Below, piece by piece: positions 1 through 64,000 of a DNA stretch of 64,000 nucleotides. This stretch comes from a virus. Lineage: Duplodnaviria; Heunggongvirae; Uroviricota; Caudoviricetes. The translations under genes and the position numbers were made by a program. The notes below the pieces were generated by a model. The model searched no databases, had not been told where the DNA came from, and saw only the letters and a list, made by a program, of their open reading frames with translations. The stretch lies in IMG/VR virus record IMGVR_UViG_3300025364_000002. One strand, written 5' to 3'. The first letter of the stretch is position 1. Each line of letters opens with the position of its first letter.

Positions 1-126
1 GCTTTTAGGGCTGGCCGCTTTTTGATTATACGACGATTATTTCTAACTTGCAATTTCTTGCACAGTTTTGCTTTTCGCCTATTCTTAGCCTTTTTCTGTT
101 TTTTCTTTTTGCTCATCGTTCTCAAA

Positions 127-164
127 CAAAGCCGACTAGAGAAAGCTCTAGTCGGCTTTTAAAA
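127..164. terminator. Perfect hairpin (gccgactagag-aaag-ctctagtcggc) flanked by A/T runs, immediately downstream of the minus gene 187..1242
   Basis: 11-bp stem with 4-nt loop read directly; T-run follows in both senses, so it could terminate transcription from either strand. Confidence 0.55.
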
Positions 165-186
165 GAAAGAAGTTTTCTACGGAGGC

Positions 187-1242
187 TCAGTGTCGTCGTG
201 TATATCGACGCTTGTGACGGGGGCTATTACGACCCTTCCTGGGCTTATATAGGTCATTCGGCGTCGGAAGCTCAGTTTCTTCTTCGACCGCATCATCGAA
301 AACTTTTGCAACTTGCGCTCGAACGTGTTCAAGGTGCTTCAACTTGAAGCTCCATGACTTAGTATCAGGATTGTACTTTCGATCGTCATATGGAACTTGC
401 TTAAGTCCGTTAATCAAGCCATACATATTTTCACCCTTCTTCCAAGGAAAGGAAAGGGTAAAATCTTCAGAGCGTAAACGAATTCGGGCGGTTGCCTTCT
501 TTTGTGGAGGCGGAACCGTTTGCACCATCTGCATCACCTGCTGAGGGTTTTTACTCTTCCAAGTATCAACCTGGTCCATAAGGTTTTCAAGGTCAGTATC
601 GTAAAAAGGCCAAAACTTTCGGACAATTTCAAAAAACTGCTCTGCTTCAGTAGCAGGTGCCGAATAGGGCGTTTTATCTCCACGATATCGTGGCGTGATA
701 ATGCCAGGAATCTTCTTCATTTGGAAGAAACCGGGCTTACAGGCGGTTCCAACAAGCCAAACACGTCCATTCTCAAACCAAACCCTTGCCTCGGATTTAG
801 AGGCATCACCAGCAAGAACACCGGCAAGACCAATGTAACCAAGAGCTTCTACAATCTTGATCAGTCGCTCTCTGAGCGTATCGCTCATCATGTAGCTAAG
901 AAAATAGTCTAGCTCACGGACTTCATCACGATAATCTGAGCCAGCCAACTTCATTGCCATAATGTCATCATTGGCCTTTTGTACTTGCTCGGACTTCTTC
1001 AAAAAAGAAGCCTTAAACGATTCAAAACGTTCCTGTAGTTCTACAGGAAGCTGATCAGCATGAGTGCCGAGAATTAGAGCGCCAGCAACGGGCAAATTCG
1101 CCTGAATGGTCTTGGCATAAAGATGATTATCCTTATTGCGACAAATCGGCCCAACACCACACTCCCGTGAAGCAGGGTCGGTCAATTCTTTGCGACAACG
1201 AGAACAGTGACGAAGCGTGATATCAGTAACAAGTCGAGGCAT
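187..1242 (-). CDS. Hypothetical protein with N-terminal Cys-rich zinc-finger-like segment (CSRCRKEL...CGVGPIC)
   Basis: 351-aa ORF; CxxC...CxxxxC near N-terminus; no catalytic motif recognised. Confidence 0.55.
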   Translation of the reverse strand: MPRLVTDITLRHCSRCRKELTDPASRECGVGPICRNKDNHLYAKTIQANLPVAGALILGTHADQLPVELQERFESFKASFLKKSEQVQKANDDIMAMKLAGSDYRDEVRELDYFLSYMMSDTLRERLIKIVEALGYIGLAGVLAGDASKSEARVWFENGRVWLVGTACKPGFFQMKKIPGIITPRYRGDKTPYSAPATEAEQFFEIVRKFWPFYDTDLENLMDQVDTWKSKNPQQVMQMVQTVPPPQKKATARIRLRSEDFTLSFPWKKGENMYGLINGLKQVPYDDRKYNPDTKSWSFKLKHLEHVRAQVAKVFDDAVEEETELPTPNDLYKPRKGRNSPRHKRRYTRRH

Positions 1243-1336
1243 CCGAACACTCCTTTTCTGGGTTTAGGTTAACACACGCACCCCAAGGAGTAAACCAAAT
1301 GTCCGATAAACGTATTTGTTTATCTATTAACTTAGT

Positions 1337-1717
1337 TCATTCGAAAATTTGGTATACAACCCAGGCAGAAATACCAAGAAAAGCTAGAAACAAAAATTTA
1401 TATGATACGGCGGGACCCATGATGACATTAAAAAGACCAAATAGTGCTGGCATGGCAATTAACCCAAGAATGATCCAGGCGCCGACCTTCATCCAATCCT
1501 TAGGATTGTGTGCAATTTTTGGTTCGACACTCGGGGCATCGTGAGTGAATTTTTTTGTTTGAGCTTTATTTTTATTTGCCCTAAGATTTGCGCCACTTTT
1601 CTTTTGTCTTAATTCGTCTTCAAGTTCAAGGACTCGCTGTATGGCAGCAGCCTTTTCTTCACGCATTTCATCCAATTTCTTAAGCAACTGTTCATGGGAA
1701 AATTCACGGTAGATCAT
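1337..1717 (-). CDS. Membrane protein with N-terminal coiled-coil and C-terminal transmembrane helices
   Basis: 126-aa ORF; charged heptad-like N-terminus, hydrophobic C-terminus (IILGLIAMPALFGLF..., FLFLAFLGISAWVVY). Confidence 0.45.
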   Translation of the reverse strand: MIYREFSHEQLLKKLDEMREEKAAAIQRVLELEDELRQKKSGANLRANKNKAQTKKFTHDAPSVEPKIAHNPKDWMKVGAWIILGLIAMPALFGLFNVIMGPAVSYKFLFLAFLGISAWVVYQIFE

Positions 1718-2097
1718 TCTTCACTCTCCAGAGTTGGGTTGCATAACTTTACCAGATGTTGCCGTTGAGTCCAAACCGTTTTTTTATCTATTAGAACTTT
1801 GTGCCAAAGATTTTCTTTACCTACCCAACAATCAACAATTATGCCTCGGGTGGCAAAGCGAAGACTCATCCAGCGACCTGTTTCGGCTTCAACTTTATCC
1901 TCGTGCTTATCGGCCTTTTTCACCGATTCGAAATCAAGGTATACTACTAAACTTTCAAGCCAATTGATTATATCTGTGGGGTTGTGACCAATTTCAAAAT
2001 CTGATGGTTCATTTAATTCGTAAAGGTCGGCATAATGATCCAAATATTCATCTTGAAATACAAAACGAACCAAAGTCCCATTTTCCAACTTATTCAT
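1714..2097 (-). CDS. Hypothetical protein
   Basis: 127-aa ORF; 4-nt start/stop overlap with downstream gene. Confidence 0.45.
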   Translation of the reverse strand: MNKLENGTLVRFVFQDEYLDHYADLYELNEPSDFEIGHNPTDIINWLESLVVYLDFESVKKADKHEDKVEAETGRWMSLRFATRGIIVDCWVGKENLWHKVLIDKKTVWTQRQHLVKLCNPTLESEE

Positions 2098-2377
2098 TTT
2101 TATCCAACACTAAGGCTTCTACTGAAACAGTATATAATTTCTCCTCGATAAGAATAACCGCATCCCATGAGGGAATTGGGCCGGTAATATCCCTAACGAC
2201 GTCAATAACCAACACTCTTTCTGTTTGTTTGATGATTAAAGGAATGGGGTTTGAAGCGACCCAGGTACGTCCAAATCCCTTTAAACGATATTCACGGATA
2301 ACACCAAAATTCTTCTGGATTTGGAAGGGTGACTGGATGAACAACTTGGCAAATTTTTCCCAAAAAGGCTGCTTCAA
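2090..2377 (-). CDS. Hypothetical protein
   Basis: 95-aa ORF in the co-directional array. Confidence 0.35.
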   Translation of the reverse strand: MKQPFWEKFAKLFIQSPFQIQKNFGVIREYRLKGFGRTWVASNPIPLIIKQTERVLVIDVVRDITGPIPSWDAVILIEEKLYTVSVEALVLDKNE

Positions 2378-2613
2378 TCGTTTCCCTTGGAAGATCCTTC
2401 ATTTTGCTCTCTTTCAACTTCTTCCACCTGTTTCTGAAACTTATACGTAAAAGAAACAAAGTCCGCAATGAAGTATGCCAGCGTTACAGCAATAATTGAC
2501 GCCACAAGTTCAGGCAAAAATATCACAAAAAACCCCTGAAGTAAGAGCATCAAGGGAATCATCATAAATAAAAGATAGAAAACTCTAAATAGAGCATTTT
2601 TGAGTTTGATCAT
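2374..2613 (-). CDS. Small membrane protein; start trimmed to an internal Met because the full ORF (to 2742) overlaps the upstream RNA ligase by 89 nt
   Basis: Hydrophobic segments (FYLLFMMIPLMLLLQGFFVIFL...). Confidence 0.35.
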   Translation of the reverse strand: MIKLKNALFRVFYLLFMMIPLMLLLQGFFVIFLPELVASIIAVTLAYFIADFVSFTYKFQKQVEEVEREQNEGSSKGND

Positions 2614-2653
2614 TGTTGTCGTTTCAAACAAGAACAACCGAAGCTTTTCAGCC

Positions 2654-3877
2654 TCAGTTTTCAAGGTGTTGCAAAACCGTATCGAGGAAGCTGTTTGACC
2701 AACCACCATCAACATGCCGCTTTGACTGAATCCAATCGACAAGACCGCTTACACGGCCCTGGTACTGCTCCATCATCGGCGCCATCCATCCCTTTCGGGC
2801 CTGAACAGCAAGCGCAAACATCTTACGATGCTCCTTGGAGCCCTTCTCATGGATCCAACCCCGACTTTCGTTCCATGCTGCAACCTCTGCAAGACAAGCC
2901 TCGTAAACATCACGATAGTTTGCCACCAGGTCACGGAATGATGCCTGCAACTTGTGTGCCCGATCCACAACGTGGTCCGGGAATAGCGGCAGTGCATCGT
3001 CGAGCTTCTCCAAAAGAAGCAACTCCACGAGTCCCCGAGGAGACTTCAATACCGAGTCACGAACCTTGTTCAGGGCAAGATAGCCGGCATTCTTAATCTT
3101 GATACGGCGAAAATGCTGGTCGCAGACCACAATTCCTTCGTGCTTTATCGGATCACATGAAGAAACAAAATCAACAAGTTCAGAAACTGAACCAAAACGA
3201 TAACGCTCTGCTGTTGGCGTCTTCACCTGAGCTTGAACAAAGGCCGGACGAAGTTCCTTACCTGTTGCCGTTTTGCGAGCAGCAAGCAAAGTAATGCTGT
3301 GTCCTTCATATTCAACAACGATACGATTCGCAGGACTGGTTAATTCAAACATGTAAGTTGTGTCACGAAATAGTTGTGCTGATGTCCACGATTCAAAATC
3401 TTTGCCGACAGTTTCTTCTAATGCTTTCTCAAAAAGGGTGCGAAAAGTATATTCACCAGATCCATCCACTGGAAGGTTTGCTTCTGGCAATGAGCGAGTT
3501 GCAACATGCCATTCATTCTTCACATCATCATAATAAACGATACAAAGCGTTCCGTCCATCTTTTCATAGAAGGAAGTTGCCGGATGATTAAAATCAACTT
3601 CGGCAGCCGCAGACTGTCCATAGTTGAAAAAACGATCAAATGATCGAGCCAATATAACTGTATCACCAATTGGACGAGTCAAATCAATCAACTCTTGAAT
3701 TTTGGTTGGTCGAAGAATAAGACCACGGCACTGCTGTGCCAGTAAGTCATCTTCACGAGATTCAATATGGTCATAGTTCAATGAAAACTTGTACTCGTGC
3801 ACACGAGCTTTGACGCCATGCTCACGCTCCAAGTCTTCAAGAGACTTGGTTTTCAAATACTCACGAACAAAAACCAT
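2654..3877 (-). CDS. ATP-dependent RNA ligase, Rnl1-like (covalent nucleotidyltransferase superfamily)
   Basis: Motif I KxDG (EKMDGT), motif IV EGIVV, motif V KIKN in correct order in a 407-aa protein. Confidence 0.75.
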   Translation of the reverse strand: MVFVREYLKTKSLEDLEREHGVKARVHEYKFSLNYDHIESREDDLLAQQCRGLILRPTKIQELIDLTRPIGDTVILARSFDRFFNYGQSAAAEVDFNHPATSFYEKMDGTLCIVYYDDVKNEWHVATRSLPEANLPVDGSGEYTFRTLFEKALEETVGKDFESWTSAQLFRDTTYMFELTSPANRIVVEYEGHSITLLAARKTATGKELRPAFVQAQVKTPTAERYRFGSVSELVDFVSSCDPIKHEGIVVCDQHFRRIKIKNAGYLALNKVRDSVLKSPRGLVELLLLEKLDDALPLFPDHVVDRAHKLQASFRDLVANYRDVYEACLAEVAAWNESRGWIHEKGSKEHRKMFALAVQARKGWMAPMMEQYQGRVSGLVDWIQSKRHVDGGWSNSFLDTVLQHLEN

Positions 3878-3900
3878 CTATTAGTTTCCTTAAGGTTGAT

Positions 3901-3931
3901 CAAAAATTATAGGGCTCATTTTGAGCCCTAT
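3901..3931 (-). terminator. Rho-independent terminator (hairpin atagggctc-atttt-gagccctat then T-run in minus sense)
   Basis: Hairpin and AATTTTTG read directly between genes 3963..4190 and 2654..3877. Confidence 0.5.
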
Positions 3932-3962
3932 ACCAAGCTTTTTTACTTAGAAAGAATTTGTA

Positions 3963-4190
3963 TTACGATACCATGTTTTCTGTCAAATCCTGAACAGGTC
4001 CCAAGTTAAAGCCTGCCGGGATCAGCAGCTTCTTTCCGGTCAAGACTCGACTCAATTCCAAACGAATTACATTACAACGAACATAATCCTTGCGGTCGCA
4101 AGCATTGATATACGCCTCATTAAGACCATCAATTTGATGGTTGATAGACTCGGGTACATTCCACATATTTTGCTCCAGGTTAGAAGTCAA
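3963..4190 (-). CDS. Hypothetical protein
   Basis: 75-aa ORF. Confidence 0.35.
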   Translation of the reverse strand: MTSNLEQNMWNVPESINHQIDGLNEAYINACDRKDYVRCNVIRLELSRVLTGKKLLIPAGFNLGPVQDLTENMVS

Positions 4191-4228
4191 CTAGTACACA
4201 TCATACAATATCATACCCAGCGTTTGGT

Positions 4229-4477
4229 TTAAACCGTTTGGTAAAACTCCTCAGCAACACAACAATATTGAAAAAATGTTCTTCTGCAAAAGTAGTGGTT
4301 TTTAATTTCCTTCCCCGTCAGGAAAAAACCATCAAATCCATTACCGTCATCATCCCAACAAACATGAGTAAAAAGCACGGGCTCATTGTTGAACCTTCCT
4401 GGCAAAACCAGAAGTTTGCCAATGAACCTACACGGGTTATCATGAAGTGGATTGCTAGTTTGAGACTTGAGTGCCAT
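4229..4477 (-). CDS. Hypothetical protein
   Basis: 82-aa ORF; shares stop/start boundary with the upstream phosphoesterase gene. Confidence 0.35.
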   Translation of the reverse strand: MALKSQTSNPLHDNPCRFIGKLLVLPGRFNNEPVLFTHVCWDDDGNGFDGFFLTGKEIKNHYFCRRTFFQYCCVAEEFYQTV

Positions 4478-5325
4478 TAATCAATCTCAAAAATTTTGTC
4501 AATTGCCGGATGACGATATCGAGCCCTGCCTGTTACACATCGAATATTTGGTGTAATTTGATTATCTGCGCCACCATGTGAGTGACCACAGAGAACTGTG
4601 ATATTTTTATGCTGATATTTATCAGCCACTGCTAAAAGCATGTCGCCCATGTGCCTGGACGAAAAATGAGGCATCCAATCATCATCGGATATTTTGCCGT
4701 CATAAGTAGAGTTTTCTCTAAATGGTGGAACGTGTGTTGCCACAAACACATGATCAAACTTTTTGAAAGCCTCATGAAGTTGCTCTTCAATATACTCGGC
4801 AGCCTCTTTTGCCAATTCGTTAATTTTAGCAAAACGAAGCTCTTTGGTTGGACAAGCACTATCTGCAAGTTCTTTAATGAGCAAATAATCATTCAAATAT
4901 ACTCTACTTTTAAACCAGTTGGCGTATTGCCCATCATACCAACCATCGTGACCAACCAATGCAATTTTTTCCGTGAGAGGAATTACACCAGAAGTATTGA
5001 GCCAGCCAAGACGAGCCTCCAAAATCATCTTGGAGGTTTCATCATAGGTAAAAAGCCTGCCCATTGTTTCACGGACGTTCTCAATGGAGCCGTTATAATA
5101 ATCGTGATTTCCCAAAACAAAGAAAATAGGGCATCTGTGCTCTAGGTTGTAATCCATGAAACCAAGATAATCTACAAGTGATGGTGCTTCGGCAATATCG
5201 CCAGTGATGACGATGGCCGAAGGTTCCTGAGCTTTTATCTTTCGACAAAAGGACTTAATCCCTTCCTCATGAACAAAATTCAAATGGATATCAGTCGCAA
5301 AAAGGAGCTTGAAATTGTCAGTCAT
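4477..5325 (-). CDS. Calcineurin-like metallophosphoesterase
   Basis: Signature D-x-H (ATDIHL), GDxxE (TGDIAE), GNHD(Y) motifs. Confidence 0.8.
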   Translation of the reverse strand: MTDNFKLLFATDIHLNFVHEEGIKSFCRKIKAQEPSAIVITGDIAEAPSLVDYLGFMDYNLEHRCPIFFVLGNHDYYNGSIENVRETMGRLFTYDETSKMILEARLGWLNTSGVIPLTEKIALVGHDGWYDGQYANWFKSRVYLNDYLLIKELADSACPTKELRFAKINELAKEAAEYIEEQLHEAFKKFDHVFVATHVPPFRENSTYDGKISDDDWMPHFSSRHMGDMLLAVADKYQHKNITVLCGHSHGGADNQITPNIRCVTGRARYRHPAIDKIFEID

Positions 5326-5443
5326 AGTACGTGTACTATAGCCTAAACTTTTTAAGTTTTAAAGTCTTTTGCAATGAAACAAAATTTCATAGAAATCTGC
5401 AATTTTGCATTTCTATTTTAGTTGAAGTAATATGTGCAATACC

Positions 5444-5914
5444 TTAGGTATTAATTGGAATCCCTGCTTTGATTAGTCTTTCGAATAATTTCATATTGTA
5501 GTGCTTATAGGAACACTCATCCCTAAGTAAAGCTTGGGCATTTACCCACATTGGCAACCCTTCACGGGTCATGCAATGCAATTTGCCGCCAACAATTTTT
5601 TGTGCAAAAAAAGTAAAAGATATCATTGTCCGACCAAGTCCAACATACAGAGGAATGAGAGAACTTTTTTCTACTAAAATACCAGTCTCTTCAAAACACT
5701 CTCGAACAGCAGCATCTTTTGCGGTTTCTTTTACTTCTAAATCTATTTTGCCGCCCGGCAATCCAATGTTTTCAAATTCTTTTCTTTTTGTTATTGCAAG
5801 TATGGAACCGTCCCCACTTGGATTTAGAACCAAAACACAGGCTGACTTTGCGTTAATGAGACCTTCATCAATTTCATTTTCGGTCATAAATGTATTGATA
5901 TTTAATCTATTCAC
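5444..5914 (-). CDS. Nudix hydrolase
   Basis: Nudix box GGKIDLEVKETAKDAAVRECFEETGI (Gx5Ex7REUxEExGU). Confidence 0.8.
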   Translation of the reverse strand: MNRLNINTFMTENEIDEGLINAKSACVLVLNPSGDGSILAITKRKEFENIGLPGGKIDLEVKETAKDAAVRECFEETGILVEKSSLIPLYVGLGRTMISFTFFAQKIVGGKLHCMTREGLPMWVNAQALLRDECSYKHYNMKLFERLIKAGIPINT

Positions 5915-6134
5915 CGTCTTCCCCTAAACTTTTATTGATTATGTTTTGGTGTTTTTTGTTGGTTTTTTCAACCAAACCTTCAAGAAGTAAGCCCAGAGGA
6001 GCTGAAATGAACCCCACCAGTATAACAAATGCAAGCGAAGCAGTGCTAAAATTAAGCAAAGTAGCGACTGTCGCTGCAACTATTGCACAAATGATTATGA
6101 CCGAAATAAAAACAAAATTTCCAATGTTTGACAT
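5907..6134 (-). CDS. Small membrane protein
   Basis: 75-aa ORF with two hydrophobic helices. Confidence 0.4.
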   Translation of the reverse strand: MSNIGNFVFISVIIICAIVAATVATLLNFSTASLAFVILVGFISAPLGLLLEGLVEKTNKKHQNIINKSLGEDGE

Positions 6135-6146
6135 AAATTTCCTTTA

Positions 6147-7121
6147 TTATAACCTACAGTTTTTCTTTTTCATCAAGAAGTCAATAAGGTTTTCACCCTC
6201 TTGATTTAAGAAATTGCGGTAATAAGCATTAGGATGAGAATTTTGCAAAGCAAGAATCGCCGCATCAATTCTTTTTGGGTGAAGCAAATTTGCCCAATAG
6301 CCTTTGATTGTAAACAGAAACGAATTTATTTCTGGGAACGGTATAACCGTCTGTCGTTCAAAGCGAAGATAAACTTGTTGATCGTCATTCCAAGTCCATT
6401 TGTTTTCTACAAATTTATTTGGATGCAAATTCAAAACCCTGTCAGAACGAAAAGAGATAGCACCAACCCTTTGAACTGGTGTACCCATGCGAATTATTCC
6501 ATTTACCATAGCGGATGGATTTTTAATGATTGGACGTCCGTCAACCTTCGTTACACGCTCATGAATCTGAGCAAAGGATTTGCCCACAACAGTCGAAGCA
6601 CTCCAGCCAGCGGGCGACATTAAATGAGCGGTAGAAACAAAATCATTCCCGTCTGAATTTACCGAGCAAATAACAAGATCTTCTGGGACTTGCATAGCCA
6701 ATGCATCTAAAGCATCAGCATAGTCGGGCTTGTTTCCAAATAAATCTTCAGCACCGATAAGTTCGTAATCTTTATCAAACTGAATAAACTCCAACTTAAA
6801 CGCAACCCAAAGCTTGTTGTTGTTTTCATGCCATTTGAACAAATGAGGATAATCAGTACAAAGCCGATCAATAATGAACCTGATAATTGGTGCTCGATTT
6901 ATAGCTCCCGCAAACTGATAATAACTAGATAAATCTTCTTTATGAGATTTGTTTTTGTTATCCATGAACCAAGAGTGAAATTCATCAATTTGAAAGATGT
7001 TTCTGTGTTTTTGTGGAACTGCTGCAAGTTTTGTCATCACAGCAGAAGAAGGTGGAAGGCTCCCACCCTTTAGGGGGTAATAATCTAAAACATCAGTATC
7101 TTCCAACATAGGAATCCTCAT
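6147..7121 (-). CDS. Hypothetical protein
   Basis: 324-aa ORF; no motif recognised. Confidence 0.55.
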   Translation of the reverse strand: MRIPMLEDTDVLDYYPLKGGSLPPSSAVMTKLAAVPQKHRNIFQIDEFHSWFMDNKNKSHKEDLSSYYQFAGAINRAPIIRFIIDRLCTDYPHLFKWHENNNKLWVAFKLEFIQFDKDYELIGAEDLFGNKPDYADALDALAMQVPEDLVICSVNSDGNDFVSTAHLMSPAGWSASTVVGKSFAQIHERVTKVDGRPIIKNPSAMVNGIIRMGTPVQRVGAISFRSDRVLNLHPNKFVENKWTWNDDQQVYLRFERQTVIPFPEINSFLFTIKGYWANLLHPKRIDAAILALQNSHPNAYYRNFLNQEGENLIDFLMKKKNCRL

Positions 7122-7672
7122 TTGTTCATGTTTTCCGTTTTGGTTCTAAGGCCAATGAGTTTATGTTTCACGAATTTCTTATGACTTTTCAATGCCTGAG
7201 AAAATCTTGGTTCAGCAAGCCCTGTTCCATAACTCCAGGAAAGTGTGTTGTATTTTGCATTATTCCAAACTCGATTGCCGTATGAGCCGATTTCTATGTC
7301 GTCAACTTTCCAATCGAATCCGATTTCCGTTTCTTCTGCGGTCAAAGAAACACCTTCGCTGACAAAAAAATCCCCAGCCAAAGCCATTATTTCATCTGCT
7401 TTACAGTAAGGATCTTCTGAATAAAGCTCCACCTTCATGAACCAAGGCTGGTGTAAATCATCCTTGGGTTGATGGTCTCTAAAACATGGAGTGACAGCTA
7501 CAAGTTTTTTGCTGGTGTATTTACCATATCCACCATTTACAAATGCTAGAAATGATTGCTCAGCTGAGCCAACCAAAGTGCCCATTGAAGTTTGGAAACA
7601 GTTGTCCTGCGGAGAGTCATCTGGATACGTTATTTGAACAAATCTATCGTCAACAATCCATGGAACTTCCAC
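7118..7672 (-). CDS. Hypothetical protein
   Basis: 184-aa ORF; ATGA overlap with downstream gene. Confidence 0.5.
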   Translation of the reverse strand: MEVPWIVDDRFVQITYPDDSPQDNCFQTSMGTLVGSAEQSFLAFVNGGYGKYTSKKLVAVTPCFRDHQPKDDLHQPWFMKVELYSEDPYCKADEIMALAGDFFVSEGVSLTAEETEIGFDWKVDDIEIGSYGNRVWNNAKYNTLSWSYGTGLAEPRFSQALKSHKKFVKHKLIGLRTKTENMNK

Positions 7673-7726
7673 ATACCCAAACCTTTACTTTCATAAAAGG
7701 AAACGGCACGGGCAATCCTCCCCCAA

Positions 7727-8017
7727 TCAATCTTCTTCGTCCTGATCGGATGATTCATCTGCTTCCCTTTCTACTCTATTGCCATCCTTGAAAGCTTCAG
7801 CTGTACGTTCATTCATCAAACGAAGATCTTCCATGGTAATACTTGGATGGTGCTTTTCCAAATAACCTTTAATTGCTCCATAAAGATCGGAAAGTTCTGT
7901 TAGAAGCATGATTTCCACACCTTGTTCTTTGGCATCCAGTGCTTCTATCATCTCTTCTTTGATTTTAGAGAAGTCGCCGTATTTGCCACGAGGTATTTTT
8001 CTTTTATGATACCCCAT
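7727..8017 (-). CDS. MazG-like nucleotide pyrophosphohydrolase (small, all-alpha)
   Basis: EExxE...ELSDLYG pattern (IKEEMIEALDA...ELSDLYGAI), typical of the MazG/HisE fold. Confidence 0.45.
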   Translation of the reverse strand: MGYHKRKIPRGKYGDFSKIKEEMIEALDAKEQGVEIMLLTELSDLYGAIKGYLEKHHPSITMEDLRLMNERTAEAFKDGNRVEREADESSDQDEED

Positions 8018-8338
8018 TTATCCACCCATTTTCTCGTATTCGGACCAGTATGCCTCCTCAATCGGATCAGGAATGGCAGTTGAACCTTGCTCATATCCGT
8101 TTTCGTTGAGCCATTTTTCTACTCTACTCCACTCGTCAAGTTTAATTAAACCATCAAATTTTCCACCACCAACCCGGTTGGTTATGAATTTAATTTTATT
8201 GTCAATCATCCACTGGTAAAAGAGCGTGCAATCTTGATGATGTTGTTTGTTAACCTTATATGGGTCCCGCTCTGGAGAAGCTACTGTAATCCAAATATAG
8301 GCACCAGCCTCCCACTTAACACTTTTCTTTTCACTCAT
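8018..8338 (-). CDS. Hypothetical protein
   Basis: 106-aa ORF. Confidence 0.45.
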   Translation of the reverse strand: MSEKKSVKWEAGAYIWITVASPERDPYKVNKQHHQDCTLFYQWMIDNKIKFITNRVGGGKFDGLIKLDEWSRVEKWLNENGYEQGSTAIPDPIEEAYWSEYEKMGG

Positions 8339-8741
8339 TTTTGAATCCTGTAGCGTGCTTCATCTTGCGGTAAATTTTTGATTCAATGCGGTCACCTTCA
8401 ACAAGGTAATACCATGGTTTGGCACGGCCCCAGGTGAAAAACAGTGCCTTAACCGGTCCTTCAACAATTTCTTGAATTTTGTGAAAATTATTTCTTGTCA
8501 TTAATGACACAGTTCCTGGGGATTTGCGAAAGAGACCCTTCAGCCCTTTTGAAATATATGAGCCCCGCAGAACAACAGTAATGAAGTTCCAAGGATGGCT
8601 GTGTAAATGAAAATCTTGATCGGCTTTATGTATGGTGTGAACATAAAGGCCAAAAAATGTAGTTTGAATAATTGCATATCTTTCGAAATGCAATTCGCCT
8701 TTCCTACTTCGTATCTCTTTAACTTTTTGGAAAATTTTCAT
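8331..8741 (-). CDS. Hypothetical protein
   Basis: 136-aa ORF. Confidence 0.45.
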   Translation of the reverse strand: MKIFQKVKEIRSRKGELHFERYAIIQTTFFGLYVHTIHKADQDFHLHSHPWNFITVVLRGSYISKGLKGLFRKSPGTVSLMTRNNFHKIQEIVEGPVKALFFTWGRAKPWYYLVEGDRIESKIYRKMKHATGFKNE

Positions 8742-8750
8742 AATGTTTAG

Positions 8751-8826
8751 CCAGACCTGCGGGATTTGAACCTATGTTCTCTGATTTGAAAGGTCGTTGC
8801 GTTAGTCTTCTATACTACGGGACTGT
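8751..8826 (-). tRNA. tRNA-like element with a canonical T-loop (GGTTCAAATCC) and a D-arm-like TAGT-ATAGAAG-ACTA; the full cloverleaf could not be closed by hand
   Basis: Reverse complement read directly; acceptor pairing is imperfect (two mismatches). Confidence 0.3.
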
Positions 8827-8856
8827 ATTTAATTTTCATTCAAATGATGATGGTTG

Positions 8857-9492
8857 TTACATATCATCATCAAATTCCTCATCATCTTGTTCAAAGTCAT
8901 CGTAATCCTCAATGAAATCCTCGATACGGATAAATACAACCTTGACACCGACGATTTGTCCACTGTTGTCTCGTGATACATAGCAATCATATGCACCGTC
9001 GCCGAACCCCGATGAAGAAACAACTCCACCATCTAAGACGCCGGCGCCAAGAGCTGATAAAGTAGTCTCACAGGCATTATCATACCAACCACCATCGCCA
9101 TATTCGTCTTGCCCACCACCAAATTTAGCTACATCATAGATGCCAGCTTGACCCGAGTCAACGCCAACAGTAATATCGGTTTTTTCTGAAAAACCCATGT
9201 TTTGTGAATAATGATCAAGGTGAACAGCTTGTACAGACCAGCAGCGATTGCCCCAATCTGTCTTGCCTTTCTGAACAAAACCTTTCCAAATTCCGTTCTT
9301 AACATTACCCAAAGCGCCTGCACACCAAGTACCTGGCGAATAACAAGGATCGGAAACAACAAGCTTTCCTGAGTCGACATTAAACGTCCCAAGCTCAATT
9401 GTTTTTTCGGGGAAATATCGTGGATGTGTAGTATAGACCATTTTCATTCTCCAACAGGAAAGATTGTTCCTACAGGGGCAGGCTGCCGCCAA
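8857..9492 (-). CDS. Hypothetical Gly/Asp-rich protein with acidic C-terminal tail
   Basis: 211-aa ORF; C-terminus EDFIEDYDDFEQDDEEFDDDM. Confidence 0.5.
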   Translation of the reverse strand: MAAACPCRNNLSCWRMKMVYTTHPRYFPEKTIELGTFNVDSGKLVVSDPCYSPGTWCAGALGNVKNGIWKGFVQKGKTDWGNRCWSVQAVHLDHYSQNMGFSEKTDITVGVDSGQAGIYDVAKFGGGQDEYGDGGWYDNACETTLSALGAGVLDGGVVSSSGFGDGAYDCYVSRDNSGQIVGVKVVFIRIEDFIEDYDDFEQDDEEFDDDM

Positions 9493-9878
9493 GGCGGCTC
9501 GTCGCTGTCTTTAAACAGCCAAACCTCCTCTCCAAACTCATTTGTGAGCGGGAAATTAAATTCACATTCCATTAATGTTTGGATTTTTTGAAGGACATAA
9601 TCTTGCCAAAAACTTACGATAATTTCTCGACTTTCGAGAAGCTCTTTAGTTTCCAAAGTAGGCTCAATGTGATATTCACCATATTCGTCTAGCTTCAGAA
9701 TCCATTTTGCATTAAATGCAATATCTGGCACATATTCGCTTTGAACATAATTTAATTCGCAAATTTGAACATAGGCACGGTCATAATATGACTCTGTGAA
9801 ATCTTCACAGTTGCCCAGGGCGTTTGAGACACGGCCGTCCAAGTTGACAAAATCACATTTTCCAATCTTGTATCCCAT
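9444..9878 (-). CDS. Hypothetical protein
   Basis: 144-aa ORF. Confidence 0.45.
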   Translation of the reverse strand: MGYKIGKCDFVNLDGRVSNALGNCEDFTESYYDRAYVQICELNYVQSEYVPDIAFNAKWILKLDEYGEYHIEPTLETKELLESREIIVSFWQDYVLQKIQTLMECEFNFPLTNEFGEEVWLFKDSDEPPWRQPAPVGTIFPVGE

Positions 9879-9907
9879 AACAACATCCTATCATCAACGG
9901 ATAAAGT

Positions 9908-10219
9908 CTAAACTGGCTCCCAACGGATATTGGCAATTTCATCTCTAATAATGTCATCAAAAACAAGTTGACCTTCCGGGGTCAGAAAAAACAATCTATA
10001 GTAATTTCTACTACCGCTGTACTCGCCGTCTTCAATAATTGGTTTTCGTACTATATCAACACAACAATAAATGCTATGAGGCTCAGGCCAGTGACGTACA
10101 AATCCCTTGTCGGTCTTTTCACACAAAAGCGATGATGCCCATTGGCGTGTTCCATACAAATCGGGGTCATCGATTTTCCACCTGTATAACTTTCCACGCT
10201 TAAAAAAGAGATAGGTCAT
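9908..10219 (-). CDS. Hypothetical protein
   Basis: 103-aa ORF. Confidence 0.45.
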   Translation of the reverse strand: MTYLFFKRGKLYRWKIDDPDLYGTRQWASSLLCEKTDKGFVRHWPEPHSIYCCVDIVRKPIIEDGEYSGSRNYYRLFFLTPEGQLVFDDIIRDEIANIRWEPV

Positions 10220-10545
10220 TCTTCCTCAAAATATTTTGGATGCGGATGCCAGCGGTCAACAATTCGCCTTGAAAAACGACCAAATATGTCGAAAACAATC
10301 TTTTCATCAGGCGAAAGAAACACTATACATGTTACAGTCATCGGCTTGCCTTTTGAGCGATTAACTGTTTTTCTTGTGACTCTGACGCACATGAAAGTTT
10401 CACCAATTTTGGGATAATATTCTTTGCTGCCATTAAGATCCCAAAGGTGCGTTCTTGGGGTAATGCCTTTGAAATCAAACCGCTCATCAAAACCGCCAAA
10501 GATATAAAGCTTGCCAGAAAGAAAATAATCCTCAGGTTCCATCAA
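10216..10545 (-). CDS. Hypothetical protein
   Basis: 109-aa ORF; ATGA overlap. Confidence 0.45.
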   Translation of the reverse strand: MMEPEDYFLSGKLYIFGGFDERFDFKGITPRTHLWDLNGSKEYYPKIGETFMCVRVTRKTVNRSKGKPMTVTCIVFLSPDEKIVFDIFGRFSRRIVDRWHPHPKYFEEE

Positions 10546-11077
10546 GAGCCTCTTTTAGCAAATCAGTTGGATCTAATAGATTTTTTGGGACTGGACATTC
10601 TTTGTGCCACCAAACAGTTTCCTTGGTGCCGTGTTCGTAAAGTTCAAAGTGAAGCATAAACCTTGAATGGTCAGGGACATCAGCCCTTTCTTTATTTTTT
10701 TTTAGAACTGGAGAAACGCAAGCAAGGATCTGTCCTTGTTCAATAACATCCCCAACTTTCAGTTTGACAGTAGAAACTTCGCCATAGCAGACCACTCCTG
10801 ACGGTCCTTCAATCAAAATAGCTTGCGTAGGAAGCCACCAAGGCGAGCCGGCTTTTGGACCAGTAAACTCTTCTATTGCTACTACAATACCTGGCTCCAC
10901 GGCATAAACAAGGCAAGGCTCGGGCACGTAAAGATCAACGCCTGTATGAATGTCGTATTTCCTTACGGCTGCAAAAGCACCTGGGTGATCTCCAGTTGGG
11001 ATCTCGCCTTTCCATGCAAACAATGGAAATAACCAGGACATAACCCCTACCTCGGAAGACCATATTCTACACGACAA
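10532..11077 (-). CDS. M23 family metallopeptidase (LytM/lysostaphin-like), copy 1
   Basis: HxxxD (HTGVDL) and HxH (MLHFELY) zinc-ligand motifs; paralogue of 41589..42143. Confidence 0.75.
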   Translation of the reverse strand: MSCRIWSSEVGVMSWLFPLFAWKGEIPTGDHPGAFAAVRKYDIHTGVDLYVPEPCLVYAVEPGIVVAIEEFTGPKAGSPWWLPTQAILIEGPSGVVCYGEVSTVKLKVGDVIEQGQILACVSPVLKKNKERADVPDHSRFMLHFELYEHGTKETVWWHKECPVPKNLLDPTDLLKEALDGT

Positions 11078-11361
11078 GAGACGTTGTTTAACTGTATTCG
11101 TCTACGTTCCTGGTTGTAGAAAACGATTCCTTCACCATTGTGTTTCACAAGATAGCGAAACCGACCATTGTGACAGCGAACATCTTCATCATTTTGGCTA
11201 CAGTAAGTGGCCTCAGACTCAATGGGTTGACATATCACCGTTCCAGCGTTGCTGGGGTCTTCCATGTGATCATACCTAATGGTATGAAAAATTGCAATAG
11301 CAAAAACTATGAAAATGTTTACCAGAAAAATAGAAACAAAATACTTTTTCACGAACTTCAT
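11047..11361 (-). CDS. Membrane-anchored hypothetical protein
   Basis: N-terminal TM helix (IFLVNIFIVFAIAIF). Confidence 0.4.
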   Translation of the reverse strand: MKFVKKYFVSIFLVNIFIVFAIAIFHTIRYDHMEDPSNAGTVICQPIESEATYCSQNDEDVRCHNGRFRYLVKHNGEGIVFYNQERRRIQLNNVSCRVEYGLPR

Positions 11362-11555
11362 TCCTGACCCAATTCTTCGATAAAGTCTGGTCCTAATACC
11401 AGTACCTTGTAGATTTCCTCAAAACCTTCTGACAACCCTTCTAACTTTGCAGCTCTTATGGGGTCGGCACAAATATCAGCCGTCTCACGGACTCGCACAG
11501 AGCGTTTGCGCAGCCATCTACGCAGCAGTTTCACTTGTTTGTCGGTCAGTGCCAT
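11358..11555 (-). CDS. Small hypothetical protein
   Basis: 65-aa ORF. Confidence 0.35.
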   Translation of the reverse strand: MALTDKQVKLLRRWLRKRSVRVRETADICADPIRAAKLEGLSEGFEEIYKVLVLGPDFIEELGQE

Positions 11556-11578
11556 AGAATATAAAACGTTATTAACTT

Positions 11579-11917
11579 TTAGTCGTCCAATTTAATCTTA
11601 AAAACACTGGCCATTGCATAAATGACGCTCTGTTTGATGATGACATCTTCGTTGTCAATGCCAGAGTTAACCTTTTCAAGAGAAAGTCTGAGTGTTGTTG
11701 GACGTTGCTCAGCAGGAACCATAAGGATAGAGTATATACTAAAAGAATACATCGGAAAGACAACAATTGGCGTGAGCAAGAAGCTCAACGGAGAAAAAGA
11801 ACGCCAAATGGCGTTTGTGGCACCCAACTTCTTCATATATCGAAGAGATTGGATATGCACTATCAGTCCTGGCAAAAGGAACAGCAAAGCAAAAAATACC
11901 AAAGCCGAAATCAGCAT
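11579..11917 (-). CDS. Small membrane protein
   Basis: Multiple hydrophobic segments. Confidence 0.4.
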   Translation of the reverse strand: MLISALVFFALLFLLPGLIVHIQSLRYMKKLGATNAIWRSFSPLSFLLTPIVVFPMYSFSIYSILMVPAEQRPTTLRLSLEKVNSGIDNEDVIIKQSVIYAMASVFKIKLDD

Positions 11918-11926
11918 AATAACCTC

Positions 11927-12559
11927 CTAACAATAACACTCATACATTGGTTTACGACACCTGTTACAGGTTCTGGAATTCTTCCTTTTGAAGATTTCCC
12001 AGCAAACTTTGCAATAAGTTCCTGCAAAATGACGACCTACCGGTGGATTAGGAAGTTCTTTTTTGCAGGTCGAGCAAATATACAAGTCTTCTTTGGCGAA
12101 CTTAATCAAGTTAAATAGCGTTACCACGAAAAGAGGGGCTCCTTCTTCAACCAAATTATCAAAACTGGAAATGCCAAAGGGACCTTCCTTACCCAAGGCT
12201 GACATGCCATCGTCCGCCCAACGGTCAAAGACTATTGTGGTGTTTGGAAAACCTTCTTTATTCTCACAAGATACAGAAACCATTATAGTAACATAATTTT
12301 TTTTATCCCCCCCAGGTGGTTTTTCTCTACCAACACATTCACCAGTAACAACATTGTAGGAAAGTGTGCGATTGACAGTGACAGAACGATATTTGGCGGG
12401 GTGATACGGGTTTTCCCTTAAAGAAAGGATTTTTTCCTTGGCCTGACTCATTACCCAAATTGATGGGCTTTGATCACCAATCATGCATCGTGTACATAAT
12501 TCGTATTCGCCATAACCTGACCAACATTGGTTTTCACAATTTTTGCAAATATTTGGCAT
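11927..12559 (-). CDS. Cys-rich zinc-ribbon protein
   Basis: Several CxxC pairs at both termini (CKNCENQC, CTRC ... CSTCKK, CKVC, CNRCRK...CYC). Confidence 0.5.
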   Translation of the reverse strand: MPNICKNCENQCWSGYGEYELCTRCMIGDQSPSIWVMSQAKEKILSLRENPYHPAKYRSVTVNRTLSYNVVTGECVGREKPPGGDKKNYVTIMVSVSCENKEGFPNTTIVFDRWADDGMSALGKEGPFGISSFDNLVEEGAPLFVVTLFNLIKFAKEDLYICSTCKKELPNPPVGRHFAGTYCKVCWEIFKRKNSRTCNRCRKPMYECYC

Positions 12560-12595
12560 TTAGTTTTCTAACATCAAAGATTTTATAAAATCTTG

Positions 12596-13102
12596 TCAAA
12601 ACTCAACTGGTTTAGTTGCCTTTTCAGTTTTCTCCATAAGTGGCTGTGACGCTTTTTCAAAAACAGAGACAGTGCGAGGATTGTGCTTCAATCTATCATA
12701 GAAATTGAGTATAGGTGTGAAGATAATTCCAAGGAAAATAAACACAACCATGATAGTATAAATAGGCAAAGCAATAATGGCAGATGGTAGTATCAGCAAT
12801 GCGTGATGCCATTCTACCAAATAAAATTTATCGTTCATTAATTTGGCTACTGTTTCGTTTGTAAATTTACAACAAAAACTCGCAGACCAAAGAATGCCAG
12901 CCAAGCCCCCAATAAAGCCAATGACGGCACTCATGAACCAAATTAGCATCATGGCGTTAGCCATTGATTTGCCAACCAAGGCGAAAAGCAGACTTGATTT
13001 GAATCCAGTGCCCAGCACAAAGACCCAAGATACGGGGATTGCTGACAATACTGTTGCCAAAATAACCAGCAACAAAGCTCTAACAATGTTCAGTCGGTAC
13101 AT
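12596..13102 (-). CDS. Polytopic membrane protein
   Basis: At least four hydrophobic helices in 168 aa. Confidence 0.5.
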   Translation of the reverse strand: MYRLNIVRALLLVILATVLSAIPVSWVFVLGTGFKSSLLFALVGKSMANAMMLIWFMSAVIGFIGGLAGILWSASFCCKFTNETVAKLMNDKFYLVEWHHALLILPSAIIALPIYTIMVVFIFLGIIFTPILNFYDRLKHNPRTVSVFEKASQPLMEKTEKATKPVEF

Positions 13103-13109
13103 ATTATCT

Positions 13110-14525
13110 TTACAATAGTGTTGGAAATAGAACTACATCACGGAGAGTGGTTTGGTTAGTCATAATGGCAACAAATCTGTCCACTCCCATTCCCAAGCCT
13201 GAACAAGGTGGCATGCCATATTCCATGCACTCAAGAAAATCTTCCTCAAGCATCATGGCCTCGTCATCGCCGTCCTCACGGGCAGCCATCTGTTCCTCCA
13301 ACAACTGTCGCTGTAGAACAGCGTCAGTAAGCTCCGTGTAACACTTCACAAGCTCCCAGCCATTGACAATAAACTGCCACTGCTCGACCGTGCGGCCGTC
13401 TTCGCTTCGCTGTGCGAGAGGACTCATGTGAGCCGGGTAATCCTTGAGGAAAATCGGCTGAACAAGGTTTGGCCGCACCTTCTCCTTAAACATTTCGTCG
13501 ATTTCCTTTGCAGAACTCAACGACCAGGGCGAAATTCCAGTATATTGCTCAAATACCGCAGCATAAGACCTTACCGGAGGATCGGTAAAATCAAGCTTGG
13601 TCCCCTGATATTCGACAATCATCCTCTTAATAAGAGGAGAAGCGGGATCGTTTGAATATTCATGACCGGCCGCAAAGAAAAGGTAAGACAAAAGCATCTT
13701 AAACAACTCAAGGTTGTCCATATAACTCATGTAAGCGCCATACCACTCAACCGAGGTAAACTCCTGCAAGTGGGAAGGATCGACCCCTTCATTGCGAAAG
13801 TTCTTTCCGATCTCATACACTCGATCAAAAGAAGCTGCAACAGCACGCTTCAAGTAAGTCTCAGGTGCAATACGAAGATAAAGATCGGCATCCAGTGCAT
13901 GATGATGCGTCTGAAAAGGACGAGCCTGGGCTCCTGAAGCCCGAGTCTGTAAGATCGGGGTTTCCACTTCCATGAAACCGTAGCGCTCCAGAAACTTACG
14001 AAGCTCCGAAACAATCCGAGAACGGGTCACGAAAACCTGCTTCACATCAGGGTTCATGACAATATCAAGGTAACGCTTACGAAGACGTAGCTCCGGATCA
14101 ACAATTCCATCAACCTTATTTGGGAAGGGATGGATTGGATCACGGAGAACCTTGAAAGCACGGTTTACCAAAACCGTCTTCTCGCCAGTAGTGGAAGTCC
14201 ACATTTCACCTTCAATGGTGATAATACTGCCCATCTTTACAGCCTTCATCCACCCCTTGAAGCTTTCGGGGGTTTCACGCTTGTTGAAACAAAACTGAAT
14301 CTTTCCAGACTGATCGACAAGCTTTCCGAAAGCAATGGAGCCAAGTCGTCGAAAATTAACAACCCGACCCGCAAGAGTAACAGCGTGGCCGTCCCTAAGC
14401 TCAAGAGCATTGCTGGCCATCCAAGTTTGGTAGACGCCCTTTTCCACAAACTCCGAAAACTTCGGCTTGCGGACGGTCTCGGCCAACTGTTCAAGAGTAC
14501 CTTCTTCATTACTTAGAGTAGACAT
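13110..14525 (-). CDS. lysS: Lysyl-tRNA synthetase, class II (N-terminal OB anticodon-binding domain plus class IIb catalytic core)
   Basis: Class IIb motif 2 KNFRNEGVD...EFTSVEWYGAY; 471 aa; strong SD (AAGGGAGAGA) upstream. Confidence 0.8.
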   Translation of the reverse strand: MSTLSNEEGTLEQLAETVRKPKFSEFVEKGVYQTWMASNALELRDGHAVTLAGRVVNFRRLGSIAFGKLVDQSGKIQFCFNKRETPESFKGWMKAVKMGSIITIEGEMWTSTTGEKTVLVNRAFKVLRDPIHPFPNKVDGIVDPELRLRKRYLDIVMNPDVKQVFVTRSRIVSELRKFLERYGFMEVETPILQTRASGAQARPFQTHHHALDADLYLRIAPETYLKRAVAASFDRVYEIGKNFRNEGVDPSHLQEFTSVEWYGAYMSYMDNLELFKMLLSYLFFAAGHEYSNDPASPLIKRMIVEYQGTKLDFTDPPVRSYAAVFEQYTGISPWSLSSAKEIDEMFKEKVRPNLVQPIFLKDYPAHMSPLAQRSEDGRTVEQWQFIVNGWELVKCYTELTDAVLQRQLLEEQMAAREDGDDEAMMLEEDFLECMEYGMPPCSGLGMGVDRFVAIMTNQTTLRDVVLFPTLL

Positions 14526-14598
14526 ATCTCTCCCTTTGCTTGGGTTACCTACTCAGCATACCATGGGGAAGTTCTAACCTAAACCGGTTATATAAAAT

Positions 14599-15045
14599 TC
14601 AGTGGGGGATGATTTTCATGCGATGATTTTCCATCATTGCATCTATTTTAGGCAACAAATCCATTGCTTTCCTGGTCATTTCTTCCAGCGAAAAGTTTTT
14701 AATCGGAGTATCCGTGCAATAAACAAGAAAACTTCTATATTGTTGCAATATTGGGATTGGATTGCCGTCATAAGTTGGTAGTTCAATTGGCTCAAGCTGA
14801 GCTTTAGTGGTCCACCAATATTGGTTGTCTGGTGTTAAAATTTTAACATGGTTTCGCTTTTCATCTACTACCAAAACCGAGTCAGGAAGTTTGGATTCGT
14901 TTACAAAACTTTTCCTTCCTCTCACATCGTTTCCGTAGACTTGTTTGCCCATTATGGCGAATCTTGGATTGTTGCAAATGCGTTCAGTAAATTTAAAAAA
15001 ATGCCCAACGTAGGGTTTAAATTTTAATTCTTTTGGCTTTGCCAC
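14599..15045 (-). CDS. Hypothetical protein; possible paralogue of 15533..15985
   Basis: Shared pattern around VLVxDExxNxVK. Confidence 0.45.
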   Translation of the reverse strand: MAKPKELKFKPYVGHFFKFTERICNNPRFAIMGKQVYGNDVRGRKSFVNESKLPDSVLVVDEKRNHVKILTPDNQYWWTTKAQLEPIELPTYDGNPIPILQQYRSFLVYCTDTPIKNFSLEEMTRKAMDLLPKIDAMMENHRMKIIPH

Positions 15046-15533
15046 TATTTTCCTCCAATTAGGTCAAAAAACTGCTGTTCAGTAATGATATCAACTCCAA
15101 GTTTCATAGCCTTCTTTAACTTTGTTGATTTTTCAGAGTGGGTTGGGCTTCCTACAATCAAATAATCACAATATTTAGAAATGTGAGATTTAAATTTACC
15201 GCCCTTAAGCTTGATTAGATTTTTGAAATAATCACGAGACACTGAAAGGTCTCCAGTGATTGCAAAAGATTTACCACCGAAATCATTATTAATTTTTATT
15301 AAACGGAGGGTGTCAGTAGTAACGAACGTTGTTTGCTCATCCCAAATTATTTTTACGAATTTATTATCCACCTGCTCTATTATTAGAGCAACAGTACCAG
15401 CAGGAATTGTTTCTCTTCCAGTCCAAAGATCGGGAGATTTGAGCGCATGGGTTTTTTGCGTGGTGATGGCTACCCTACCAACCAGATCAATTGAACCAAC
15501 TAATCGTCTAAGGTTTTGATTTTCAATCGTCAT
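15045..15533 (-). CDS. BRCT-domain protein
   Basis: C-terminal GKSFAITGDLS...DYLIVG...KLKKAMKLGVDIITEQQF matches the BRCT consensus (as in ligase/PARP C-termini). Confidence 0.55.
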   Translation of the reverse strand: MTIENQNLRRLVGSIDLVGRVAITTQKTHALKSPDLWTGRETIPAGTVALIIEQVDNKFVKIIWDEQTTFVTTDTLRLIKINNDFGGKSFAITGDLSVSRDYFKNLIKLKGGKFKSHISKYCDYLIVGSPTHSEKSTKLKKAMKLGVDIITEQQFFDLIGGK

Positions 15534-15985
15534 TATTTATTTTTCTTATTGGTAGGGCTTATTTCATCTGCATATTGCCTGAGCAAATAAGCGACTCGCT
15601 CTATTTCTTCAGCATAATTTGAAAGAGCTTCAAAGTCTTCTTCTTTGCTTTTCATCTCTCCAGCAAGAAAAAGTAATTCCTGGATACACTCTGATATGTT
15701 ATCCACTTCTTTAAAGAGGCCGTTCTTGACTTCTTTATGGAGGAAGAATTTTGGAATCCACACAAAGGAACCAGTTGCGAGTGTGACTTTTACTCTAGTG
15801 TTGCTTTCATCTGTAACAAGAACAGCTTCGCCAAAATCTGACAAATCAAGACAAATACGTGTTTTATTTTCATGGAAACAGGGAATATCTTTATGTTGCC
15901 GCAATGTAAAAACACGTCCTATGAATGGTTTAAGATAAGGTTCATCTCTCTTCTTAGCAGGCATCCTAAATCCCAAAAAAAGCAA
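15533..15985 (-). CDS. Hypothetical protein
   Basis: 150-aa ORF. Confidence 0.45.
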   Translation of the reverse strand: MLFLGFRMPAKKRDEPYLKPFIGRVFTLRQHKDIPCFHENKTRICLDLSDFGEAVLVTDESNTRVKVTLATGSFVWIPKFFLHKEVKNGLFKEVDNISECIQELLFLAGEMKSKEEDFEALSNYAEEIERVAYLLRQYADEISPTNKKNK

Positions 15986-16048
15986 TCAACAACGTTTGTT
16001 GACCATTGCTTAAATATCCTGTGTTTTTACTGACAAAGAGGAAAAATT

Positions 16049-16336
16049 CTAATGCATCCAAAACCAAAAACTTATTTTCGTCTTAAGTGACAACGATTTA
16101 CACTTGTCAGCTTGAATATAGATTCTTCTACCTCCCCAATCCATAAGCCACAATTCAAAGTTGTGATAACAGTGTTTATCGAGCAATGTGAGATATCGAC
16201 CAACCGGCACGAATACGTGGTCATTTGACCCAGAATGCAAAAATCCCCAGGCCCAAGCACCATCATCTTTGACTTGGTGAGTTACAAGTCCCAACTTTAC
16301 GTGGAACCATACCCAAATTTTAAATAACCACTGTCG
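16049..16336 (-). CDS. Hypothetical protein; start trimmed to internal Met because the listed ORF overlaps the upstream ORF by 128 nt
   Basis: ORF track. Confidence 0.25.
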   Translation of the reverse strand, partial: RQWLFKIWVWFHVKLGLVTHQVKDDGAWAWGFLHSGSNDHVFVPVGRYLTLLDKHCYHNFELWLMDWGGRRIYIQADKCKSLSLKTKISFWFWMH

Positions 16337-16343
16337 CATTATA

Positions 16344-16652
16344 TTAGTTTTCACGCATATCATATTCGGCATTGTCGCACATGGACACACGTGCCTCAAC
16401 ATCAAAATGTGGGCTATAAATACGACGTCCACGGTACGTGAATTTTTCACGGACTTCATGCTCCATTGCAACCTTGCAAGCCTTCCAAGCTGTTTCTACG
16501 ATTTCTGTGATAGTTGAATATGGCGACAAATACCACTTGCGACAATGCTGTGGGATGGGACCAGCCTCAGGATTCTCAACATCGATGTCCATGAAAACCC
16601 ATTGAAGAAGAAACCCGTCCCCCTTTTCCATGAGACGAAGCTCCCAACCCAT
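16344..16652 (-). CDS. Hypothetical protein (start uncertain; full ORF extends to 16811)
   Basis: ORF track; overlapping alternatives. Confidence 0.3.
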   Translation of the reverse strand: MGWELRLMEKGDGFLLQWVFMDIDVENPEAGPIPQHCRKWYLSPYSTITEIVETAWKACKVAMEHEVREKFTYRGRRIYSPHFDVEARVSMCDNAEYDMREN

Positions 16653-16719
16653 AAATTGGATATTCTTTAAGATTATCTGAACTTCGTCAATACTCTTTCG
16701 TCGTTGAACTATGCTTGCC

Positions 16720-17067
16720 TCAAAAAATTTCGCTATAATGGTTGATAATGCTAGCGCCACGCTTGGCAAAATATTGCCGAATTTTAATATAAACCTCAGC
16801 GAGGTTATCATTGGTTGAGTTTAGTCCACCTCTCGAATCCAACCCATCGCTGATTTCAACCCACTCAACCGTAGAATCGTCAGGGTTTGGGATGCATTCT
16901 TCAGTGGAATAAAATCCAGAAACATAAAGCCTGTCTGAACAGCCCACAACATGAACAATAACCTCTGTCGTGTCATAATCACCACCGGGTTGGGTAGAAG
17001 CAACCTTTTTGACCTTGCTGATCTTGCTAAGCTCGTCGATAACCTCACTTGTCTTCCAGTAATACAC
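16720..17067 (-). CDS. Hypothetical protein
   Basis: 115-aa ORF. Confidence 0.4.
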   Translation of the reverse strand: MYYWKTSEVIDELSKISKVKKVASTQPGGDYDTTEVIVHVVGCSDRLYVSGFYSTEECIPNPDDSTVEWVEISDGLDSRGGLNSTNDNLAEVYIKIRQYFAKRGASIINHYSEIF

Positions 17068-17425
17068 AGTATCTCCTAAGGTATTCTTTAGTTAAGATCC
17101 TATTCTTAACAAGAAAATGCTCAAAATTTAAAGCAGAAGTAAAATAAACACCGTCATTGTAAATGACTCGTACCCAATTTGTAGCACCTAATTCAGATGC
17201 GCCAAGGTACATTACCCAAGGCTGTCCTTCTATGGTTATGACGTTCGTAAATTTGCTTCTGATCTCACCTAACTTGCCAGGCGATGGTTCTTTAACCAAG
17301 GTAAACAATCTACCTTGACCCATGTCGCCGAAGTGGCCGGTCATCTGATACAACTTTCCAGGCTTTAGGACATTGGTAATTTCACCAATAACAAAATCAT
17401 CAATTTTACCAGATGAGTGACTCAC
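17045..17425 (-). CDS. Hypothetical protein
   Basis: 126-aa ORF. Confidence 0.45.
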   Translation of the reverse strand: MSHSSGKIDDFVIGEITNVLKPGKLYQMTGHFGDMGQGRLFTLVKEPSPGKLGEIRSKFTNVITIEGQPWVMYLGASELGATNWVRVIYNDGVYFTSALNFEHFLVKNRILTKEYLRRYCVLLEDK

Positions 17426-17435
17426 AGTAATTTAC

Positions 17436-18362
17436 TCACACCAACTTGATGTCATAGATAGACAACTTTCCACCAGCAATTGGGATATCAATCAATTCAG
17501 TCTTGTCGGTCTTAATTCCAAGTGGCAAACGTTCATCTTTATCGGTTGGGATGTGGATTTTATCCTCAAGTGGGTGTTTGGTAACAATCATGGTTTTGTC
17601 TCTAGAACCTTGCATGTCGTATCCGGCAAACATGCCAAACACATAATAGAAAGGATTCGGCACTGTAACTTTGTATCGAGAATCGTTTTCCCGAGCTTCC
17701 TTCCATGAATCGGCCACGAGCGATTCAAAGAAGTATTTTGGCATATAACGATATAGTCTCTGCCCATTCCATCCGGGACCGACGGGACCACTTGTTACTG
17801 TGTGCGGAAACCCAGGATTGTAACTAGGATCCATTTTCTGGACTTCCTTGAGTTTACGAACCTGCAAAGGCCCCTCGTAGGACAGTTCAGGATCTTCATG
17901 TTCAAACTTTACCCAATACTTCTGACCATAACCATTACGACGCTTAATCATAGCAAGCGTTGCGGGTTCACTGTGATCTTCCTGAGCTTCCGCAGAAATT
18001 GAAGTATCGTTGACCACAGTGAAGTTTGCATAGTTGAAATCAGCAAGCTTTACCCAGAAACGTCCATAATTGTTTCTGTTTCCTTTGGCTTTAACCAAAG
18101 CTTGATCTGTAGTTTCGATAATTTTGAGCGTTACACTCGAAAATTCCTTAAGGCCCTTTCGAACATAAATGCGATCGACTTCAAGTTTTGTTCCAGCTGG
18201 AAGTGTTCTCGAATAGGAATCAAGCTCGTTTTGCCAGCTATAACTGGTATTTCGACCATCGGCAAGTGCGACATCACTGTTGCGATGTTCAAGATAAAGC
18301 TCGAACGTCCAGTCTTTTTCGACTTTAAGCTCAGAGCCAAGTTCGGGAATAAATGCCTTCAT
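17436..18362 (-). CDS. Hypothetical protein
   Basis: 308-aa ORF. Confidence 0.55.
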   Translation of the reverse strand: MKAFIPELGSELKVEKDWTFELYLEHRNSDVALADGRNTSYSWQNELDSYSRTLPAGTKLEVDRIYVRKGLKEFSSVTLKIIETTDQALVKAKGNRNNYGRFWVKLADFNYANFTVVNDTSISAEAQEDHSEPATLAMIKRRNGYGQKYWVKFEHEDPELSYEGPLQVRKLKEVQKMDPSYNPGFPHTVTSGPVGPGWNGQRLYRYMPKYFFESLVADSWKEARENDSRYKVTVPNPFYYVFGMFAGYDMQGSRDKTMIVTKHPLEDKIHIPTDKDERLPLGIKTDKTELIDIPIAGGKLSIYDIKLV

Positions 18363-18363
18363 G

Positions 18364-18735
18364 TCAAGACTCCAGGTATTTCTCTAGTTCAACCAGAACC
18401 TTGTTGGCAATTTCTTCTGCTGAATCATCTTCAACTTCATCAGCCAACGTAAGCTCATAGAAAACATCATCCCCTCCATGATCAAGGGTGATGTTATACT
18501 TTTCCTCAAGAGAGGAAACCAGCTTGCCAAATTCTTCTGCGAAGAAGATGTTTTCAGGATGATATTGGTTGCTCACAAGCGACCTTTCCTCGATATCATT
18601 CTCATCTTCTTCAGCAAAAGGATTCCATTCGGTCCACAGGACTCGTAGTTTTAGGTTGTGGGTCTGCATCTTATTCTCCCAATACAATTTTGTCGAACGC
18701 TTTACTCTTTTTTGAGGTTGAAGTTGTAGACACAA
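18364..18735 (-). CDS. Acidic hypothetical protein
   Basis: 123-aa ORF rich in D/E. Confidence 0.45.
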   Translation of the reverse strand: MCLQLQPQKRVKRSTKLYWENKMQTHNLKLRVLWTEWNPFAEEDENDIEERSLVSNQYHPENIFFAEEFGKLVSSLEEKYNITLDHGGDDVFYELTLADEVEDDSAEEIANKVLVELEKYLES

Positions 18736-19439
18736 CAGTCAAGTCCAATGGCAACTTCGAGCACCAACAGATCTTTTTCTACAACTTTGTTTTTTGCCTG
18801 AAACTTTGCCCTGATAGGAAAATCAGTTCGCAGAGAAATCGAACAGACCTCCATCCACTTGTCGCCATTATCAACCTCAACATCCATTGTTTTTTGGCTG
18901 TAAGATGGAAGACGGTCAGAAACAACAATTCTAGTTGGCAAATGAACCATTTCTGCAATCATTTTTCGAACAGGTTCTAGCACTGCCGAATGATAGTCAT
19001 TTAGTGTATCTGCTGTAAAAATGCACTGAAATTCCTGCTGATAAAACTCTTTCAGCCGCATGTTTTTGGTAACCTGGTCCTGTTCCCGTCGAAAACTTTT
19101 ACCGGTCTGCCAAACCACAAAAGGTGGGCGAGTTGGCTTTGAAAGTCCCCGGAGTAGATGGGCTGCGTATGCATACGAACCAGGCGTGGTTTCAGGTCGT
19201 AGAACGAGTCCAGGATTTTCCCCTTCTTGAAACCAAACATCCTCACGTGTATAGTTTGGGTTAATCAGAGTTTCAGGAGTAAGGATGGGAGTTTCAACCT
19301 GAAAAAAAGCCCAGGCCGGATTCATTTCGAGCAATGCCGTCTTTAGTTCAGCCAAAAAGTGTTGCTCAAACACTCTTCGTAGTCTGATTTCACGTTCAGA
19401 CCAGAAAATAAGACCGTTGCTGTTGTACAGGCTATCCAT
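18702..19439 (-). CDS. Class IIa aminoacyl-tRNA-synthetase-like catalytic core (truncated paralogue lacking an anticodon-binding domain)
   Basis: Motif-2-like WQTGKSFRREQDQVTKNMRLKEFYQQEFQCIF (fRxE...R..EF.Q.E pattern of the HisRS/ProRS/ThrRS/GlyRS group). Confidence 0.5.
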   Translation of the reverse strand: MDSLYNSNGLIFWSEREIRLRRVFEQHFLAELKTALLEMNPAWAFFQVETPILTPETLINPNYTREDVWFQEGENPGLVLRPETTPGSYAYAAHLLRGLSKPTRPPFVVWQTGKSFRREQDQVTKNMRLKEFYQQEFQCIFTADTLNDYHSAVLEPVRKMIAEMVHLPTRIVVSDRLPSYSQKTMDVEVDNGDKWMEVCSISLRTDFPIRAKFQAKNKVVEKDLLVLEVAIGLDCCVYNFNLKKE

Positions 19440-19720
19440 TGACTAGAGAGTATCATCACTTCGTCGAAATGAGAACCACTTTACAATATTAGAGGTTTCT
19501 TAAAGCTTCGGGCACACACTGCATACCACGGGTGACCCATTGTTCGATTTCTGGACTTCCAAATTCAAAGCAGCCTTCCCAGCGGGTCTGAATCCAAGCT
19601 CTAAAAGAAGCAATGCTTTCTTTAGCTGGGTCGCCTTTTCAGGTACCTTGCACACTCCGAACAGAACCCAAAACCAAACCATCGTCCGAACAATAGAAAT
19701 TCGAACATTATTCCTTCTTC

Positions 19721-19749
19721 ACAAAAAAAGGACGCCGAAGCGTCCTTTT
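19721..19749 (-). terminator. Rho-independent terminator (A7-GGACGC-cgaa-GCGTCC-T6)
   Basis: Hairpin and flanking runs read directly at the stop of gene 19750..20478. Confidence 0.6.
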
Positions 19750-20478
19750 TCAGTTGTATTCTGTTCCGCCCTTACGGGTGAGGTAATCACCGCTAACAGA
19801 CTTTAGCTGAACACGGCCAATTTCTTCGCTCCAGCGTTCTACCGTAGGTCGAACAACAACACCCTCACGGATATGCATTTCCTTACCGGAAATAGTCTCG
19901 AAGCCGTCAGTGTACTCGTACAAAACCTTCTTCGAGAAGGGCCCACGGTAAAGCACCGGAACACGCTGAAGACCAAGTCTCTTGCAAGCCGCATCAAGCT
20001 CAGAGTCGTTCAAATAACTGCCAGACCCTGGACGTCCAACATAAATATCAAATACTCTAAAACCGATCTCGACGTCCTTGTCGGCAGAACTGCCATAAGA
20101 AAGGTCCTGAACACCACGTCCAAAAATCTCTCCAAGAACGTAAACCGGCTGTGGATCGAAATCGTGTTTTAGCTGATGACCAAAAGCAAATGAAATACGG
20201 TTGTCCATGTTGTAGTGTCGAGCGACACGCACGTATAGATTCGTCTTGTTGGCTTCGGCATCATACTTCATCGCCAGTCCACGAGCCGAAAGACCCTTGG
20301 ATGAGATAATGAGACGGCCCTCCTCGGGATGGGCATCCCTCGGCGGCATAAGGCCAATCATACACCAGGTGTTATGAACAACAATGCCTTCAGCAATATA
20401 GTTGTTGTTGCCACCATCAATCTCTAAATCATAGAGATCACTATCACTTTCAACATACTCAATCTTAACACAGCGCAT
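19750..20478 (-). CDS. C-terminal half of a fractured Rnl2/Rnl5-family RNA ligase: 36-aa IntC (split-intein C fragment) followed by the C-extein
   Basis: N-terminus MRCVKIEYVESDSDLYDLEIDGGNNNYIAEGIVVHN|T is intein blocks F/G ending HN plus nucleophile T. The extein carries ligase motif III VYVLGEIFG, motif IV EGVVVR and motif V LKSVS. It is in the same frame as ORF 20773..21567. Confidence 0.8.
   Translation of the reverse strand: MRCVKIEYVESDSDLYDLEIDGGNNNYIAEGIVVHNTWCMIGLMPPRDAHPEEGRLIISSKGLSARGLAMKYDAEANKTNLYVRVARHYNMDNRISFAFGHQLKHDFDPQPVYVLGEIFGRGVQDLSYGSSADKDVEIGFRVFDIYVGRPGSGSYLNDSELDAACKRLGLQRVPVLYRGPFSKKVLYEYTDGFETISGKEMHIREGVVVRPTVERWSEEIGRVQLKSVSGDYLTRKGGTEYN
20371..20478 (-). other. 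IntC, split-intein C-terminal fragment (36 aa)
   Basis: Length and sequence style match natural IntC fragments (e.g. DnaE IntC, 36 aa, ending ...N). Confidence 0.75.
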
Positions 20479-20764
20479 TTTTTACTCTTTCTATCGTTTT
20501 TTCTTTTTGATTGTTCCAATCACTTTCCCAAACAATTAGAACTTTGTACCCTCTTTTGAGCAAGGCGGCGGTGCGCCTTTTATCTCTTTTCCATTGTTGC
20601 CCAACAGTCCTGGAAATCCAAGAGCAATATTCGCTTGGGTCGTGAAATTTTGTTGGATTACAATGGAACATATCTCCATAGAATTCCAAGATAACTTTCT
20701 CACTTTTCAACAAGCCGTCTACGATAAACCCTGATATAATTTCTTCACGATTTGACGCCTGCAT
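20465..20764 (-). CDS. Free-standing Vsr-like (very-short-patch-repair fold) homing endonuclease inserted between the intein halves
   Basis: FYGDMFHCNP...WKRDKRRTAALLKRGYKVLIVWESD parallels the Vsr FxDGCFWHxH...RDxxxxxxLxxxGWxVLxVWE pattern; different frame from the flanking exteins. Confidence 0.65.
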   Translation of the reverse strand: MQASNREEIISGFIVDGLLKSEKVILEFYGDMFHCNPTKFHDPSEYCSWISRTVGQQWKRDKRRTAALLKRGYKVLIVWESDWNNQKEKTIERVKNALC

Positions 20765-20772
20765 GGGACTTG

Positions 20773-21567
20773 CTACATGATTGGACTTTCAATATCTTCA
20801 TCAGGCAAAAGTTTGCCAGCTTCCACCCACATTTGTCGGTCACGTGAATAAACGGGGTGATCCTCGGTTAAGGTGAGAGTAGAACCGTTTTCTAAGGTAA
20901 GCTTTACCCATTTTTTATCTTCACTGTTTAGCCGACGCATGCGACCAGTAATAGGTCGCTCAATATATTCCTTGCTTTGTTCATTATAAGATAAAACCGA
21001 CTGAATTGTTTTATCAGCCACTACTTCTGCGATAGACCGCTCGCTTCCATCTACAAGTCGGACCATACTTGCTTCATGCAAGCATCCATGAAGTTTCTCA
21101 GTGAAAACAACCTCTTCACCTTCCTCAAGAATGTGAGGAAAACGCTTAAAATTTTCGATATCGTACTTCAAGGTACGGTCCTGACCAGCAGCGAACACCT
21201 CACCGGAAAGATGGGCCGGAATTGGAGGCTCCCACTTGGTAATTCCAAGAATATTAGCAACATCAGCACCCTCTTGCCACTCAGGACGTGCAGGATACAC
21301 AAGTCCCTGTGAAAGGATGCCACGAAGACGAATGGCCTTTACACGATTCTTTGCCTTTCCGGCAAGCTTACCCTCAAGACCCATTTCACGGAGGAGAGCC
21401 TGAGGAACGACAGCCTGTTCTGGAATGTAGGCAACGAGATCACCGCTCTTAAACTGGTCCTTGCGGACAATTGCTTGGTAATCGCCCACCTGGGCGAGTT
21501 CTAAAGCATCAGCATTGGGGTGTTCAAGAACAGTAATCCGTTCGACAGTTACAGAAAAAGTTGACAT
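20773..21567 (-). CDS. N-terminal half of the fractured RNA ligase: OB-like N-domain, then the nucleotidyltransferase motif I, then a 103-aa IntN
   Basis: ...FTEKLHG|CLHEASMVRLVDGSE...TLTLTEDHPVY...LLPDEDIESPIM*. KxHG is the ligase lysine-adenylylation motif. C1 plus TxxH (block B) is an intein N-fragment. The stop codon directly follows IntN. Confidence 0.8.
   Translation of the reverse strand: MSTFSVTVERITVLEHPNADALELAQVGDYQAIVRKDQFKSGDLVAYIPEQAVVPQALLREMGLEGKLAGKAKNRVKAIRLRGILSQGLVYPARPEWQEGADVANILGITKWEPPIPAHLSGEVFAAGQDRTLKYDIENFKRFPHILEEGEEVVFTEKLHGCLHEASMVRLVDGSERSIAEVVADKTIQSVLSYNEQSKEYIERPITGRMRRLNSEDKKWVKLTLENGSTLTLTEDHPVYSRDRQMWVEAGKLLPDEDIESPIM
20776..21084 (-). other. IntN, split-intein N-terminal fragment (103 aa)
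   Basis: Begins with Cys after KLHG; has block A (CLHEASMV) and block B (TLTLTEDHP). Confidence 0.75.
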
Positions 21568-21838
21568 AAATTCCTCTAATGAGTTGGTTAAGAACCATTA
21601 ATCACTAAGAAGTTATTGACTTAACTTTTCGATTACGAAAACGCCTAAAAATATGAACCCGATGTAACCCCCGACTGACAGAATTATCAGCGGGAACATC
21701 CGCAACACCAGGAGAAACAGAGCTATATAACATATAGCACATGCCACCAAGGATGTAAACACGAAAAGGGTACTTGGTGAATATTTCCTCACGTGTCCCG
21801 CCGGGACACATTTCTGCCCCTCATTTAATAACTAGTTT

Positions 21839-22171
21839 CTAAAAACTTTGCGTACAAAAAGTCTCTTTTGAATTTTCGGTCAAAAAATATTCATGCCAAT
21901 AAGCTTCGCCATTTTCATTAACAAAAGGAGTTACATCAAGCAATTTACGACCAAGCGTGTCAACAAAATAAAGCTTCTCACCAAGCAGTATCAGCCATGG
22001 GTTGTGTAAATCATAGTAATTTATTGCTCGAAAATCTTCACTAGAAGGCTTGAGGTTGATGACCATGAAAAGCGTGTTGGAAAGTACCTTTTTTCCAACT
22101 TCATCTCTGTTGCACGCCACTGGATATACCGTAGCAGTATTGCAGAACCTGAACAATTTCCCAGGTTTCAT
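21839..22171 (-). CDS. Hypothetical protein
   Basis: 110-aa ORF. Confidence 0.4.
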   Translation of the reverse strand: MKPGKLFRFCNTATVYPVACNRDEVGKKVLSNTLFMVINLKPSSEDFRAINYYDLHNPWLILLGEKLYFVDTLGRKLLDVTPFVNENGEAYWHEYFLTENSKETFCTQSF

Positions 22172-22188
22172 GATTACCCCATCAAAAC

Positions 22189-22377
22189 TTACAAAAGATC
22201 GTCGTCATCATCATCTAATGACTCTTCCGATTCAACGTTGACAGTGAGCCCCATATCTTCCAAATCAGAAATGAGCTGCTCTAAGTTTTCTTCATACTCG
22301 CCATCATCCATTTCATCATAATTGATTTCAGTTTGAACCATAAGCGACACTAGCATCTTTTTCATGAGTTTCTCCAA
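22189..22377 (-). CDS. Small acidic protein
   Basis: 62-aa ORF, D/E-rich. Confidence 0.35.
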   Translation of the reverse strand: MEKLMKKMLVSLMVQTEINYDEMDDGEYEENLEQLISDLEDMGLTVNVESEESLDDDDDDLL

Positions 22378-22404
22378 AGTTAAACAAATCTAAGAAATTG
22401 GTTA

Positions 22405-22710
22405 TCAAGACTTGATATTGTACATTTGTTCGTATTTTTGTTTTTGTTCTTTGGTCATATCCTGGTATCTACGAACTGTCTTACCCCTGATGAACTTTCC
22501 ATGATTTTCATTCCATCGAATGGAAGGCTCGTCGAAGGACCCAACGTAATACAACTTCTCAGACTCATCAAACTTAAACATAGTCTGATCAGAATTAAAA
22601 CGACCAAAAATTTTAACAATTTTTATTTTCTTGTTTCCTTTTTGATGCTTGGTCTTGAATTTGATGCCAGCTCGCTTGAGCATTTCAGTGAATTGTTTAA
22701 AATCAGTCAT
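22405..22710 (-). CDS. Small basic hypothetical protein
   Basis: 101-aa ORF. Confidence 0.4.
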   Translation of the reverse strand: MTDFKQFTEMLKRAGIKFKTKHQKGNKKIKIVKIFGRFNSDQTMFKFDESEKLYYVGSFDEPSIRWNENHGKFIRGKTVRRYQDMTKEQKQKYEQMYNIKS

Positions 22711-22712
22711 GC

Positions 22713-23069
22713 TTAAAAAACAAAGTTAAGTGCTATAAATTTGGCTTGATCACCGAACCAAATAACTGGATGTTTGCCGTCTTTGATTGGCCAAGGAGTA
22801 TTGTTTAGGTGTGTTCTAATCAGATCAAGTTCGGAACCATTGGCAACAACCATAATCTGCTCTGCATTCAGAATAAATTGCCCAGGGCCCGGTTCTTCCT
22901 TTTGTTTTTCAGTCTTTTTTGATTTAAGGATGTCAGCTCTAAATGGATTTTCTTCTCCCGCTTCCCAGGAGAAGGTAACGGCCTGATTAATTTCGTCTGT
23001 GGACATCTTTCTATGAAAGCGTTTAAGTCTAAGTGCCGAATTAGGCCAAATTTGAACGGTGATGGTCAT
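22713..23069 (-). CDS. Hypothetical protein
   Basis: 118-aa ORF. Confidence 0.45.
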   Translation of the reverse strand: MTITVQIWPNSALRLKRFHRKMSTDEINQAVTFSWEAGEENPFRADILKSKKTEKQKEEPGPGQFILNAEQIMVVANGSELDLIRTHLNNTPWPIKDGKHPVIWFGDQAKFIALNFVF

Positions 23070-23467
23070 TAGCCCTTACCTTTGTTAGATGGCGACAATG
23101 CCAACAAACGAAATTTTCTCATGTCTTTTCTGATTTTTTTAATCAATTTTTGAGTTCTCTTAGAAGGAGACTTGGTAAGAAATCCTCTGCCCCGAAACTT
23201 ATCATAGTCTGGCAATCTGGTAAACTGTGTTGCAGTAATGTCAACCACTTCACCAGTTTTACGATGTTTTAAAAGCCAATGTATATCACCCTCATGTCTA
23301 AGAGTTCCAGGCTTCCACTCTGAACTATTGTTACAAAGATGATAAAAAGCTTCAGAAGCAACATAGCAGTGACCTTTCAGTTGATTTGATTCGCCTCTGT
23401 ATTTGGGCTTTCTCAAATCATCTGAAAGGTTCTTTTTAATAAGCCTGATTATTGTTTCGTTTTTCAC
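23069..23467 (-). CDS. Hypothetical basic protein
   Basis: 132-aa ORF. Confidence 0.45.
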   Translation of the reverse strand: MKNETIIRLIKKNLSDDLRKPKYRGESNQLKGHCYVASEAFYHLCNNSSEWKPGTLRHEGDIHWLLKHRKTGEVVDITATQFTRLPDYDKFRGRGFLTKSPSKRTQKLIKKIRKDMRKFRLLALSPSNKGKG

Positions 23468-24372
23468 TTCTTTTTTGGAAAGAATTTGCTAAGTCGTCGC
23501 ATCGTGCTTGCAAGTTGGCGCATTCTTCGACGACTATCATCATACCATTCACGATCCAGTCGCTCACGTTGGCCCATCCGCTTTACAACCTCATTGAGGA
23601 AATCGATTGTGTTGTGTACGTCTGTAGAAATGTCAATCCACTCTTGAGTAAACTGAACCTCTTTAGCAGTTTTTCGTTCTTTACGTCTCCTTTTCTCTAT
23701 ATCTTTAACAGTGACACCCAGCTCTTCGGCCAATTCTTTCTTGCACCTATTGGCCCGCCTTCGCTGAATTTTCAGCAAGTTTTTGCGGTACCATTCAAGA
23801 CAAAGTTGAAATTCATTTATTTGTTCAATATTCTCAAAATTAGTATATATTTGCTCGACCCTCGGTATAGAACGGCCATAAACTTTGTTGAGAATGTCTT
23901 CAGGAATTTCAGGGGGAGAACGCAACTGACGAATTTTTCGATTTGCGGGAGTGTCTGCAAGGTCGTTGGTGATTTCCAAATCAGGAAAATCCTCTTTCAT
24001 CACTGACAAAACATGGCGCTTATTAAAACTCCAAAGATTCAACTTTTCGTCAAACCCCCATTTCTGGGAAAAAACCATCCATTCATCTGGCGGATCATCC
24101 ACATGGCGAATTAATCGCCACGGACGTTCTTTGAGCTTTTTTCCAAAGCCTTGCCTGTGAGTTTCAGTCGGATGAAGCTTTAAAACGAAATCACCAACCC
24201 GCCGTTCAATATGTTTTCGATCTGGCCAAGGCGACCAAGGAAGTTCACCAAATTCAGGTCTTGGATTGAGTCTGCAATCTAGGTCATCAAGATTATATGG
24301 AATGTGAAATGCAAAAGTTCTTCCCTCACGGAAGTGAGGCACTTCTACCAATTCTTCTTTGTAGTGTGACAC
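23464..24372 (-). CDS. Hypothetical protein with basic C-terminus
   Basis: 302-aa ORF. Confidence 0.5.
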   Translation of the reverse strand: MSHYKEELVEVPHFREGRTFAFHIPYNLDDLDCRLNPRPEFGELPWSPWPDRKHIERRVGDFVLKLHPTETHRQGFGKKLKERPWRLIRHVDDPPDEWMVFSQKWGFDEKLNLWSFNKRHVLSVMKEDFPDLEITNDLADTPANRKIRQLRSPPEIPEDILNKVYGRSIPRVEQIYTNFENIEQINEFQLCLEWYRKNLLKIQRRRANRCKKELAEELGVTVKDIEKRRRKERKTAKEVQFTQEWIDISTDVHNTIDFLNEVVKRMGQRERLDREWYDDSRRRMRQLASTMRRLSKFFPKKK

Positions 24373-24569
24373 ATATCCCCCTAGAGGTTAGGGTTTATTG
24401 CTTAGGTTTCGGACAAAGTATAGCATGAACCTGATCGCCTTCGAACCCATTGGGCAATTTATCAACATCGTTCTTATCTTCGAGATATATTTCCCAGCAA
24501 AATACACCATTTGATGTTGTCCCGGAACCAACAGCCCATGCAGACTTTGCTCCGTTTTCTCTGCAATGT

Positions 24570-24917
24570 TCAAAAAGTCTCTGATGAGGTGCTTTTAGCA
24601 TTTTCGGATTTAGTCTGCTCTTTTTCTTTAGCTTTTTCATACTTTAAAGCTCTCTCTGCCGCTCTTTTATGTTCAGAAATGGCATATGCCTCCTGACTAA
24701 GAACGGTGAACACCAGGGGATATCCTGCCAATTTACCATTTGTCTCTTTCAAGACAACTTCTTTGAATTCACTATTTTCAAGGTAAATTCTCATACGCCT
24801 ATTACGGCTACCATCGCCTTCAATTGCAGCCCCCCAAGCATCATTACCAATTTTCTTATTGAGGGCGAAGAATGCCTTTTCCCAATCTTCTAAGTTTTCG
24901 AATTTGCGTCCATCCAT
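24570..24917 (-). CDS. Hypothetical protein
   Basis: 115-aa ORF. Confidence 0.4.
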   Translation of the reverse strand: MDGRKFENLEDWEKAFFALNKKIGNDAWGAAIEGDGSRNRRMRIYLENSEFKEVVLKETNGKLAGYPLVFTVLSQEAYAISEHKRAAERALKYEKAKEKEQTKSENAKSTSSETF

Positions 24918-25147
24918 CAGCTGTCCATATTTTTTTCTTTTAAGCCAGCAAACACTGGATATCCGTCTACTTCCTTGGGAAGTGCTTCTACCAATTCACG
25001 GGAGTAGAGTTGCGCAGCAATCGCATATTTTCCGTTGGAAAGATTTATAGTGATATCAAAATCGGCTACTTTCTTCTTAAAGTGTGCCAAAAAAGCTTCT
25101 TCTAGTTTGCTCTTTGCCTCTTGTACGCCAACAATACTATTGTTCAT
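24917..25147 (-). CDS. Hypothetical protein
   Basis: 76-aa ORF. Confidence 0.4.
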   Translation of the reverse strand: MNNSIVGVQEAKSKLEEAFLAHFKKKVADFDITINLSNGKYAIAAQLYSRELVEALPKEVDGYPVFAGLKEKNMDS

Positions 25148-25149
25148 AA

Positions 25150-25479
25150 TCAGCTCAACTTGTCTGGGTCAAATGGCTCATACTCAATTTGAGCCCTTGC
25201 CACCTGGCATTTACCTGCGCAATAATACTTTTTCCAAATATCTCCACTTTCTTCACCTTTACCGGACAAGGTAAAAAGAATCATTGGATACTTGGTTGAA
25301 AGTGCCCTCATATCTTCATCGTGTCGATACCACTTTATGCTATCGCCGTAACCTTTCGCAACTTCCTTAATTATTTCCCACTTTTCATCCTTGGCAAGCT
25401 CCTCTTCAAAGACCGATGAAAAACGATCCTCGTGAGCCAGAAAGCGGTATTCCAATTCGTAATTTGTATAATATCCCAT
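25150..25479 (-). CDS. Hypothetical protein
   Basis: 109-aa ORF. Confidence 0.45.
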   Translation of the reverse strand: MGYYTNYELEYRFLAHEDRFSSVFEEELAKDEKWEIIKEVAKGYGDSIKWYRHDEDMRALSTKYPMILFTLSGKGEESGDIWKKYYCAGKCQVARAQIEYEPFDPDKLS

Positions 25480-25745
25480 TAATTCATATCTCCGTGGGCT
25501 GGGATTTCTCCAGTTGCCATTATATGTTCATAAATGGCGTTCTGTACGGCTTTTTGATAACGTTCAGTTATTTCTTTTTGGGCTGCTTCTTGTTTACGAG
25601 TTTCGGCCTCGATGTTTGCCTTATACTCATCAAGAATTTTATTAAGTTTTTTTGTAAGGAATTTTGGCGAAGTATACACGCTAGTCAAATATCCCAAAAT
25701 AAACGAGAAAAGTCCAACAACTACAGTTATTAGAATATAAATCAT
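25479..25745 (-). CDS. Membrane-anchored hypothetical protein
   Basis: N-terminal TM helix. Confidence 0.4.
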   Translation of the reverse strand: MIYILITVVVGLFSFILGYLTSVYTSPKFLTKKLNKILDEYKANIEAETRKQEAAQKEITERYQKAVQNAIYEHIMATGEIPAHGDMN

Positions 25746-25981
25746 CAGTTGGCTTCCATGTGACCCTTTTCGATAAGTTGAAACCTTCTCATTTCTTCAT
25801 GATGGCGATTGGATTCTTTCATACAAGAATTCATTCCAAAAAACATCATTGAAACAAGTCCGATTAGAATTGTTCCTCTTGTCAGAGTTCCAATTATTTC
25901 TCCTGCGTCAATGTTCATTTTCCGACTCTTCCGTTTTATATTGTTTACTGCTCCAAACTGGTCTAAAACCTTCTTCCACAA
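25745..25981 (-). CDS. Small membrane protein
   Basis: 78-aa ORF with hydrophobic segment. Confidence 0.35.
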   Translation of the reverse strand: MWKKVLDQFGAVNNIKRKSRKMNIDAGEIIGTLTRGTILIGLVSMMFFGMNSCMKESNRHHEEMRRFQLIEKGHMEAN

Positions 25982-26279
25982 TCAAACACTCTGCCTTTAG
26001 CCATGCTTCCTCAAAGGAAAATCGGGTTCTCGAAAGAAAATCGTCAGTTCTTGATGAAGGCATGGGCTCATATTCAAACTGACCTTTTTTGTTCAGTACG
26101 TACATGTTATCCATGACAATCACCCATTTATCCGGCCCACGCCATTCAATGCCAACTTGAGGCTGAATGCCCTTTTTAACCTGCTGTTCTCTTTCAGCAA
26201 GAACATTTGTTCTTGCGCATTCGAGCATCTTTTCTGACTGCGCTTTAGACATAAAATTCTCCTCGGTCATTGTTTCCAC
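25908..26279 (-). CDS. Hypothetical protein
   Basis: 123-aa ORF. Confidence 0.4.
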   Translation of the reverse strand: METMTEENFMSKAQSEKMLECARTNVLAEREQQVKKGIQPQVGIEWRGPDKWVIVMDNMYVLNKKGQFEYEPMPSSRTDDFLSRTRFSFEEAWLKAECLIVEEGFRPVWSSKQYKTEESENEH

Positions 26280-26445
26280 CGGTCGAAATAACCTCTAAAC
26301 CACGCTTCTCACAATAAGACTTTACTTGCGAGTCAAATTTCTTGGTAATCTTCATGACTCCATTTCGATCAATTCTTGAAGAAGCGTCAAAAACAAGTCG
26401 ATCAGACCGAACGTCAATCGGTTCCATTTTTATCCCTCGCTTCAA
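26245..26445 (-). CDS. Small hypothetical protein
   Basis: 66-aa ORF. Confidence 0.35.
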   Translation of the reverse strand: MKRGIKMEPIDVRSDRLVFDASSRIDRNGVMKITKKFDSQVKSYCEKRGLEVISTGGNNDRGEFYV

Positions 26446-26701
26446 AGTAAATGTCCATTAGGTACATCAGCTGTTCTCCATTGTCACCATCGCCACCTAC
26501 CGCCCAACAAAAATAGTCGTCATTGAAAATGAAATCTAAGGTGGCAATAGCTTCCATCAGAGCTATGGATTCTGGATGATGCTCTGCTCCAGTTTCCCAG
26601 CGTTTGTTAACATCGGTTTCAATATTAACAAGGCTATATGGAACAGTTTCGGCAAGTTGCTTCTGCCAATATTCTTTTTTAAGAATATCTTCTGCTTTCA
26701 T
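26414..26701 (-). CDS. Hypothetical protein
   Basis: 95-aa ORF. Confidence 0.4.
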   Translation of the reverse strand: MKAEDILKKEYWQKQLAETVPYSLVNIETDVNKRWETGAEHHPESIALMEAIATLDFIFNDDYFCWAVGGDGDNGEQLMYLMDIYFEARDKNGTD

Positions 26702-26723
26702 GACAAGTCTTCGTTGAGGTTAA

Positions 26724-26807
26724 TACCCAGGGTGGGACTCGAACCCACAAGGGCTTGCGCCCGGAAGATTTTGAATCTCCTACGTATGCCAATTCCGTCA
26801 CCTGGGC
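26724..26807 (-). tRNA. tRNA-Leu(CAA), type II with long variable arm
   Basis: Cloverleaf folded by hand: acceptor GCCCAGG/CCTGGGT, anticodon stem GGAGA/TCTTC with loop TTCAAAA (anticodon CAA), variable arm CGGGCGCAAGCCCTTG, T-arm GTGGG-TTCGAGT-CCCAC, discriminator A; 84 nt, CCA not encoded. Confidence 0.8.
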
Positions 26808-26810
26808 ATG

Positions 26811-27143
26811 CTACTTAGTTTTTTTTGTTGCCGAAGCCAGTACATCTTCGAAAATTTTCAGTAGAGTTTTTGAAGATAAACCTTCATCATTTTCCATATC
26901 ATATGGTTCTTTTGAATCTGTTAAAGGAGACAACTTATCAGAAAGTTTTTTCTCGGCTGCTGCCCTTTCTTCAGCTCTGATTGCCATTTCACGGCAAGCT
27001 AATGCAAAAGCATCTTCTATCTTGGTTTTGTCAAGAGACACGCCAGACAGAACAAAGCGTGTTGCCACATCCGGGTCCATTTTTTCCATGCATGCTTTGA
27101 TAAAAGCAGCGTCAAGATCTTGAACATCATCTACAAACTTCAT
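26811..27143 (-). CDS. Hypothetical protein
   Basis: 110-aa ORF. Confidence 0.4.
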   Translation of the reverse strand: MKFVDDVQDLDAAFIKACMEKMDPDVATRFVLSGVSLDKTKIEDAFALACREMAIRAEERAAAEKKLSDKLSPLTDSKEPYDMENDEGLSSKTLLKIFEDVLASATKKTK

Positions 27144-27180
27144 ATTGATATGAATATACCCTCTCTTATATGTGTATTTA

Positions 27181-27684
27181 TTACTCTGCCAAGATTTCGA
27201 ACATATTCTCGATCTCTTCTTTAATCTTGGCTTTTTGCTGAGACCTGATCATGTATCCCCATTTGCGCTGGGTGGTGCGCATAATATTGACCCATACAGC
27301 CTTTTCGTCAGTTAGGAGCTGCCCTCTAACGTAAACGTAACCATCATCCGCACGAAACTGTGCCGCTTCAACAAACATTACAGTCTTTTCCTTGTGAAGG
27401 AACTGATCTGACTGTGCAAAGGAATTACCCGCTCCAGCACCGCCCTGTAACATAAAGGCATTAAAATTATCTTCACCGCCAGTTTCTACGATATCCTCTT
27501 CAAGAGAGTAATAAAGATCCTGTTTCGTTTTTAGCAGGGTGCCCTTCTTGAAGGTCTTAATCTGCGGAATAATACGAAACATCTTTACTCGGGTTGGCTC
27601 GTACTCTTCTTCATTCATATAGTACCCATCCTTACCTGTCGTTTTAGACTCCCGTTTATTCCTAGGAATGTCTATAACAATCAA
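27181..27684 (-). CDS. Hypothetical protein
   Basis: 167-aa ORF. Confidence 0.45.
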   Translation of the reverse strand: MIVIDIPRNKRESKTTGKDGYYMNEEEYEPTRVKMFRIIPQIKTFKKGTLLKTKQDLYYSLEEDIVETGGEDNFNAFMLQGGAGAGNSFAQSDQFLHKEKTVMFVEAAQFRADDGYVYVRGQLLTDEKAVWVNIMRTTQRKWGYMIRSQQKAKIKEEIENMFEILAE

Positions 27685-27770
27685 GACTGAACACTTCTAT
27701 ACAGTGGTTTCGCTTTTATGCTCCTACAGCATAGCATAGCTTGGATTGGTTCTGAACCTGCTCAGGTTTC

Positions 27771-27989
27771 CTACCGACGTCCAGTAGTTCGAAGCCGTTT
27801 TGCCTCCTCAAGCATTTCCTCCACAGTCCATCTTTTGGGCTTCGCAGGAGCCTCAGCCTTTTTATGTGTTACGTACGGCTTATTACTTGTAGCCATTTCT
27901 TCAAGCTTGCTTGCCATTTCACAACGATGGCACTGCTGCCCAAAGCCTTTGTGCCCACAAGAAAAACGTTTACGATTGCCACTTGCCAT
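27771..27989 (-). CDS. Small zinc-ribbon protein
   Basis: CGHKGFGQQCHRC motif in 72 aa. Confidence 0.4.
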   Translation of the reverse strand: MASGNRKRFSCGHKGFGQQCHRCEMASKLEEMATSNKPYVTHKKAEAPAKPKRWTVEEMLEEAKRLRTTGRR

Positions 27990-28041
27990 TTATTGTACCC
28001 CTACCTTATCTTAGAATATTAATCTAATTTTCTTTATCGAA

Positions 28042-28383
28042 TTAAGCCCCTGAAATCATCTTTGCAAATGAAATAGCATAAATCCATCCTGTTTCGCTCG
28101 GTTCAAAACGAGCTACAGGCGAATTGCCAATCTTCAAAAAGTGAGGATCCAAACACTTAGACTTGACACCACGATCAAGAATTGATTTATCCTCGTACAC
28201 AAGGATTTTGTTGCCACCATGATTGAAACAATCGGGATAGTTTGCTTCAACTACCGCAACCTTGCCAAAGTCAAGTCGTCTTTTTACTTTAAAACTGTAT
28301 TTGTCAGGATACCCATCATTCACAGGTGTTCCACCCCAACTATAACTTGGTAAATCATCCGAAAACATTTTTTTGAATCCCAC
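28042..28383 (-). CDS. Hypothetical protein
   Basis: 113-aa ORF. Confidence 0.45.
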   Translation of the reverse strand: MGFKKMFSDDLPSYSWGGTPVNDGYPDKYSFKVKRRLDFGKVAVVEANYPDCFNHGGNKILVYEDKSILDRGVKSKCLDPHFLKIGNSPVARFEPSETGWIYAISFAKMISGA

Positions 28384-28385
28384 GA

Positions 28386-28718
28386 TTACTCCGCTTCGGC
28401 TTTGGGGTTATCAACTGGTTCAGGATCGAGAGTCCATCTCATAAAAGATTGAATTCTAATCTCTTCTCCAAACTTTTTGTTCTGCTCATCCAAAACTTGG
28501 ATAACCTGTTTTGAATCATCAAAAAGCCAGGATTGCTCTAGCAGAGCATCAACACTCTCAGGTGCATTACTAGCAATATGCATTAGCATATTATCAACAA
28601 AAGTTAAAAACTCACTATTTCGTGCAACAAAATCAGTATTGCAAGAAACCTCAATAAGCACGGCAAGACGATTGTTATGGTATTGGTATGTTCGAATTAC
28701 ACCTTCACGCTTAGTCAT
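28386..28718 (-). CDS. Hypothetical protein
   Basis: 110-aa ORF. Confidence 0.45.
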   Translation of the reverse strand: MTKREGVIRTYQYHNNRLAVLIEVSCNTDFVARNSEFLTFVDNMLMHIASNAPESVDALLEQSWLFDDSKQVIQVLDEQNKKFGEEIRIQSFMRWTLDPEPVDNPKAEAE

Positions 28719-28752
28719 TTAATACCTCCGATATGTACCACAAGCCGTTACT

Positions 28753-29055
28753 TTAGCCAAATTCATTTCTATTTTCCCACTCGATGTGTTTCATATGAAG
28801 CACCGGGGTTTTTTCGCTGACTACCAAGCAAATGGTCATTCTGTGCTTCAGCCAATAAAACAAAGACAACTCCTTGTTTTTGTGTCGGCCGTATGGCTGG
28901 AAACTCCTAAATAAGAGCTTTTCACCTTCTGGTACCGATACTTGATTGTATCTCTCATCAAAATTAGAGAAAGTATGTTCTTTTGTCGTAACATACATTT
29001 CACCATATTTGAGTTGGGTGTATTTTACATATTTTGTCATTTGACCACTGCCCAA
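28753..29055 (-). CDS. Hypothetical protein
   Basis: 100-aa ORF. Confidence 0.4.
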   Translation of the reverse strand: MGSGQMTKYVKYTQLKYGEMYVTTKEHTFSNFDERYNQVSVPEGEKLLFRSFQPYGRHKNKELSLFYWLKHRMTICLVVSEKTPVLHMKHIEWENRNEFG

Positions 29056-29333
29056 ATAGCATCTTGCGGAACTACAAGATAGTCTATGTCGTCAACCTTT
29101 ACCTTTAAACCTGAATGTGGCCTGTACACAACGTTCATTCCAACACTTAGGCGGCCAAGAACATTCAGTTCTGTTGAAACCTTTGGACCGATGGCAACAA
29201 TAGTTGCTATGTTCTCATCACGTTGAACAGTTTGAGGAACAATAATCTTATTTTCAATTTTGGATTTATCTTGCTCTTCTCTTTGCTCTATCCTAAGGAC
29301 GATTTTATCGTCTGTTGGTCTGAGTTTTGTCAT
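29037..29333 (-). CDS. groES: Co-chaperonin GroES (Hsp10) homologue
   Basis: LRPTDDKIVLR...IVAIGP...VGMNVVY...DIDYLVVPQDAIWAVV tracks the GroES consensus (RPLxDRVLV...AVGxG...GDxVLF...ILAV). Confidence 0.65.
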   Translation of the reverse strand: MTKLRPTDDKIVLRIEQREEQDKSKIENKIIVPQTVQRDENIATIVAIGPKVSTELNVLGRLSVGMNVVYRPHSGLKVKVDDIDYLVVPQDAIWAVVK

Positions 29334-29638
29334 TTTTGCACCATTATTACTTCTTCGTGCACTTCAATGGGCGGGGCTGTCTTTTCCCATGGCCGACGCA
29401 TTTCAAAACGAAGACGCAACTCGCCTTCTCTCTTTGGCTTTAGAGTGTGTATTAGTTTTATACCACTTCCCACTGTCATGGTGTCTGGGTTGTATGGCTT
29501 TACTGCCCGAGCATTAACATATTCGAAGTCACCAATCGACATGTGTTGCCAAACATATCCAGTTGAAGCATTTGACTCAAGTATTACCTCTACCATTTCT
29601 CCGGCAGAAACAAATCTCACATTATCATTATTATTCAT
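29330..29638 (-). CDS. Hypothetical protein
   Basis: 102-aa ORF. Confidence 0.4.
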   Translation of the reverse strand: MNNNDNVRFVSAGEMVEVILESNASTGYVWQHMSIGDFEYVNARAVKPYNPDTMTVGSGIKLIHTLKPKREGELRLRFEMRRPWEKTAPPIEVHEEVIMVQK

Positions 29639-29837
29639 TCATTTCCTCATCTTGTTCTTTGGTAAAACCATAAGGACAATGTCGGCATAAGCTTTGACAG
29701 CAATATCCTCTTTCCCGGAGGAAGTATGCAGTTAACACTTTTTTACCAGTAAATGGGTCTCTATACCAAAAATTTTTGTTAGCTACTGCGGCTTCATGCA
29801 AATTAATTTGCTTTTGAGTAAGTTTCTTGTTTGCCAT
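29631..29837 (-). CDS. Small Cys-rich protein (GYCCQSLCRHCPYGF)
   Basis: 68-aa ORF with CCxxxCxxCPY cluster. Confidence 0.4.
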   Translation of the reverse strand: MANKKLTQKQINLHEAAVANKNFWYRDPFTGKKVLTAYFLRERGYCCQSLCRHCPYGFTKEQDEEMNE

Positions 29838-29866
29838 TTCAGAATTTACTCCATTGCAAACAAATT

Positions 29867-30547
29867 TTATTTATTGTTTTTGGCTCGTTTAATATAAGAA
29901 ATAGAGATATCGCATGTAACTTCTGCTTTTCCAGCATGGATTTCGATAGCATTGCTATTTTCTTCCAATGCGGCATTTGCTGTCATTGTACGAACAGCCC
30001 GACTACGATACTTTTCATCTTCGCTGTAACGAACAGTCCAACTCCCAACTGTATATGCCTTTGGATCTTTTCCTAAAACCTTGCACTCAGATTCAAAACG
30101 CTTTTGACATTTATCGAATGCTTTCTTGAGTGCTTGTGTTGAAAGCTCAGATTTGTTTTTTACATCAAACGTTGGTTCGTCTACTGTTACACCTGTAATA
30201 TTTGTCAACGAATCATGAATTTTGCTAACTTTGTCCAACTCCGACGTGTGAAAAACCATCCCATAGTTAGCCGTGTATCCAACGAGCTTGTGCTCTCCTG
30301 AGCGGTGTTCCCATTCTCGTTTTGGTGCGACGCTAACGTTGGTTCTAAGATTCTCAACAGCACCTTCTTCTTTGTAGGACTCATATAGTTCTGTCATTTT
30401 AGACACTACAGTCTTTGAAGCTTCCTTTGCTTCCTTACCAGTTTCGCCCGTGGCTGAGGCCGAAGCCACGAAGCGAGCCATGTCAAAATCAGCTACAGCT
30501 GCCCCTTGAGCAGAAACAGACGTAACAAACTTATCGTCATTTCTCAT
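29867..30547 (-). CDS. Hypothetical protein
   Basis: 226-aa ORF. Confidence 0.5.
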   Translation of the reverse strand: MRNDDKFVTSVSAQGAAVADFDMARFVASASATGETGKEAKEASKTVVSKMTELYESYKEEGAVENLRTNVSVAPKREWEHRSGEHKLVGYTANYGMVFHTSELDKVSKIHDSLTNITGVTVDEPTFDVKNKSELSTQALKKAFDKCQKRFESECKVLGKDPKAYTVGSWTVRYSEDEKYRSRAVRTMTANAALEENSNAIEIHAGKAEVTCDISISYIKRAKNNK

Positions 30548-30594
30548 TTATAATCCTTTCGTATAGCTACACTATACCACTGATCAGTACGTGA

Positions 30595-31446
30595 CTAAAC
30601 CACTGGGGCAATAATCTTAATCGTCTTGTTAAGTCTTAAACGTTTCCATTTTTGTTGGCCAACTCCGTAAGGTTTTGTTGTCCAAGCCTTGTATCGGTGA
30701 AAACCATCAATTACTCGAAATCCACCACCCTTTTTAGGAATTGCTACAATGGCAGGGTACCAACCTTTGGTGGAATTCCATAATCTATTTAGCAACTTAT
30801 TGCTTCCAAGCCCATGCCAAGGGCAAAACCAGACATATTCTTGATATATCGAATTTGAGCATCGCTTTAATATTTCTTTATCAGCATATACTTCTTCAAC
30901 AGGTACTTCAATTAGCTTCCAGCTTTTATACTGTTCAACTTCGGGTAACAAGGAATCGTATTCCTGCTCAAGAACAAACCTAACTCGCTCGGAATTTGAT
31001 CGTTTATTAAATTCCTCCACCCGTTCCAAAAGAACAACCTCGGCTCCTGGTTTAGCAAAGACACCTTCAATTTCGTCTCCGTAGTAACCACCACAAGTCT
31101 CAACTACGAACAAATCATCAACGTTTTCAAAAAGTTTTTTCAAAAACCTCACAGCCAATGCAAAGCCCAATTTTCCTTCGTTACCTTGACCATCTTGAAA
31201 AAAAGTTTCGGCCAAGCCGACAGCGCCAAAGACTGTTATCGGCTTGATTCGAGTGCTTTCAATGGTGCCGCATCGACAAATCTCATCACAACCATATGCA
31301 TTGCAATCGTGATAATAATCAGCTTCAACATGGAGACGATCCCGCCAATCACCTGACAGATTGAGAACAATTTTTCCTTTGTTTTCCTTGTTCATTGATT
31401 CACCTATTTTAAATAAAACTGGGGAATATGTACTAAACAAAAGCAC
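30595..31446 (-). CDS. Protein with C-terminal ParB/sulfiredoxin-like nuclease domain
   Basis: GGGFRVIDGFHRYKAW matches the ParB-N DGxHR signature; N-terminal ~200 aa unassigned. Confidence 0.55.
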   Translation of the reverse strand: MLLFSTYSPVLFKIGESMNKENKGKIVLNLSGDWRDRLHVEADYYHDCNAYGCDEICRCGTIESTRIKPITVFGAVGLAETFFQDGQGNEGKLGFALAVRFLKKLFENVDDLFVVETCGGYYGDEIEGVFAKPGAEVVLLERVEEFNKRSNSERVRFVLEQEYDSLLPEVEQYKSWKLIEVPVEEVYADKEILKRCSNSIYQEYVWFCPWHGLGSNKLLNRLWNSTKGWYPAIVAIPKKGGGFRVIDGFHRYKAWTTKPYGVGQQKWKRLRLNKTIKIIAPVV

Positions 31447-31479
31447 ACCTGTGCAGGTGACACCTGTGCAGGTGTGCTT
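31441..31479. repeat. ~39-bp near-perfect palindrome containing two tandem CACCTGTGCAGGTG units, between the SPFH and ParB-like genes
   Basis: aagcacacctgtgcaggtgacacctgtgcaggtgtgctt read directly; self-complementary about a central A. Confidence 0.7.
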
Positions 31480-31502
31480 GGGATTAATTCAATGCAAACT
31501 AA

Positions 31503-32480
31503 TCACTGACCCATGTTCATGATTAGAGGAGTTTGCTGATCCCCGCCACCAAGAATCACAGTGCGAGTATTTTCATTGGTTGTAATATCTCTGGTAGCAT
31601 CGATTGCACGAAGCCGTAGAAGTTCGGGCGTAATCGAGCGAGAAAGGATTTCATTGGCTTCGGCTTCTGCACGGGCACGAATCAAGCGTGATTCTGCGTC
31701 TCTGTTTGCTTGAATGATAGCAACACGACGCTGTCCTTCTGCCTCGGCAGTTGCACGTTCTGCTTCCTGTTCGGCGGTACGAATTGCCTGCTCACGCTCG
31801 TTACCCTGTTGACGCTGACGCTGAACCGAGGCGATAGACTCACGAATTTCAGGCGGGAGCGCAATATTACGTAGTTGCACGTCATCAATTTGAATAGAAT
31901 ATGATTCCAAATTCCGCTGTTCAAGTGCATTAGAAATGCGACGTCGAACAAGTCGCACCATTTCACGTCCAAGCTCATCACGACTCGTGGAAACCGCAGC
32001 TACGGCATCATATTCTCGCACAGCTTCACGGACAGCAGTGCGAACTGAAGTTTCAACAACTGACTGTTGATAATTCGGCATATATCGTCGGACGCCCGGC
32101 GCCTGGCCTGAATTAAGATGGTAAAGAACCGTAACATCGAGTGTCATTGACAACTGGTCAGAAGACATAGCGTGTAGCGCAGATACCCCAGCCATTGTTA
32201 TATTTTGCGTCTGTATGGACATTTCATCAACTGTTGCGAAGGGATTTACAAAATGAAAACCCTCATCTAAAGTATAATTCTGCACAGAGCCAAAAACAAT
32301 TGGTACACCTATATGACCAGTCTGCACCTGAACTGCGGACGCTAATCCAAAAAACACTAACGATAGCACCAGACCACCAGCTGCACCAAGTCTGGTAAAA
32401 TTAGCTGCATCCTCTAGAAAGAAACTGACAACAAATGCGCCAATAGCCAAGAAGGCTAATACAATTGCTACATAAATCAC
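31503..32480 (-). CDS. SPFH/band-7 (stomatin/prohibitin/HflK-C-like) membrane protein
   Basis: N-terminal TM helix plus long Ala/Glu/Arg-rich coiled region typical of SPFH proteins (AEQEAERATAEAEGQRRVAIIQANRDAESR...); noticeably higher GC than its neighbours. Confidence 0.65.
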   Translation of the reverse strand: MIYVAIVLAFLAIGAFVVSFFLEDAANFTRLGAAGGLVLSLVFFGLASAVQVQTGHIGVPIVFGSVQNYTLDEGFHFVNPFATVDEMSIQTQNITMAGVSALHAMSSDQLSMTLDVTVLYHLNSGQAPGVRRYMPNYQQSVVETSVRTAVREAVREYDAVAAVSTSRDELGREMVRLVRRRISNALEQRNLESYSIQIDDVQLRNIALPPEIRESIASVQRQRQQGNEREQAIRTAEQEAERATAEAEGQRRVAIIQANRDAESRLIRARAEAEANEILSRSITPELLRLRAIDATRDITTNENTRTVILGGGDQQTPLIMNMGQ

Positions 32481-32495
32481 GATTATTATCCTCCG

Positions 32496-32717
32496 TCACC
32501 TATATGGTGATTCTTTGTTTGTTCCACGTTTTGCTAGTTCTTCATTCAGCATTTTAAGGTTATCCTTAAGAGAAGCAGTAGTTGACTGCTCCAAAATAGT
32601 CAGACGTTTTAGACGTTCTGAACGCTTTTTTAACTCGGTCGAACAGACCCAGCCAAAAATAACTCCACAAACAAACGTGGCACTAATCAAAATTGTTACA
32701 AGCATATCAAGTCTCAT
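32496..32717 (-). CDS. Small membrane protein
   Basis: N-terminal TM helix. Confidence 0.4.
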   Translation of the reverse strand: MRLDMLVTILISATFVCGVIFGWVCSTELKKRSERLKRLTILEQSTTASLKDNLKMLNEELAKRGTNKESPYR

Positions 32718-32956
32718 TTATATCTTGAGATTATCTTCATGAATTCATTGCCAAGCTTGGTAGCAAGCACTAAGCCAACAGCAATCGCTATCAAAGCAAC
32801 TGACCCAGCACCGATTGTAATTCCAGTCCAAAATGTTAGTTCTGCTTCAAAAGCAGTTCCAAAAATCTTTGAGAAGACCAACTACTAGCCATATCGTTAA
32901 GCCAATAGTAACAACTGCGCCAATCAAAACCCCAAATGCAAAAAAGTAACCGCTCA
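32714..32956 (-). pseudogene. Small two-helix membrane protein gene, apparently frameshifted (ATG frame, 36 aa, followed by a +1-frame hydrophobic continuation of 53 aa)
   Basis: Hand translation: MSGYFFAFGVLIGAVVTIGLTIWLVVGLLKDFWNCF* then, in the +1 frame, ...IFGTAFEAELTFWTGITIGAGSVALIAIAVGLVLATKLGNEFMKIISRYK*. Confidence 0.3.
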
Positions 32957-33190
32957 TTATTCGTCCTCGTCTAAGTCATCGTAGAATGAAACTTCTCTCT
33001 TGACAAACCTGATAATAGATTCGCCATATGACCCCCTGTTTCCAGCGAGGCCCAACTTAATTGTCTCCTCTTCGCTCTCTTCTACGAGAAGATTAATTTG
33101 AAATCCTTTACCTATCACAATTTCTTCCCTTTGGTCGAAACACCATACGTTAGCCTTATAAGAGTACGCAATTGTCGGTTTATAACCCAA
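32957..33190 (-). CDS. Hypothetical acidic protein
   Basis: 77-aa ORF. Confidence 0.4.
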   Translation of the reverse strand: MGYKPTIAYSYKANVWCFDQREEIVIGKGFQINLLVEESEEETIKLGLAGNRGSYGESIIRFVKREVSFYDDLDEDE

Positions 33191-33337
33191 CCAAAAATTC
33201 CGGCTACAACTGCGACAGTAGCCGCTCCAGATGCAAATCCAATCCAGAACATGTTCTACTTATCTTATCGGCCTGATAATATCTTTTAAAAGAATAACCT
33301 GAATTACCAAAAAGCTTTGAGTATGCATCTTTAAGAT

Positions 33338-33889
33338 TCATTGAATTTCTCCGAGTGCTAACTTGAGGATATAACGAGTAATCTCTCGGTCTTCTTCCCT
33401 GCGCTTTTGCTGTGCGTAATCCAATCCAAGTCTGTTGTAGTCCTCTTCATCCAATTTCGAAACCTTTTTGTGATATCTTTTTACCTTGTTTTCAAATGAA
33501 GTGTAATGTTCGGTTGGATTGACCAACGACAAAAATGCTTCATTTTCTCCTCGGCGCCAACGATTTGTTGTGGTGGATGCGGTACAAGATATAACCTTGC
33601 AATTAGGCCAGTTTCTAGCGCCCGCCATGCACAATAAATCTGCACCTCGGGCACTTACTGCCTTTTGCTTATATTCGCTTCCAAGCTCTTTACCTTTGGG
33701 AGACACATAAGCTCGATAAATAAAACTCTGGCTTTCCTCGTATGAATATGGCACATGAATAGCATGCAAGATCCTACTTGCACCAAGAGTCTGGGCGAGT
33801 TGATGAATACCAATTCCACCACCAGTTACCACAAAAGCAAGTTTGGGACCTTGGTAACGATGTACGAAATCATCAAATACGTCTTGCAC
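33338..33889 (-). CDS. Hypothetical protein with N-terminal Gly-rich Rossmann-like loop (FVVTGGGIGIHQ)
   Basis: 183-aa ORF; GGG loop; translationally coupled (overlapping) with the ARH gene. Confidence 0.45.
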   Translation of the reverse strand: MQDVFDDFVHRYQGPKLAFVVTGGGIGIHQLAQTLGASRILHAIHVPYSYEESQSFIYRAYVSPKGKELGSEYKQKAVSARGADLLCMAGARNWPNCKVISCTASTTTNRWRRGENEAFLSLVNPTEHYTSFENKVKRYHKKVSKLDEEDYNRLGLDYAQQKRREEDREITRYILKLALGEIQ

Positions 33890-34613
33890 ACTTTTCTCGC
33901 AATCTTTCCAGTTTTTCGTCTAGGCTTCGAAGGTAGTCTAATCCATACGGACCATTTTCTAAACCTTCATAAAGATGCTGTGGTAGGTCGTTTTCAATTT
34001 CTTTACAACAAGAACCAATGCCCAGCGCCATGGCCGCAATTGAATCTACGTCGCCCGTATAATCAATACACTCTTTAAGGCATTCGCTCAAAGAATTATT
34101 TCTCAATACTGATGAAATTGCTGCCTTGACACAGGGAATAGCATCACTAGTACAACGTTTTCCTACCGGCCAAAGATCTTTTTTATCGTTGAAAATTCTA
34201 CTTGAACCACTACCAAGTACAAGGAAATCAACCAAATTATTCTTTTTGCCATCATTGTAAAGAAAATAGTGTGTAGCCAAAGCAACTGCTTGCGAGGAAG
34301 CAATTGCATCAGGCGTATCGTGAGTCACTTGAGCTTGCATTCTAGAAAATGTTAAGACTTTATAAACGTTCGGTAGGTATCCGATCGAACACGATCTCAT
34401 TGCTGCGCCGCATTTATTTGACTTCTTCGACAGCTTGGCAAGCAACTCTTTACCAGACTCAACTTGATCTAAGATAGCTTGAAAACGACGTGAATATGCA
34501 TTTCTTGCATCACGTTTATACACCTCCACCCATTTGTTTGCGAGTTTGAGCGGAAGTGTATTTGGATCAAAATGGTCGTTTTCCAAAAGATACTCTGTTA
34601 CACCAATTGACAT
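33873..34613 (-). CDS. ADP-ribosylglycohydrolase (DraG/ARH family)
   Basis: C-terminal signature YTGDVDSIAAMALGIGS corresponds to the GGDTDT(I)AA(I)AGA metal-binding motif of the family. Confidence 0.7.
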   Translation of the reverse strand: MSIGVTEYLLENDHFDPNTLPLKLANKWVEVYKRDARNAYSRRFQAILDQVESGKELLAKLSKKSNKCGAAMRSCSIGYLPNVYKVLTFSRMQAQVTHDTPDAIASSQAVALATHYFLYNDGKKNNLVDFLVLGSGSSRIFNDKKDLWPVGKRCTSDAIPCVKAAISSVLRNNSLSECLKECIDYTGDVDSIAAMALGIGSCCKEIENDLPQHLYEGLENGPYGLDYLRSLDEKLERLREKCARRI

Positions 34614-34826
34614 CTAGGTGTCATCTGTATATGAACCTGCTGGCAAATGTCCTGGAAGATTGTGCGGATAATATGTACTCAAATCATTTTTGATCTGGGT
34701 AAGTCGCTCAGGTTTTGCAAACTCAAAACCTCCTCCATAAGCATCCCCAATTCCGATTTTCACCAACATGCCATTCTCCTACTTGTTACAAATGAGCAAA
34801 GTTCAACGAATCGGACTTTATCTATC

Positions 34827-35288
34827 TCAACTAGCATGCCTTACCCAATCTTTTTCAAATGCTGCCTTTAAATCTTCATAATCTTTTCGAGGCATAGAAG
34901 ATTTTACCTTTTGAAGGATAGCTGCTGCGTGCCTTGATTTCCCAAGGACTTTCTCTTTTGCCGAGAAATAAAGATTTGTAGGAACGATAAATGGAAGCCA
35001 AAGTGGAAGCGTGGGCAATGAGAACAAAGCAACGCCTATGGCTCCCGAGCCCATATTTTCCTTATTAATAATAAGGCTCGAACAAGTGCTGTTTATCCCT
35101 TGGCTTTCAATGGCAATGACATATTGGTTGCCCTTTTTATCTGAAAGATAAAAAGAATCTAAACCAGTTGTCTTGTTTTTCTTGCGTTCAACAAATTTAA
35201 GTTTTGGAATCATTGGAATGTCGGCCCATACAGCCCAGGCTCCAAAAAGTATAACACCTGATAGAATTGCCGCTTCTTCAAAATTCAT
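34827..35288 (-). CDS. Membrane-anchored hypothetical protein
   Basis: N-terminal TM (ILSGVILFGAWAVWA). Confidence 0.4.
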   Translation of the reverse strand: MNFEEAAILSGVILFGAWAVWADIPMIPKLKFVERKKNKTTGLDSFYLSDKKGNQYVIAIESQGINSTCSSLIINKENMGSGAIGVALFSLPTLPLWLPFIVPTNLYFSAKEKVLGKSRHAAAILQKVKSSMPRKDYEDLKAAFEKDWVRHAS

Positions 35289-35382
35289 ACTAACCTACTT
35301 TCCTTCGTAGGACGACGTCCTACAGCGCACTTTATATAATCTTTCAAGATTTCTTTGGCTTTCTCGGCCTCATAATTTTCTA

Positions 35383-35985
35383 CTATTTGGGAGCCACCTC
35401 ACGGAAATTGGTTAGCATTGAATTTCGTACCGGTTTCCATTTTTCTTCGTAATGCTGCCAATCTTCACTCAAATCATCCATTATTTCTTTAAAAAGATGA
35501 TTAACTTCGCTGTATCTAAAAATAGATCGTGAAGTTGCAATCTGGATTCCGAAGCTAATGATTCTGATTGAGTGCCACAAAGACTTCTTGCCTCGCTCAA
35601 GTTCTTTTTCACGATCATACGGCGAAACAAATTTTTTCTTAGCTTTGACCCAGGAATGACTAGACTTCTCTGAAAGAGAGTGCCTTAGTCTAGCTTTATC
35701 CAGTTTAAACTTCCAAGGAACATCAGGTTGAATAAGAACCTTGTCACTTGGAAGATGATAGCACTCCAAGGCCATAATGTGATGTTCATCTAACAAACGT
35801 TGGAAATGATTTGGAGTGAGATACCTGATATTAATCAAACCCTTGTTCATTTCGCCTAGACGAACCTGATCCTTTATTGCGACATAGTCCCAATCTGAAT
35901 CAGAACGAGCAGTGCCATACACTCTGCTCCCAAAAGGATAAAGTGCATAGTAACTGTCCTTAGGCAATTGAGGTTGATGTTGCAC
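35383..35985 (-). CDS. Minimal nucleotidyltransferase (Pol-beta superfamily) protein
   Basis: GS...D.D signature FGSRVYGTARSDSDWDYV; 200 aa; abuts NAMPT gene with 1-nt spacing. Confidence 0.55.
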   Translation of the reverse strand: MQHQPQLPKDSYYALYPFGSRVYGTARSDSDWDYVAIKDQVRLGEMNKGLINIRYLTPNHFQRLLDEHHIMALECYHLPSDKVLIQPDVPWKFKLDKARLRHSLSEKSSHSWVKAKKKFVSPYDREKELERGKKSLWHSIRIISFGIQIATSRSIFRYSEVNHLFKEIMDDLSEDWQHYEEKWKPVRNSMLTNFREVAPK

Positions 35986-35986
35986 A

Positions 35987-37573
35987 CTAACCTCGATATC
36001 GATTAATCAGGGACTCCACCTCAGTCTGGAGTAAATCACTTCTTCGACCCGCAGAAAATGGCATTTCATCGAATTCACGGATTACACGAGCCTCACAGGT
36101 CATGAAATCATCAGTGAAGCCAGGGCCGAAAGGTTCATCAGAAGTGCCATCGTAATAGGTAACCAATGCATCATCACCAAGTTCGCCAGGTGCCGCAAGA
36201 GTGACCCCAGAGGTAAGGGCAATATCATCACGGAGAACCATGCATTCTGGGAGAGTCTGCTTACCAGGAGAATTGCTCAACTTGATAACTGGACGATCGT
36301 CGTTGCCGACAGCACAGAGAGCAAATTTGGTGCTCATGTGGTCCCTGTTGATATTGTTACGAAGATGCCCGCCAATACTGAAAATACCACATCGCCATGG
36401 AACAAAACCGGCCGCAAGAGCTGCGTCGGTAATTTGAAGAACACTATCAAACGATTCACCGTTACCAACAATAAATCGAAGCGTGGTAGAAACATGACGT
36501 GTGACACCATCAGCACACAAGTGCTCAGCCATAAGCCCAGCCTGATGTGCCTTTTGTAGAGTACCAATCACCATATCTGTCGAATCGCCTGAATCAGGAC
36601 GGGCAACAACGGTTCTTCCAGAGCCATCCGCCTGAGCCCTAAGGGCAAGGGGGATAAGGTGTTTCTCAAGCGCAGCCCAATAATCATAACAATCACCAAC
36701 CATGCTGAGTAATTCGTGATTGTCAGCAGTATCGTACATGTTCTCATAACAGTCGCCTTCGACTGCATAACCCTGCACGATGCGATGCGCAAGAGCTTTC
36801 ACCGAAGAGCCAAAAGCAGCTGGTGCGCCATTTTTCCAGTTCTGGAAAGCAGCACGGAACGTGTCCGTACCAAACCAGACATAGTTGTGAACCCGACCCA
36901 CCAATTCCGATTCCATTGGAGATGCTGCTGCCCTGTCGCCGAAATCATGAATCATGAGTCGGGCAAAAAACATGCACTCCTCGTCGCTAACCGAGTCAGG
37001 CTCAAATTTCCTGATGAGATTGTAGGCATACTTCAAAAAGTGTCGAGCGGCGGTCAAACGCTCCGTGGCAGCCCAAACATGCAGCAGGGTGGACTCGAAC
37101 CAAGGAACCAGCGGTCCAAACCCAGGCTCTGTAGCCTCCACCCTGAGGAATGGCTCGTGCGGATAAATTACAGAGCCTTCGGGCATTCCAACGACCTTGA
37201 GTGGAAGGTAGCCTCCGTATTCCTTGACGACTCGTCGCCACATTTCCTCAGGAAATTCGAAATCGTCAAAAGATCCGTCGTACTTTGCCTTTCGGCCCTT
37301 CAAAAATTCGATAGTCTCATCGATTTCGGAATTGGTGATCGGATCGTAAAAAAGCAAGTCGCAAAGCTGTTGCAAACCAGCAAAGACAATACGCTGGTCT
37401 TCAGGCGAATAAAACGGCTCATGTGCATGAGGAAACTTCCTGAAAGTACCGTAATACTTGGAATTTTCCGTAGCCTCTTGGCTCTCGAAGGTAAATCCGT
37501 TAATGGTGTAAGCGTCACTCCAGAGCATTCTGGGTGTTCTATGATATCTTCTTGCGGGTAGTTTCTTTGCCAT
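35987..37573 (-). CDS. nadV: Nicotinamide phosphoribosyltransferase (NadV/NAMPT-like, type II PRTase family)
   Basis: 528 aa with family-typical segments (IHDFGDR, long central PRTase core); GC-rich relative to flanks. Confidence 0.75.
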   Translation of the reverse strand: MAKKLPARRYHRTPRMLWSDAYTINGFTFESQEATENSKYYGTFRKFPHAHEPFYSPEDQRIVFAGLQQLCDLLFYDPITNSEIDETIEFLKGRKAKYDGSFDDFEFPEEMWRRVVKEYGGYLPLKVVGMPEGSVIYPHEPFLRVEATEPGFGPLVPWFESTLLHVWAATERLTAARHFLKYAYNLIRKFEPDSVSDEECMFFARLMIHDFGDRAAASPMESELVGRVHNYVWFGTDTFRAAFQNWKNGAPAAFGSSVKALAHRIVQGYAVEGDCYENMYDTADNHELLSMVGDCYDYWAALEKHLIPLALRAQADGSGRTVVARPDSGDSTDMVIGTLQKAHQAGLMAEHLCADGVTRHVSTTLRFIVGNGESFDSVLQITDAALAAGFVPWRCGIFSIGGHLRNNINRDHMSTKFALCAVGNDDRPVIKLSNSPGKQTLPECMVLRDDIALTSGVTLAAPGELGDDALVTYYDGTSDEPFGPGFTDDFMTCEARVIREFDEMPFSAGRRSDLLQTEVESLINRYRG

Positions 37574-37684
37574 GCGGCCTCCTATGGAGCCAGACTAACA
37601 CTAAGTGGTGGGCGTGTAAAGCCCAAAAGCTCTTAGCTTTATCACCACTTGAGTTAGTTTACCATAAGTTGGCTAGGATTTGAA

Positions 37685-38011
37685 CTAGACTTTAAAGCTC
37701 GACCCGCAGCCGCAAGTCGACTTTGCTTTAGGGTTGATAAATTTGAAACCAGCACCCATTAGGCCATCTACATAATCAATGATTGAACCTTCTATGTAAG
37801 TCATCGACATCATATCAACAACAACTTTTATTTCGCCAAATTCAAAGACATGGTCAGTGTCATTAACATTTTCCTCTTCTTCAAAAAAGAGATCATGGGT
37901 ATATCCAGAACATCCACCACCCTTAATTCCTGTACGAATTATTGGCGTCAAATCTTCCTTTTGGGCGATTTCTTTAACCTTATCTACTGCTTTATCAGTT
38001 AGTTCTAACAT
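37685..38011 (-). CDS. A-type Fe-S cluster carrier (IscA/ErpA/HesB family)
   Basis: GGGCSGY...C-terminal CGCGSSF signature. Confidence 0.8.
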   Translation of the reverse strand: MLELTDKAVDKVKEIAQKEDLTPIIRTGIKGGGCSGYTHDLFFEEEENVNDTDHVFEFGEIKVVVDMMSMTYIEGSIIDYVDGLMGAGFKFINPKAKSTCGCGSSFKV

Positions 38012-38487
38012 GTGTCTTTTACTCGCTTTCTTGATTTAGACGGAGGCTTCATAATCGAAAGTGAAGACAAAAAATCGCTAATATCAATCCAAACATTACC
38101 ACCACCAATAATGCAAAACTGATAATATTCTGGAAACTTATCGTGCCTTTCCAAAAACATCATCTTAGAGTTTTTTGGAACCGTGGTCAAGATCTGCTTA
38201 AAATAATGCCAGGTTTTATATGATCCACGCTTGCCAGGTTTTGTTGTCCGTGCAGCATTAATTTCGTCCAACGTTTTAACGAGCGTTCCTTGCTTCATGA
38301 GCATAAAACTATCTAGTTTTGGAAGTCGACCACCATTTTGGATGTACCGTAATGTGAAATCTTTGTTTTTATTAGCAAGTTTACGGCTATAGCCGGATTT
38401 TGAAAGGTTTATTGCCCTCGTGGTAATAGCTTTATTAAGCATTGTTTTTCTTTTTTTGTTAAACATATCAGCAAAGCGAGCAGTCAC
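38005..38487 (-). CDS. Hypothetical basic protein
   Basis: 160-aa ORF. Confidence 0.45.
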   Translation of the reverse strand: MTARFADMFNKKRKTMLNKAITTRAINLSKSGYSRKLANKNKDFTLRYIQNGGRLPKLDSFMLMKQGTLVKTLDEINAARTTKPGKRGSYKTWHYFKQILTTVPKNSKMMFLERHDKFPEYYQFCIIGGGNVWIDISDFLSSLSIMKPPSKSRKRVKDTC

Positions 38488-38797
38488 TCAAATGTTCTCT
38501 AAACATGTTTATAGCTTCGTCTACAGCTTTGTAAAGCTTATCATGAACACTTGTCTTAAATGAACAAGCAGGTTCATTACCAAGTTTTGACTTGGTCCAA
38601 ATGGTAATAGAAAACTTATCATTCGGCAATTTGTTCAATTGCCATCCAAAAGCCGAGTCTAATTCACCAAATTTATCAGAGAGATTCATTGAATTAATTA
38701 TTCTTCCTATTTTATCTTGATGTTTAATCAACATCAACAATCTTGCCTTGAATGAGTGCTTTATCCTGAAACACGTCATCGAAGAATGGAATAACAA
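38468..38797 (-). CDS. Hypothetical protein
   Basis: 109-aa ORF. Confidence 0.4.
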   Translation of the reverse strand: MLFHSSMTCFRIKHSFKARLLMLIKHQDKIGRIINSMNLSDKFGELDSAFGWQLNKLPNDKFSITIWTKSKLGNEPACSFKTSVHDKLYKAVDEAINMFREHLSDCSLC

Positions 38798-39299
38798 ACT
38801 TTCTTCCCTTGTAAAGGGTATAGAAATCTTCTACATCCTGTGCTAATGGCAAAATCACACGAGATTTTACAGTCATGTTGTCCCCATGTGTTTCTATCAA
38901 TTCGGCCATACTCCCTTCGGGAGTCTTTTCTACAAAAATAACTGAATCCTGTTCAAAAGCCGAACCCAATCTCATTATGTCATCCTTGGTAATATTTGGA
39001 ACGACAAATGGTCTTTCGACATTTCCATATCTACCACTAACCTGATAGAAACCATACCCAAGTTCTCTAAGCTCTTCTGCCAATTCACGATTTCTTTCTC
39101 GGTTTTGCTTTGGAGTTAGCTTTTGTGCCATTGGATTTTCAGCTGTAATGATTCCAATGGTGTCAATACTTGGCTCCATTCCAGCCAAACTACGCACTAG
39201 TCGAGCATAACCGCCTTCCTCAAGGTGTTCTTCATTGAGCATGCCGACAATTCGTCGGACTTCTTTTCGTATGATTTCTTTTAAAATTTTATCAATCAT
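38724..39299 (-). CDS. Hypothetical protein
   Basis: 191-aa ORF. Confidence 0.45.
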   Translation of the reverse strand: MIDKILKEIIRKEVRRIVGMLNEEHLEEGGYARLVRSLAGMEPSIDTIGIITAENPMAQKLTPKQNRERNRELAEELRELGYGFYQVSGRYGNVERPFVVPNITKDDIMRLGSAFEQDSVIFVEKTPEGSMAELIETHGDNMTVKSRVILPLAQDVEDFYTLYKGRKFVIPFFDDVFQDKALIQGKIVDVD

Positions 39300-39306
39300 G
39301 GTAATG

Positions 39307-39543
39307 CTAAATATTACTTGGACTAGGCAGCTTAACTAAAATTTTACCATTTACCATTGCTTGCGAATTGAAGTCTGCGCCCATAAGCCAGCCCCTAACG
39401 ATTCCGTTGGAAGAATGATGAACTTGCCTTAGGTATTCTTCCTTTATAGAAACAAGCACAAGATTCCAATCTTTCTTCCGGAAGCCGTTTGGAAAAAATA
39501 TAGAATCAATCATGTCTCTAAAAAGTAGGTTTATTTCATCCAT
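39307..39543 (-). CDS. Hypothetical protein; start placed at an internal Met because the full ORF (to 39840) would overlap the MTase by 167 nt
   Basis: ORF track; start uncertain. Confidence 0.3.
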   Translation of the reverse strand: MDEINLLFRDMIDSIFFPNGFRKKDWNLVLVSIKEEYLRQVHHSSNGIVRGWLMGADFNSQAMVNGKILVKLPSPSNI

Positions 39544-39673
39544 TGACTGAAGTTGATCATTTTCACTGGCAAATGTCGGCTTTTCATCAGTTGCCCAAAC
39601 AAAAATAATAGGATCAGAATTACCAAGGGCACTAATGCAAAACTTTTCTAGTTCTTGTTGACCTACTACGAGT

Positions 39674-40252
39674 TCAGACCTCAGCCTGGTCTCCCCACAC
39701 GTCCCAGCCTGTGACTTTTCCTCTTGCGAAAACTTCGATTCTGGGTCTTTTGCCATAAGCTTGTTCGATAAGCTTACGAAATATAGCAGGTTTTGAACTG
39801 TGTGATTTTTTACCACTAACCCTTGGAGCCAAAACAACATGTGGAAGTTTTTCGTCCAAAAGTTTAAAGGGCCGACCTTGCTTACTCGTAGTTGCTAACA
39901 ATAAGTATTCAGTTGTTGGCTTACTGTAAGTAGCACGAATACCCTGGCCATTAATGATACCATTGTCGCTCTTGCGAGTTTTTACCCAGACATGAGCAAC
40001 GCCCCTAAATTGCAAACCCCATGCTTCAATGGCTTCGATTGCAAAATGCAAACGTGGACTTGTTGCCCAGCAAAAAACAGCACCTGGTTTATTCAGGATA
40101 TTGCGAATAGGAAGCTTTTTGATATCATCCACAGACATCAAATTGTAGTGCTTGCCGGCAGCAGCATTTTTATTTGGATCACCGTAGTATGGCCACGGTG
40201 GATCAATATAGACTATGTCGTATTTCTTATTTGGCCACACAAGACTGGACAT
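39674..40252 (-). CDS. MT-A70 family N6-adenine DNA methyltransferase
   Basis: DIVYIDPPWPY catalytic motif near N-terminus, 192 aa. Confidence 0.75.
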   Translation of the reverse strand: MSSLVWPNKKYDIVYIDPPWPYYGDPNKNAAAGKHYNLMSVDDIKKLPIRNILNKPGAVFCWATSPRLHFAIEAIEAWGLQFRGVAHVWVKTRKSDNGIINGQGIRATYSKPTTEYLLLATTSKQGRPFKLLDEKLPHVVLAPRVSGKKSHSSKPAIFRKLIEQAYGKRPRIEVFARGKVTGWDVWGDQAEV

Positions 40253-40272
40253 TGTTACCTTACTTGTTTATT

Positions 40273-41520
40273 TCAGCCGGTCCTTTTAGTTAAATCAAAA
40301 TGCGTTTCAATGAAGTTGATAACCATTTCAGGATCAGCCGTTGAGCGGAAAAGAACGTTAGGACCATGTTTGTCTAACATGACAGCCCCAATCTTATCCG
40401 ACTCAAATAGTTTAATACCACTAGCAGTGTTTTGTCCACACTGATGCGAACCACACTCAAAGAACTTTTGAGAAACCTTAGGAATAACATTTTTAGTTTT
40501 CATTTCGCAATGAAAATGAACAACGCAATCAAATTGATCATATTGTCGAAGCAATTCAAATTGACTTCGTACACCCGCACTAGGCTTTCCACCAATCGAT
40601 TCGACAATTTCATTGTCAGAAAATGACACCATGGCAAGATCAAGCCCACCAGGTTCATTATAATTCTGTTTTCTTCTCGAAGAGAAGATACACTTTTCAT
40701 TAACCAAGAATCCAAAATGACCAACGGTTTTGCCATCGAAAGCTTGGTAAGCCCCTCGTTTTACACAATGTTCAACTACGGTCTTCAGCGTAGAAGGAGC
40801 TGTATGCCATGCAATGGGTACATCGGCCACAACTCTTGTTCTTGTAAATTCATTTGTTGAGCGAGCTAATGTAATATCGATTAATTCATTCAATGCTTCA
40901 AAACGATCAGTGGTTTTTCCGTAGGCAGCCATTTCTGGCGTAAGAATCATATTCATGCGAGTATGAACATCATTAGCGAGGACAAGATTGCAACTGTTTT
41001 GCTTTAACAGTTTCATACCTGCTTCAAACTGCTCCTCTTCGGTTGCGCCAGCTGTTGTTTTAAAGCCTACCAAAAAAATGTCCTTCCTCGTTTTGCGAAT
41101 ACGACCAATGATCTTATCCGCTGGTTTCATTGAAAGCATGTGTAAACCATTTGATGTCTTCAGCCTTGGTTGTTCTTTTCCAGACTCGGTTACTCCAACA
41201 TTATATTCATTTCCAGCGAGCACATTACCCTCAAAATCACAGAGTGCAGCACTCATGAAGAGGATTTTTGGTGCTGGATCATCCAGCAAATTGTCAATAA
41301 GCTTGGAAATGTCATCGTTTGTTTCAAGCGAATCCCCACCAGCCATTCTTGTTAGGTGGAGTTGAATTTTTCGATTTGAATCCTTAGATAGGATTAAATT
41401 CCTGAGGATTTTCGCTGTTTTGCCGTAGGCTGGAGCGCTTAGCGCTAAATGTGGCCTGATATGGAAAACAGTTCCTCCACCGATAATATGAATTTCTTTG
41501 GTAGCTTCTTTTGGCGACAT
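40273..41520 (-). CDS. Two-domain protein: N-terminal DFP/CoaB-like (phosphopantothenate-cysteine ligase fold) domain plus an unassigned C-terminal domain
   Basis: GGGTVFHIRPHLALSAPAYGKTA, MSAALCDF and FLVGFKTTAGATEEE...NLVLANDV parallel the CoaB segments (RFIxNxSSGKMG, AAAVADY, LVGFAAET...ANDV). Confidence 0.45.
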   Translation of the reverse strand: MSPKEATKEIHIIGGGTVFHIRPHLALSAPAYGKTAKILRNLILSKDSNRKIQLHLTRMAGGDSLETNDDISKLIDNLLDDPAPKILFMSAALCDFEGNVLAGNEYNVGVTESGKEQPRLKTSNGLHMLSMKPADKIIGRIRKTRKDIFLVGFKTTAGATEEEQFEAGMKLLKQNSCNLVLANDVHTRMNMILTPEMAAYGKTTDRFEALNELIDITLARSTNEFTRTRVVADVPIAWHTAPSTLKTVVEHCVKRGAYQAFDGKTVGHFGFLVNEKCIFSSRRKQNYNEPGGLDLAMVSFSDNEIVESIGGKPSAGVRSQFELLRQYDQFDCVVHFHCEMKTKNVIPKVSQKFFECGSHQCGQNTASGIKLFESDKIGAVMLDKHGPNVLFRSTADPEMVINFIETHFDLTKRTG

Positions 41521-41588
41521 GTTCCACCCCTCTAAGGGTTAGAGTGTTTACCACAAACCTACCAAGCCAGTGAAACTTTTTGAAGTGA

Positions 41589-42143
41589 TTATCTTGACCG
41601 GCGTCGTATTACTACTTGTTGGTCAACAATTGTTGATAACAAATGGGGAGTTGGATCTAACAGCTGTGGAGGTTTTGGGAATTGATAACTCCAAGTAACT
41701 CGCTTTCGTGTTCCAATGGAATATAGTTCTAGATGTAGCATGCAGGTATCTTTTCGTCGCTTTTTCTTATTAATTCGGATTACGTTGCCTACAATCTCCC
41801 CAGCTTTTACCTCTTGGCCAATTTTTAGACCATTTCTCTCCTTCACGTTACAATAAGCAACAACACCAGTTTTGCCTTCAATTAAAATAACCCTGGTTCT
41901 ATTGAGCCAGGGTTTGTTTTCTTTATGTTTGCTAAAATCTCTTATGCTTACAACAATTCCATCTTCTACTGCGGCGAGTGGTTGATTATGATCACAAAAT
42001 AAATCAACGCCAGTATGACGATTATATGGACGCTTCGCTCCGAAACCTGCTGGATGATATTTGCCGTTGGGCAATGCCCAAGTGCATCCGGGGAGCGGTG
42101 ATTTCCAATTTGATTGGGTATCAGTATTAATTGTTTTATTCAT
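41589..42143 (-). CDS. M23 family metallopeptidase, copy 2
   Basis: HTGVDLF...MLHLELY; paralogue of 10532..11077. Confidence 0.75.
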   Translation of the reverse strand: MNKTINTDTQSNWKSPLPGCTWALPNGKYHPAGFGAKRPYNRHTGVDLFCDHNQPLAAVEDGIVVSIRDFSKHKENKPWLNRTRVILIEGKTGVVAYCNVKERNGLKIGQEVKAGEIVGNVIRINKKKRRKDTCMLHLELYSIGTRKRVTWSYQFPKPPQLLDPTPHLLSTIVDQQVVIRRRSR

Positions 42144-42483
42144 GTCTAATCTCTTCTAAGTCCTGCTCAAAGAATATTAGTTTTCTTTTTCCTATTAGTA
42201 ATTCAACAGCTGGTTCATGTTCTCTTGATAGAAATGCAACTTGAACCTTTCTTAACTCCAGACCTATTAAGTCGGTAAAAATGTACTCAACCGGCAAAAA
42301 CTCTGTGTTGACCAAATATATTGTTTCATCTTCATCGAGTCCAAAAATGGACAATGTTTCAACTGGTTCTTTTCGCTGAGCGGCTAATATCGGATTGACA
42401 AAATCAGTTTTACTTATAGCCTCAAAAACTATAAGCAATGGATCACGGATGGAAAGTTTGCATCTGTAAAGTGCCATAGCCAT
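42136..42483 (-). CDS. Hypothetical protein
   Basis: 115-aa ORF. Confidence 0.4.
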   Translation of the reverse strand: MAMALYRCKLSIRDPLLIVFEAISKTDFVNPILAAQRKEPVETLSIFGLDEDETIYLVNTEFLPVEYIFTDLIGLELRKVQVAFLSREHEPAVELLIGKRKLIFFEQDLEEIRHE

Positions 42484-43246
42484 CTAAACGCTTTTTCATA
42501 ATTGCTACAGCATCTGGGTTTTCATCAACCAATGTTACGTTTCGTCCATGCATAGCCCCCGCCTCGCCAAGAGTGCCTGAACCCGCAAAGAAATCCAAAA
42601 GGTGTTCTCCAGGATTTGAGTGTACTTTTACTATGCGTTCGATTATAGCCATTGGTTTTTGAGTTGGGTAGCCTAGTCTTTCTTTACCGTTTGTTGGAAC
42701 GATAGTGTTCCACCAAACATCTGTCGGTGTTTTGCCTCGCTTAGCCTTCTCGGCACCAACAAGACCCGGAGCCATATATGGGATGCGATCTATCGCATCG
42801 TAGTTATAAGTATATTTTTTCAAGTCTTTTACATACCAAAGAATGTTATCATGTTTACAGGGCCACTTGGTTTTAGGTCTTCCGCCATAATCATACGCCC
42901 AAATTATTTCATTTTTGAACTTTTCTCTACCAAAAATTTTATCACAAAGCACTTTTACATAGTGAATTTCACGGTAATCCATATGAATAAAAAATGAACC
43001 ATCATCTGTAAGCAATCTTTTTGCTTCTTCAATTCTTGGCTTTATCCAATCTATAAAATCATCGAATTTATCTTTGTATGAACCATGATGACTTGATTGA
43101 ACCTTTTTTGTATTAAACGGAGGATCTATTACAATTAGATTAAATTTTTTATCAGGCAACGATCGCAATATTGGCAAATTGTCCCCTTGATAAATTTTAA
43201 TTGTTGGCATACAAAAAGTTTCCTTCTTTACTGTTTCTTTTGCCAT
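42443..43246 (-). CDS. DNA methyltransferase (N6-adenine/N4-cytosine class, DPPF motif)
   Basis: IVIDPPFN catalytic motif and C-terminal AdoMet-binding FFAGSGT. Confidence 0.8.
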   Translation of the reverse strand: MAKETVKKETFCMPTIKIYQGDNLPILRSLPDKKFNLIVIDPPFNTKKVQSSHHGSYKDKFDDFIDWIKPRIEEAKRLLTDDGSFFIHMDYREIHYVKVLCDKIFGREKFKNEIIWAYDYGGRPKTKWPCKHDNILWYVKDLKKYTYNYDAIDRIPYMAPGLVGAEKAKRGKTPTDVWWNTIVPTNGKERLGYPTQKPMAIIERIVKVHSNPGEHLLDFFAGSGTLGEAGAMHGRNVTLVDENPDAVAIMKKRLDGYGTLQMQTFHP

Positions 43247-43973
43247 TGATGATAGCTGAAATTACTGGCTGTGGAATTCCTAATACTTTTGCTGCTTCAT
43301 ATTGGCTTTCAAAAAATTCGGATGAACCATCGGAACGAATGTAAACTATTCGTCTTTTATTTCGTTTGGGGCTTTGTGCACGAGACATAGCTTTTTCAAC
43401 ATCTTCCATTTTATGAACAAAGGTCCAACCTTTAGCATATGTGGCACGACCTTTTAGAACATTTCTAATTGCTTTTTCGTTACAACCAAGAGCTTTTGCT
43501 GCTTTTTTTTGTGCGGCAAATTTTTTTATTTCTTTTGTTTTAACATTTATAGCTATCACTGCTTTACTGCCTGGTCTATTTGCAGCGATTTTTTTACAAG
43601 TTTCTAGGGGTAACTTCTTACCCAATTTCCTTTTACGCTGCTTTTCCTTTGTTTTTTTAGAAGTCTTTACTCCCTTTCGTCCACCTCGACCACCCTTATC
43701 AGAATTAATCATATTTAAGTTCGGCCAGAATTGTTGAATGTATTCAAATTCAGCTATGTAAGCCTCGTCTTCAGTTGAGAACTCTTTTATTAATTCTATT
43801 GATATACTATCTTTATATTTTTTAAGCCAATTCAACTTTCTTTTACGTTTTTTATCATAAAAATGTTGTTTTAACCGTTTTTCTAAAGTTTGGCCTGTAA
43901 CTCCGATATAAAATTTAGGACTTTTCGATGAAATGATTTTATAAAGCTTGTGCATATTAATATGTACGCACAT
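43197..43973 (-). mobile_element. GIY-YIG homing endonuclease with C-terminal NUMOD-like DNA-binding repeats (probable true start at 43955)
   Basis: KLYKIISSKSPKFYIGVTGQTLEKRLKQH (GIY-YIG core with catalytic R...H); repeated AAKxLG...(I)xNxLKG helix motifs at C-terminus. Confidence 0.75.
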
Positions 43974-43981
43974 AACCTAAA

Positions 43982-44107
43982 GTTATAAGGAGGATCAATA
44001 TAAATAAGAGAAAAAGTCTCTTTGGGTAACGTTTTAAGAAACAGGAGATTGTCTCCCTGAATAATGTTTATTTTTGTACTCATATCACAACAATGCAAGT
44101 AATACAA
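43982..44107 (-). pseudogene. N-terminal remnant (42 aa, through DPPYN) of a second DPPY-type DNA methyltransferase, truncated at the homing-endonuclease insertion
   Basis: INIIQGDNLLFLKTLPKETFSLIYIDPPYN aligns with IKIYQGDNLPILRSLPDKKFNLIVIDPPFN of the intact MTase downstream. Confidence 0.55.
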
Positions 44108-44546
44108 TAATCCAAAGAAAAGTTAGGTGTAAAATTTGATCTACAGCAATAAACAAAATTGCATGTACAGGCGACTCTTTGAACAACTTACCAAACATCT
44201 TTTTAGAAGACAAATACCGGTCTTCTCCTGGGCCTGAGTTCTTTGATAGTTCTGGAACTTTTCTTACGAACTTTGCCCACAAAAAAACCGGTATATAGGT
44301 ATCAATGATGAAATGAGAGAGAAAGAGGGTTAACAACGAAATGGGTAAGCCCCATCCACCAATACCTAACAAGAGTATAAATGGAACAAATGCAGCTGTG
44401 TAAATTATACAGTGTCTTCCACGGACAGAGAAGTCATGGTGTTTGTTGGTTGCTTCATCATGCGTTTGGAACAACCAATCAGCAAAAAAGTGAACAAAAG
44501 CAAGTAATGAAAAAACACCACCAGCTAATGCAAAAGTCTCTAACAT
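44085..44546 (-). CDS. Polytopic membrane protein
   Basis: Several hydrophobic helices in 153 aa. Confidence 0.45.
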   Translation of the reverse strand: MLETFALAGGVFSLLAFVHFFADWLFQTHDEATNKHHDFSVRGRHCIIYTAAFVPFILLLGIGGWGLPISLLTLFLSHFIIDTYIPVFLWAKFVRKVPELSKNSGPGEDRYLSSKKMFGKLFKESPVHAILFIAVDQILHLTFLWIIVLLALL

Positions 44547-44625
44547 ATTTTTATTCCTTTATTGGGAAAGCCACAAACTCATTTATACTTAAGAGGGAAC
44601 TACCTTAGAGAGAGGGTTTAATAAA

Positions 44626-45030
44626 ATGGCTATTAAGACTACAATCGGACCAAAAGGCGTTGTTTCCGAAAGAATTGCAGGTACCAGCGACGTACTCGTT
44701 GTTGATGTTGAGTCTCCACGTGAAAATGTAAGAACCATTACATCAGGCTCAGGTGTTATATCCGTAACTGGTGGAACTAACTTATTCATTGCTCCAGTTA
44801 CCCCTACCGCTTCTCTTCCTGGCGTTGGAAGTGAAGAGGTTGGAACTCGTGTTCTTCTTATGAAGGATGATAACACTGCTACAGTTCTTGTTTCAGGAAC
44901 CAACCCAATGAACGCTGCCGACACTTTAGTATTGAATGATGCATTTGCACACCTTGAACTACTTGCTGTTAAAGGTGACGACGATGGCTCATTTGTTTGG
45001 CATGTTCTTCACACCTCAGGCGTACTCTGA
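44626..45030 (+). CDS. Gly/Thr/Val-rich beta-type small protein on the opposite strand (possible structural or highly expressed moron-like gene)
   Basis: 134-aa ORF with SD (AGAGAGGG) 8 nt upstream and a strong terminator immediately after. Confidence 0.6.
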   Translation: MAIKTTIGPKGVVSERIAGTSDVLVVDVESPRENVRTITSGSGVISVTGGTNLFIAPVTPTASLPGVGSEEVGTRVLLMKDDNTATVLVSGTNPMNAADTLVLNDAFAHLELLAVKGDDDGSFVWHVLHTSGVL

Positions 45031-45050
45031 TTTAATCATATACCTCTCTT

Positions 45051-45080
45051 AGCCGCTCTTTCGAGAGCGGCTTTTGGTGC
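45051..45080 (+). terminator. Rho-independent terminator (agccgctct-ttcg-agagcggct + TTTTGG)
   Basis: 9-bp GC-rich stem and T-run read directly. Confidence 0.7.
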
Positions 45081-45144
45081 TTAAGCTTTTTTGTTTTGAT
45101 AATTCGCTTGAAACTTATCTTTTGTCTCTATTGGGCAATTTGGT

Positions 45145-45681
45145 TTAATGCCAAGTGGGTTTGGGGTGGAATGTTTTGCAAACCACACACCAACACCATC
45201 TGAAACCAAACGAAAAAAATTGCCTAGGCCCTGTCGTTTCTGCGGGTAACAATTCATGAGGCGTTCTATCTGTCATCCAATAGAGATAATTCGGTTTCAT
45301 TACTTCGTTTTTGGCATTGGGCTGGGAACAACTGCCCATATGATCTACATCATAGGTAATACAATCCCAAACACGGCAGCGACCGTCAGTTGACGCCATA
45401 TAAATTCCCTCGCTCGTGCCCCAACCACCACCCCAACCAGCTCGATTGGTTCCGTCTGTGTGAATTCCTGGCCTGCGAAGAGTTTTGTCTTTTCTTACCA
45501 TACCTTCATGAACTGTTAGGTAAACAATCGAACCCTCTTTTAGAGGGCATTTATCAATCATTGATTGATAATGACTAAGGAAAGATGGAACGGAGTTGGG
45601 ATCGCCAAAAATAATTGGCATCATGTTTACATGAATGTTATTACTTTTAGGAAAAGTTACACTTTCAATTTCTCTATACAT
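45145..45681 (-). CDS. Hypothetical protein, possibly a metal-dependent oxygenase-like fold (HTDG...H)
   Basis: RPGIHTDG motif; weak. Confidence 0.35.
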   Translation of the reverse strand: MYREIESVTFPKSNNIHVNMMPIIFGDPNSVPSFLSHYQSMIDKCPLKEGSIVYLTVHEGMVRKDKTLRRPGIHTDGTNRAGWGGGWGTSEGIYMASTDGRCRVWDCITYDVDHMGSCSQPNAKNEVMKPNYLYWMTDRTPHELLPAETTGPRQFFSFGFRWCWCVVCKTFHPKPTWH

Positions 45682-45883
45682 GCTTACCCAAAATTTTGGC
45701 GGTTAATGGGATTGATACCCACTTTGTGCCGGTCATCCTCCCCCGAGCGTATGTGGCACCATTCATCGGGATCTTAGGGACCTCCACGTCTGGAAAAAAT
45801 CAGCCGTACAATGAGCTACTAAAGCACTCTGATATTTTTCACGAACCGTAGTGTAACCGCCAAAGACTACTATATGCTAACAG

Positions 45884-46309
45884 CTAAGCAACATATACTA
45901 AACCATAATATTTGCCGACAGTTCTCTTGAACTTCCATTCGCCAAGCAAAACTCCATAAGTGCAGGCAGACTTTTGAAGAGCATGGAGAAAATCGGAATC
46001 ACGAATATAAAACAACTGTTTCGTTTCTGTATGTTCCAGAATTAACTGAGTGGTGGAATTGCAACTAATAAATCGTTCAACTTTGAAAGCGGCTTTGAAT
46101 GGAGAATTATCTTTCCAGGTGACATTTAGATTATTATATCTTTTTCTGTTGACATAGTCAAAGTAACTAACGACGGAAACGTTCTTACCGCACGTCCACG
46201 GGACTCCCTTTTGGGTCCATGGGATTTGATAATCTTCACTTTTTTTATTCATTTGTTTCGAGCTGCCCCCTAACCATCCTATCTTTTCGACCTTTATATT
46301 TTCGGTCAT
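45884..46309 (-). CDS. Paralogue family member A (family defined in this window: ...KPFKAxF...LLGEWxFKR...)
   Basis: Shares SPFKAAFKVERF...GVLLGEWKFKRTVGKYYGLVYVA with 49740..50144 and 50125..50535. Confidence 0.5.
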   Translation of the reverse strand: MTENIKVEKIGWLGGSSKQMNKKSEDYQIPWTQKGVPWTCGKNVSVVSYFDYVNRKRYNNLNVTWKDNSPFKAAFKVERFISCNSTTQLILEHTETKQLFYIRDSDFLHALQKSACTYGVLLGEWKFKRTVGKYYGLVYVA

Positions 46310-47165
46310 AGGATTCTAACTGACGCAAATCCAAATTTGCATCCTTGCTTTTCATTGTTCCACCGCTCAGAAACAATTCAATCATTCTATCCTTTGTAAG
46401 AATTTTGGTTGTTTTGTCATCTTTCGAGGGACCCCATCCAAGCCTTGCCAAGAAATTAAGCATTGCATCAGGATCATATCCACTGTCAATATACAATTGA
46501 AATGTTGAAGCTTGTTCTCTTTTTGAGAGTTTTTTTCCCTGATGACGCAAAAGTCCAACGTGACTATATTTTGGCAAAACGCCGCCAAGGAGGTCATACA
46601 ACAAAACCTGCTTTGCTGTATTTGTAATGTGGTCCACGCCTCGAATTATATGATTGATGTCCATTTCAATATCATCAACTACAGAAGCAAAATGATAAGT
46701 GGGACTACCGTCAGATTTGATCAATGTTAGATTATCAAACCCCCGAACATTGTCCGCCCGAATGGGAATGTTGCCAGCAATATCATCAACCCAATAACTT
46801 CTGGAAAGAAAATCACCAACAAGATTTAAATGAACTCGCTTACCATCTCGAACGGCTTTGCCACTGTCTACCAGAAACGACACGGCAGCATCATAATGCT
46901 CCATTCTTTTACTCTGGTAGTCTAAACCATCCCAATCAAGCCCAAGCCACTCAAGGCTTTTCAAAAATTGGTCAGCCCATCTCTGCTCTGACCTTTCAAG
47001 ATCGGTGTCATCAATCCTAACAAAAAACTTACCACCAGAAGCTCTGGCGGCAAGCCAATTGAAATAAGCAGTTCTCATTGTACCCAAATGAGTAGGGCCT
47101 GTAGGTGAAGGTGCGATTCTAGTAAAAAACTTCATATTGCGCCACTTTGTCCAAAAAATGTCCAA
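46245..47165 (-). CDS. Truncated class-I glutamyl-tRNA-synthetase catalytic core, glutamyl-Q tRNA(Asp) synthetase (YadB/GluQ)-like
   Basis: HIGH-region RIAPSPTGPTHLGTMRTA and KMSKS-like KLSKR; 306 aa with no anticodon-binding domain. Confidence 0.7.
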   Translation of the reverse strand: MDIFWTKWRNMKFFTRIAPSPTGPTHLGTMRTAYFNWLAARASGGKFFVRIDDTDLERSEQRWADQFLKSLEWLGLDWDGLDYQSKRMEHYDAAVSFLVDSGKAVRDGKRVHLNLVGDFLSRSYWVDDIAGNIPIRADNVRGFDNLTLIKSDGSPTYHFASVVDDIEMDINHIIRGVDHITNTAKQVLLYDLLGGVLPKYSHVGLLRHQGKKLSKREQASTFQLYIDSGYDPDAMLNFLARLGWGPSKDDKTTKILTKDRMIELFLSGGTMKSKDANLDLRQLESYDRKYKGRKDRMVRGQLETNE

Positions 47166-47398
47166 GCTACATTTTCCCCGGAGAGTTTTGGTTCGCCTTC
47201 GTCGAAGGTATTTCTAATAGGCAACTCATGAACCTCTGCTACAACAGAGCAATGAATGGCTTGTGCATGATCAATAGCTACATCTAGACTATCACAAGGC
47301 CCTTGAAAATTTAAACCTTCGTAAGTATGCTCAAATACAAGGCAAAATAACATTATACCATCTTCAGATGGCAGAAATCTTCTTCTGTCATCCAGCAT
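47132..47398 (-). CDS. Hypothetical protein
   Basis: 88-aa ORF. Confidence 0.35.
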   Translation of the reverse strand: MLDDRRRFLPSEDGIMLFCLVFEHTYEGLNFQGPCDSLDVAIDHAQAIHCSVVAEVHELPIRNTFDEGEPKLSGENVAWTFFGQSGAI

Positions 47399-47528
47399 TC
47401 TCTGTCCTTAAAAAGGACCGTTGCTCCCAAATAATCATTTGGAAAATATATTTTTCCCCACTTGCCATACTTTTGGCCAACATACTTTGGAGAGTTGCAA
47501 CTGTTTTTGATGGCCAAAACATACCATA

Positions 47529-47957
47529 TCATTTTGAAAGATCAACAGGAATGCGAACCTTACGGAGATAGTCAGCAATTTGCTGAATGGCGTGTTCAAC
47601 AACGCCTTCGGACGGATTTGTGATCATATCCATCCTGAAGTGTTCTCCTGGGCCCTGAACACCCCAACTGCAAAGCATGAAAACATCATCGTCTTCCATA
47701 ACGAATGAAATTCTACCGTGATTGGACTGCGGAAAATCAAATCCTTGATAGTAGACGATCATCTCTCCCTCGCCAATTTCAACATCACTATATTGCCTTG
47801 TTTCAGCAACACATGAATATGTCCAAGAAAGACCTTGGCGGGCAAGATGTTTACATGCGATACCAATATATTCACATGTTTTATTATGATTCACGTTTTT
47901 CTCCAAACAACTGATCATAATAAACAAACCCAATGAGTTCTTGTTTATCCTTTTCAA
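47529..47957 (-). CDS. Hypothetical protein
   Basis: 142-aa ORF. Confidence 0.45.
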   Translation of the reverse strand: MKRINKNSLGLFIMISCLEKNVNHNKTCEYIGIACKHLARQGLSWTYSCVAETRQYSDVEIGEGEMIVYYQGFDFPQSNHGRISFVMEDDDVFMLCSWGVQGPGEHFRMDMITNPSEGVVEHAIQQIADYLRKVRIPVDLSK

Positions 47958-48387
47958 ATTTGCCGCAATCCTGTTCCCATTTTTCCTTTAGCTCAATGTA
48001 ATCTTCGTAAGCTTTATCTGATCGACCAGTAGGACCATAATGCAAATTTGGGACTTTTCCTTCATTATTATCTTTAAGTTTTTTATTTATAATACCTCTG
48101 CCGTTGAAGGGGAAATAATCTGTATGCAGCCCCATGTGCCCTTGCCATAAAGCATGTGTAGTAATTAAGCGAATTTTATCATCGTCTGTCAGTTTATAGA
48201 CGTTGTATTTACGATACCAGCCAAAATCATATTCTGTATCAATATCATCAGGGTCTTCGGCTACTGATACAAATTCTTCAAGCAAATCAAAATAGCATAT
48301 TTCATTTTCATGTAACAAAACTCCACTAAGTGGTCCATCCCAATAATCCAAATGCCAGAGAATTTGCACGTTTTCAAGTTGTTTCAT
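47884..48387 (-). CDS. Hypothetical protein
   Basis: 167-aa ORF. Confidence 0.45.
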   Translation of the reverse strand: MKQLENVQILWHLDYWDGPLSGVLLHENEICYFDLLEEFVSVAEDPDDIDTEYDFGWYRKYNVYKLTDDDKIRLITTHALWQGHMGLHTDYFPFNGRGIINKKLKDNNEGKVPNLHYGPTGRSDKAYEDYIELKEKWEQDCGKFEKDKQELIGFVYYDQLFGEKRES

Positions 48388-48422
48388 TTTTTTTGCTTTC
48401 CAATTTGTTTCATCTTTTTAGC

Positions 48423-48496
48423 GAGACCTGTGGGATTTGAACCCACATCACTCCGGGTTAAAGCCGGCCGCATTACCAATTTTCTGCCAAGGTCCC
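48423..48496 (-). tRNA. tRNA with anticodon UUA (ochre-type suppressor tRNA; type I, 74 nt)
   Basis: Hand-folded: acceptor GGGACCT/AGGTCTC (one G-U), U8, D-loop with GG, anticodon stem CCGG/CCGG with 7-nt loop C-U-U-U-A-A-C (U33, anticodon UUA, A37), 5-nt variable loop, T-arm GTGGG-TTCAAAT-CCCAC, discriminator G. Confidence 0.65.
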
Positions 48497-48501
48497 ATTT
48501 G

Positions 48502-48575
48502 TGGCCGCCCCAGGAGTCGAACCTGGCTGTCCCACGACTGACGACCAAACTGTCCTATCTGCTTTGACGGGTCCT
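48502..48575 (-). tRNA. tRNA-like element: canonical T-arm (CCAGG-TTCGACT-CCTGG) plus 7-bp acceptor-like helix (GGTCGTC/GGCGGCC), discriminator A; D and anticodon arms not resolvable (possible mini-helix or degenerate tRNA)
   Basis: Reverse complement folded by hand; only a 45-nt acceptor/T minihelix closes cleanly. Confidence 0.3.
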
Positions 48576-48624
48576 TCCCCCGTTTCTATGGCCACTTGAA
48601 CTAACAACATTTCATAATCTCATG

Positions 48625-48700
48625 GAAGCCACACACTTCCAGCAGGAATTGAACCTGCGCCGGGAACACTTGCCACTGTCGCCGAGCCAACTACTAGTTG
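48625..48700 (-). tRNA. tRNA-like element: T-arm-like hairpin GCAGG-TTCAATT-CCTGC followed by a second hairpin GGAAG-tgtgtgg-CTTCC; no acceptor pairing found
   Basis: Read directly; may be a tRNA remnant or an unrelated structured RNA. Confidence 0.2.
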
Positions 48701-48754
48701 TTATGTACGTCATATCGCCGTGCGGCAAAAACAGATAGGAACAGAACTTGTATG

Positions 48755-49111
48755 CTAACTTGTTATTTTTTTGTAACCCCTTCCTGCTACTTTCAAGTTT
48801 GCGCAAAGTTTAGCAGTTGCTTCACTTGGCTCGATTGTCAAGGCTGTGTACTGATTGATATCAGGCTCATAGAAAAGTGAATGCCTTAGTCCCTGGCTTT
48901 CGGTCAAGCAAACAAATGCCTTCAATGCCGCTTCGTTTTTAACTCCCAAAACTACAATGGTGTTTGAATTAGTATACCACTTTCGCTCCTCTTCGGGGAA
49001 GTCGTGTGTAAACTGATCCTTGGCATGAATGCTTTGTGCGATTTGATAGCCAGGCGAAATGTCCTGGCGAACCAATACATACATTTTCATTGTTGGTTGA
49101 CTTTGCATCAT
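48755..49111 (-). CDS. Hypothetical protein
   Basis: 118-aa ORF. Confidence 0.45.
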   Translation of the reverse strand: MMQSQPTMKMYVLVRQDISPGYQIAQSIHAKDQFTHDFPEEERKWYTNSNTIVVLGVKNEAALKAFVCLTESQGLRHSLFYEPDINQYTALTIEPSEATAKLCANLKVAGRGYKKITS

Positions 49112-49569
49112 GCCACCTCACCGCTTTTATTGAGGATTTTAGTTACACGGCAAGAGACTTTAAATTTCTTAGGATTTTTCTCCCAACGAAAGATAACATT
49201 GTCGCCAGTCTTTAACCAATGAAGGATGTTGTCTTCATTGAACTCATTTTCAGACCAATAAACACGATAGCCGCCATAGATTATACAAATAGAAGCAATA
49301 TTCCTAACAGCTTCATTGAGCTGCCAGTCATTAAAATAAAGTGACCTATTTGATTCAACGTCATCATACCGCTTACCCAACATTAGGGCATATGCTAGCT
49401 GGTGTAATCTCGAATGCCAACCAAGAGATCGCTTTCTGTTCCACCCATAAGTTTTTCCTTCAAGGTGCTTAGAATTAATTTCTTTCTTTAGAATTCTACG
49501 AGACTCGTCGGTAAATCCATTAATAGCAGCTTTTAGCTTGTAAAGGTCTTTTTTCGTAAATGCCTTCAT
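49108..49569 (-). CDS. Hypothetical protein
   Basis: 153-aa ORF. Confidence 0.45.
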   Translation of the reverse strand: MKAFTKKDLYKLKAAINGFTDESRRILKKEINSKHLEGKTYGWNRKRSLGWHSRLHQLAYALMLGKRYDDVESNRSLYFNDWQLNEAVRNIASICIIYGGYRVYWSENEFNEDNILHWLKTGDNVIFRWEKNPKKFKVSCRVTKILNKSGEVA

Positions 49570-49739
49570 TTTATCATCCTCCTAAATTTGTTATAAAGTA
49601 ACACACCAACTTTTTGGTAAAACAAAGTCGGTTTTAGGAGGTGGGCCTCGGTTATATATTTACCAGAAATGCAACATGATTATATCCTGTGCTTGTGAAA
49701 GGAAAATGTTTAAATAAACACTTTCCAGCCAAGGTAGCG

Positions 49740-50144
49740 TTAGGCTAAGCAAACACTTAGGTATCGTCCTGATTTACGGAAAACCCATTCACCCACAAAC
49801 ACACCAGCAATAGCCGGCAGCGTTTTAAGTAGTTGAACAAAGTCTTCTTCCTTCATGACATATTCATAACCGTTTTCGGTATCATGAAGAACTGCTTGAC
49901 AACTCGTACTCTGGTTTGAACTGTAAAGATGCGAAAGACTGAGCCCTGCCTTAAACGGCTTGTTTTCTTTCCATTCAATTGGTTCGGATTTGCGAATGTA
50001 GCCATACCCTCCAATATTTGGATGCGCCATGTCGCAAGTTTCAGAATCTTTTTTGGGGCATTGACGTGGAACACATCCATGCTTTCCTACCACGTGAGGA
50101 ACCAAAAAATTTTTATCGTCTTTTTCAGTCATTGTTAAATTCAT
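49740..50144 (-). CDS. Paralogue family member B
   Basis: EPIEWKENKPFKAGLSL...GVFVGEWVFRKSGRYLSVCLA. Confidence 0.5.
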   Translation of the reverse strand: MNLTMTEKDDKNFLVPHVVGKHGCVPRQCPKKDSETCDMAHPNIGGYGYIRKSEPIEWKENKPFKAGLSLSHLYSSNQSTSCQAVLHDTENGYEYVMKEEDFVQLLKTLPAIAGVFVGEWVFRKSGRYLSVCLA

Positions 50145-50535
50145 TAGCCTTTTCGGCAGGAACTATTGAAAGAAAGCCACCATAACTATGAAAAACCCAT
50201 TCGCCAAGACAAACACCCATAATCCACGTTGTTTTATCCATCATTTCATTGAAAAGATCTTCGCCAACATAATAAGTGGCCTCTGTTTCCGTATTTCTCA
50301 TCAAGAACTGAACTGACGAACGTTTGTTTACAACCCTATCAAATCTCAGAGCGGCTTTGAACGGCTTATTTTTCCTCCACTCAATTGGCTCGCCATCGGC
50401 TCGTTTGTTGATGGTCCAATCGTATCTTCCAGGCCAATGTGTTTATTTTCGCTTGGGGCGTCGCCAAGGAACAGAACCATCTGGGTAAAATGGAATTTCA
50501 TCCTCATAAGGATTTTTGAGCTTTCTATTTGTCAT
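50125..50535 (-). pseudogene. Paralogue family member C, interrupted by a single in-frame TAA at 50443..50445 (codon 31); the remaining ~106 codons stay in frame and conserved
   Basis: Hand translation: MTNRKLKNPYEDEIPFYPDGSVPWRRPKRK-TAA-THWPGRYDWTINKRADGEPIEWRKNKPFKAALRF...GVCLGEWVFHSYGGFLSIVPAEKANEFNND*. Confidence 0.55.
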
Positions 50536-50537
50536 CA

Positions 50538-50894
50538 CTATTCTTTTTCAGTATTAAGTTTAGCGATAAGTGGATCATTAGGGCCAAGATATTCAACCAA
50601 TTTATCTGGCCTTGCAAGCAGCCATTGATCACTCGTGATTGGCTTTCCTTCACATTCTGGTGGAAAAATTTCTATTTGTGGACAGTTGCCCCAATCTACA
50701 TCAGCTTCGGAAATATATCCCCATCCATATTCCGTGCCCTCCCAACCAGGATCAAAAAATATTTTTGTGGAATCTTCTACGTTAACAACACCCCATTCAT
50801 GTTGGCCAAAGTATACTTGGACATGCAATTCATCTTCATGCTTGTGAATTGGACCATGTTCATGCCAGTTTGCTTTGGGGTGTGCCCTAAGCAA
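50538..50894 (-). CDS. Hypothetical protein, possible cupin-like fold
   Basis: HEHGPIHKHEDELHVQVYFG resembles the cupin G(x)5HxH(x)3-4E(x)6G motif. Confidence 0.35.
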   Translation of the reverse strand: MLRAHPKANWHEHGPIHKHEDELHVQVYFGQHEWGVVNVEDSTKIFFDPGWEGTEYGWGYISEADVDWGNCPQIEIFPPECEGKPITSDQWLLARPDKLVEYLGPNDPLIAKLNTEKE

Positions 50895-50923
50895 ATCTTC
50901 TTATGATTTATAAACCTTTACTT

Positions 50924-51553
50924 TCATTTTTTTCGCTTGTTGTTTTCTTTCAGCATGTTGATAAAGGTTAGCCCTTGTTCCCTCGCATCATCAATTGCCA
51001 CATGAGTATGAGGCATATTTTTAGGAAACCACCGTTTTGGCCAAAAGCGTTTGCTTGTTTTCTTGTAACCTGTTTGTCTCATTGCCATCACATAAGTTCG
51101 TACGTCTACACAAGAATGACTAAAAAGAGAATGACCAGTAAAATGCTTCATATACCAGTACATAAAAAGAAAATCAAAGCCGGATGGCATACAAACCATC
51201 ACAGGTTTATATGTGCTTCCACATAATCTTTTTACCCATTTATCAAATGCCTTAAAGGCATCTTTAGGTTTCTGAAGATTTCTCCTGTGAGCATTCCACG
51301 CATCTGGAAATTGCTTCCACCATTCCATGGTGGAAGCATCTGGCTGGGCACCGGGAAGCAACTCTAGGTTTGCTTCAAAAAAATCTAATTCTTCCCCATC
51401 TTCGGTAAAAGCAACAACACCAAAGCTGAGCAATGAATTGATTGCAGGCAATGGACCATCGGTTTCAATGTCCGTGCTAAAATATAATTCTTTCATTTGA
51501 TTATCTGTAACAGGATCTTTGTACGATAACGCAAACATCCGAACCTGGCACAT
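50924..51553 (-). CDS. DEDDh-type 3'-5' exonuclease (DnaQ/RNase T/oligoribonuclease superfamily)
   Basis: Exo I FSTDIETDG (DxE) and Exo III HVAIDDARE (H-x4-D) motifs. Confidence 0.7.
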   Translation of the reverse strand: MCQVRMFALSYKDPVTDNQMKELYFSTDIETDGPLPAINSLLSFGVVAFTEDGEELDFFEANLELLPGAQPDASTMEWWKQFPDAWNAHRRNLQKPKDAFKAFDKWVKRLCGSTYKPVMVCMPSGFDFLFMYWYMKHFTGHSLFSHSCVDVRTYVMAMRQTGYKKTSKRFWPKRWFPKNMPHTHVAIDDAREQGLTFINMLKENNKRKK

Positions 51554-51734
51554 TTACAAAACCAGTTCCTTCTGCGTCGACTACTGTAAAAAATCCATTT
51601 GCTTCTTGTGAAACAGAATCAACCAGCCAAGAACCATAGTCAGCCACCACGACATCGCCCTTTCGAAGGGCGCTTATTGTGATATATTGCTTTCCAAGCT
51701 TTGCAACTAGTTGTTCTAATGTAAGTCCACTCAT
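51501..51734 (-). CDS. Small hypothetical protein
   Basis: 77-aa ORF. Confidence 0.35.
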   Translation of the reverse strand: MSGLTLEQLVAKLGKQYITISALRKGDVVVADYGSWLVDSVSQEANGFFTVVDAEGTGFVNVPGSDVCVIVQRSCYR

Positions 51735-52016
51735 TTATTTCTCCTACAGTAGCAGAATAGCAATGCTAGATAAACCTGTTTAGGCTATTCTTGTAAAATC
51801 CAAGCTGCATCATGACTTACTTTAGTGTCGTAAATCGACAATTCAACAATCTCTTTTTCGATTTGAAAATCAAACTGGTGAAGTTCAGCTTTGATTTCTT
51901 CAAGTTTCTTTTTAAAATCCTCGTAGTACATCTCGTAGTTACGATAAGTCACCATAATAGTGAAAGTCCCGTCATCATATCGCTTGAAAACATTTGAACT
52001 TCTACGAGCCCCATGT

Positions 52017-52814
52017 TTACCAGCAATGGTTTTTAAGAATCTCTAATTTTTCTTCTGTGCAAAGACAGTTGAGATGACTCTCAAAGTAACAGTTGGGCGG
52101 CATTACCGGATTTTCATGCTTTTGCGAAGGCGCAGCCGGATGCCAGGGAATAGTTTCGATCTTTTCACGGACAACTTCCCAGCCGCCTTGTCGCAAAGAA
52201 TGTGTGATGCGCTTCATTTCTTCATAAGCCTCACGGTTGTTACCCATGAAAGTGGAAGACGTCATTAAATCTTTCATAACCTTGCCACCGCTAAGGTGAA
52301 GATCAAGCAAAATTGGTTTTACACCAGCATCCTTGCAATCTCTTTTAAATTCTTCAACTGTATGTTTTTGCAGTGTTTCGAGATTGTTTTTTTGTAGTTT
52401 GGAAATTTCTTCATTTGAAATAAAAGCATTGCCATCAGAAGTGAAAACGGGCTTACTTTTTTCAATATCAACAGTGACATGAATTTCGTATGGAATTGGA
52501 TATTTGAGTCTATGTTCCCTTGCCTGTAGGTCTGCCCATATTTTCATTTTGTGGCTAACCATCGTTTCGAACTCTTCGTCCGAAAAATCAAGGTCATACA
52601 CAATCGACTGCAAGCAAAGATACCCATCTGCACACTCTTCAAGAATTCGAGCCTTACTTACAAAACGATGATTGGTCGCAAATGCGTTATCGTATGGAAG
52701 AACTACCTTTGCAAGCTCGCCAACTTCTTCACAGGTCTTCAAAGCCTTTTGTGAAAGGTTCTTCTCATCAGATTTGGTAAGCGTCTTAATATAGTCAAGT
52801 ATTTTCTTATCCAT
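52017..52814 (-). CDS. N-terminal MazG-like NTP pyrophosphohydrolase domain fused to a C-terminal domain with two H-x-(T/S) motifs (possible 2H-phosphoesterase-like)
   Basis: CEEVGELAK...ECADGY (MazG EExxE/ExxD); C-terminal EIHVTVD and LDLHLSGG. Confidence 0.45.
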   Translation of the reverse strand: MDKKILDYIKTLTKSDEKNLSQKALKTCEEVGELAKVVLPYDNAFATNHRFVSKARILEECADGYLCLQSIVYDLDFSDEEFETMVSHKMKIWADLQAREHRLKYPIPYEIHVTVDIEKSKPVFTSDGNAFISNEEISKLQKNNLETLQKHTVEEFKRDCKDAGVKPILLDLHLSGGKVMKDLMTSSTFMGNNREAYEEMKRITHSLRQGGWEVVREKIETIPWHPAAPSQKHENPVMPPNCYFESHLNCLCTEEKLEILKNHCW

Positions 52815-52825
52815 AATTCCTCAAA

Positions 52826-53605
52826 TCAATCGTTTGGACCGACCCGAATAATACGATCAGATGCCTCGTAAATCAGCGCATTACGCTCTCTTGCACGCTC
52901 TGTAAAGCCTTCTACAGTTTCAAAGCTGCGACGCACTACAACATAAACCTTGGGCGTCCCAGGCTCTTCTACACGACGCTGACCTGGGTCAAGGTTGTGG
53001 TCGTTCTCTTCAACTGTATTGTATGACTCAAGAACTCGACGAAATACTCGTACAGTTACTTCTGGCACTGCCCTTGGAGCAGTGAAAACAACTCTTACAA
53101 ATTCTTCAGCCTCCCGAGTTCCTTCGTGGGTGGATACCGTCATCGTAACAGGAAATGGATAGGGATTTTCAATTACCAAATCTTTCGAACCCCAATCAAC
53201 TGTCGCATCCAAGCCAGGTCGAATATAGGTGCTAATTCTAGAATGGGGATGTTGTTCTATGATAGTCAAACCAGCATACATAGCAGCTGCGTAAATCGTA
53301 CTAGCAGTTTGACAGATTCCACCGCCATAATCACGTTCCATTCTACCGGAAATGATCACAGGTGCTTGACGAAAGCCTCTTGAACGTGTTCGTTCACCAA
53401 CAATATTATTAAATGAAAATTGTTCGCCAGGTTCAAGCCTGATTGTCGAGATAATTTCTGCCGTTCGCCTAATGTTGTGTGCTCGACCTCGGTAACGACC
53501 ATAGTCCCCATACCTAGTCTCGATGGACGAGAGTTCAACAGTTTGTGCCTGTACGTTCACAGGTAGTGAAAATACGACACCCAAGACAAAAATTAGCCTC
53601 TTCAT
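52826..53605 (-). CDS. Secreted VanW-like domain protein
   Basis: Signal peptide MKRLIFVLGVVFSLPVNVQAQ; GGGICQTASTIYAAAMYAGL matches the VanW GGGxCQxSTTLY motif; GC-rich gene. Confidence 0.6.
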   Translation of the reverse strand: MKRLIFVLGVVFSLPVNVQAQTVELSSIETRYGDYGRYRGRAHNIRRTAEIISTIRLEPGEQFSFNNIVGERTRSRGFRQAPVIISGRMERDYGGGICQTASTIYAAAMYAGLTIIEQHPHSRISTYIRPGLDATVDWGSKDLVIENPYPFPVTMTVSTHEGTREAEEFVRVVFTAPRAVPEVTVRVFRRVLESYNTVEENDHNLDPGQRRVEEPGTPKVYVVVRRSFETVEGFTERARERNALIYEASDRIIRVGPND

Positions 53606-53892
53606 TTATTTTCCTCTGGAAAAGCTGACAGCAATGCTCTGCTAATCAGACGCCAAACACTATACGACTTCCTTGGAAAGTTTTTTACTTCCCCAAGACG
53701 AGCAGCTTTTATCGCAGCCTTTCCATTGACCGGCATAGGGCATTTTGTTGAACCTTTACGGCAAACTGCTACCTTGTAATCGCCTTTTTTATCAGTTTTC
53801 AATCCACCGGTATTTGCGATATATATTCTGCCAAGTTCTTTGGCTCTATTGGCATCGCCCTTGGGCCACAATTCAATTTTGACTACAATCAT
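53602..53892 (-). CDS. Hypothetical basic protein
   Basis: 96-aa ORF. Confidence 0.4.
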   Translation of the reverse strand: MIVVKIELWPKGDANRAKELGRIYIANTGGLKTDKKGDYKVAVCRKGSTKCPMPVNGKAAIKAARLGEVKNFPRKSYSVWRLISRALLSAFPEENK

Positions 53893-53942
53893 GCTTTATT
53901 CCATAAAAAAGCCACACCATATAGGTGTGGCCTATTATTTAT

Positions 53943-54029
53943 TGGACCCGATCGGAATTGAACCGATGTCCTCAAGATCGCCTAAAAAAACTTCTACGTT
54001 ACCTAGTTTGATTTTCAGATTACCGGTCC
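53943..54029 (-). tRNA. tRNA-like element (87 nt): T-arm ATCGG-TTCAATT-CCGAT, acceptor GGACCGG/CGGGTCC (one mismatch), discriminator A; internal arms not resolved
   Basis: Reverse complement folded by hand; possibly a type-II tRNA or degenerate tRNA. Confidence 0.3.
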
Positions 54030-54399
54030 GAGGTATCAGACAACCAACCGGGTTCTTTCATTTGAAATCTTGATCAGACAGCCAATAGAAATCTAACTCT
54101 AGTCTAATCCAGTCCTAATAACGACGCCTTATAGAATGCAAGGACACTCAAGCTATAAGACGGCTCTCATCAAGCAGCGAGAGCAAGAGGTGCATTGTCT
54201 GCATTTATAATCGTTTATTGGATTTAAGTGGTTCTAAACACCCACCGTAACGCCATTTTTTCTTCTTACCCCAAGTCGAAACCAGTACGGGCCCATGTCA
54301 AAGAACAATACCTTGAGAGTATACCTAGTAAGTATTAGGTTGTAAACTGCTTGACTTCTTTCTTTTTGGTGTCATTTACTTCAAAATCTTGCTAAAAAT

Positions 54400-55218
54400 T
54401 CATTTTAGCATCTTTGCCATATTAGAATAAAGCACGTGTGAATCATTGTCAGACAACCCTGATTGCTGACCATCATTGAGTTCGATAACGATCCACTCGC
54501 CGTTTTCAGTTTTTGCAATGTCGACCACAAAGAAACGAACCCTCGGGGCAATGATAGAAATAACTTTGTTTAAGAAGTCCCTTGGAACAAGATTTGCGTC
54601 TGGTTTATATCCCACTTCTTCTTCAATGTATTCGGTGTGCGAAGACCAATAAAAAGCTCCTGAAATCACCTGCCCATCAAGCACAAAAAAGCGGTACTCT
54701 TCAGAAATAGGCAATCCCTGAAGACCATCAGCAAGTTTCCTAAGTGGAACATACTGCCTTATATAAATTTGTTGTGCTCCCACGTGTCCATCAGCAGCAA
54801 GGCGGCCGTAGACTTCTCCAGCCTCAAATTTGTCTTTAGCAAACATGTGTGTGCGCCAATTGAATTTCATTGAATTTGTTTGCCCTTTTAAGACAAACGG
54901 ACCCTCGGTCGGAATTTGGTCTAGATAAAACCAAGTACGTGGAGTGTATTCACCAAGGTCATAATACCAATTTCTCAAATCAGCAACATAACAATGTTGC
55001 CTATAAGTGTTGAGAAGCTTTCCACCCATACACTCAACGTCAGCTTCGAGTTCTTTATACCATGGAAGTGCCGAAAATCTTGGAATAACAAGGTTATCGT
55101 TTTTAACATGAGTTCGCTGGGTAATCACGGGAAAATACTCCTCGCAAACTTTCATTTCATGTTCTTCAGCTAAGGAAGCTCTGAATAGGACTACAGGTTT
55201 CAATTGAAATTTTCCCAA
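54400..55218 (-). CDS. ATP-grasp fold enzyme
   Basis: FVLKGQTNS..., EYRFFVLDGQVISGAFY, WIVIELNDGQQSG resemble the ATP-grasp B/C-domain signature segments. Confidence 0.5.
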   Translation of the reverse strand: MGKFQLKPVVLFRASLAEEHEMKVCEEYFPVITQRTHVKNDNLVIPRFSALPWYKELEADVECMGGKLLNTYRQHCYVADLRNWYYDLGEYTPRTWFYLDQIPTEGPFVLKGQTNSMKFNWRTHMFAKDKFEAGEVYGRLAADGHVGAQQIYIRQYVPLRKLADGLQGLPISEEYRFFVLDGQVISGAFYWSSHTEYIEEEVGYKPDANLVPRDFLNKVISIIAPRVRFFVVDIAKTENGEWIVIELNDGQQSGLSDNDSHVLYSNMAKMLK

Positions 55219-55559
55219 ACTCTAAAAAAATCTTGTTCGCACTTGAATGACTGCCAATACACTCTATCTGCAATAAGCAACATGTAATGCATGACATTGG
55301 CAAATGTATAATTCTGTTTTATAAAGTCACTTTCCACAAAATCAAATGTAATGCCTGGCTCCATGTAAACAACCATGCCGATAACTGGCTCTAGATCCCG
55401 TTCATACCATATTGACTTTGTTAAAGTCCAAGCCAAATCTATATCAGCTTTATTAGCTTGACACCCTGTAAGGATTTCTCGAAAATCATCTGGATGTGTT
55501 GTCCACACGGACATCACATTGCGTGCTCGAAACACCTGTCCTATTTTTATTGAAGTCAT
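55200..55559 (-). CDS. Hypothetical protein
   Basis: 119-aa ORF. Confidence 0.45.
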   Translation of the reverse strand: MTSIKIGQVFRARNVMSVWTTHPDDFREILTGCQANKADIDLAWTLTKSIWYERDLEPVIGMVVYMEPGITFDFVESDFIKQNYTFANVMHYMLLIADRVYWQSFKCEQDFFRVWENFN

Positions 55560-55873
55560 TTGTCAATAATGCTGGAGAGGGGCTTCCAACAATAAAGAAA
55601 CTCTATTTCGTCCAGGTATTCAAGCCAAACTACATGATGATTTAATAACGCTTGCACGCAAATATTAGCAGAATAATGAGGCAATTGACAATAATCTAAA
55701 ACCAACATATTAGTTTTAGCAGGAAAATTGATAACAAACTTCCTATCGTCTGCTTCCATTACAACAAATTCATATGTTTTTTGTTTGTATTCATCGGGTC
55801 GGAAAACAATACCAGAGCCAGCTTTTACCGACTGATAAACTCCTCCTTGTTTTAACGAATCATTTTCCAACAT
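55556..55873 (-). CDS. Hypothetical protein
   Basis: 105-aa ORF; ATGA overlap. Confidence 0.45.
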   Translation of the reverse strand: MLENDSLKQGGVYQSVKAGSGIVFRPDEYKQKTYEFVVMEADDRKFVINFPAKTNMLVLDYCQLPHYSANICVQALLNHHVVWLEYLDEIEFLYCWKPLSSIIDK

Positions 55874-56109
55874 TTATTGAAATCTTTCTTACTGAGAATT
55901 TGCCAAACTACTTTAGCACCTAGGAGCCAAATATAAACCCCTGCTCCACCAATATCAAGCAATTCTATCAACAGAACAATGGTTTCTGGTTCTATAAGAG
56001 CATGATCAACGTGTGTGATAGTTCTTTCATATCTTCCCCAGGGATCTGTCTTCATGGCTAAAGAACGACCTATTGCCTTGAAAAGCATCCCTGGTTTTAA
56101 ACTTGTCAC
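55852..56109 (-). CDS. Hypothetical protein (first gene of this minus-strand run)
   Basis: 85-aa ORF followed upstream by an AT-rich divergent region. Confidence 0.4.
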   Translation of the reverse strand: MTSLKPGMLFKAIGRSLAMKTDPWGRYERTITHVDHALIEPETIVLLIELLDIGGAGVYIWLLGAKVVWQILSKKDFNKCWKMIR

Positions 56110-56317
56110 TCATATAAAGAGTAACAAAATATAAAATGTTCTATTTGTTGTCGTTGTCAATGCTTTGCCCTTAGTGTGTCACATTGCAAAATATACATAA
56201 AACATTGTTGCTTTATAACATATGTGAATATCAACCTTTCCACATAGTAGACCATGTAACCAATTTCATACAAATTTATTAGTTTATATTTTATACAGAC
56301 TAAACTATACATAAAGC
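56110..56317. promoter_or_regulatory. AT-rich divergent intergenic region likely carrying promoters for both the minus-strand array and the plus gene 56318..57154
   Basis: 208 bp non-coding, ~75% A+T, flanked by divergently oriented starts. Confidence 0.45.
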
Positions 56318-57154
56318 ATGGCGAACTCACCTTTAAAAAAGTACGGCTACATCTGGCACAACGAAAATGGGTTTTGGACTACAAAAGTAGACGAAAAATA
56401 TGAAGCTACAGCATGGGAGTTTGGTGACAGATTTCAGTGCGTGGTTCAGGTAACCAATTTAAATGATCCAAAAAAAGAAAAAGTGAGCCTTGGATTGGAA
56501 ATGAACGACAGCCTAGATAAGGCAATGAAACACTGTCTTGACTTCATTGAAACCCATCGAAACACTACACCGCCCAACGCCGAAGAAATGATTTTGAAAA
56601 CACACAAAGACTGGCCTCACTTATACAAGTATAGACATCAATTATTAAATCAAATCTTTTTTGTTGGTGGAAATGATTATGATTGGTTGGATGGTAGAAT
56701 TGTTAGCAATTCCCCTGAGGAAGACCATAAAACCTGGACTATGAAGCAGGAACCCATCTTTGAAGAAGAAACTAGTAAGGAACTTATTTCTTTAGTTGAA
56801 GATTTACTGAACTCCAATCCAGAAAATGAAGAAATAAAGGACTTGGCTAATAACATTTTATGTGCTGCGAAATCACAACAAGAACACATAAAAGAACAAC
56901 AAACTCTAAAAAAGAAAGTTCCCTTTAAAGAAGGAAATTCATCAAGTCCAATTAATTTTTCTAACATCTCTGAATATTCGAAAATTTGGACTGTTCCAAC
57001 TGATATAACAGATGATTGGCTTGCAATTTGCGCCGAGGCTATCCTATTATTAAAGCAACGAAATTCAAACGAAAACAATGAAGGTCAAGCAGATTTACTG
57101 ATCAAGCATTATGTCGCCCTGTTCGGTGAACGATTCATTCACCTTCTTAAATAA
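56318..57154 (+). CDS. Hypothetical protein on plus strand
   Basis: 278-aa ORF starting right after the AT-rich region. Confidence 0.55.
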   Translation: MANSPLKKYGYIWHNENGFWTTKVDEKYEATAWEFGDRFQCVVQVTNLNDPKKEKVSLGLEMNDSLDKAMKHCLDFIETHRNTTPPNAEEMILKTHKDWPHLYKYRHQLLNQIFFVGGNDYDWLDGRIVSNSPEEDHKTWTMKQEPIFEEETSKELISLVEDLLNSNPENEEIKDLANNILCAAKSQQEHIKEQQTLKKKVPFKEGNSSSPINFSNISEYSKIWTVPTDITDDWLAICAEAILLLKQRNSNENNEGQADLLIKHYVALFGERFIHLLK

Positions 57155-57547
57155 TTTAAGTTTTGTGGGCAAGTAGTTTTCATAACTTTCCCATATTTCT
57201 TGTGCTATACTAGCAGACACATACCAATCTGCGCTGTCACATCGTGGAATGACATATTTTTGATGCTCCGGCATGTCTACGACTATACTACCTTTTATAA
57301 GGCGCTCTTCCCATAAAAATTTAAACGTAATCTCAAAATACCATTGTTCGCCATGTAATGGTCTTGACAAAAATGAGTTTATGTTAGGAATTCTTCTCGA
57401 AAGTGTAGACATTCTAAAAGGCGAAACTTCCCAGTTTAAAAACAAGAGCACCGCATCCATTGAAGGAATGGTAAACAAATTCCATCTGACATGGTGCTCA
57501 CTAACGGGATCGTAATTAATCCTGTATAACTTTCCAATCTCAAGCAT
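57095..57547 (-). CDS. Hypothetical protein (3' end overlaps the convergent plus gene by 60 nt)
   Basis: 150-aa ORF. Confidence 0.45.
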   Translation of the reverse strand: MLEIGKLYRINYDPVSEHHVRWNLFTIPSMDAVLLFLNWEVSPFRMSTLSRRIPNINSFLSRPLHGEQWYFEITFKFLWEERLIKGSIVVDMPEHQKYVIPRCDSADWYVSASIAQEIWESYENYLPTKLKLFKKVNESFTEQGDIMLDQ

Positions 57548-57827
57548 TCATCAAACCTGTATTGACACCATCAGGATCAAGTTCAAATTCAAATCCAGTG
57601 TCAACCTTTTGGGCATAATAAACTTGCTCTCTCCAGAGAAAGGATATATTTTCTTCGTACGAAATGTTCATCTCGTAGTACAAAAGAAGAATAAATTCGC
57701 CACGTGGAATTTTTACTTTTGATGACAACCCATCAACATGAGCTTCAATTCTGGTTCTGGTTTTCCAGAGAGCCCCTCGTCTATAACATGGATTATCATC
57801 CGCCATCGCCTTCGTCCGAGAAATCAT
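57540..57827 (-). CDS. Hypothetical protein
   Basis: 95-aa ORF. Confidence 0.4.
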   Translation of the reverse strand: MISRTKAMADDNPCYRRGALWKTRTRIEAHVDGLSSKVKIPRGEFILLLYYEMNISYEENISFLWREQVYYAQKVDTGFEFELDPDGVNTGLMNA

Positions 57828-58170
57828 TTAATAATCTTGACTTCAACTTTTTAATAGTCTCGCCCTTTTTGAAAACAATGGCTACCATTTCTTCTTTGTG
57901 AAGGAACCGAAGAAGATGACTTCTCATATATGGATCATAAACAACATCTACAAATAGAGTAGGCTCACCCGCAGGAACGGTATAATGTTGAAAATAATGA
58001 CCACGTGGCACAGCTACCACAACACCACGTTCATCCACACCAACATTATATTTGGCAAAATACATTGGCTCTTTAAACACGAACAAGGTGCCCGAACCAA
58101 TGTTGTGGTCTTTTTCCATACACTGCATGATCATTTGGCAACGCTTGATATGTTTGTGCTTAATAGCCAT
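57796..58170 (-). CDS. Hypothetical protein
   Basis: 124-aa ORF. Confidence 0.45.
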   Translation of the reverse strand: MAIKHKHIKRCQMIMQCMEKDHNIGSGTLFVFKEPMYFAKYNVGVDERGVVVAVPRGHYFQHYTVPAGEPTLFVDVVYDPYMRSHLLRFLHKEEMVAIVFKKGETIKKLKSRLLNDFSDEGDGG

Positions 58171-58545
58171 CTATTCCTTCTCTTTAACTACACGAACATT
58201 ACGCATAAAATCTCTAAGGAAAGAAGATTGGGTGACTGGAAAGAGCAACACTAACTCTCCATAAAGGAACTTGTGAACGAAGTGAAGGCCAGGTTGAAAA
58301 AGAATTCCCTCGTCGTCATTCATTTCCTCCATACCAAGATACAACAGAAGCTCTCCTAATTTAACTTCAATTTTTGTTACGCTTATTGAATTCAAATTAT
58401 CTTCTCTGGTCCAAAAGGAATTTTTTATCGTATCTCCCATACTGTAAGGGAGGCGCTCAACTAGGACACCGGGCTCAGCATCAACTGAGCACATTCGTGC
58501 TCTTAATTCAGAAAGTAGGGATTTCTTGTTCTCCGACAACTTCAA
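58171..58545 (-). CDS. Hypothetical protein
   Basis: 124-aa ORF. Confidence 0.45.
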   Translation of the reverse strand: MKLSENKKSLLSELRARMCSVDAEPGVLVERLPYSMGDTIKNSFWTREDNLNSISVTKIEVKLGELLLYLGMEEMNDDEGILFQPGLHFVHKFLYGELVLLFPVTQSSFLRDFMRNVRVVKEKE

Positions 58546-58921
58546 AAATTTCCTCTAGTTTGGAGTTTGCCTCCCCATCCAAGCCATCTAATGACCAAAA
58601 TAGAATTTTGTTATGGAATAGCCACTTTAGAACTTGGTACTCCTGCTGAAGGAATTTGTGTTCAGCATCTTCAGCTGAAACTTCAACTTCGCTTGGCCCA
58701 AGAAACAATAGAACTTCGCCAGGATTCACAGCTTCCCAACCATTTCTGCCAGAAACATATTCTTTAGTAACTGATTCATTTTCATCAGTTAGGTATTGAA
58801 CAATGGCTGGCGATGGTCCATCAACCCAGAAAATCTTCTTATTATTCGATTTCAGCTTGTGTAGCTGACCTTGCTTGAAGCCCAAGCTCTCAAGTTTTGA
58901 GTTTATTTTTTCTCTATTCAT
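58508..58921 (-). CDS. Hypothetical protein
   Basis: 137-aa ORF. Confidence 0.45.
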   Translation of the reverse strand: MNREKINSKLESLGFKQGQLHKLKSNNKKIFWVDGPSPAIVQYLTDENESVTKEYVSGRNGWEAVNPGEVLLFLGPSEVEVSAEDAEHKFLQQEYQVLKWLFHNKILFWSLDGLDGEANSKLEEIFEVVGEQEIPTF

Positions 58922-59277
58922 TTTACCTCGAACTCATTTTTGATTTTCCAATCACCAAAACGTGATGATGGTACAAAAAATATTTGCTCTTCTATTAGAA
59001 ATTCATACCAAAAATCCCAAAATTGGTCAACCTTTCGACGAATACCATGAGCATTTATGAACATTAAGATGGTTCCTTCAGCCAAAGGACCGTTCAACAT
59101 TTCCATTGCCAAAGGCGTTGATATTTCCTCTATTTTCTCTTGAAGTTGTTCAATAGTAATACGAACATAGGGTAAAGTTGCACCATTTTTAGCAATTAAA
59201 AGACGACCTGGTGCTATACCCCTGTTGGCCAAACAATCAAGAAGGCTTTGCCTTATTTCTTCCTTAGACACCATCAC
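58918..59277 (-). CDS. Hypothetical protein
   Basis: 119-aa ORF. Confidence 0.45.
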   Translation of the reverse strand: MMVSKEEIRQSLLDCLANRGIAPGRLLIAKNGATLPYVRITIEQLQEKIEEISTPLAMEMLNGPLAEGTILMFINAHGIRRKVDQFWDFWYEFLIEEQIFFVPSSRFGDWKIKNEFEVK

Positions 59278-59741
59278 AACAAGACTTTAAACCTGTCACG
59301 AAAATCCGTACTAAAGCCGTTGAAATTTGCGTTTTTATAAATGTAAAAAATTTTTTGGTCCCACAAAACCTTCAAAGTAATTGCATCATAATTTTGGTCA
59401 TGCTCAACACCCAAAAACATCACAATAGAATTTTCAGGAATCTTGTGCCAATCTGGACGATATTCTTTCATGGAAATTTCAGTTCGAGCATTCATCTCAA
59501 TTTCGGTTCGCAATAACGAGCCCTCTTTGACTTTATAATGCTTTAACATTAGGGCACGGGCCCTTTTAAGTTCACGAGTAATTCGTTCTTGGTTCAGCAA
59601 TTTATAACTCATACCAATTGCTTTATTAAGCAAAATATTTTGAGGGTTGTTAGATAAAACAAAACCTTCAACAAAGTTGAAGGTTTTGCAGTATATAAAA
59701 TTTATCGTTTCACGAACAGTTTTTAGTCCTATCACTACCAT
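59274..59741 (-). CDS. Hypothetical protein
   Basis: 155-aa ORF. Confidence 0.45.
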   Translation of the reverse strand: MVVIGLKTVRETINFIYCKTFNFVEGFVLSNNPQNILLNKAIGMSYKLLNQERITRELKRARALMLKHYKVKEGSLLRTEIEMNARTEISMKEYRPDWHKIPENSIVMFLGVEHDQNYDAITLKVLWDQKIFYIYKNANFNGFSTDFRDRFKVLL

Positions 59742-60096
59742 AGTCCTTAGTCAAGCGGCGAGGAACTGCCTTGACAAGCTCATGGTTGTATTGTCTGTTT
59801 GTCAGGTACATAAAATAGAGCTTTTCCTCCAGGAGGAAGGACACCTTCCACATTTCTTTATCAGGGTAACGTTGAAGGTGCCGAGGAAGATTGCCAATCT
59901 TCTTCTTATCAAGAAACTCTGGATCTGCCGTCAGTAGAATCGGAACACCACGTTCTAGCTGACTTACGAAGTTACCGTATGACTTACGTTTATCATCATT
60001 AGCAGGATCGTAGAAGGGAATAGCGCCAGACCTGACGTTCTTCCGTGATAGCATAACCAGCTTTCCCTTCGTAAAGCGAGGCTTTGTATTAGACAT
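59710..60096 (-). CDS. Hypothetical protein
   Basis: 128-aa ORF. Confidence 0.45.
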   Translation of the reverse strand: MSNTKPRFTKGKLVMLSRKNVRSGAIPFYDPANDDKRKSYGNFVSQLERGVPILLTADPEFLDKKKIGNLPRHLQRYPDKEMWKVSFLLEEKLYFMYLTNRQYNHELVKAVPRRLTKDYGSDRTKNCS

Positions 60097-60195
60097 TGCT
60101 ATTCCTTGGTGGTTAGAAGATGAATCTAAACAAGCTTAGCACAGAGGCACTACGTTTTAAACCAAATAGGATTTTTCTACATTGAGAATTTACAT

Positions 60196-60600
60196 CTATT
60201 TGTCAAAGTTGTCCCCTTTAGAATCTTTTTCAAGAAGGTTAACTTTGGACTTTTTTGCTGAACGTTTTGAGCGTTTTTTGGGTTTTGACACAGACTCCTC
60301 GTCGAGCTTGTCAGCGGTTTCAGACTTTTCTTTTGTTGACCCCTCCAGAGAATTTATCTCTTCAAGTTCCGGCTTTTTGTCAACTTTTTTTTGCTTTGTT
60401 TCCAACTCAACTTTAGCAAGATATTTCTCCGCTTCTTTGCGAAAAACATCTGTAACCAAGTGCTCTTTTTCAAGGAATTGAATAAGCTCATTGAGCTTTT
60501 TTCTTGTATTAATATCATGCTGTGCTAGGAAATCCGAAACTGTTCTACGTCTCTTTTTCAAAACAACATAATAATCAGGTTTTCCTACTTCAATTGCCAT
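60196..60600 (-). CDS. Lys/Glu-rich hypothetical protein
   Basis: 134-aa ORF with KE-rich low-complexity C-terminus. Confidence 0.4.
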   Translation of the reverse strand: MAIEVGKPDYYVVLKKRRRTVSDFLAQHDINTRKKLNELIQFLEKEHLVTDVFRKEAEKYLAKVELETKQKKVDKKPELEEINSLEGSTKEKSETADKLDEESVSKPKKRSKRSAKKSKVNLLEKDSKGDNFDK

Positions 60601-60868
60601 TTGGGTGATCTTTCTGGGCTAAATAAAGCACATCGGCAAGTGCTGTATGCACAGATTGGTCCTTGGCCAATGCCTTCATCTCCGCTTCAGGAATTTTTAC
60701 TCCTACACGTTCAGCAGAGTAATTAAGTAGCTTTTTAATTGCAGAAATCAAAACATTACGAGCAGTAGCATGATTCATCTTATAACCATTATTGGTCATA
60801 ATCTTGGCAATCGTTCGAAAATCGGTTCCTTCTTCAACGGTCACATACTTCTTTTGTTTATTTGCCAT
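60590..60868 (-). CDS. Small helix-turn-helix-like protein
   Basis: TDFRTIAKIMTNNGYKMNHATARNVLISAIKKL resembles an HTH DNA-binding unit. Confidence 0.4.
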   Translation of the reverse strand: MANKQKKYVTVEEGTDFRTIAKIMTNNGYKMNHATARNVLISAIKKLLNYSAERVGVKIPEAEMKALAKDQSVHTALADVLYLAQKDHPNGN

Positions 60869-60874
60869 ATTCCC

Positions 60875-61237
60875 TCAGTTTGTTTGCTTCTGTCTTTCTT
60901 TAGCTTTGGTAAGAATGCTTTCAATATTTGCTTTATAAAGCGCTGTAAACATTTTTACAGGCTTAGAAATATTAAGCTCAGGGACTGTTGACGCCCTATC
61001 ATTTTCAAGTCCCCTAATTTGAAAAAGCTCAGGATAACTGCCTATTTTATGTTCACTTGTTAGGTGAAAATGTTCAGGAGCTATTGTTTCTAAATAATCT
61101 TCTATTGGAACGATTAAACTTCCTGTTTTTATTGTTTCAGCCTTTGAATCCAATGAAGTAACATCTTTATCATTTTGGATGGTAGATAGTATTAAGTTAA
61201 CGTAATTTTTATCCTGCTTTTTGCTCATATTTTTCAC
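60875..61237 (-). CDS. Hypothetical protein
   Basis: 120-aa ORF. Confidence 0.4.
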
Positions 61238-62006
61238 TCTCTACTAGAGAATCAACCTCTTCTTCGCCAACAACATCAAAACGTAGAAGTAAAATAAGCC
61301 TCTCTCTCTCCGATAGAAGCTTAAGACCCTCAGAAACTATGTCAACAAGCTTTGCTTGATCGAAAAGCCTGTCAAGACTTGGCTTATTTTCTGGCAAAAT
61401 ATCCTTAAGCGTTCCCGAGTCTTGTTCATTCCCATTGGAAATGGGTTGTTCAATGGATGATATGTATTTTGAACGTATTGCACTTTGCACTGAGCGCATC
61501 ATTTTTTCAGATACGCTTTCGCCATTAACTTCAATGTTGTCATACCCACTCTCAATTAAACTTTGAAAGGTCTGGTTTTCTTCTTTGAGTTTTCGAATTA
61601 TTTTATTATGTTGAGTTCTTACATGGCTTGGTACATGAATCATTGGCTCAATATTAATAAGATAGTTATTGACAGCTTGTCGAATCCACCAGGTCGCATA
61701 AGTTGAAAACTTGTAACCAAGCTCCACATTGAAACCATCAATAGCCGAAAGCAGTCCTATTGTTCCTTCTTGTAAGAGATCTTCACGATACTTCTTATGT
61801 TCTTTCTTTGAAGAATAATATTTGTTTACTATGTAAGTAACTAAAGCTTGATTATTGCGTGCAAGACTGTTTCTGACTTTGATAACCTTTGAATCTTTTT
61901 GATCCAAAATCTTCTTCTCTACGAGTCCTTTGAGCTTTGCGTACTCTACAAATAAATCTTTATCATTAATATGTGCTTTACTTTTACCGCTCATGGTTTC
62001 CTTCAT
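61209..62006 (-). CDS. Sigma-70 family RNA polymerase sigma factor
   Basis: Region 2 [16 protein letters not shown] and region 4 [13 protein letters not shown]. Confidence 0.75.
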
Positions 62007-62431
62007 TGTTTATTTTTAATCCAAGCTAAATAAGTGCCTATGCATTTTGTTTTTGTTATCTCAAACTTGCGTCTATCAACATTTATGCCAAGTCGATTAG
62101 CCAATTTAAGACCTTCACGCCATGCGTCAAGTTCTTCCTGAAGAATTGCTAATTTATATGTTGCACTAGATCTGCTAAATCCATCAAAAATCTCGTTGTA
62201 TTCAACGTCATATCTTTTCTTTTTTAAAGTGATATAGTGACCGATCTCGTGCAATAAACAGTAAAGTGAAACTTCATCAGAATGATGATCGCCAATAACA
62301 ATTCTTTTTTCAATGAAATTGATGGAATCATGTGGCACAGGCTGGTATAAAACTGCGTACCCTTTTTGGTTGCAATACCGTTCAAGTTTTCTTAATTCAA
62401 GGAGCCAATCAATAGATTTAAATTCGCTCAT
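62003..62431 (-). CDS. HExxH zinc-metallopeptidase-like protein (ImmA/IrrE-type?)
   Basis: [10 protein letters not shown] motif in 142 aa; translationally coupled to the sigma-factor gene. Confidence 0.45.
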
Positions 62432-62501
62432 GAATTCACTCTATCTTTTACTTTTTCTTCTATAAACTACATTGTTTATCGATTAATTAAACTAAGAATC
62501 T

Positions 62502-62876
62502 TTAATTGCACTCGGCATCATATTGTCTAATAAATTGTTCCATATAACGGCGTCGCCTCTCTTCCGCAGATGGAGTTGTATTCCAATCAAAATCTGGCTC
62601 AAGAAAGCGTCGATATATCTCAACACTCTCTCGATTATCTTCACAAAAATTCTCCAAATCTCTTTGAATAACTTGCTGCGGTTCAACCTGTCGTGGTTGT
62701 TCGCTTCCAGCTGAAGACCAGCTTGGCCCAGCATTCCAGGGAAGGTATGGTTTATCACAACCAACGCAACCCAAAGCAATCAAGAATGCAGCAAGAATTA
62801 TTCCAACTTCAACCAATAAGACTAAAGGCATTGTTAAGATTTTTTTTCTAGCTCTTTTTCTGTCAAACAATATCAT
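62502..62876 (-). CDS. Membrane-anchored hypothetical protein
   Basis: N-terminal TM helix (LVLLVEVGIILAAFLIALG). Confidence 0.4.
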   Translation of the reverse strand: MILFDRKRARKKILTMPLVLLVEVGIILAAFLIALGCVGCDKPYLPWNAGPSWSSAGSEQPRQVEPQQVIQRDLENFCEDNRESVEIYRRFLEPDFDWNTTPSAEERRRRYMEQFIRQYDAECN

Positions 62877-62982
62877 AAATTATCCACTCTTCCAAAGAAG
62901 ATAAACCAAAACATTAACCAAATAAACCAGACATAAAAAAACTGTGCTCAATGCACAGTTTTTTATAAACATGTCGTCGACA

Positions 62983-63363
62983 TTATTCAGTTTGCTCTGC
63001 TGGTTGTTCTTGAGTTTGTTGCTGTCTCATGGCAGCATTGAACTCTTCAGCAGCTTGCCTGACAGCTTCACCAACACCAACAATTGGCGGCAAGAGTTCC
63101 ACGCCATCTCCTTCACGTAGACAATGGTTTTCGTAAACAGAAACTACGTTACAATACGCACCCATGGTCCTGCAAAGCGCATTTGCTTGTTGGTAAACAC
63201 CAAGATTCAAGCTGCAATCTAAGGAGGCGGTGTCTCCATCAGCCATTTCTTGTCTTAGTTCATCTTGACTTGCTCTCAACTCTCTTCGCATTTCATCTTG
63301 AGATACGTGACCACACCCGAAAGCAAAAAGAGCAAAAAATAATGTTATTAACGCATTTTTCAT
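62983..63363 (-). CDS. Putative lipoprotein/secreted Cys-containing protein
   Basis: Signal peptide with lipobox-like FAFGCGH. Confidence 0.45.
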   Translation of the reverse strand: MKNALITLFFALFAFGCGHVSQDEMRRELRASQDELRQEMADGDTASLDCSLNLGVYQQANALCRTMGAYCNVVSVYENHCLREGDGVELLPPIVGVGEAVRQAAEEFNAAMRQQQTQEQPAEQTE

Positions 63364-63399
63364 TTCATTTATCCTTTGATACTAAACAACTAATAGAGT

Positions 63400-63630
63400 T
63401 TACTCTATCAATCTTGGTTTTGGACAATGAAATATTTGGATAGGTCGGCCTCTGTAGGTTTGAGGAAGTCTCTTAAATTGTTTTTTGCTTGAACAATACA
63501 AATACCAAATTGGATTATTTTTATTATTGTAACCTTGACCAACTGCCCATGTGGTTCCACTGGATGCCTTTTGAGCAATGTTTAAAAGTTCTTGACAAGG
63601 AGTTGGGGGTGGAGTTGTGACTACAATCAT
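63400..63630 (-). CDS. Small hypothetical protein
   Basis: 76-aa ORF. Confidence 0.35.
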   Translation of the reverse strand: MIVVTTPPPTPCQELLNIAQKASSGTTWAVGQGYNNKNNPIWYLYCSSKKQFKRLPQTYRGRPIQIFHCPKPRLIE

Positions 63631-63684
63631 AACATTTCCTCTATAAAGAGGCTACCACTCATCCTTTCAATCTAAACAGATTTT

Positions 63685-63948
63685 CTATCGACATCGTACA
63701 TTGGCCCATCCTTGGATAAACGAGTTGGTTGAATCAGTTTCGACTCGCAATTGCACACTTCGACCCGATAAAATTGTTGTTTGTCCCCAATTTTCTAATA
63801 AAATTCCAGTCTGGGTTCTTCCATAAACACGGCCTTCACAGAATATACTTCTATTTCTACTATTCGTTATGATTGCTGTAACTACTGTTTCACTAATTTC
63901 CACCTCTGCTTCCGCTTGCCACCAAGCTAAAGCAATAGAAGAACTCAT
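63685..63948 (-). CDS. Small hypothetical protein
   Basis: 87-aa ORF. Confidence 0.35.
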   Translation of the reverse strand: MSSSIALAWWQAEAEVEISETVVTAIITNSRNRSIFCEGRVYGRTQTGILLENWGQTTILSGRSVQLRVETDSTNSFIQGWANVRCR

Positions 63949-64000
63949 AAATATGATAATTGCAAACAGTACAGAAGCACCGGTCTTTAAAAGATTATTG

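Follow-up and report, generated by a model that had tools for sequence, protein, structure and literature searches.

Free-standing endonucleases of T4-type phages (SegA-G) are encoded in intergenic positions, beside a conserved gene that is presumably cut, and are present in one phage and absent from close relatives. SegF and SegG have been described under the term 'intronless homing' (PMC2988022). The Seg enzymes combine an N-terminal GIY-YIG domain with C-terminal DNA-binding parts. For free-standing homing endonuclease genes (HEGs) distal cleavage is known, and flanking sequence is co-converted in homing (PMC2988022). In T4 phages, the translation of HEGs is under hairpin control (PMC2988022). 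For intron homing in T4, one-sided illegitimate double-strand-break repair with microhomology junctions has been described (Parker et al., 1999, as cited in PMC2988022).

In fungal mitochondria, mobile endonuclease ORFs carry a foreign gene terminus, as found for atp6 of Allomyces macrogynus and for atp6, atp9, cox2, and nad3 of Glomus. The duplicate gene end is 64-81% identical to the native end at the nucleotide level, and the native end is 91-98% identical to that of sister species (PMC3630166). An HEG is also located between two coding pieces of one gene family in the case of mobE in the ribonucleotide reductase gene of Aeromonas phage Aeh1 (PMC2988022) and in the split-intein fractured genes (PMC2677866). 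There, the pieces are complementary halves, both of which are needed.

The locus analyzed here is located in a stretch of 64,000 nucleotides of viral DNA (IMG/VR record IMGVR_UViG_3300025364_000002), referred to as the window. All of its elements are found on the minus strand, in the order DUF3307 gene, a stump of 34 methylase codons, 26 nt, HEG, and full methylase gene. The endonuclease has the same plan as the Seg enzymes, its gene is likewise intergenic beside a conserved gene presumably cut, and it is likewise present in one phage and absent from close relatives. Cleavage away from the insertion point and co-conversion of the flank would likewise be expected, and the start codon is predicted to lie in a hairpin, as in segB, mobE, and I-TevI. 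Unlike in the Seg systems, a 34-codon fragment of the target is kept upstream of the HEG, whereas clean two-sided homing would leave none. In addition, the target is a DNA methylase and the host is an uncultured jumbo phage (438 kb contig), and the sequence similarity to the characterized Seg enzymes is so low that I-TevI is not picked up directly by HMMER.

The topology is the same as in the one-sided repair of T4 introns as outlined in PMC2988022, with homology limited to one side of the break, illegitimate joining on the opposite side and an element gained with an aberrant junction. According to the same outline, that was an engineered laboratory intron system, whereas the event proposed here would be natural, fixed and would involve a free-standing HEG. 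The fungal elements (PMC3630166) share with this locus a divergent duplicate gene end accompanied by an endonuclease ORF, a gene that is functional and a displaced copy of the gene end left beside the ORF. However, the locus is their mirror image, since the 5′ end is duplicated (61% nucleotide identity) and the stump is located upstream. Instead of forming an in-frame fusion with the host gene, the HEG has a start of its own and is read in the −1 frame, the element is found in a phage instead of a mitochondrion, and the foreign copy is weakly indicated. In contrast to mobE and the fractured genes, the downstream piece is complete and the upstream piece is redundant.

Structure and Sampling of the Locus

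The upstream neighbor codes for a DUF3307 membrane protein of 153 aa (44085..44546, minus strand; PF11750, PHROG 2470). Its stop codon TGA (44087..44085, minus strand) makes the junction TGAtATG with the start of the methylase remnant. Downstream of the complete methylase gene follow an ORF of 115 aa with no assigned function (42136..42483, minus strand) and, 3′ of it, a gene for an M23 peptidase (42143..41589, minus strand). The synteny of both is conserved and they represent the right-hand native flank.

The endonuclease-bearing arrangement was found base for base, with 0-2 differences, in seven further contigs (JGI, ENA, and Logan samples), which rules out an assembly artifact as its source. 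It occurs in at least seven assemblies of a single jumbo phage with contigs of up to 438 kb, and the eight copies (the window and the seven contigs) are all clonal. A blastn search of positions 41500-45500 against 50,697 phage records resulted in zero matches, as did tblastn searches of the endonuclease and of DUF3307 against the same records. The lineage of the window phage thus appears to be missing among isolate phages. A scan for sigma-70 promoters gave 11 sites compared to 8.6 ± 4.0 expected, i.e., no excess.

The Homing Endonuclease Gene

The free-standing HEG encodes a protein of 252 aa (43197..43955, minus strand). Its ORF opens at an ATG at position 43973, 8 nt past the remnant, and homologues begin at the position of the ATG at 43955 (MHKLYKI…), 26 nt past the remnant. 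The distance of 9-27 nt to the catalytic motif of the remnant, as given by an earlier sequence-only reading, is essentially right. The same reading had proposed a GIY-YIG homing endonuclease, which agrees with the Pfam matches to GIY-YIG (PF01541, E 2.7e-10, residues 9-84), I-HmuI_NUMOD-like (PF22083, two stretches, 5e-15), NUMOD1, and HTH_3 and with the match to PHROG 314 ('homing endonuclease'). The score against TIGR01453 was 50 bits, under the cutoff of 56 bits, and a weak match to the C-terminal domain of I-HmuI (PDB 1u3e) was obtained. From these profiles, an N-terminal GIY-YIG domain followed by two NUMOD-like/HTH DNA-binding modules is predicted.

When the endonuclease was aligned with 25 homologues and I-TevI, no variation was observed at Y5, Y16, G18, R27, H31, E69, and N84. 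The gene is low in GC (0.33; GC3 0.23). With all canonical GIY-YIG residues, the DNA-binding modules and the low GC content, the endonuclease looks functional. The last four codons and the stop codon overlap the start of the methylase gene, resulting in an overlap of 13 nt. The nearest homologue is 37-47% identical (E 1e-19), and the neighbor of its gene is an intein-containing chaperonin gene instead of a methylase gene. A donor of the HEG was not found. A word search of 5.8 billion proteins with the endonuclease returned only the endonuclease itself, and it was not found in IMG/VR contigs.

The Junction Between Remnant and Endonuclease Gene

A hairpin in the RNA is predicted across the junction of remnant and HEG (43939..43988, minus strand) with a minimum free energy of −11.8 kcal/mol (z = −2.47; 3 of 200 shuffled sequences fold as well). 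The inner stem (43972..43949) pairs the start codon AUG of the HEG (43955..43953). Within the hairpin, the 12-bp palindrome CATATTAATATG is located at 43953..43964. This palindrome had been pointed out before and is indeed present and perfect, but its occurrence is at chance level and carries no statistical weight alone: 29 perfect 12-bp palindromes were counted in the window compared to 19 ± 4.6 in shuffled sequences, and the probability of at least one in this 1.7-kb region is 0.45.

By likeness to the hairpin-regulated HEGs of T4 (PMC2988022), a regulatory role of the hairpin may be assumed. The stump is probably still translated, via coupling to the DUF3307 stop codon. Translation of the stump over the HEG start and pairing within the hairpin would both hold the expression of the HEG low. 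A fusion of remnant and HEG through a −1 frameshift was discarded as an option, because the HEG frame contains two stop codons just upstream of its ATG and a slippery site is missing.

The Complete Methylase Gene and the Remnant

The complete gene codes for a beta-class N6_N4 DNA methyltransferase of 255 aa (42443..43210, minus strand; PF01555, E 1.5e-46). It lies within an ORF open from 43246, consistent with the intact DPPF methylase described earlier. Positions 2-221 of the 221 positions of the PF01555 profile are covered, and the protein is full length relative to its family. Motif IV (DPPF) corresponds to residues 29-32 and motif I (FAGSG) is found within FFAGSGT at residues 207-213. The family alignment shows no variation at D29, P31, F208, G210, and G212. 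Among relatives of solved structure, M.RsrI scores best (1.4e-31), and the alignment with it spans residues 10-235. Homologues are labeled 'adenine-specific' in the sources, with NCBIfam equivalog scores under the cutoffs.

The gene starts with the second copy of the N-terminus, MPTIKIYQGDNLPILRSLPDKKFNLIVIDPPFN, which comprises 33 codons (43112..43210, minus strand), compared to 34 codons in the remnant and in the corresponding region of the sister phages. The Shine-Dalgarno-like sequence GAAGGAA was identified 9-10 nt upstream of the start, inside the 3′ end of the HEG. An ATG of its own, a Shine-Dalgarno-like sequence and a full N-terminus with the DPPF motif are all present in this gene. 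Another member of the methylase family, from a different phage (L090), carries an intein at another conserved motif.

The remnant consists of 34 intact codons, MSTKINIIQGDNLLFLKTLPKETFSLIYIDPPYN (43982..44083, minus strand), and occupies the position where the gene natively starts. It ends one codon past the catalytic motif DPPY (M…DPPYN), and this part of the previous description is supported. The listed ORF (44107..43883) opens at a TTG within the upstream gene, and a remnant of 42 aa had been derived from the sequence. The true start is the ATG at 44083 at the conserved TGAtATG junction, as placed by the comparison with HEG-less relatives. The remnant is thus a genuine methylase N-terminus, but with a length of 34 codons, as in the relatives, instead of 42. 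Beyond it, the ORF continues out of frame as a read-through tail of 32 codons plus stop (43883..43981, minus strand) without homology to anything, which runs over the start codon of the HEG in a register shifted by +1 against that gene.

Compared to the N-terminus of the intact protein, 18 of 30 aligned residues of the remnant match (BLOSUM62 local score 95). At the nucleotide level, 60 of 99 positions are the same (60.6%), with a difference in length of one codon. A phmmer search of the intact methylase against all ORFs of the window matched only itself and the remnant (E = 8e-8 for the latter). Against the profile of the family N-terminus, the intact copy scored 60.8 bits and the remnant 58.7 bits, nearly the same value and far beyond chance, and both copies can be regarded as genuine methylase N-termini. 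When the 66-aa remnant ORF was used in a word search, none of 5.8 billion proteins shared three 5-residue words with it. As the search gave no candidate, the native allele was not recovered.

Comparison With Relatives Without the Endonuclease Gene

Six syntenic contigs of sister phages without the HEG were identified (L003-L006, L008, and L009), representing three sequence types. In these, the DUF3307 gene is followed by one methylase gene of 256 aa, an ORF of 113 aa and the M23 peptidase gene. The single methylase starts exactly at the start position of the remnant, and the junction is TGAtATG as before the stump, with the variant TGAgtATG in L008. The proposed comparison with phages lacking the endonuclease thus revealed a gain of 873 bp, consisting of the HEG and a second copy (61% nucleotide identity) of the first 33-34 codons. 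With six HEG-less contigs and eight HEG-bearing copies, the locus shows a presence/absence polymorphism.

In the more distant lineage of L017 and L018, DUF3307 also adjoins a single methylase gene. Relatives of DUF3307 in JGI metagenomes (identity of 57% or less) keep the adjacency of the two genes and are too distant to polarize the duplication. The DUF3307 gene of the window is ~74-81% identical to that of the HEG-less relatives at the nucleotide level. The methylase is 80-86% identical to their single methylase at the amino acid level, and past the DPPFN codons its gene shows a nucleotide identity of ~77-81%, on par with the flanking genes. The methylase body and the flanks, all ~75-81% identical, therefore look native. 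Since the HEG-less sisters carry a single methylase gene directly after DUF3307, two tandem methylases appear never to have existed at this locus. The low identity of the two N-terminal copies (61%) argues against a recent internal duplication. Tenacibaculum phage PTm1, in which the methylase is disrupted across three frames with no HEG or intron, was considered as an analogue and rejected as a case of unrelated decay.

Provenance of the Two N-Terminal Copies

The first 102 nt of the methylase gene are hypervariable among all relatives (56-70% nucleotide identity). Over this region the distances to the relatives are about equal, with identities of 57-71% for the remnant and 59-64% for the intact copy. 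In a comparison of the two N-termini with 120 family members, the best matches differed by just 1-3 residues.

Between nt 102 and 180, 9 of 18 lineage-specific substitutions fall on the lineage of the window, compared to 23 of 94 in the rest of the gene (Fisher p = 0.044). The GC3 of the methylase gene over nt 0-360 is 0.19-0.24, like that of the HEG (0.23), and the sister phages show 0.33-0.42 over nt 102-360. From nt 360 on the values converge, where all sequences are 85-95% identical, and this region would be the obvious crossover zone. The codon number, the excess of singletons and the GC3 are weak hints that the 5′ part of the working methylase gene arrived together with the HEG; the signals from composition and singletons (p≈0.04) are not mutually independent and are based on three relatives.

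Origin of the Arrangement

The most probable origin, to which a probability of roughly 60% is assigned, is the gain of a free-standing HEG when a double-strand break, cut near the DPPY codons, was repaired in a one-sided, illegitimate manner. The HEG of a donor phage would have been located directly 5′ of the donor's methylase gene, the usual spot beside the target for a free-standing HEG. During co-infection, the resident methylase gene would be cleaved by the enzyme at or close to the conserved codons for DPPY, ~100 bp from the insertion point of the HEG. This putative cut site is deduced solely from the end point of the remnant. The right-hand end of the break would then invade the donor in the conserved methylase body, and copying would proceed leftwards through the 5′ methylase segment of the donor and the HEG. 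The left-hand end would find no matching homology upstream of the HEG and would be joined illegitimately, leaving the 34 resident codons as a stump. In the new arrangement, homology of the resident type would abut the presumed cut site from both sides, so that the block could spread by homing into related phages and leave the methylase undisrupted.

In an alternative, mirror-image import, the intact methylase would be entirely native, and the block of remnant and HEG would derive from a related donor whose methylase gene had been destroyed by insertion of the HEG. Its left end would have recombined through DUF3307 homology and its right end would have been joined illegitimately to the resident ATG. 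The A-HEG-A′ topology alone gives no polarity, the N-terminal 102 nt are too variable among relatives for either copy to be clearly native, and nothing in the 5.8 billion proteins closely resembles the remnant. However, the remnant retains the native start junction and the native length of 34 codons, the 13-nt overlap and the GAAGGAA inside the HEG look evolved and not freshly illegitimate, and the first 180-360 nt of the intact gene are AT-rich like the HEG, with an excess of unique changes. This import is considered rather unlikely. An insertion of the HEG after DPPY of the first of two tandem methylase genes with later loss of the remaining part, as put forward in the sequence-only reading, would fit two N-terminal copies as diverged as old paralogues (61% nucleotide identity) and a remnant that stops right past a catalytic motif, a typical HEG target. 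This history is contradicted by the single methylase in every HEG-less relative examined, namely the three sister types (~80% nucleotide identity) and one lineage with a DUF3307 identity of 57%. Furthermore, among the 80 best-matching IMG/VR loci of the methylase family none has such a layout, with two matches to the N-terminus profile flanking a nuclease gene, whereas the window, used as control, does. Three events (duplication, insertion, and a deletion ending exactly at the overlap of HEG stop and methylase start) would be needed instead of one, and the tandem history is accordingly judged quite improbable.

The suggestion that the remnant and the downstream methylase are exons would require a group I intron housing the HEG, or split inteins of a fractured gene, with the remnant as exon 1. 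The endonuclease does resemble intron-encoded enzymes of the I-TevI type (TIGR01453, 50 bits), an intein is present in the family member L090, and joining …CCU (past the DPP codons) to the UUU that follows …CCG of the second copy would keep the reading frame and fit the U/G rule, a coincidence that is nevertheless expected by chance in several registers. The recommended search for a group I intron core gave neither Intron_gpI nor any other plausible RNA family in an Rfam scan of positions 41500-45500 at E≤10. With 26 nt outside the ORF on the 5′ side of the HEG and none on the 3′ side, a ribozyme core of at least 200 nt would not fit, and the 99 nt after the HEG encode a bona fide family N-terminus (60.8 bits). 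The tail past DPPYN begins with F and not with C or S, neither intein motifs nor a Pfam intein match were found in it, and the downstream gene is complete and requires no N-terminal partner. A split gene is hardly credible on these grounds. Slightly less remote, though still very improbable, is a pair resembling a restriction-modification system, in which the GIY-YIG protein would be a restriction endonuclease partnered with the adjoining methylase. GIY-YIG restriction enzymes such as Eco29kI and Hpy188I exist, and the two genes are adjacent, co-oriented and overlapping. But GIY-YIG with two NUMOD-like modules and an HTH is the architecture of a homing endonuclease, the methylase is solitary in all relatives (including the L017/L018 lineage), and a methylase-gene fragment flanking the nuclease is the mark of an insertion and not of an operon partner.

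One-sided homing is therefore preferred, and the locus is best read as a frozen invasion event, an ordinary scar and neither a split nor a spliced gene. To this extent the earlier interpretation is supported. In the corrected annotation, a single functional methylase would be accompanied by an HEG and a pseudogene fragment, with no split gene or tandem paralogue.

Implications

If it arose as proposed, the locus would be a natural and clean example of a free-standing HEG entering a phage genome with homology on one side only. The stump would mark roughly where the resident gene broke, and the predicted target would then be the codons for the DPPY catalytic motif of a widespread methylase family. 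This orphan methylase family appears to attract selfish elements, as the intein in a different phage also indicates.

A further-reaching and unlikely possibility is that the HEG and the replacement 5′ end of 33 codons form a self-contained mobile cassette, which invades methylase genes at the DPPY-coding sequence. The methylase would not be inactivated, because the cassette brings a new start and N-terminus. Such a cassette would be the phage counterpart, at the 5′ end, of the fungal mitochondrial elements composed of an endonuclease ORF and a foreign C-terminus, and it would provide a third way, beside introns and inteins, for an HEG to sit harmlessly in a coding gene. The stump would provide homology reaching as far as the cut site when the element homes again, and the hypervariable first 100 nt in the methylase family would reflect repeated exchanges of this kind. 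Should the block of HEG plus replacement 5′ end prove recurrent, it would represent a route into coding genes without an intron or intein.

Organization of the methylase locus

Nearly all genes of the window are located on the minus strand. The gene of a DUF3307 membrane protein (44546..44085, −) is followed by a methylase remnant of 34 codons (MSTKINIIQGDNLLFLKTLPKETFSLIYIDPPYN; ATG 44083 to 43982, −), which opens one base past the DUF3307 TGA and whose frame continues for 32 meaningless codons up to the stop at 43883 (−). An ORF of 252 aa extends from ATG 43955 (open from ATG 43973) to 43197 (−), and its last 13 nt are overlapped by a 255-aa methylase ORF (ATG 43210 to 42443, −). The non-ORF sequence around the 252-aa ORF amounts to 26 nt on the side of the remnant and 0 nt after it.

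The identification of the 252-aa ORF as a homing endonuclease gene (HEG) in the sequence-only reading was borne out by Pfam matches to GIY-YIG (2.7e-10), I-HmuI_NUMOD-like (5e-15, in two stretches), NUMOD1 and HTH_3, and by the PHROGs family phrog_314 'homing endonuclease' (1.2e-24). The score against the NCBIfam 'group I intron endonuclease' subfamily (50 bits) was slightly below the cutoff. The residues Y5, Y16, G18, R27, H31, E69 and N84 were invariant when the protein was aligned to 25 homologues and I-TevI, hence the catalytic residue set is complete. Since the start of many homologues aligns with MHKLYKI, ATG 43955 is likely the true start. By every testable sequence criterion, the element belongs to the class of free-standing GIY-YIG HEGs.

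The 255-aa ORF covers the whole Pfam profile N6_N4_Mtase (1.5e-46) and is of the beta class, its DPPF motif lying close to the N-terminus and FAGSG close to the C-terminus. Among solved structures, M.RsrI is the best match (1.4e-31), and thousands of metagenomic homologues were found. The remnant, which had been described as 42 residues long, comprises only 34 codons, but alignment and profile identify it as a real methylase fragment. It matches the intact N-terminus in 18 of 30 aligned residues, was the only other match when the methylase was searched against all window ORFs (E = 8e-8), and reached 58.7 bits with the 33-residue N-terminal profile of the family (intact copy: 60.8 bits). Both copies have a nucleotide identity of only 60.6% and hence did not arise by recent duplication within the locus. 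The palindrome of 12 bp noted at the junction (CATATTAATATG, 43953..43964) does exist but is not significant and is irrelevant here: the window contains 29 perfect 12-bp palindromes compared to 19 ± 4.6 expected from shuffles, and this AT-rich stretch of 1.7 kb would contain one or more by chance with a probability of 0.45.

Comparison with related phages

Neither the DNA of the locus nor the HEG had a match among isolate phages or IMG/VR contigs. The arrangement is found in seven more contigs (JGI, ENA, Logan) of up to 438 kb with 0–2 differences, which shows that it is real and that it represents one clonal jumbo-phage population. Between the window and the JGI contig L010, an A/T exchange at 43201 is the sole substitution in the region; it lies within the 13 nt shared by the HEG 3′ end and the methylase start and changes MPTIK to MPTFK in the methylase.

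Collinearity with the window was seen in the contigs with the closest methylases (80–86% amino acid identity), namely L003–L006, L008 and L009, which stem from six separate sequencing runs. They share the gene order tRNA-synthetase-like, DUF3307, methylase, 113-aa ORF, M23 peptidase, DFP-like, MT-A70 and SAM-lyase-like. The endonuclease is absent and a single methylase gene present in all of them (6/6). This gene begins 1–2 nt past the stop codon of DUF3307, in the TGAtATG context also found before the remnant. In a more distant lineage (DUF3307 57% identity), DUF3307 is likewise followed directly by one methylase. Compared to the collinear sister phages, 873 bp (44083 to 43210) were added in the window, namely the HEG and a second copy of the first 33–34 codons. 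The proposed frozen invasion is upheld; tandem paralogues are not.

Other HEGs occur at other positions in the sister phages, and HEG content is fluid in this group. L003 and L005 carry a 279-aa GIY-YIG/NUMOD3 gene upstream of PTH2 (L003 1-258), with only distant similarity of the L003 enzyme to the window HEG (local score 63), and L004 a LAGLIDADG gene (12336-12455). L004 also contains an extra OMP-decarboxylase-like gene (2848-3492) between a thioesterase-like gene and the next ORF. It is missing from L003 and the window (~45700–46250), a small gene-content flux near the locus that is unrelated to the HEG.

Origin of the two N-terminal copies

An ancestor with two tandem methylases, one of which was disrupted by the HEG and decayed, is not supported. 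The relatives have one methylase, starting at the position of the remnant, and the model requires a duplication seen in no relative, then the insertion, and finally a deletion whose end coincides exactly with the overlap of HEG and methylase. The proposal that remnant and downstream methylase are exons of one gene finds no support either. An Rfam scan (E ≤ 10) of 41500–45500 returned no group I intron, and no intein signature was found. Non-ORF sequence amounts to only 26 nt before the HEG and is absent after it, and the first 99 nt of the downstream gene already encode an N-terminus normal for the family, which has an ATG of its own behind a Shine-Dalgarno-like GAAGGAA. Scan, spacing and intact N-terminus all argue against a split gene.

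The nucleotide identity between window and sister phages is 77–81% for the methylase body after DPPFN (about 80% among the sisters), 74–81% for DUF3307, 75–77% for ORF115 and about 76–78% for the M23 peptidase; the methylase body and the flanks look native. All comparisons show the first 102 nt to be hypervariable, with 57–71% (remnant copy) and 59–64% (intact copy) identity to the sister phages and 56–70% among the sisters. In the methylase genes compared (window, L003, L008 and L009), the first 34 codons are much more diverged among the sister phages (56–70% identity) than the remainder of the gene and its neighbors (75–81%). This divergence could be due to a simple lack of constraint or to repeated exchange or evasion at a HEG target.

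Matching of each N-terminus to 120 family members yielded differences of just a few residues, and no close protein resemblance to the remnant was found in a set of 5.8 billion proteins. Weak indications point to the remnant as the native copy and to an import of the 5′ part of the working gene. The native junction is kept at the remnant, which also has 34 codons as in the sister phages (working copy: 33 codons). The window lineage holds an excess of lineage-specific substitutions in the 78 nt after DPPFN (9/18, compared to 23/94 elsewhere in the gene; Fisher p = 0.044). In addition, GC3 of the working gene (0.19–0.24, nt 0–360) resembles that of the HEG (0.23), unlike that of the sister-phage methylases (0.33–0.42, nt 102–360). 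From nt 360 on, the GC3 values converge and all sequences are 85–95% identical.

Proposed mechanism and HEG expression

Free-standing phage HEGs sit between genes, cut a conserved neighbor at some distance and are passed on when the double-strand break is repaired, the flank being co-converted; in experiments, one-sided homology suffices for homing, the other junction being illegitimate, at microhomology (reviewed in PMC2988022). We infer that one-sided homing with an illegitimate left junction most likely formed the locus. The donor would have had the order upstream gene, HEG, methylase, and the enzyme would have cut the resident methylase near the DPPY codons, ~100 bp from the position of the HEG itself. 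The right end would then have invaded the conserved methylase body, and synthesis from it would have copied first the donor 5′ segment and then the HEG. The left end would have found no homology past the HEG and been joined illegitimately, keeping its 34 codons, so that the 3′ end of the remnant would mark the break or the limit of resection.

The remnant ORF, probably translationally coupled to DUF3307, crosses the HEG start in another frame and may, as we suggest, limit HEG expression. The same may hold for a predicted hairpin (43988..43939; −11.8 kcal/mol, z = −2.47) that pairs the HEG AUG and recalls the hairpins controlling I-TevI, segB and mobE (PMC2988022). A weak terminator-like hairpin, CAGGGAGAcaaTCTCCTG followed by TTTCTT, lies within the remnant (44042-44059, −; MFE −6.8 kcal/mol, z = −1.8). 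Its stem is not present at the equivalent position of the intact copy, and it may be due to chance or act as a mild brake on read-through into the HEG.

Other unusual methylase genes and known systems

In L090 (IMGVR_UViG_3300037851_000494, 2998-4791), a methylase of the same family is encoded as a 597-aa ORF with ~340 extra residues between 'GKTLTD' and 'CWWHTIVPTNGKE', within the conserved TPTD|VWW motif. With Cys as its first residue and …VVCGN|C at its end, the insert resembles an intein, and it is of a size compatible with an internal homing-endonuclease domain. The family would therefore host a further type of selfish element, located at another conserved motif. In Tenacibaculum phage PTm1 (AP019524.1 158226-159473; L026 2501-3748), the annotation divides a methylase from a related family into a 39-aa 'DNA methyltransferase' that stops right after DPPF, a hypothetical protein and a methyltransferase of 260 aa. 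These occupy three frames, neither a HEG nor an Rfam intron match is present, and the gene is probably a frameshifted pseudogene or affected by sequencing errors. A family methylase in L065 (IMGVR_UViG_3300044959_000348, 2777-3639) has no N-terminal DPPY segment. It is preceded by a 48-aa ORF that ends in …LRYAGGKSNESE and is similar to the beginning of a Dam-type (D12 class) methylase, and the locus may be recombinant or wrecked.

A close formal parallel to the window is known from fungal mitochondria, where mobile endonuclease ORFs import a foreign C-terminus of atp6, atp9, cox2 or nad3 and the native C-terminus stays as a leftover (PMC3630166). Here, too, a duplicated gene end lies beside an endonuclease ORF, but mirrored to the 5′ end and with the HEG free of any in-frame fusion. 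Two N-terminus matches flanking a nuclease were found in none of the 80 best-matching IMG/VR loci of the methylase family, with a positive control in the window. Since, in addition, no HEG relative above 47% identity was found and a chaperonin gene adjoins the nearest homologue, the event looks like a one-off scar, and a spreading cassette of HEG and replacement 5′ end is improbable. The main value of the locus lies in a predicted target site, a correct annotation and a natural example of what is most likely one-sided homing.

Follow-up and report, generated by a model that had tools for sequence, protein, structure and literature searches.

A 64-kb stretch of viral DNA, referred to here as the window, carries on its minus strand a gene whose short product resembles a glutamyl-tRNA synthetase (GluRS). 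The question raised by this locus is whether the product, referred to with its relatives as mini-GluRS, is the tRNA-modifying paralogue GluQRS (YadB), as the original prediction held, or a GluRS reduced to its catalytic core, and which RNA it would serve. The source appears to be a huge phage, judging from gene content, relatives in IMG/VR and the 461-kb contigs on which family members lie; the window contains many translation genes, and no capsid or terminase gene was found in its 64 kb. No near-identical phage was found in GenBank, and the best tblastn match in phage records (34.5% identity) was in a 635-kb uncultured phage.

Gene boundaries, catalytic core and missing domains

The longest reading frame in the ORF listing (46245..47165, minus strand) begins at a TTG and encodes 306 aa, the size originally predicted. 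The frame exists, but its size was corrected: on sequence grounds translation almost certainly begins at the ATG at 47135 and yields a 296-aa product (46245..47135, minus strand; TAA stop at 46245-46247), because this ATG overlaps the stop of an upstream 88-aa ORF as ATGA, is the start position in all homologues aligned, and agrees with public gene calls, which place an identical 296-aa product on 19 contigs. The upstream ORF (47132..47398, minus strand), translationally coupled through the ATGA, is conserved only in the closest relatives. Downstream, a 122-aa ORF (45884..46252, minus strand) overlaps the mini-GluRS stop (ATGAATAA) and has a paralogue at 49740-50144. A Pth2-type peptidyl-tRNA hydrolase gene (48755..49111, minus strand; PF01981, E 1.3e-8) is syntenic with mini-GluRS in the close clade; PTH2 is already known from jumbo phages (PMC7824862).

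Pfam searches of the 296-aa protein returned the Glu/Gln-RS catalytic domain alone (PF00749, E 6.5e-61) and no Anticodon_2 domain. The HIGH region (PSPTGPTHLGTMRTA, residues 9-23) and KLSKR (residues 202-206) described in the original prediction were both present. The HIGH motif proper, H16-L-G-T19 (47079..47090, minus strand), is an HxGT variant with H16, G18 and T19 invariant in the family, and the KMSKS-type motif, K202-L-S-K-R206 (46518..46532, minus strand), has S204, K205 and R206 invariant; the HIGH form of bacterial GluRS is HphiGX, where X is G, N, S, T, L or M (PMC3927822). The R40-I-D-D-T44-D45 motif (47001..47018, minus strand) retains D42, D43 and T44 in 37 members, and Thr44 corresponds to the Thr through which GluRS recognises the amino acid and A76. 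Residues R6, A8, S10, H16, G18, Y147, R165, S204 and K205 were invariant across the family, E. coli GluRS and GluQRS, and T44 and R206 within the mini-GluRS family. The class-I active site is complete (HIGH, KLSKR, the Glu-binding Arg/Tyr/Arg set and the A76-contacting Thr), and every residue for binding Glu, ATP and A76 is kept in the family, including the Thr lost by GluQRS. The AF2 model of the protein had a mean pLDDT of 94.4. Two substitutions close to the catalytic motifs are fixed in the family: Asp42, a family signature, replaces the usual Glu (Asp in 98% of the family versus Glu in 85 of 90 full-length relatives), and Gly194 replaces Pro.

The presumed zinc-binding domain (pZBD) is deleted at residues ~95-125 (46761..46853, minus strand), as located by alignment with E. 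coli GluRS and GluQRS. Some 36 residues of E. coli GluRS, Cys/His ligands included, have no counterpart there, and no Cys was found in residues 95-135 in the alignment. HMM and PDB matches break into two stretches around this gap; the Methylacidiphilum GluRS structure (PDB 8jpv) aligns in one stretch. Mini-GluRS shares this deletion with GluRS of Methylacidiphilum, Akkermansia and phytoplasmas, and bacterial GluRS with a deleted pZBD are documented as functional wild-type enzymes (PMC4381286).

The absence of an anticodon-binding domain, claimed in the original prediction, was borne out: the C-terminal domain (PF19269) is lacking from the protein, from the window in all frames and from the whole mini-GluRS family. 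The C-terminal domains of the 90 nearest full-length GluRS were used to make an HMM (positive control, 8e-51); searched against the whole 64-kb window translated in six frames, it gave no match (best E 0.97). A frameshift or missed C-terminal exon was ruled out by this empty search, by the downstream ORF, which is unrelated to the anticodon-binding domain, and by orthologues that terminate at the same place with TAA, TGA or TAG; lengthening of the protein by TAA read-through was also ruled out, given an in-frame TGA two codons on and the other stops in orthologues.

The catalytic domain ends in a basic motif, L-E-S-Y-D-R-K-Y-K-G-R-K (residues 273-284; 46284..46319, minus strand), after which a short variable tail precedes the stop. 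Its family consensus is L[ED]S[FY]DRKYK[AG][RK]K, with K279 and K281 invariant and D277, R278, Y280 and K284 at least 90% conserved. The motif aligns to ...LLWLNHHYI... of E. coli GluRS, just upstream of the C-terminal domain of that enzyme, and falls within a long terminal helix (270-295) in the AF2 model; it may have an RNA-binding role. Mini-GluRS thus ends at the same domain boundary as GluRS(N), the N-terminal domain constructs of E. coli GluRS, but those are laboratory or hypothetical proteins whereas mini-GluRS is natural, widespread and selected. An E. coli GluRS 1-314 fragment reportedly keeps weak charging of tRNA-Glu (Dasgupta and colleagues, 2009). In T. thermophilus GluRS, residues 1-322 form the N-domain and 323-468 the C-domain, and the ancestral GluRS is held to have been the catalytic domain alone (PMC3927822).

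More than 120 database clusters (273-365 aa, sharing a ~280-320 aa architecture) carry PF00749 only, and all end at the same conserved basic motif. In the material examined the family lies on huge-phage-like contigs, up to 461 kb in length and, for IMG/VR viral contigs, up to 608 kb; three members bear unrelated C-terminal extensions of 130-200 aa. Family members are annotated by JGI as 'glutamyl-tRNA synthetase', and NCBI copies are unnamed. No description of a truncated phage GluRS was found in the literature searched; a tree in Al-Shayeb et al. (2020) includes phage GluRS, with nothing said about their length. A functionless gene left by the decay of a full-length phage GluRS, or an artefact of assembly or frameshift, would account for a score under the GluRS equivalog cut-off and for a match that reaches only position 310 of the 493-position PHROGs phage GluRS family, but it is hard to reconcile with the same product on 19 independent contigs, a common length and end motif in more than 120 clusters, a dN/dS of 0.10 (against the L075 orthologue), invariance of all catalytic motifs, different stop codons at the same place in orthologues and no anticodon-domain remnant in any frame, and we regard it as extremely improbable. 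From these sequence comparisons, the family is real and its truncation conserved.

Comparison with GluQRS and full-length GluRS

In gross architecture mini-GluRS is, as originally predicted, a truncated GluRS homologue of the YadB/GluQRS kind (PDB 1nzj, 4a91), that is, a paralogue of about 300 aa with HIGH, KLSK and the catalytic domain only. According to the GluQRS reading, a phage enzyme would activate Glu independently of tRNA and place it on queuosine-34 of tRNA-Asp, reprogramming its modification. Besides the architecture, this reading can draw on the GluQRS models, which matched at E 1e-33 to 1e-50, albeit as second-best. Profile scores otherwise opposed it: mini-GluRS scored 263.2 bits with TIGR00464 (bacterial GluRS) versus 170.9 bits with TIGR03838 (GluQRS; cut-off 276.7), and 115-164 bits with the GluQRS models NF004312-NF004315 against cut-offs of 250-453, so that these five equivalog models fell 90-340 bits under their cut-offs. 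The profile comparison favoured GluRS in all 37 family members tested, with TIGR00464 the best model throughout and ~90 bits above any GluQRS model. The TIGR00464 cut-off (289.95) was itself missed, the match spanning model positions up to ~315 of 470. Best matches to canonical GluRS, together with a missed downstream exon or a frameshift, had been named in the original prediction as evidence against it; the matches were indeed to canonical GluRS, but neither exon nor frameshift accompanied them.

Residue signatures agreed with the profiles. In GluQRS the Thr of the ED-T-D motif is replaced by Ile, Leu or Val (Ile47 in E. coli/Shigella), and the HIGH subgroup signatures are HxGS, HxGN or HxGH (PMC3542578). 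Mini-GluRS reads RIDDT44D with Thr44 invariant, where E. coli GluQRS reads RIEDID, and its family HIGH form is H[LIMF]GT. The segment after KMSKS is of GluRS type (...GYDPDAxLNFLxRLGWGP...), kept in mini-GluRS and missing from GluQRS. The zinc-binding Cys pattern (CxC...Y...C) proposed as a check is absent together with the whole insertion, an absence that is indecisive because the motif CxCx(11-28)Yx3C occurs in 46 of 61 known GluQRS and 15 of the 61 also lack it (PMC4381286).

Structure and phylogeny gave the same picture. A PDB sequence search found GluRS at E 1e-55 versus YadB at 5e-26, and in Foldseek 42 GluRS chains (TMq 0.78-0.86) ranked before YadB, the GluQRS chains reaching 0.72 and 0.65. 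In a neighbour-joining (NJ) tree, a distance method applied to 138 sequences with only two GluQRS among them, mini-GluRS formed a clade (bootstrap 97) that lay among full-length GluRS when rooted on GluQRS, with no split uniting it with GluQRS; the mean tree distance of the family was 1.20 to GluRS vs 1.76 to GluQRS. No GluQRS occurred among the 150 best cluster representatives. The genomic setting likewise differed, with tRNA-Asp within 1 kb in 1 of 36 loci versus tRNA-Glu in 8 of 36, no dksA-type context, and no queuosine-pathway gene among the ~45 window proteins scanned. Taken with an identity of 32% to E. coli GluQRS, the profiles, Thr44, HxGT, fold, tree and tRNA-Glu association speak against a GluQRS acting on queuosine of tRNA-Asp, which we consider very unlikely. 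Given its differences from GluQRS, the truncation of mini-GluRS is therefore independent and convergent.

Bacterial GltX is the closer counterpart. Mini-GluRS shares with it the catalytic Rossmann fold, the HxGT-type HIGH, KLSKR, the residues binding Glu and A76, and the RLGW... segment. Its core is 39% identical to E. coli GluRS, and TMq reaches 0.83-0.86 in this group. Unlike GltX, it lacks PF19269, ends in the family-specific basic helix DRKYKxRK, carries the fixed E->D42 and P->G194 changes, scores under the TIGR00464 cut-off, and is a product of huge phages, its gene frequently adjoining phage tRNA-Glu clusters.

tRNA genes at mini-GluRS loci and the predicted substrate

Across 36 non-redundant family loci, tRNA-Glu accounted for 20 of the 42 tRNA genes within 1 kb of mini-GluRS versus 4 of the 83 at greater distances (odds ratio 18, Fisher p 3e-8, a p-value that overstates independence, since some tRNA-Glu loci are from related phages). 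Both UUC and CUC isoacceptors were present in these clusters, which in distant family members lie close upstream of the gene. When compared with the known tRNA-Glu determinants (PMC9976931), most tRNA-Glu near the gene keep those outside the anticodon (U11-A24, U13.G22 and a 4-nt variable loop); two beside the family gene in locus L018 lack the canonical D-helix determinants and are 68% identical to type-B tRNA(UUA). Recurrent neighbours across the wide family were only tRNA genes (Glu, then Arg) and other aminoacyl-tRNA synthetases (aaRS). No conserved protein partner able to supply anticodon binding in trans was found, neighbouring ORFs being kept only in the closest clade.

The phage studied here departs from this pattern. 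The gene had been described as lying next to a tRNA cluster, which is inaccurate for this locus: the nearest tRNA is a single tRNA(UUA) gene (48422..48496, minus strand; 'ochre suppressor' in ARAGORN, Rfam tRNA 54.4 bits) 1.3 kb upstream, directly after Pth2, with a tmRNA located 6.8 kb upstream of the gene and a tRNA-Leu at a distance of 19 kb. No tRNA-Glu was found in the ~84 kb around the gene, 10 kb beyond each window end adding only tRNA-Gln(CUG) and tRNA-Pro(UGG), nor near mini-GluRS elsewhere in the clade of this phage. Instead, the orthologous gene in L073/L074, L075, L077 and L070 is accompanied by one or two tRNA(UUA) genes, at 0.4-2 kb across this clade (60-100% identity), in the place occupied by the tRNA-Glu cluster in more distant members; the window tRNA(UUA) is a possible partner of mini-GluRS. 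A G2.U71 pair is common to it and many phage tRNA-Glu and is not kept in tRNA(UUA) orthologues. Derivation of tRNA(UUA) from a mutated tRNA-Glu was considered and is unsupported, the D-arm and variable loop not being Glu-like and one type being nearest to tRNA-Arg(UCU/CCU).

We somewhat favour the view that mini-GluRS is a stand-alone, anticodon-blind GluRS catalytic core that charges tRNA-Glu. The enzyme would activate glutamate and then attach it as an ester to the 3' end of tRNA-Glu, whose acceptor arm and D-helix side would be bound by the retained catalytic and stem-contact parts of the enzyme, possibly assisted by the family-specific basic C-terminal helix. Charging would proceed without reading of the anticodon; one enzyme would then serve both UUC and CUC isoacceptors as well as fresh, hypomodified phage tRNA-Glu, and the supply of Glu-tRNA during infection would be independent of the host enzyme.

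Several observations count against charging of tRNA-Glu. Clustering of tRNA and aaRS genes is a general tendency in huge phages, and adjacency to tRNA-Glu was seen in only 8 of 36 loci, this phage's own clade having UUA-anticodon tRNAs instead. The family-specific Asp42 and Gly194 lie beside the catalytic motifs, and the TIGR00464 score is 263 bits against a cut-off of 290. U34 (with its modification), U35, C36 and A37 matter greatly to canonical GluRS (PMC9976931), and because of this heavy reliance on anticodon contacts a core-only enzyme might charge tRNA-Glu poorly or unspecifically.

Some of the same features would fit recruitment of the core to another role, in which its glutamylation target is another RNA (for instance at a different position of a tRNA), a protein or a small molecule, or in which it acts as a binding or decoy protein; a decoy might, for example, soak up a host toxin or regulator aimed at GluRS. 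Catalytic-domain-only aaRS paralogues have often gained new acceptors, GluQRS being one example and further aaRS-like proteins being surveyed in PMC9437257, and the two substitutions fixed beside the active site, the loss of both RNA-positioning modules, the 28 of 36 loci without tRNA-Glu within 1 kb and the three unrelated C-terminal extensions are all compatible with such a change. Retention of every Glu-, ATP- and A76-binding residue, including the Thr that GluQRS lost, and a neighbourhood that recurrently offers tRNA and aaRS genes but no conserved protein partner, weigh against it, and we consider this explanation unlikely, though it deserves more credence than the other alternatives.

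A more specific proposal joins mini-GluRS to the flanking tRNA(UUA) as a natural orthogonal pair, the enzyme being the charging half that puts Glu on an ochre-reading tRNA, with UAA (and UAG by wobble) read as Glu in stage-specific read-through or reassignment. The proximity of the two genes in the window and its clade suggests it, as does the single base that separates UUA from the Glu anticodon UUC, a difference that gives an enzyme lacking an anticodon domain no basis for rejecting the tRNA; the two L018 tRNA-Glu that resemble type-B tRNA(UUA) point the same way. For TGA->Trp phages, a 'code-change module' that combines a suppressor tRNA with an aaRS has been described (Borges et al., preprint); there the Jade phages encode a suppressor tRNA, TrpRS and RF1. 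The likeness is that an aaRS here adjoins suppressor-type tRNA genes, in a standard-code region; the TrpRS of the Jade phages, by contrast, is full-length and matches their UCA suppressor, and TGA recoding is demonstrated there, whereas a substrate role of tRNA(UUA) is putative and the mini-GluRS locus has no sign of TAA recoding. Recoding in the window was unsupported: 39% of ORFs stop at TAA, counting TAA as sense brings no gain in coding density (0.876 vs 0.871 with the standard code), and back-up stops are no closer behind TAA-ending genes. Moreover, U11-A24, U13.G22 and the 4-nt variable loop are missing from all tRNA(UUA), one type has its closest matches among phage tRNA-Arg, acceptor stems and discriminators differ among orthologues, adjacency is limited to one clade and may reflect synteny alone, no tRNA lies near the mini-GluRS gene of L076 (65% identity), and TAA reassignment in phages was not reported in the literature searched. 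We therefore hold the pair to be improbable.

Significance of a core-only synthetase

A short GluRS is not necessarily a GluQRS, and the analysis corrects an easy mis-annotation: the anticodon domain was lost independently in mini-GluRS, and function therefore cannot be read from architecture alone. The family is a natural, abundant and strongly selected core-only GluRS from which even the zinc-binding insertion is gone, and as such offers a living test of the idea of a primordial, catalytic-domain-only GluRS and bears on the tRNA specificity that a class-I core can reach without the anticodon. Orthogonal translation systems also call for parts like a synthetase that ignores the anticodon and sits next to its own tRNA genes. 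More generally, were the pairing with tRNA(UUA) true, the family would represent a naturally occurring class-I synthetase whose choice of tRNA owes nothing to the anticodon. The presence of tRNA(UUA) in place of tRNA-Glu beside the gene is, in this lineage, a concrete starting point for the study of phage suppressors. For the phages themselves, a mini-GluRS that charges tRNA-Glu would explain how phage tRNA-Glu (UUC and CUC, probably hypomodified) is charged when host enzymes are limiting or attacked.

Bounds of the gene and its truncation

The minus-strand ORF of 306 aa counted from a TTG (46245..47165), holding PSPTGPTHLGTMRTA and KLSKR, was present in the ORF listing as originally predicted, but its start and length were not upheld. 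An ATG at 47135 overlaps the TGA of an 88-aa upstream ORF as ATGA, the start of all homologues coincided with this ATG in the alignment, and the resulting 296-aa product was matched exactly in public gene calls on 19 contigs (the longest of 461,030 bp). The mini-GluRS gene therefore spans 46245-47135 (minus strand; TAA stop at 46245-46247), and PF00749 (Glu/Gln-RS catalytic domain) was its only Pfam match (E 6.5e-61). The following 122-aa gene starts within ATGAATAA and is translationally coupled to the mini-GluRS stop; this ORF (45884-46252) and a 134-aa paralogue (49740-50144), both on the minus strand and of unassigned function, have a common C-terminal ...GEW.F.. motif and were kept in the close clade only.

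The truncation of mini-GluRS is real, and the prediction of a truncated GluRS paralogue in a phage was borne out by PF00749 alone, a common end motif and the lack of an anticodon-domain match. A word-indexed search returned 7,726 homologues, every one in the best 120 clusters (50-100% identity) being of 273-365 aa with PF00749 only, and in an exhaustive search with a profile of 37 family members approximately 45 short representatives (277-324 aa) outranked any full-length GluRS. All members end in L[ED]S[FY]DRKYK[AG][RK]K and a short variable tail; this motif, at which orthologues stop with TAA, TGA or TAG, aligns to E. coli GluRS immediately ahead of the C-terminal domain (the domain boundary of T. 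thermophilus GluRS is residue 322/323; PMC3927822). The dN/dS against the closest orthologue was 0.10. An HMM of the anticodon-binding domain, built on the C-terminal parts of the 90 closest full-length GluRS (positive control 8e-51), gave no match when the 64-kb window was translated in all six frames (best E 0.97), nor did it match the few family members with extra C-terminal sequence. A few members of the mini-GluRS clade (P0138, P0143 and P0157, of 430-499 aa, and P0127, P0136 and P0069) are extended at the N- or C-terminus by 60-200 aa; these extensions were not anticodon-binding domains and matched no Pfam family.

The alignment further revealed a second deletion, of about 36 residues of the putative zinc-binding domain, so that the zinc-binding Cys pattern considered in the original prediction is absent, with no Cys left there. 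Functional bacterial GluRS without this domain have been described (PMC4381286), and one of this type, from Methylacidiphilum (PDB 8jpv), aligns with mini-GluRS in a single stretch.

Relationship to GluRS and GluQRS

The protein had been read as a YadB-type GluQRS, which glutamylates the queuosine of tRNA-Asp; profiles, Thr44, HxGT, the C-terminal third, fold and tree all favour GluRS instead. TIGR00464 (gltX_bact) was the best profile, with 263 bits against 171 for the best GluQRS model (cut-off 277), a ranking unchanged in 37/37 family members. GluRS recognise the amino acid and A76 through a Thr that is replaced in all GluQRS by Ile, Leu or Val (Ile47), and the HIGH signature of GluQRS is HxGS/N/H (PMC3542578, citing Dubois 2004), whereas in the family Thr44 (RIDDTD) is invariant and the signature is HxGT, inside the range of HIGH variants of bacterial GluRS (PMC3927822). 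The segment after KMSKS (…GYDPDAxLNFLxRLGWGP…) resembles that of GluRS and is without counterpart in GluQRS. The AF2 model was confident (pLDDT 94.4), and a fold search with it placed 42 GluRS chains (TMq 0.78-0.86) ahead of GluQRS 4a91 (0.72) and 1nzj (0.65). When an NJ tree built from 138 sequences was rooted on GluQRS, the family formed a clade (bootstrap 97) nested among full-length GluRS, with no split joining it to GluQRS, and none of the best 150 cluster representatives was a GluQRS. Fixed family differences from full-length GluRS were Glu to Asp42, Pro to Gly194 and a basic C-terminal helix. Every test run thus favours descent from GluRS, as judged from sequences and a predicted structure; on this profile, signature, fold and tree evidence, the likeness to YadB architecture is therefore convergent.

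Gene content and source of the window

No close relative of the window was found among GenBank phages. Its genes are nearly all small and unidirectional, and those for LysRS, Pth2, two RNA ligases, a NAMPT-like enzyme, an R2K ATP-grasp, an ADP-ribosylglycohydrolase, a sigma factor, DNA methylases and a GIY-YIG homing endonuclease give it a content characteristic of huge phages; PTH2 and R2K have been noted in jumbo phages (PMC7824862), and mini-GluRS relatives are present on IMG/VR viral contigs of up to 608 kb. Because the 64-kb window holds no capsid or terminase gene, we infer a huge phage as the source from gene content and the IMG/VR relatives.

The NAMPT-like phosphoribosyltransferase (35987-37573), ADP-ribosylglycohydrolase (33873-34613) and R2K ATP-grasp ligase (54400-55218), all on the minus strand, make up an NAD/ADP-ribose and peptide-ligase gene set such as has been described in jumbo phages. 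The LysRS (13110-14525, minus; PRK00484, 451 bits, just below cut-off) is a full-length class-II enzyme with an OB anticodon domain, and homologues lie 4-6 kb from mini-GluRS in the related loci L009, L010, L012 and L013. Separate from an RnlA-like ligase (2654-3877), an Rnl2-type RNA ligase is apparently split in two ORFs (19750-20478 and 20773-21567, minus), and the N-terminus of the downstream part retains a trace of an intein splicing domain, which suggests the remains of an intein or homing element. The GIY-YIG/NUMOD endonuclease (43197-43973, minus), between a DUF3307 gene and an N6/N4 DNA methylase, appears recently mobile, since it is missing from the corresponding position in the related loci L073 and L075.

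Neighbouring RNA genes and the predicted substrate

RNA genes were the sole recurrent neighbours across the wider family, and no conserved protein neighbour was found beyond the closest clade. Among 36 non-redundant family loci, 42 tRNA genes lie no more than 1 kb from mini-GluRS and 83 lie farther off; tRNA-Glu accounted for 20 of the former (spread over 8 loci, mostly in tandem arrays of 2-4 UUC and CUC genes directly upstream) and for 4 of the latter (odds ratio 18, Fisher p 3e-8). The proposed reprogramming of tRNA-Asp modification was not supported, tRNA-Asp lying within 1 kb at 1 of the 36 loci. Most neighbouring tRNA-Glu retain the non-anticodon identity elements U11-A24, U13.G22 and a 4-nt variable loop (PMC9976931). 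Because canonical GluRS depends strongly on U34/U35/C36/A37 (PMC9976931) and the anticodon domain is missing here, mini-GluRS would recognise only the acceptor/D-helix side of the tRNA, and may accept UUC and CUC alike, whatever the modification of U34. A phage mini-GluRS charging tRNA-Glu without reading the anticodon is the best explanation, with a probability that we place slightly above even.

Unusual tRNA-like genes also occur directly upstream of mini-GluRS in other phages (L011 9607-9699; L014 about 9600-9700; L015 9533-9616), among them a 93-94-nt 'tRNA-Ile(UAU)' in which the variable arm is long and G1 pairs with U72, and an 84-nt tRNA that has either an anticodon loop that is unassignable or an insert of 11 nt.

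In the window, the 'tRNA cluster' originally placed beside the gene proved to be three scattered RNA genes: a tRNA with the ochre anticodon UUA (48422-48496, minus) 1.3 kb upstream of mini-GluRS, a tmRNA (53940-54294, minus; Rfam 127 bits) with the tag ADNAPLALAA, and a tRNA-Leu(CAA) 19 kb away. Tags in relatives were the same or near variants (ANEAPLALAA, ATNEASYALAA). No tRNA-Glu gene was found near mini-GluRS in the window or its close relatives (60-100% identity: L070, L073/74, L075, L077), and the approximately 84 kb around the gene held only tRNA-Leu, tRNA(UUA), tRNA-Gln(CUG), tRNA-Pro and tmRNA. All these loci instead carry one or two tRNA(UUA) within 0.4-2 kb (L073 5638-5712 and 6135-6209; L075 397-470; L077 7978-8053 and 11248-11322), beside Pth2 and a few kb from tmRNA. 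Pth2, an archaeal/eukaryotic-type peptidyl-tRNA hydrolase (48755-49111, minus), is syntenic with tRNA(UUA) and mini-GluRS in the close clade, with two copies in L077.

An anticodon-blind GluRS adjoining ochre-type tRNAs is suggestive of a pairing linked to ochre suppression, and a 'code-change module' of suppressor tRNA plus aaRS is known from TGA-recoded phages (Borges et al. preprint). However, the tRNA(UUA) are without Glu D-helix elements, their acceptor stems differ, and one of their two sequence types has phage tRNA-Arg(UCU/CCU) as its closest match; moreover, TAA ends 39% of window ORFs, where neither recoding nor extra back-up stops gave a signal, and the adjacency is limited to one clade. 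The evidence does not favour this pairing, which we regard as improbable. In L018, a tRNA-Glu pair (CUC, UUC; 8970-9047 and 9065-9142) beside a family member has 68% identity to type-B tRNA(UUA); with C11-G24, a 5-nt variable loop and no canonical D-helix, these tRNAs would be poor substrates for canonical GluRS.

No description of the mini-GluRS family was found in the searchable literature; Al-Shayeb et al. (2020) listed phage GluRS without remarking on the truncation, and source annotations of family members read simply 'glutamyl-tRNA synthetase'. Charging of tRNA-Glu remains our preferred reading, and a link to ochre suppression has a low probability.

Follow-up and report, generated by a model that had tools for sequence, protein, structure and literature searches.

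Why would a phage that ends many of its own genes with TAA carry a tRNA whose anticodon pairs with that codon? The question is raised by a minus-strand tRNA gene with anticodon UUA in the 64-kb stretch of phage DNA analysed here, which we call the window (Table 1). ARAGORN reported the gene as tRNA-Stop with anticodon tta at 48421-48496 on the minus strand, and Rfam RF00005 covered 48422-48496 end to end (model positions 1-71) with 54.4 bits and an E-value of 6e-9, the gathering score being 29 bits. The minus-strand sequence over 48422-48496 is GGGACCUUGGCAGAAAAUUGGUAAUGCGGCCGGCUUUAACCCGGAGUGAUGUGGGUUCAAAUCCCACAGGUCUCG, 75 nt with the discriminator G counted in. Read from this sequence and from the Rfam alignment, the tRNA is a type-I cloverleaf. 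Its 7-bp acceptor stem (GGGACCU/AGGUCUC) includes G2.U71. The anticodon stem (GCCGG/CCGGA) consists of four Watson-Crick pairs (CCGG/CCGG) and a G27.A43 mismatch, and encloses a 7-nt loop, C32-U33-U34-U35-A36-A37-C38, in which U33 and A37 are present. The variable loop is 5 nt long and the T-arm is GUGGG-UUCAAAU-CCCAC. The tertiary nucleotides U8, A14, G18G19 (in the D-arm), U54-U55-C56 and A58 are all in place, and no CCA end is encoded. These results bear out the original prediction of a minus-strand type-I tRNA with anticodon UUA, including its loop C-U-U-U-A-A-C, its CCGG/CCGG stem, U33 and A37. The predicted locus also stood; its length of 74 nt (48423-48496) did not, since it omitted the discriminator base at 48422, a difference of one base. 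At default settings, no tRNA finder gave another anticodon register or a pseudogene call.

Table 1. Positions of the UUA tRNA genes and of the neighbouring features; coordinates without a locus label are those of the window.
Feature	Coordinates	Strand	Basis or remark
tRNA gene, anticodon UUA, 'type A' of the clade	48422..48496	minus	ARAGORN, Rfam RF00005, sequence
Anticodon 5'-UUA-3' (tRNA positions 34-36)	48459..48461	minus	Sequence and ARAGORN
Candidate conserved structured non-coding RNA, 249 nt, between Pth2 and the tRNA	48497..48745	minus	
Pth2-type peptidyl-tRNA hydrolase	48755..49111	minus	Pfam PF01981, 35.5 bits against a cut-off of 23
GluRS catalytic core, 296 aa from ATG, without an anticodon-binding domain	46245..47135	minus	Pfam tRNA-synt_1c
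Class II lysyl-tRNA synthetase, full-length, with OB-fold anticodon-binding domain	13110..14525	minus	Pfam
Class IIa aminoacyl-tRNA synthetase core, 245 aa, without an anticodon-binding domain	18702-19439	minus	Weak GlyRS/HisRS-like matches
Phage tmRNA, tag ADNAPLALAA	53940..54294	minus	ARAGORN; Rfam RF00023, 127 bits
T4 Rnl1-like RNA ligase adjoining a calcineurin-like metallophosphoesterase, with a NUDIX protein nearby	2654-5325	minus	
Rnl2-type RNA ligase, apparently intein-interrupted	19750-21567	minus	
tRNA-Leu(CAA), sole other tRNA gene of the 64-kb window	26723-26808	minus	
Type A UUA tRNA	Window; L020 5638-5712; L023 5034-5108		Unusual D-arm GCAGA...AAUGC
Type B UUA tRNA	L019, L020, L023, L025, L026		Generic body UAGCUCAG..GGCAGAGC
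Type C UUA tRNA	L026		Further variant

The DNA comes from a huge phage with a genome of about 461 kb. This follows from metagenomic contigs of up to 461 kb that carry a neighbouring protein with 100% identity, from the gene organization of the window (about 95% coding, with small, tightly packed genes almost all on the minus strand), from the matches of its large ORFs to phage protein families (PHROG), and from relatives of the neighbouring protein on IMG/VR viral contigs. Together with 10-kb flanks on either side, the window gave us about 84 kb of this genome, in which there was no capsid, terminase, or other structural or lysis gene.

We then asked how far the UUA tRNA extends beyond the window. 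Relatives' loci were fetched around homologues of the GluRS core at 83%, 71%, 66%, 65% and 60% identity, and every one of them contained one or two UUA tRNAs. Altogether, nine distinct UUA tRNA genes were found in six diverged genomes (the window, L019, L020-22, L023, L025 and L026), and they sort into two or three sequence families. All copies scored above the Rfam threshold (39.3-66.4 bits). In the alignment of the nine, loop positions 32-37 (C-U-U-U-A-A) are invariant, whereas 12 of the 20 stem pairs show double compensatory changes. One of the type A copies, that of L023, reads A19-U56 in place of the tertiary pair G19-C56, and two relatives' copies encode the 3' CCA. The motif A36-A37-A38, which is typical of tRNAs reading codons that begin with U, is present in seven of the nine. 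The alignment indicates that the UUA anticodon and the tRNA fold are under purifying selection; because the same anticodon loop recurs in nine diverged homologous genes with compensatory stem changes, the UUA tRNA also lies far beyond chance. Outside these loci, megablast of the tRNA region against GenBank phages gave no match. An exact-pattern search of IMG/VR with the anticodon arm gave a single hit, which we rejected as a chance match in high-GC coding DNA without a tRNA, and IMG/VR pattern scans for the T-arm plus acceptor, for degenerate type A and type B patterns and for the core of the RNA element described below found nothing, from which we took the clade to be missing from IMG/VR.

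Directly upstream of the tRNA, and ending 4 nt before it, lies a candidate structured RNA that is also present at L020 5385-5637, at L026 3313-3572 and in part at L023 2216-2420. A 62-nt core of this element is identical in L020, where the proteins are about 71% identical. The predicted fold consists of a closing helix of 17 bp, four pairs of which covary, and of internal hairpins, one of which is T-arm-like. The 3' end is predicted to form a tRNA-like minihelix, with an 8-bp acceptor-like stem, a small D-like hairpin and a T-arm but no anticodon arm, and in L020 this minihelix ends in ACCA. Overall, 93.6% of cells were paired in this fold compared with about 41% in slid controls, and 15 covarying pairs were counted compared with 0-3 in the controls; the folding z-score was -3.18. 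No Rfam family matched the element. Pth2 is the conserved upstream neighbour of the element and the tRNA, the order being kept in L020-L023 and L026, and the element is probably co-transcribed with the tRNA. In L026 there is an element with no tRNA after it. Our reading of the element is provisional, since it draws on three distinct full-length sequences.

The conservation bears on whether the gene could be a decaying sense tRNA for Lys (UUU), Glu (UUC) or Gln (UUG), mutated at position 36 within a degrading tRNA cluster. UUA is indeed one substitution away from each of these three anticodons, and the window copy has the G27.A43 mismatch and G2.U71. With relaxed thresholds, ARAGORN also flagged two 'possible pseudogene' tRNA-like elements just upstream of the tRNA. 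These, however, fall in the highly conserved structured RNA, and we rejected them as decayed tRNAs. Moreover, six genomes keep UUA in nine diverged genes, which belong to two or three families and show compensatory stem changes. Purifying selection on both anticodon and fold excludes a mutation of recent date as well as a pseudogene, and decay, which we now find barely credible, is effectively refuted by the conservation.

The next question is whether TAA is recoded or read through in this clade. Both release factors, RF1 and RF2, read UAA; for this reason ochre suppression is expected to be weaker, and reassignment of UAA to be harder, than for a codon read by a single release factor. The original prediction held that the code is standard, without global recoding, and proposed a survey of stop-codon usage. 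In the window TAA ends 48 of the 121 minus-strand genes (about 40%), in agreement with the expectation from composition, and it accounts for 30-48% of gene ends in the relatives' loci. TAA is a frequent real stop in both. If a stop codon is recoded, coding density should rise clearly (by 5-10% or more) when it is read as sense. For TAA, the change was at most about 3.5 percentage points in each of seven stretches, namely the five relatives' loci (about 65 kb) and the two 10-kb flanks of the window. No in-frame TAA was found inside conserved genes in the 84 kb of the 461-kb genome or in the 65 kb of relatives. None of the signs of a recoded stop, whether an in-frame stop, a density gain or rarity as a terminator, was seen for TAA in the sampled DNA, and the code is standard throughout the approximately 150 kb of clade DNA covered. 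No release factor was detected among the approximately 50 of about 121 window ORFs that were scanned or in the precomputed Pfam annotation of the neighbouring loci.

The roles offered in the original prediction, regulated readthrough of particular genes or action against the host, stay proposals; a search of the window, its two 10-kb flanks and the 65 kb of relatives turned up no readthrough target. A non-TAA backup stop within ten codons follows 42% of the TAA genes of the window, compared with 32-40% for the other two stops, so backup stops are not enriched after TAA. This would be odd if suppression were appreciable. Pairs of ORFs in the same frame with a single stop between them are no more frequent for TAA (three) than for TAG (three) or TGA (four) in the window. 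In each of the three TAA cases the second gene comes with a ribosome-binding site and a start codon of its own, and for one of these second genes the match to a PHROG family begins at the first residues. We therefore rejected the three junctions as readthrough sites and regard them as ordinary neighbouring genes.

One way to reconcile a conserved stop anticodon with these results is stage-specific recoding, in which the UUA tRNAs would reassign TAA in late (structural or lysis) genes within the unsampled approximately 380 kb, where genes of these kinds probably lie. The strong multi-copy conservation of the anticodon and the anticodon-blind synthetase cores encoded nearby would fit this idea, as would the lack of structural and lysis genes from the DNA seen so far; in recoded phages, the early regions still follow the standard code (10.1101/2021.08.26.457843). 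Nevertheless, the frequency of TAA as a real stop in the window and in the relatives is hard to square with known cases, where recoded stops are depleted. The small density gain at every locus also argues against it, and among the more than 10,000 jumbo phage genomes of a published survey there was no case of TAA recoding (PMC13037316). We consider late recoding quite improbable.

Which amino acid the tRNA would carry was approached through its ancestry and through the synthetases encoded in the window. In a more distant IMG/VR relative (L002 9515-9768), three tRNA-Glu genes (UUC, CUC, UUC) lie directly upstream of the GluRS-core homologue, in the position held by UUA tRNAs in the clade of the window. 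This arrangement, together with the location of the UUA tRNA near the GluRS core, suggested glutamate. A tRNA-Glu origin was not supported, as the D-arm differs from that of the L002 tRNA-Glu and the body, too, is unlike tRNA-Glu. The acceptor stem of type B was dismissed as a Glu-like sign, being also typical of bacterial tRNA-Thr; the 5' half of type B is exactly common to bacterial Thr, Met, Val, Lys and Ala tRNAs. Gln ancestry was rejected because the UUA tRNAs have G1-C72 whereas the phage's own tRNA-Gln has U1-A72. When the anticodon was masked, identity gave no clear winner among the parent isotypes, and BLAST against annotated phage and E. coli tRNAs returned mixed Arg, Lys, Ile, Met and Thr neighbours.

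Among the synthetases, one candidate for charging the tRNA is the GluRS core, which lies about 1.3 kb downstream of it. This core matches NCBIfam gltX_bact with 263 bits, up to about profile position 315 of 470, and its similarity to solved GluRS structures (E 7e-55) exceeds that to GluQRS (E 7e-26). Both the HLG and the KLSKR motif are retained and the insertion region is shortened; the core looks catalytically intact. The top homologues all have about 280-365 aa and form a large family on contigs of up to 570 kb (huge phages). A 141-aa ORF overlapping the end of the core was considered as the missing anticodon-binding domain and rejected, as it had no Pfam match. Since it has no such domain, the core could in principle charge a tRNA of any anticodon. 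We rejected the idea that UUA tRNAs generally accompany the GluRS core, because the more distant GluRS-core loci (L003, L004, L012 and L027-L029) have no UUA tRNA within 10 kb. The lysyl-tRNA synthetase, about 38% identical to bacterial LysRS and scoring 451 bits against the NCBIfam lysine--tRNA ligase model (just below the cut-off of 468), is a second candidate, as a single change separates UUA from the Lys anticodon UUU. The class IIa core belongs to a family labelled glycyl-tRNA synthetase by JGI, with 60-95% identity among the top 120 members. Its members are found widely among the contigs of huge phages (up to 561 kb), and a specific tie to the UUA tRNA was rejected for this reason. A bolder scheme would have the UUA tRNAs form orthogonal pairs with the anticodon-blind cores (the GluRS core and possibly the 245-aa class IIa core) and decode TAA in a subset of late genes in the unsampled 380 kb. 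We hold this to be very improbable; if true, it would give the first known case of ochre-codon reassignment in a phage and, more widely, in a bacterial-type system.

The UUA tRNA sits within an island of translation and RNA-metabolism genes of the window. The tmRNA is kept in relatives a few kilobases from the UUA tRNA (L021 1045-1399 and L025 509-862), with the tags ANEAPLALAA and ATNEASYALAA, and could rescue ribosomes that reach the end of an mRNA by readthrough. The Rnl1-like ligase, the metallophosphoesterase and the NUDIX protein form a group that resembles a tRNA-repair gene set. In the Rnl2-type ligase, the upstream ORF holds an OB-fold and the N-terminal part of a Hint domain and the downstream ORF holds the C-terminal part of the intein and the RNA_ligase domain, with a 99-aa ORF (20465-20764) between the two parts. 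An Rv2179c-like 3'-5' exoribonuclease and a sigma factor are also encoded in the island.

Such a neighbourhood would also suit a role off the ribosome, with the UUA tRNAs acting as decoys for host anticodon nucleases that attack UUN tRNAs, or as dedicated carriers that the GluRS core would charge for aminoacyl transfer off the ribosome. A stop anticodon would keep these tRNAs out of sense decoding, the TAA-ended genes of the phage lack adaptation to suppression, and the two RNA ligases and the metallophosphoesterase are RNA-repair genes; the GluRS core without its anticodon-binding domain, the tRNA-like structured RNA and Pth2 nearby point in the same direction. By contrast, all copies retain full elongator features (7-nt loop, U33, A37, G18G19, T-loop and normal stems), and codon reading is the simplest reason why the three anticodon bases do not vary between families. 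We have no candidate for the transferase, and the GluRS-core phages outside the clade show that the link to this enzyme is not general. We therefore regard an off-ribosome role as unlikely.

The reading that we favour as the probable one is that this is a functional phage tRNA gene with a selected UUA anticodon, belonging to one of two to three paralogous families in a clade of standard-code huge phages, and that it acts as an ochre-type suppressor. The gene would be transcribed with its neighbours, namely Pth2, the upstream structured RNA and small ORFs. RNase P and 3' trimming would then release the tRNA, a CCA-adding enzyme would supply its CCA end, and some synthetase would aminoacylate it. 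The charged tRNA would pair with UAA (and weakly with UAG) in competition with RF1 and RF2, and the outcome would be partial readthrough with no change of the code. As TAA ends about 40% of the genes, no protective backup stops follow it and the phage's TAA genes are not adapted to suppression, suppression is probably weak or limited to one infection stage. The benefit would then probably come from one or a few targets outside the sampled DNA or from disturbed host termination. With a tmRNA and a peptidyl-tRNA hydrolase of its own, the phage would keep the collateral cost down.

Ochre suppressors are familiar from the laboratory, where supB (Gln) and supG/supL (Lys) of E. coli and the psu ochre suppressors of T4 acquired UUA through one substitution from a UUN sense anticodon and read UAA and, weakly, UAG. 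Those are single selected mutations, whereas here UUA is naturally fixed and conserved. UUA suppressor tRNAs in large phages are already known: tRNA-Sup(UUA) has been annotated, with its function unknown, in the Klebsiella jumbo phage phiKp24 (PMC8386662) and in the Bacillus megaphage G (PMC12484599). Both resemble our phage in having a UUA tRNA in a large standard-code genome. What is added here is the clade-wide conservation, the two to three paralogous families and a defined neighbourhood of Pth2, structured RNA and GluRS core. Other standard-code jumbo phages carry suppressors for stop codons other than UAA, with the anticodons CUA in XacN1 (two copies; PMC5852040) and RsoM2USA (PMC8504454) and UCA in Atu_ph07 (PMC6102473), and as in our phage the cognate stop codon is still used as a terminator; in XacN1, an in-silico readthrough analysis gave no target (PMC5852040). 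Recoded phages, which read TAG as Gln (Lak and crAss-like phages) or TGA as Trp with the help of suppressor tRNAs (10.1101/2021.08.26.457843), resemble ours in that a large phage, equipped with translation genes of its own, encodes a suppressor tRNA. They differ in having in-frame recoded stops in late genes and a codon depleted as terminator, neither of which is seen here. Recoding of TAA is unreported in phages, including the jumbo phage survey cited above (PMC13037316).

Suppressor tRNAs in standard-code jumbo phages have been a repeatedly noted puzzle, and the clade described here gives a clean comparative handle on it. With UUA under selection in paralogues and TAA a common terminator, both a recent mutation and genome-wide recoding are excluded for the sampled DNA. 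Identified targets or an identified charging enzyme would tell whether the tRNA serves programmed readthrough, host takeover or a first step to TAA reassignment. Genetic-code engineers, too, would have an interest in natural tRNAs that read UAA and have a dedicated synthetase.

In the region around the window, tRNA genes are scattered singly and not clustered: a tRNA-Ser for which ARAGORN gives the unusual anticodon ACU lies about 9 kb past the high-coordinate end of the window (L104 966-1046), and the flanks also hold a tRNA-Pro(UGG) (L104 8294-8366) and a tRNA-Gln(CUG) (L103 18382-18455). The distant GluRS-core huge phages L027 and L029 have large tRNA arrays together with EF-Tu, RRF, SmpB, a Ro60-like protein and IleRS. 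The regions with tRNA arrays or translation genes are L027 6291-6761 and 12843-14549 and L029 1-5200 and 6832-8004, the array in L029 comprising 17 tRNA genes in 5 kb.

Follow-up and report, generated by a model that had tools for sequence, protein, structure and literature searches.

The locus described here raises the question of whether a phage gene interrupted by a single in-frame TAA still gives rise to a full-length protein, through a tRNA with a UUA anticodon encoded nearby, or has simply been inactivated. It lies in a 64-kb stretch of viral DNA, the whole of which is referred to as the window. The initial annotation offered programmed stop-codon readthrough and a recent nonsense mutation as alternatives; the second is favoured, with a sense codon at the position in every orthologue found, and suppression of the stop is retained as plausible. 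The gene, its component parts and its two local paralogues are as follows.

50535..50125, minus strand: interrupted gene, a single frame of 30 codons, TAA, 105 sense codons and TGA
50446..50535, minus strand: 5' segment of the interrupted gene, ATG (50533-50535) and 29 further codons, MTNRKLKNPYEDEIPFYPDGSVPWRRPKRK
50443..50445, minus strand: in-frame TAA, codon 31, in the context AAA TAA ACA
50125..50442, minus strand: 3' segment of the interrupted gene, 105 sense codons (THWPGRYDW...EFNND), then TGA (50125-50127)
45884..46252 (within 45884..46309), minus strand: paralogue 1, 122 aa, identical to P0001, just downstream of a truncated GluRS gene
49740..50132 (within 49740..50144), minus strand: paralogue 2, 130 aa, identical to P0003

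Read on the minus strand from 50535 to 50125, the frame is continuous apart from the TAA at codon 31, as first described, with neither a frameshift nor a second stop; the readthrough product is 136 aa, rather than the ~143 aa given originally. Four intact orthologues (P0002, P0004, P0005 and P0006) have N-termini homologous to the 5' segment, and the 3' segment carries the conserved motifs WxxNKPFKA and GEWxF. The ATG lies 2 nt past the TAG stop of the upstream gene, and the end of the interrupted gene is overlapped by the ATG of paralogue 2 within ATGACTGA. Alignment also upholds the assignment to a local paralogue family of three, with 37% identity to 49740..50144 and 30% to 45884..46309, and with W..N.PFKA and GEW.F common to all. 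Pfam and PHROGs contain no family for the three paralogues or for the neighbour gene upstream, and structure prediction describes the paralogue protein as a small, mostly beta-strand phage protein. A scan of the 64 kb for same-frame open segments around a single stop yielded no other convincing site away from gene junctions.

The stop corresponds to residue 31 of a single predicted domain of ~135 aa. The N-terminal 30 residues belong to the confidently predicted fold (pLDDT 91-95), and the model is confident over residues 11-40, which include strand E16-19. The arrangement looked for in programmed readthrough of the Q-beta A1 or MuLV gag-pol type, a complete protein followed by an optional extension domain, is thus not found; the stop sits inside the one domain. 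Function might instead be kept by an N-terminally truncated protein made from an internal start past the TAA, and there is a 59-aa ORF (50125..50304) beginning at TTG-ATG, which one of the assemblies annotates as a 58-aa gene. This TTG-ATG is the first in-frame start and lies 47 codons downstream of the TAA, with no ATG, GTG or TTG in frame from the TAA up to the conserved KPFKAAL core, and the ORF is without the invariant motif W..N.PFKA and leaves out some 60% of the fold predicted for the single domain. We regard such a product as extremely improbable.

A single base separates the window from its orthologues at the stop, which would fit a sequencing or assembly error for a true GAA codon. 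An 8.4-kb stretch that includes the TAA is, however, 100% identical in contigs from different pipelines and runs (Logan SRR6201973, 181 kb, and ENA ERZ27249357, 461 kb), and L001 and L002 have the identical codon, TAA, at 50443-50445. The presence of the TAA in independent assemblies shows that it is not an artefact of a single one, and the identity with the 461-kb contig places the window in a phage-like genome of ~461 kb. An intact allele of this strain was absent from a search of 5.8 billion proteins, in which the nearest intact orthologue is 77% identical. The adjoining paralogue, P0003, is present on 14 contigs, of which seven exceed 200 kb, and flanking genes of this strain were found on 13-14 contigs, yet no intact allele more than 77% identical was recovered. 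An error at this position is hardly credible, and the TAA appears to be fixed in the sampled population of the strain. Megablast of the 45-53 kb region against GenBank phages gave no match.

The intact orthologues, which come from three other lineages of related phages of ~0.2-0.5 Mb, can be aligned over the stop at 96-99% coverage (E = 3e-48 and 2e-47), so that the similarity on either side of the TAA reflects homology and not chance. This agrees with the earlier observation that there is no frameshift and that conservation continues past the stop. P0002, P0004, P0005 and P0006 (131-139 aa, 66-77% identical) have Glu, Glu, Glu and Ser at the stop position. At the nucleotide level, six related loci (L005-L010) read CGT AAA GAA ACG CAT TGG where the window reads CGA AAA TAA ACA CAT TGG, and a further variant, L026, encodes Asp with a GAT-type codon. 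The TAA is therefore not conserved, the six loci having GAA and two other variants having Asp or Ser; the position itself is weakly conserved and usually acidic. Because the orthologues have a sense codon the TAA is derived, by a single G-to-T change of GAA (Glu) to TAA, and a nonsense origin specific to this lineage is close to certain, whether the allele is now buffered by a suppressor or dead. As judged from these alignments, the TAA is no recoding signal kept in evolution. Scans with protein patterns recovered no orthologues from IMG/VR or from JGI metagenome contigs.

The gene order is also kept in the relatives: a VanW-like gene, an exonuclease, the neighbour gene, the interrupted gene, the paralogue or paralogues, a 151-153-aa gene, PTH2, the tRNA or tRNAs and the truncated GluRS. 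Within this block a plain pseudogene, in which a redundant paralogue has been inactivated, the tRNA is irrelevant and no useful full-length protein is made, is the main rival to the reading that we prefer, and we consider it possible though on the unlikely side. It draws on the sense codon in the orthologues and on the two paralogues nearby, and it would predict further lesions or faster amino-acid change. Neither was seen: there is no frameshift or second stop, dN/dS is ~0.10-0.15 upstream and downstream of the stop (~0.14 downstream), in comparisons between lineages whose synonymous sites are saturated (dS >1.6 or undefined), and unique amino-acid changes number 8 on the window branch and 7 on its sister. 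On these comparisons the interrupted gene has been under purifying selection, with no decay besides the one stop. Such a lack of decay fits either continued selection or a very recent lesion, and the sampled genomes of the strain are all identical across the 8.4 kb checked, so that it fits a very recent inactivating mutation equally well.

A related contig bears on the dispensability of the block. L013 (IMGVR_UViG_3300009095_002019) is a 5-kb contig with 95-98% DNA identity to L005 and four clean deletions, by which 293 bp of the interrupted-gene orthologue is lost and its first 35 codons are left, the VanW-like gene is removed, and the exonuclease is fused to the neighbour gene. These deletions suggest that genes of the block are dispensable and prone to loss, which speaks for the pseudogene, although the contig may be a defective variant, an assembly chimera or a misassembly. 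Should L013 represent a real genome, the interrupted gene and its neighbour were lost independently elsewhere, which favours relaxed selection on the block.

The UUA-anticodon tRNA noted initially at ~2 kb from the TAA was recovered with both ARAGORN and Rfam, about 1.95 kb from the stop of the interrupted gene. The window gene (type a) and the pairs of such tRNAs in relatives are:

48421..48496, minus strand: ochre-suppressor tRNA, type a, anticodon UUA, 76 nt, short variable arm, G73 (ARAGORN)
L005:12030-12104 and 12527-12601: suppressor tRNA pair
L026:8049-8123 and 8532-8605: suppressor tRNA pair
L013:3878-3953 and 4375-4448: suppressor tRNA pair

Two UUA-anticodon tRNAs are thus encoded in each of the P0004 lineage (L005-L008), the P0002 lineage (L025, L026 and L029) and L013, in a slot, flanked by PTH2 on one side and the truncated GluRS on the other, that is the same in all lineages. 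The second of them, type b, comes closest to tRNA-Lys genes of phages (82% identity, full length); it is absent from the window lineage (window 47380-47560), where it has been lost. DNA-pattern scans for the tRNA recovered one 5-kb contig, with the same sequence in both collections searched (IMG/VR and JGI metagenomes). Type a scores 54.4 bits with the Rfam tRNA model in the window and 51.6-52.6 bits in the relatives, and across three lineages all 19 of its pairs are intact, five of them through compensatory double changes. The loop sequence CUUUAA is invariant, being retained in the orthologues from L005 and L026. The structural features of a functional suppressor, a selectively maintained cloverleaf whose 7-nt anticodon loop reads U33-UUA, are accordingly found, and the compensatory pattern indicates that the suppressor tRNA is under selection.

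From what is established for ochre suppressors, a tRNA with a UUA anticodon should recognise every UAA at least in part, which weighs against the pseudogene, and the conservation and duplication of the tRNA with compensatory changes make suppression of the TAA mechanistically plausible. The clade has kept UAA-reading tRNAs for a long time although TAA serves as a terminator. The suppressor is older than the mutation, being found in relatives that lack the TAA, so that the interrupted gene does not account for its role; this is a point in favour of the pseudogene.

The window copy of type a also has peculiarities of its own, namely G73 in place of U73, C38 in place of A38 and a G2·U71 pair, and these could alter or abolish charging. 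Its D stem has 3 bp with a G13/A22 mismatch. Similarity searches for its amino-acid assignment gave only non-significant matches, with weak resemblance to phage tRNA-Lys. In E. coli the D-arm identity elements of tRNA-Glu are U11-A24 and U13-G22. By inspection these are missing from the window tRNA, which leaves synteny as the support for its otherwise attractive pairing with the truncated GluRS.

These tRNAs belong to a cluster of translation genes made up of tmRNA, PTH2, tRNAs and synthetases:

46245-47165, minus strand: truncated GluRS, about 296-306 aa, bacterial GluRS catalytic core
13110-14525, minus strand: class II lysyl-tRNA synthetase (LysRS), full-length, with an OB anticodon-binding domain (NCBIfam, 451 bits)
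about 53940-54294, minus strand: tmRNA (Rfam, 127 bits), tag ADNAPLALAA
48755-49111: PTH2-type peptidyl-tRNA hydrolase
about 26723-26808: tRNA-Leu(CAA) (ARAGORN and Rfam)

The truncated GluRS adjoins the suppressor tRNAs in all lineages. It scores 190 bits to PDB GluRS chains (residues ~4-334) versus 95 bits to GluQRS/YadB, and keeps the HLG and KLSKR motifs but lacks the anticodon-binding domain. The tmRNA is kept in relatives at L005:4696-5052 (tag ANEAPLALAA) and L009:4088-4441.

Several other features of the window and its relatives are noted in passing. LysRS homologues 63-87% identical are spread over many contigs 100-250 kb long, presumably from a wider huge-phage clade. Mobile elements have inserted in relatives: in L032 (1531-6721) a block with Eco57I-like and NUMOD3 endonucleases directly follows LysRS, followed in turn by a 38-aa LysRS-like fragment, and at L006:10878-11717 a GIY-YIG homing endonuclease is inserted after the paralogue. 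The window also encodes, on the minus strand at 2654-3877 and 35987-37573, a T4 Rnl1-type RNA ligase and a NAMPT/NAPRTase-like enzyme, typical auxiliary genes of very large phages, of which the ligase possibly points to tRNA repair.

TAA is in ordinary use as a terminator in this genome. Among the approximately 118-120 window genes selected by coding potential under code 11, nearly all of them on the minus strand, TGA ends 55-57, TAA 41 and TAG 22; in the relatives TAA accounts for 25-50% of stops. TAA terminators in the window gene set show no enrichment of nearby backup stops, nor any signal of avoidance of A at +4 or of a 3' purine. A codon reassigned through a suppressor tRNA, as in phages of the code-15 or code-4 type, would be expected to be rare as a terminator, to fragment genes through many in-frame copies and to have a cognate suppressor tRNA. 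The last is encoded (the UUA-anticodon tRNA at 48421-48496), whereas TAA ends 41 of about 118-120 genes and the genes are well formed, with two in-frame TAAs over ~34 kb. With TAA ending about a third of window genes the codon is not reassigned, and the gene set indicates that the phage uses the standard code. The same usage means that suppression cannot be efficient, which again suits the pseudogene.

Some TAA-bounded arrangements elsewhere were set aside. Same-frame abutting gene pairs split by a TAA (for example, TAA-ATG at 8018, kept in L030) carry no information, because a start directly behind a stop is always in frame. A window scan for hidden N-terminal stops upstream of annotated starts gave five TAA and two others. 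At 62877-62970 on the minus strand, a 30-codon hydrophobic ORF is separated by a single TAA from gene 62502-62876 and looks like a separate small membrane ORF; at 24388-24570, also on the minus strand, a 61-codon segment with a single TAA before gene 23464-24372 has a negative coding score and looks non-coding.

A more complex picture emerges at the gene immediately upstream, which is also interrupted:

50538..50927, minus strand: upstream neighbour gene, whose ATG (50925-50927) overlaps the exonuclease stop as ATGA
50901-50903, minus strand: second in-frame TAA, codon 9 of the neighbour gene, found by tblastn against related loci

The ATGA overlap with the exonuclease stop is present also in L005. 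All six homologues compared have Arg at the position of the second TAA, and similarity extends upstream of it (VKVYKS*E versus VTVYKNRA). A TTG at 50892-50894, three codons past the stop, is a possible start for re-initiation, in which case the neighbour gene may lose just 11 residues. The initial annotation had set a sense codon in the orthologues, combined with a lack of other readthrough candidates, against readthrough; the sense codon is there, but so is a second candidate at 50901-50903.

The search for stops compared coding-score-filtered window genes with six or eight related loci by tblastn, covering ~34 kb of aligned window. It yielded exactly two in-frame stops inside conserved alignments, both TAA and both in adjacent genes, with no TAG or TGA interruption and no frameshift in the ~34 kb, no excess of amino-acid change alongside the TAAs, and no comparable in-frame stop inside conserved genes of the relatives' compared loci. 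Other tblastn matches sat at ORF ends and gene junctions and were treated as over-extended ORFs. That the neighbour gene has also been struck suggests a local relaxation of selection, as the pseudogene would have it. Against the pseudogene, both lesions can be read by the resident tRNA and neither is TAG or TGA, although with the codon usage of the window 42% of single-step nonsense changes give TAA, and two of two would do so by chance with p = 0.18. The adjacency of the two among roughly 60 compared genes is mildly non-random, at ~0.03 on a rough estimate.

Our preferred reading, to which we give a probability of roughly 0.55, is that a nonsense substitution arose in a probably dispensable accessory gene whose expression would remain leaky because of the ochre suppressor that the phage encodes. 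Translation would mostly stop after 30 residues, and a fraction of the ribosomes would insert an amino acid at the UAA and complete the 136-aa protein. The tRNA would have to be expressed and charged, to compete with RF1/RF2 at this codon and to read UAA part of the time, in the way of classical ochre suppressors. The suppressor would then buffer the nonsense alleles of both the interrupted gene and its neighbour, allowing them to persist without further decay.

A stronger role for the tRNA is conceivable, in which UAA readthrough is selected, as a programmed or regulatory device or as incipient reassignment of TAA, and expression of the genes depends on the phage suppressor. Consistent with this, suppressor tRNAs are conserved in a clade with saturated synonymous sites, the two TAAs lie in adjacent, translationally coupled genes about 2.5 kb or less from the tRNA, the genome also encodes LysRS, the truncated GluRS, PTH2 and tmRNA, and the preprint of Borges et al. 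(10.1101/2021.08.26.457843) proposes suppressor-dependent timing of expression for other stop codons. The TAA is, however, in no orthologue, no in-frame TAA occurs in conserved genes of the relatives' compared loci, TAA is not depleted as a terminator, and there are two sites only, both in small accessory genes; moreover, TAA recoding was not reported in a survey of 10,754 jumbo phages (PMC13037316). We consider selected readthrough unlikely. A long shot is that the clade as a whole (phages of ~0.2-0.5 Mb), which maintains one or two ochre-suppressor tRNAs, a LysRS and the GluRS core, is at an early, ambiguous stage of decoding UAA as sense, with the window lineage starting to accumulate in-frame TAAs in conserved genes, one of them at a Glu codon, that would be decoded by this machinery. 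The GluRS core, without its anticodon-binding domain, could in principle charge a tRNA whatever its anticodon, and if this were true it would be the first case of UAA decoded as sense in a bacteriophage.

Taken alone the interruption is nothing unusual: an accessory gene has recently acquired a nonsense mutation. Less ordinary is a standard-code huge-phage clade that keeps ochre suppressors beside translation genes, with one lineage carrying two in-frame TAAs in genes that otherwise look constrained. If the suppressor is active, this provides a natural test of what stop-reading tRNAs do in standard-code phages and of the sheltering of nonsense alleles, a proposed first step towards codon reassignment, for which a reporter pair is already at hand in the tRNA and the TAA site.

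Among known systems, the classical ochre suppressors offer one parallel. E. coli supG and supL are ochre suppressors derived from tRNA-Lys, with the anticodon UUA. They have in common with the present case a UUA-anticodon tRNA and, as far as these can be supposed here, partial reading of UAA and leaky nonsense alleles; the derivation from tRNA-Lys is echoed in the resemblance of the relatives' type b to phage tRNA-Lys and in the LysRS that the phage encodes. The classical suppressors are laboratory mutants, whereas here the tRNA is a natural gene conserved across a clade. Phage T4 suppressor tRNAs rescue nonsense mutants, according to McClain (1970) as cited in PMC8386662. Retained in-frame stops in bacterial genes, as presented in the argument from evolutionary conservation in PMC7918605, resemble our case in having a single stop in an otherwise constrained gene, and differ from it in that the stop here is not conserved.

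In the recoded phages described by Borges et al., TAG is read as Gln in Lak and crAss-like phages and TGA as Trp in Jade and Agate phages. The likeness lies in a large phage with a stop-reading tRNA, other translation genes and in-frame stops in conserved genes. The present system differs in that the codon is TAA, a common terminator for which recoding in phages has not been reported, with two sites in ~34 kb that are specific to one lineage, and it fails the defining tests of recoding, having few sites, no depletion of TAA and sites that are not common to relatives. Klebsiella phage phiKp24, for which no alternative code is reported, likewise has a TTA-anticodon suppressor tRNA (tRNA-Sup-TTA; PMC8386662). 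No in-frame TAA target is reported for phiKp24, whereas here a candidate target lies ~1.9 kb from a tRNA that is conserved, and duplicated, in the relatives.
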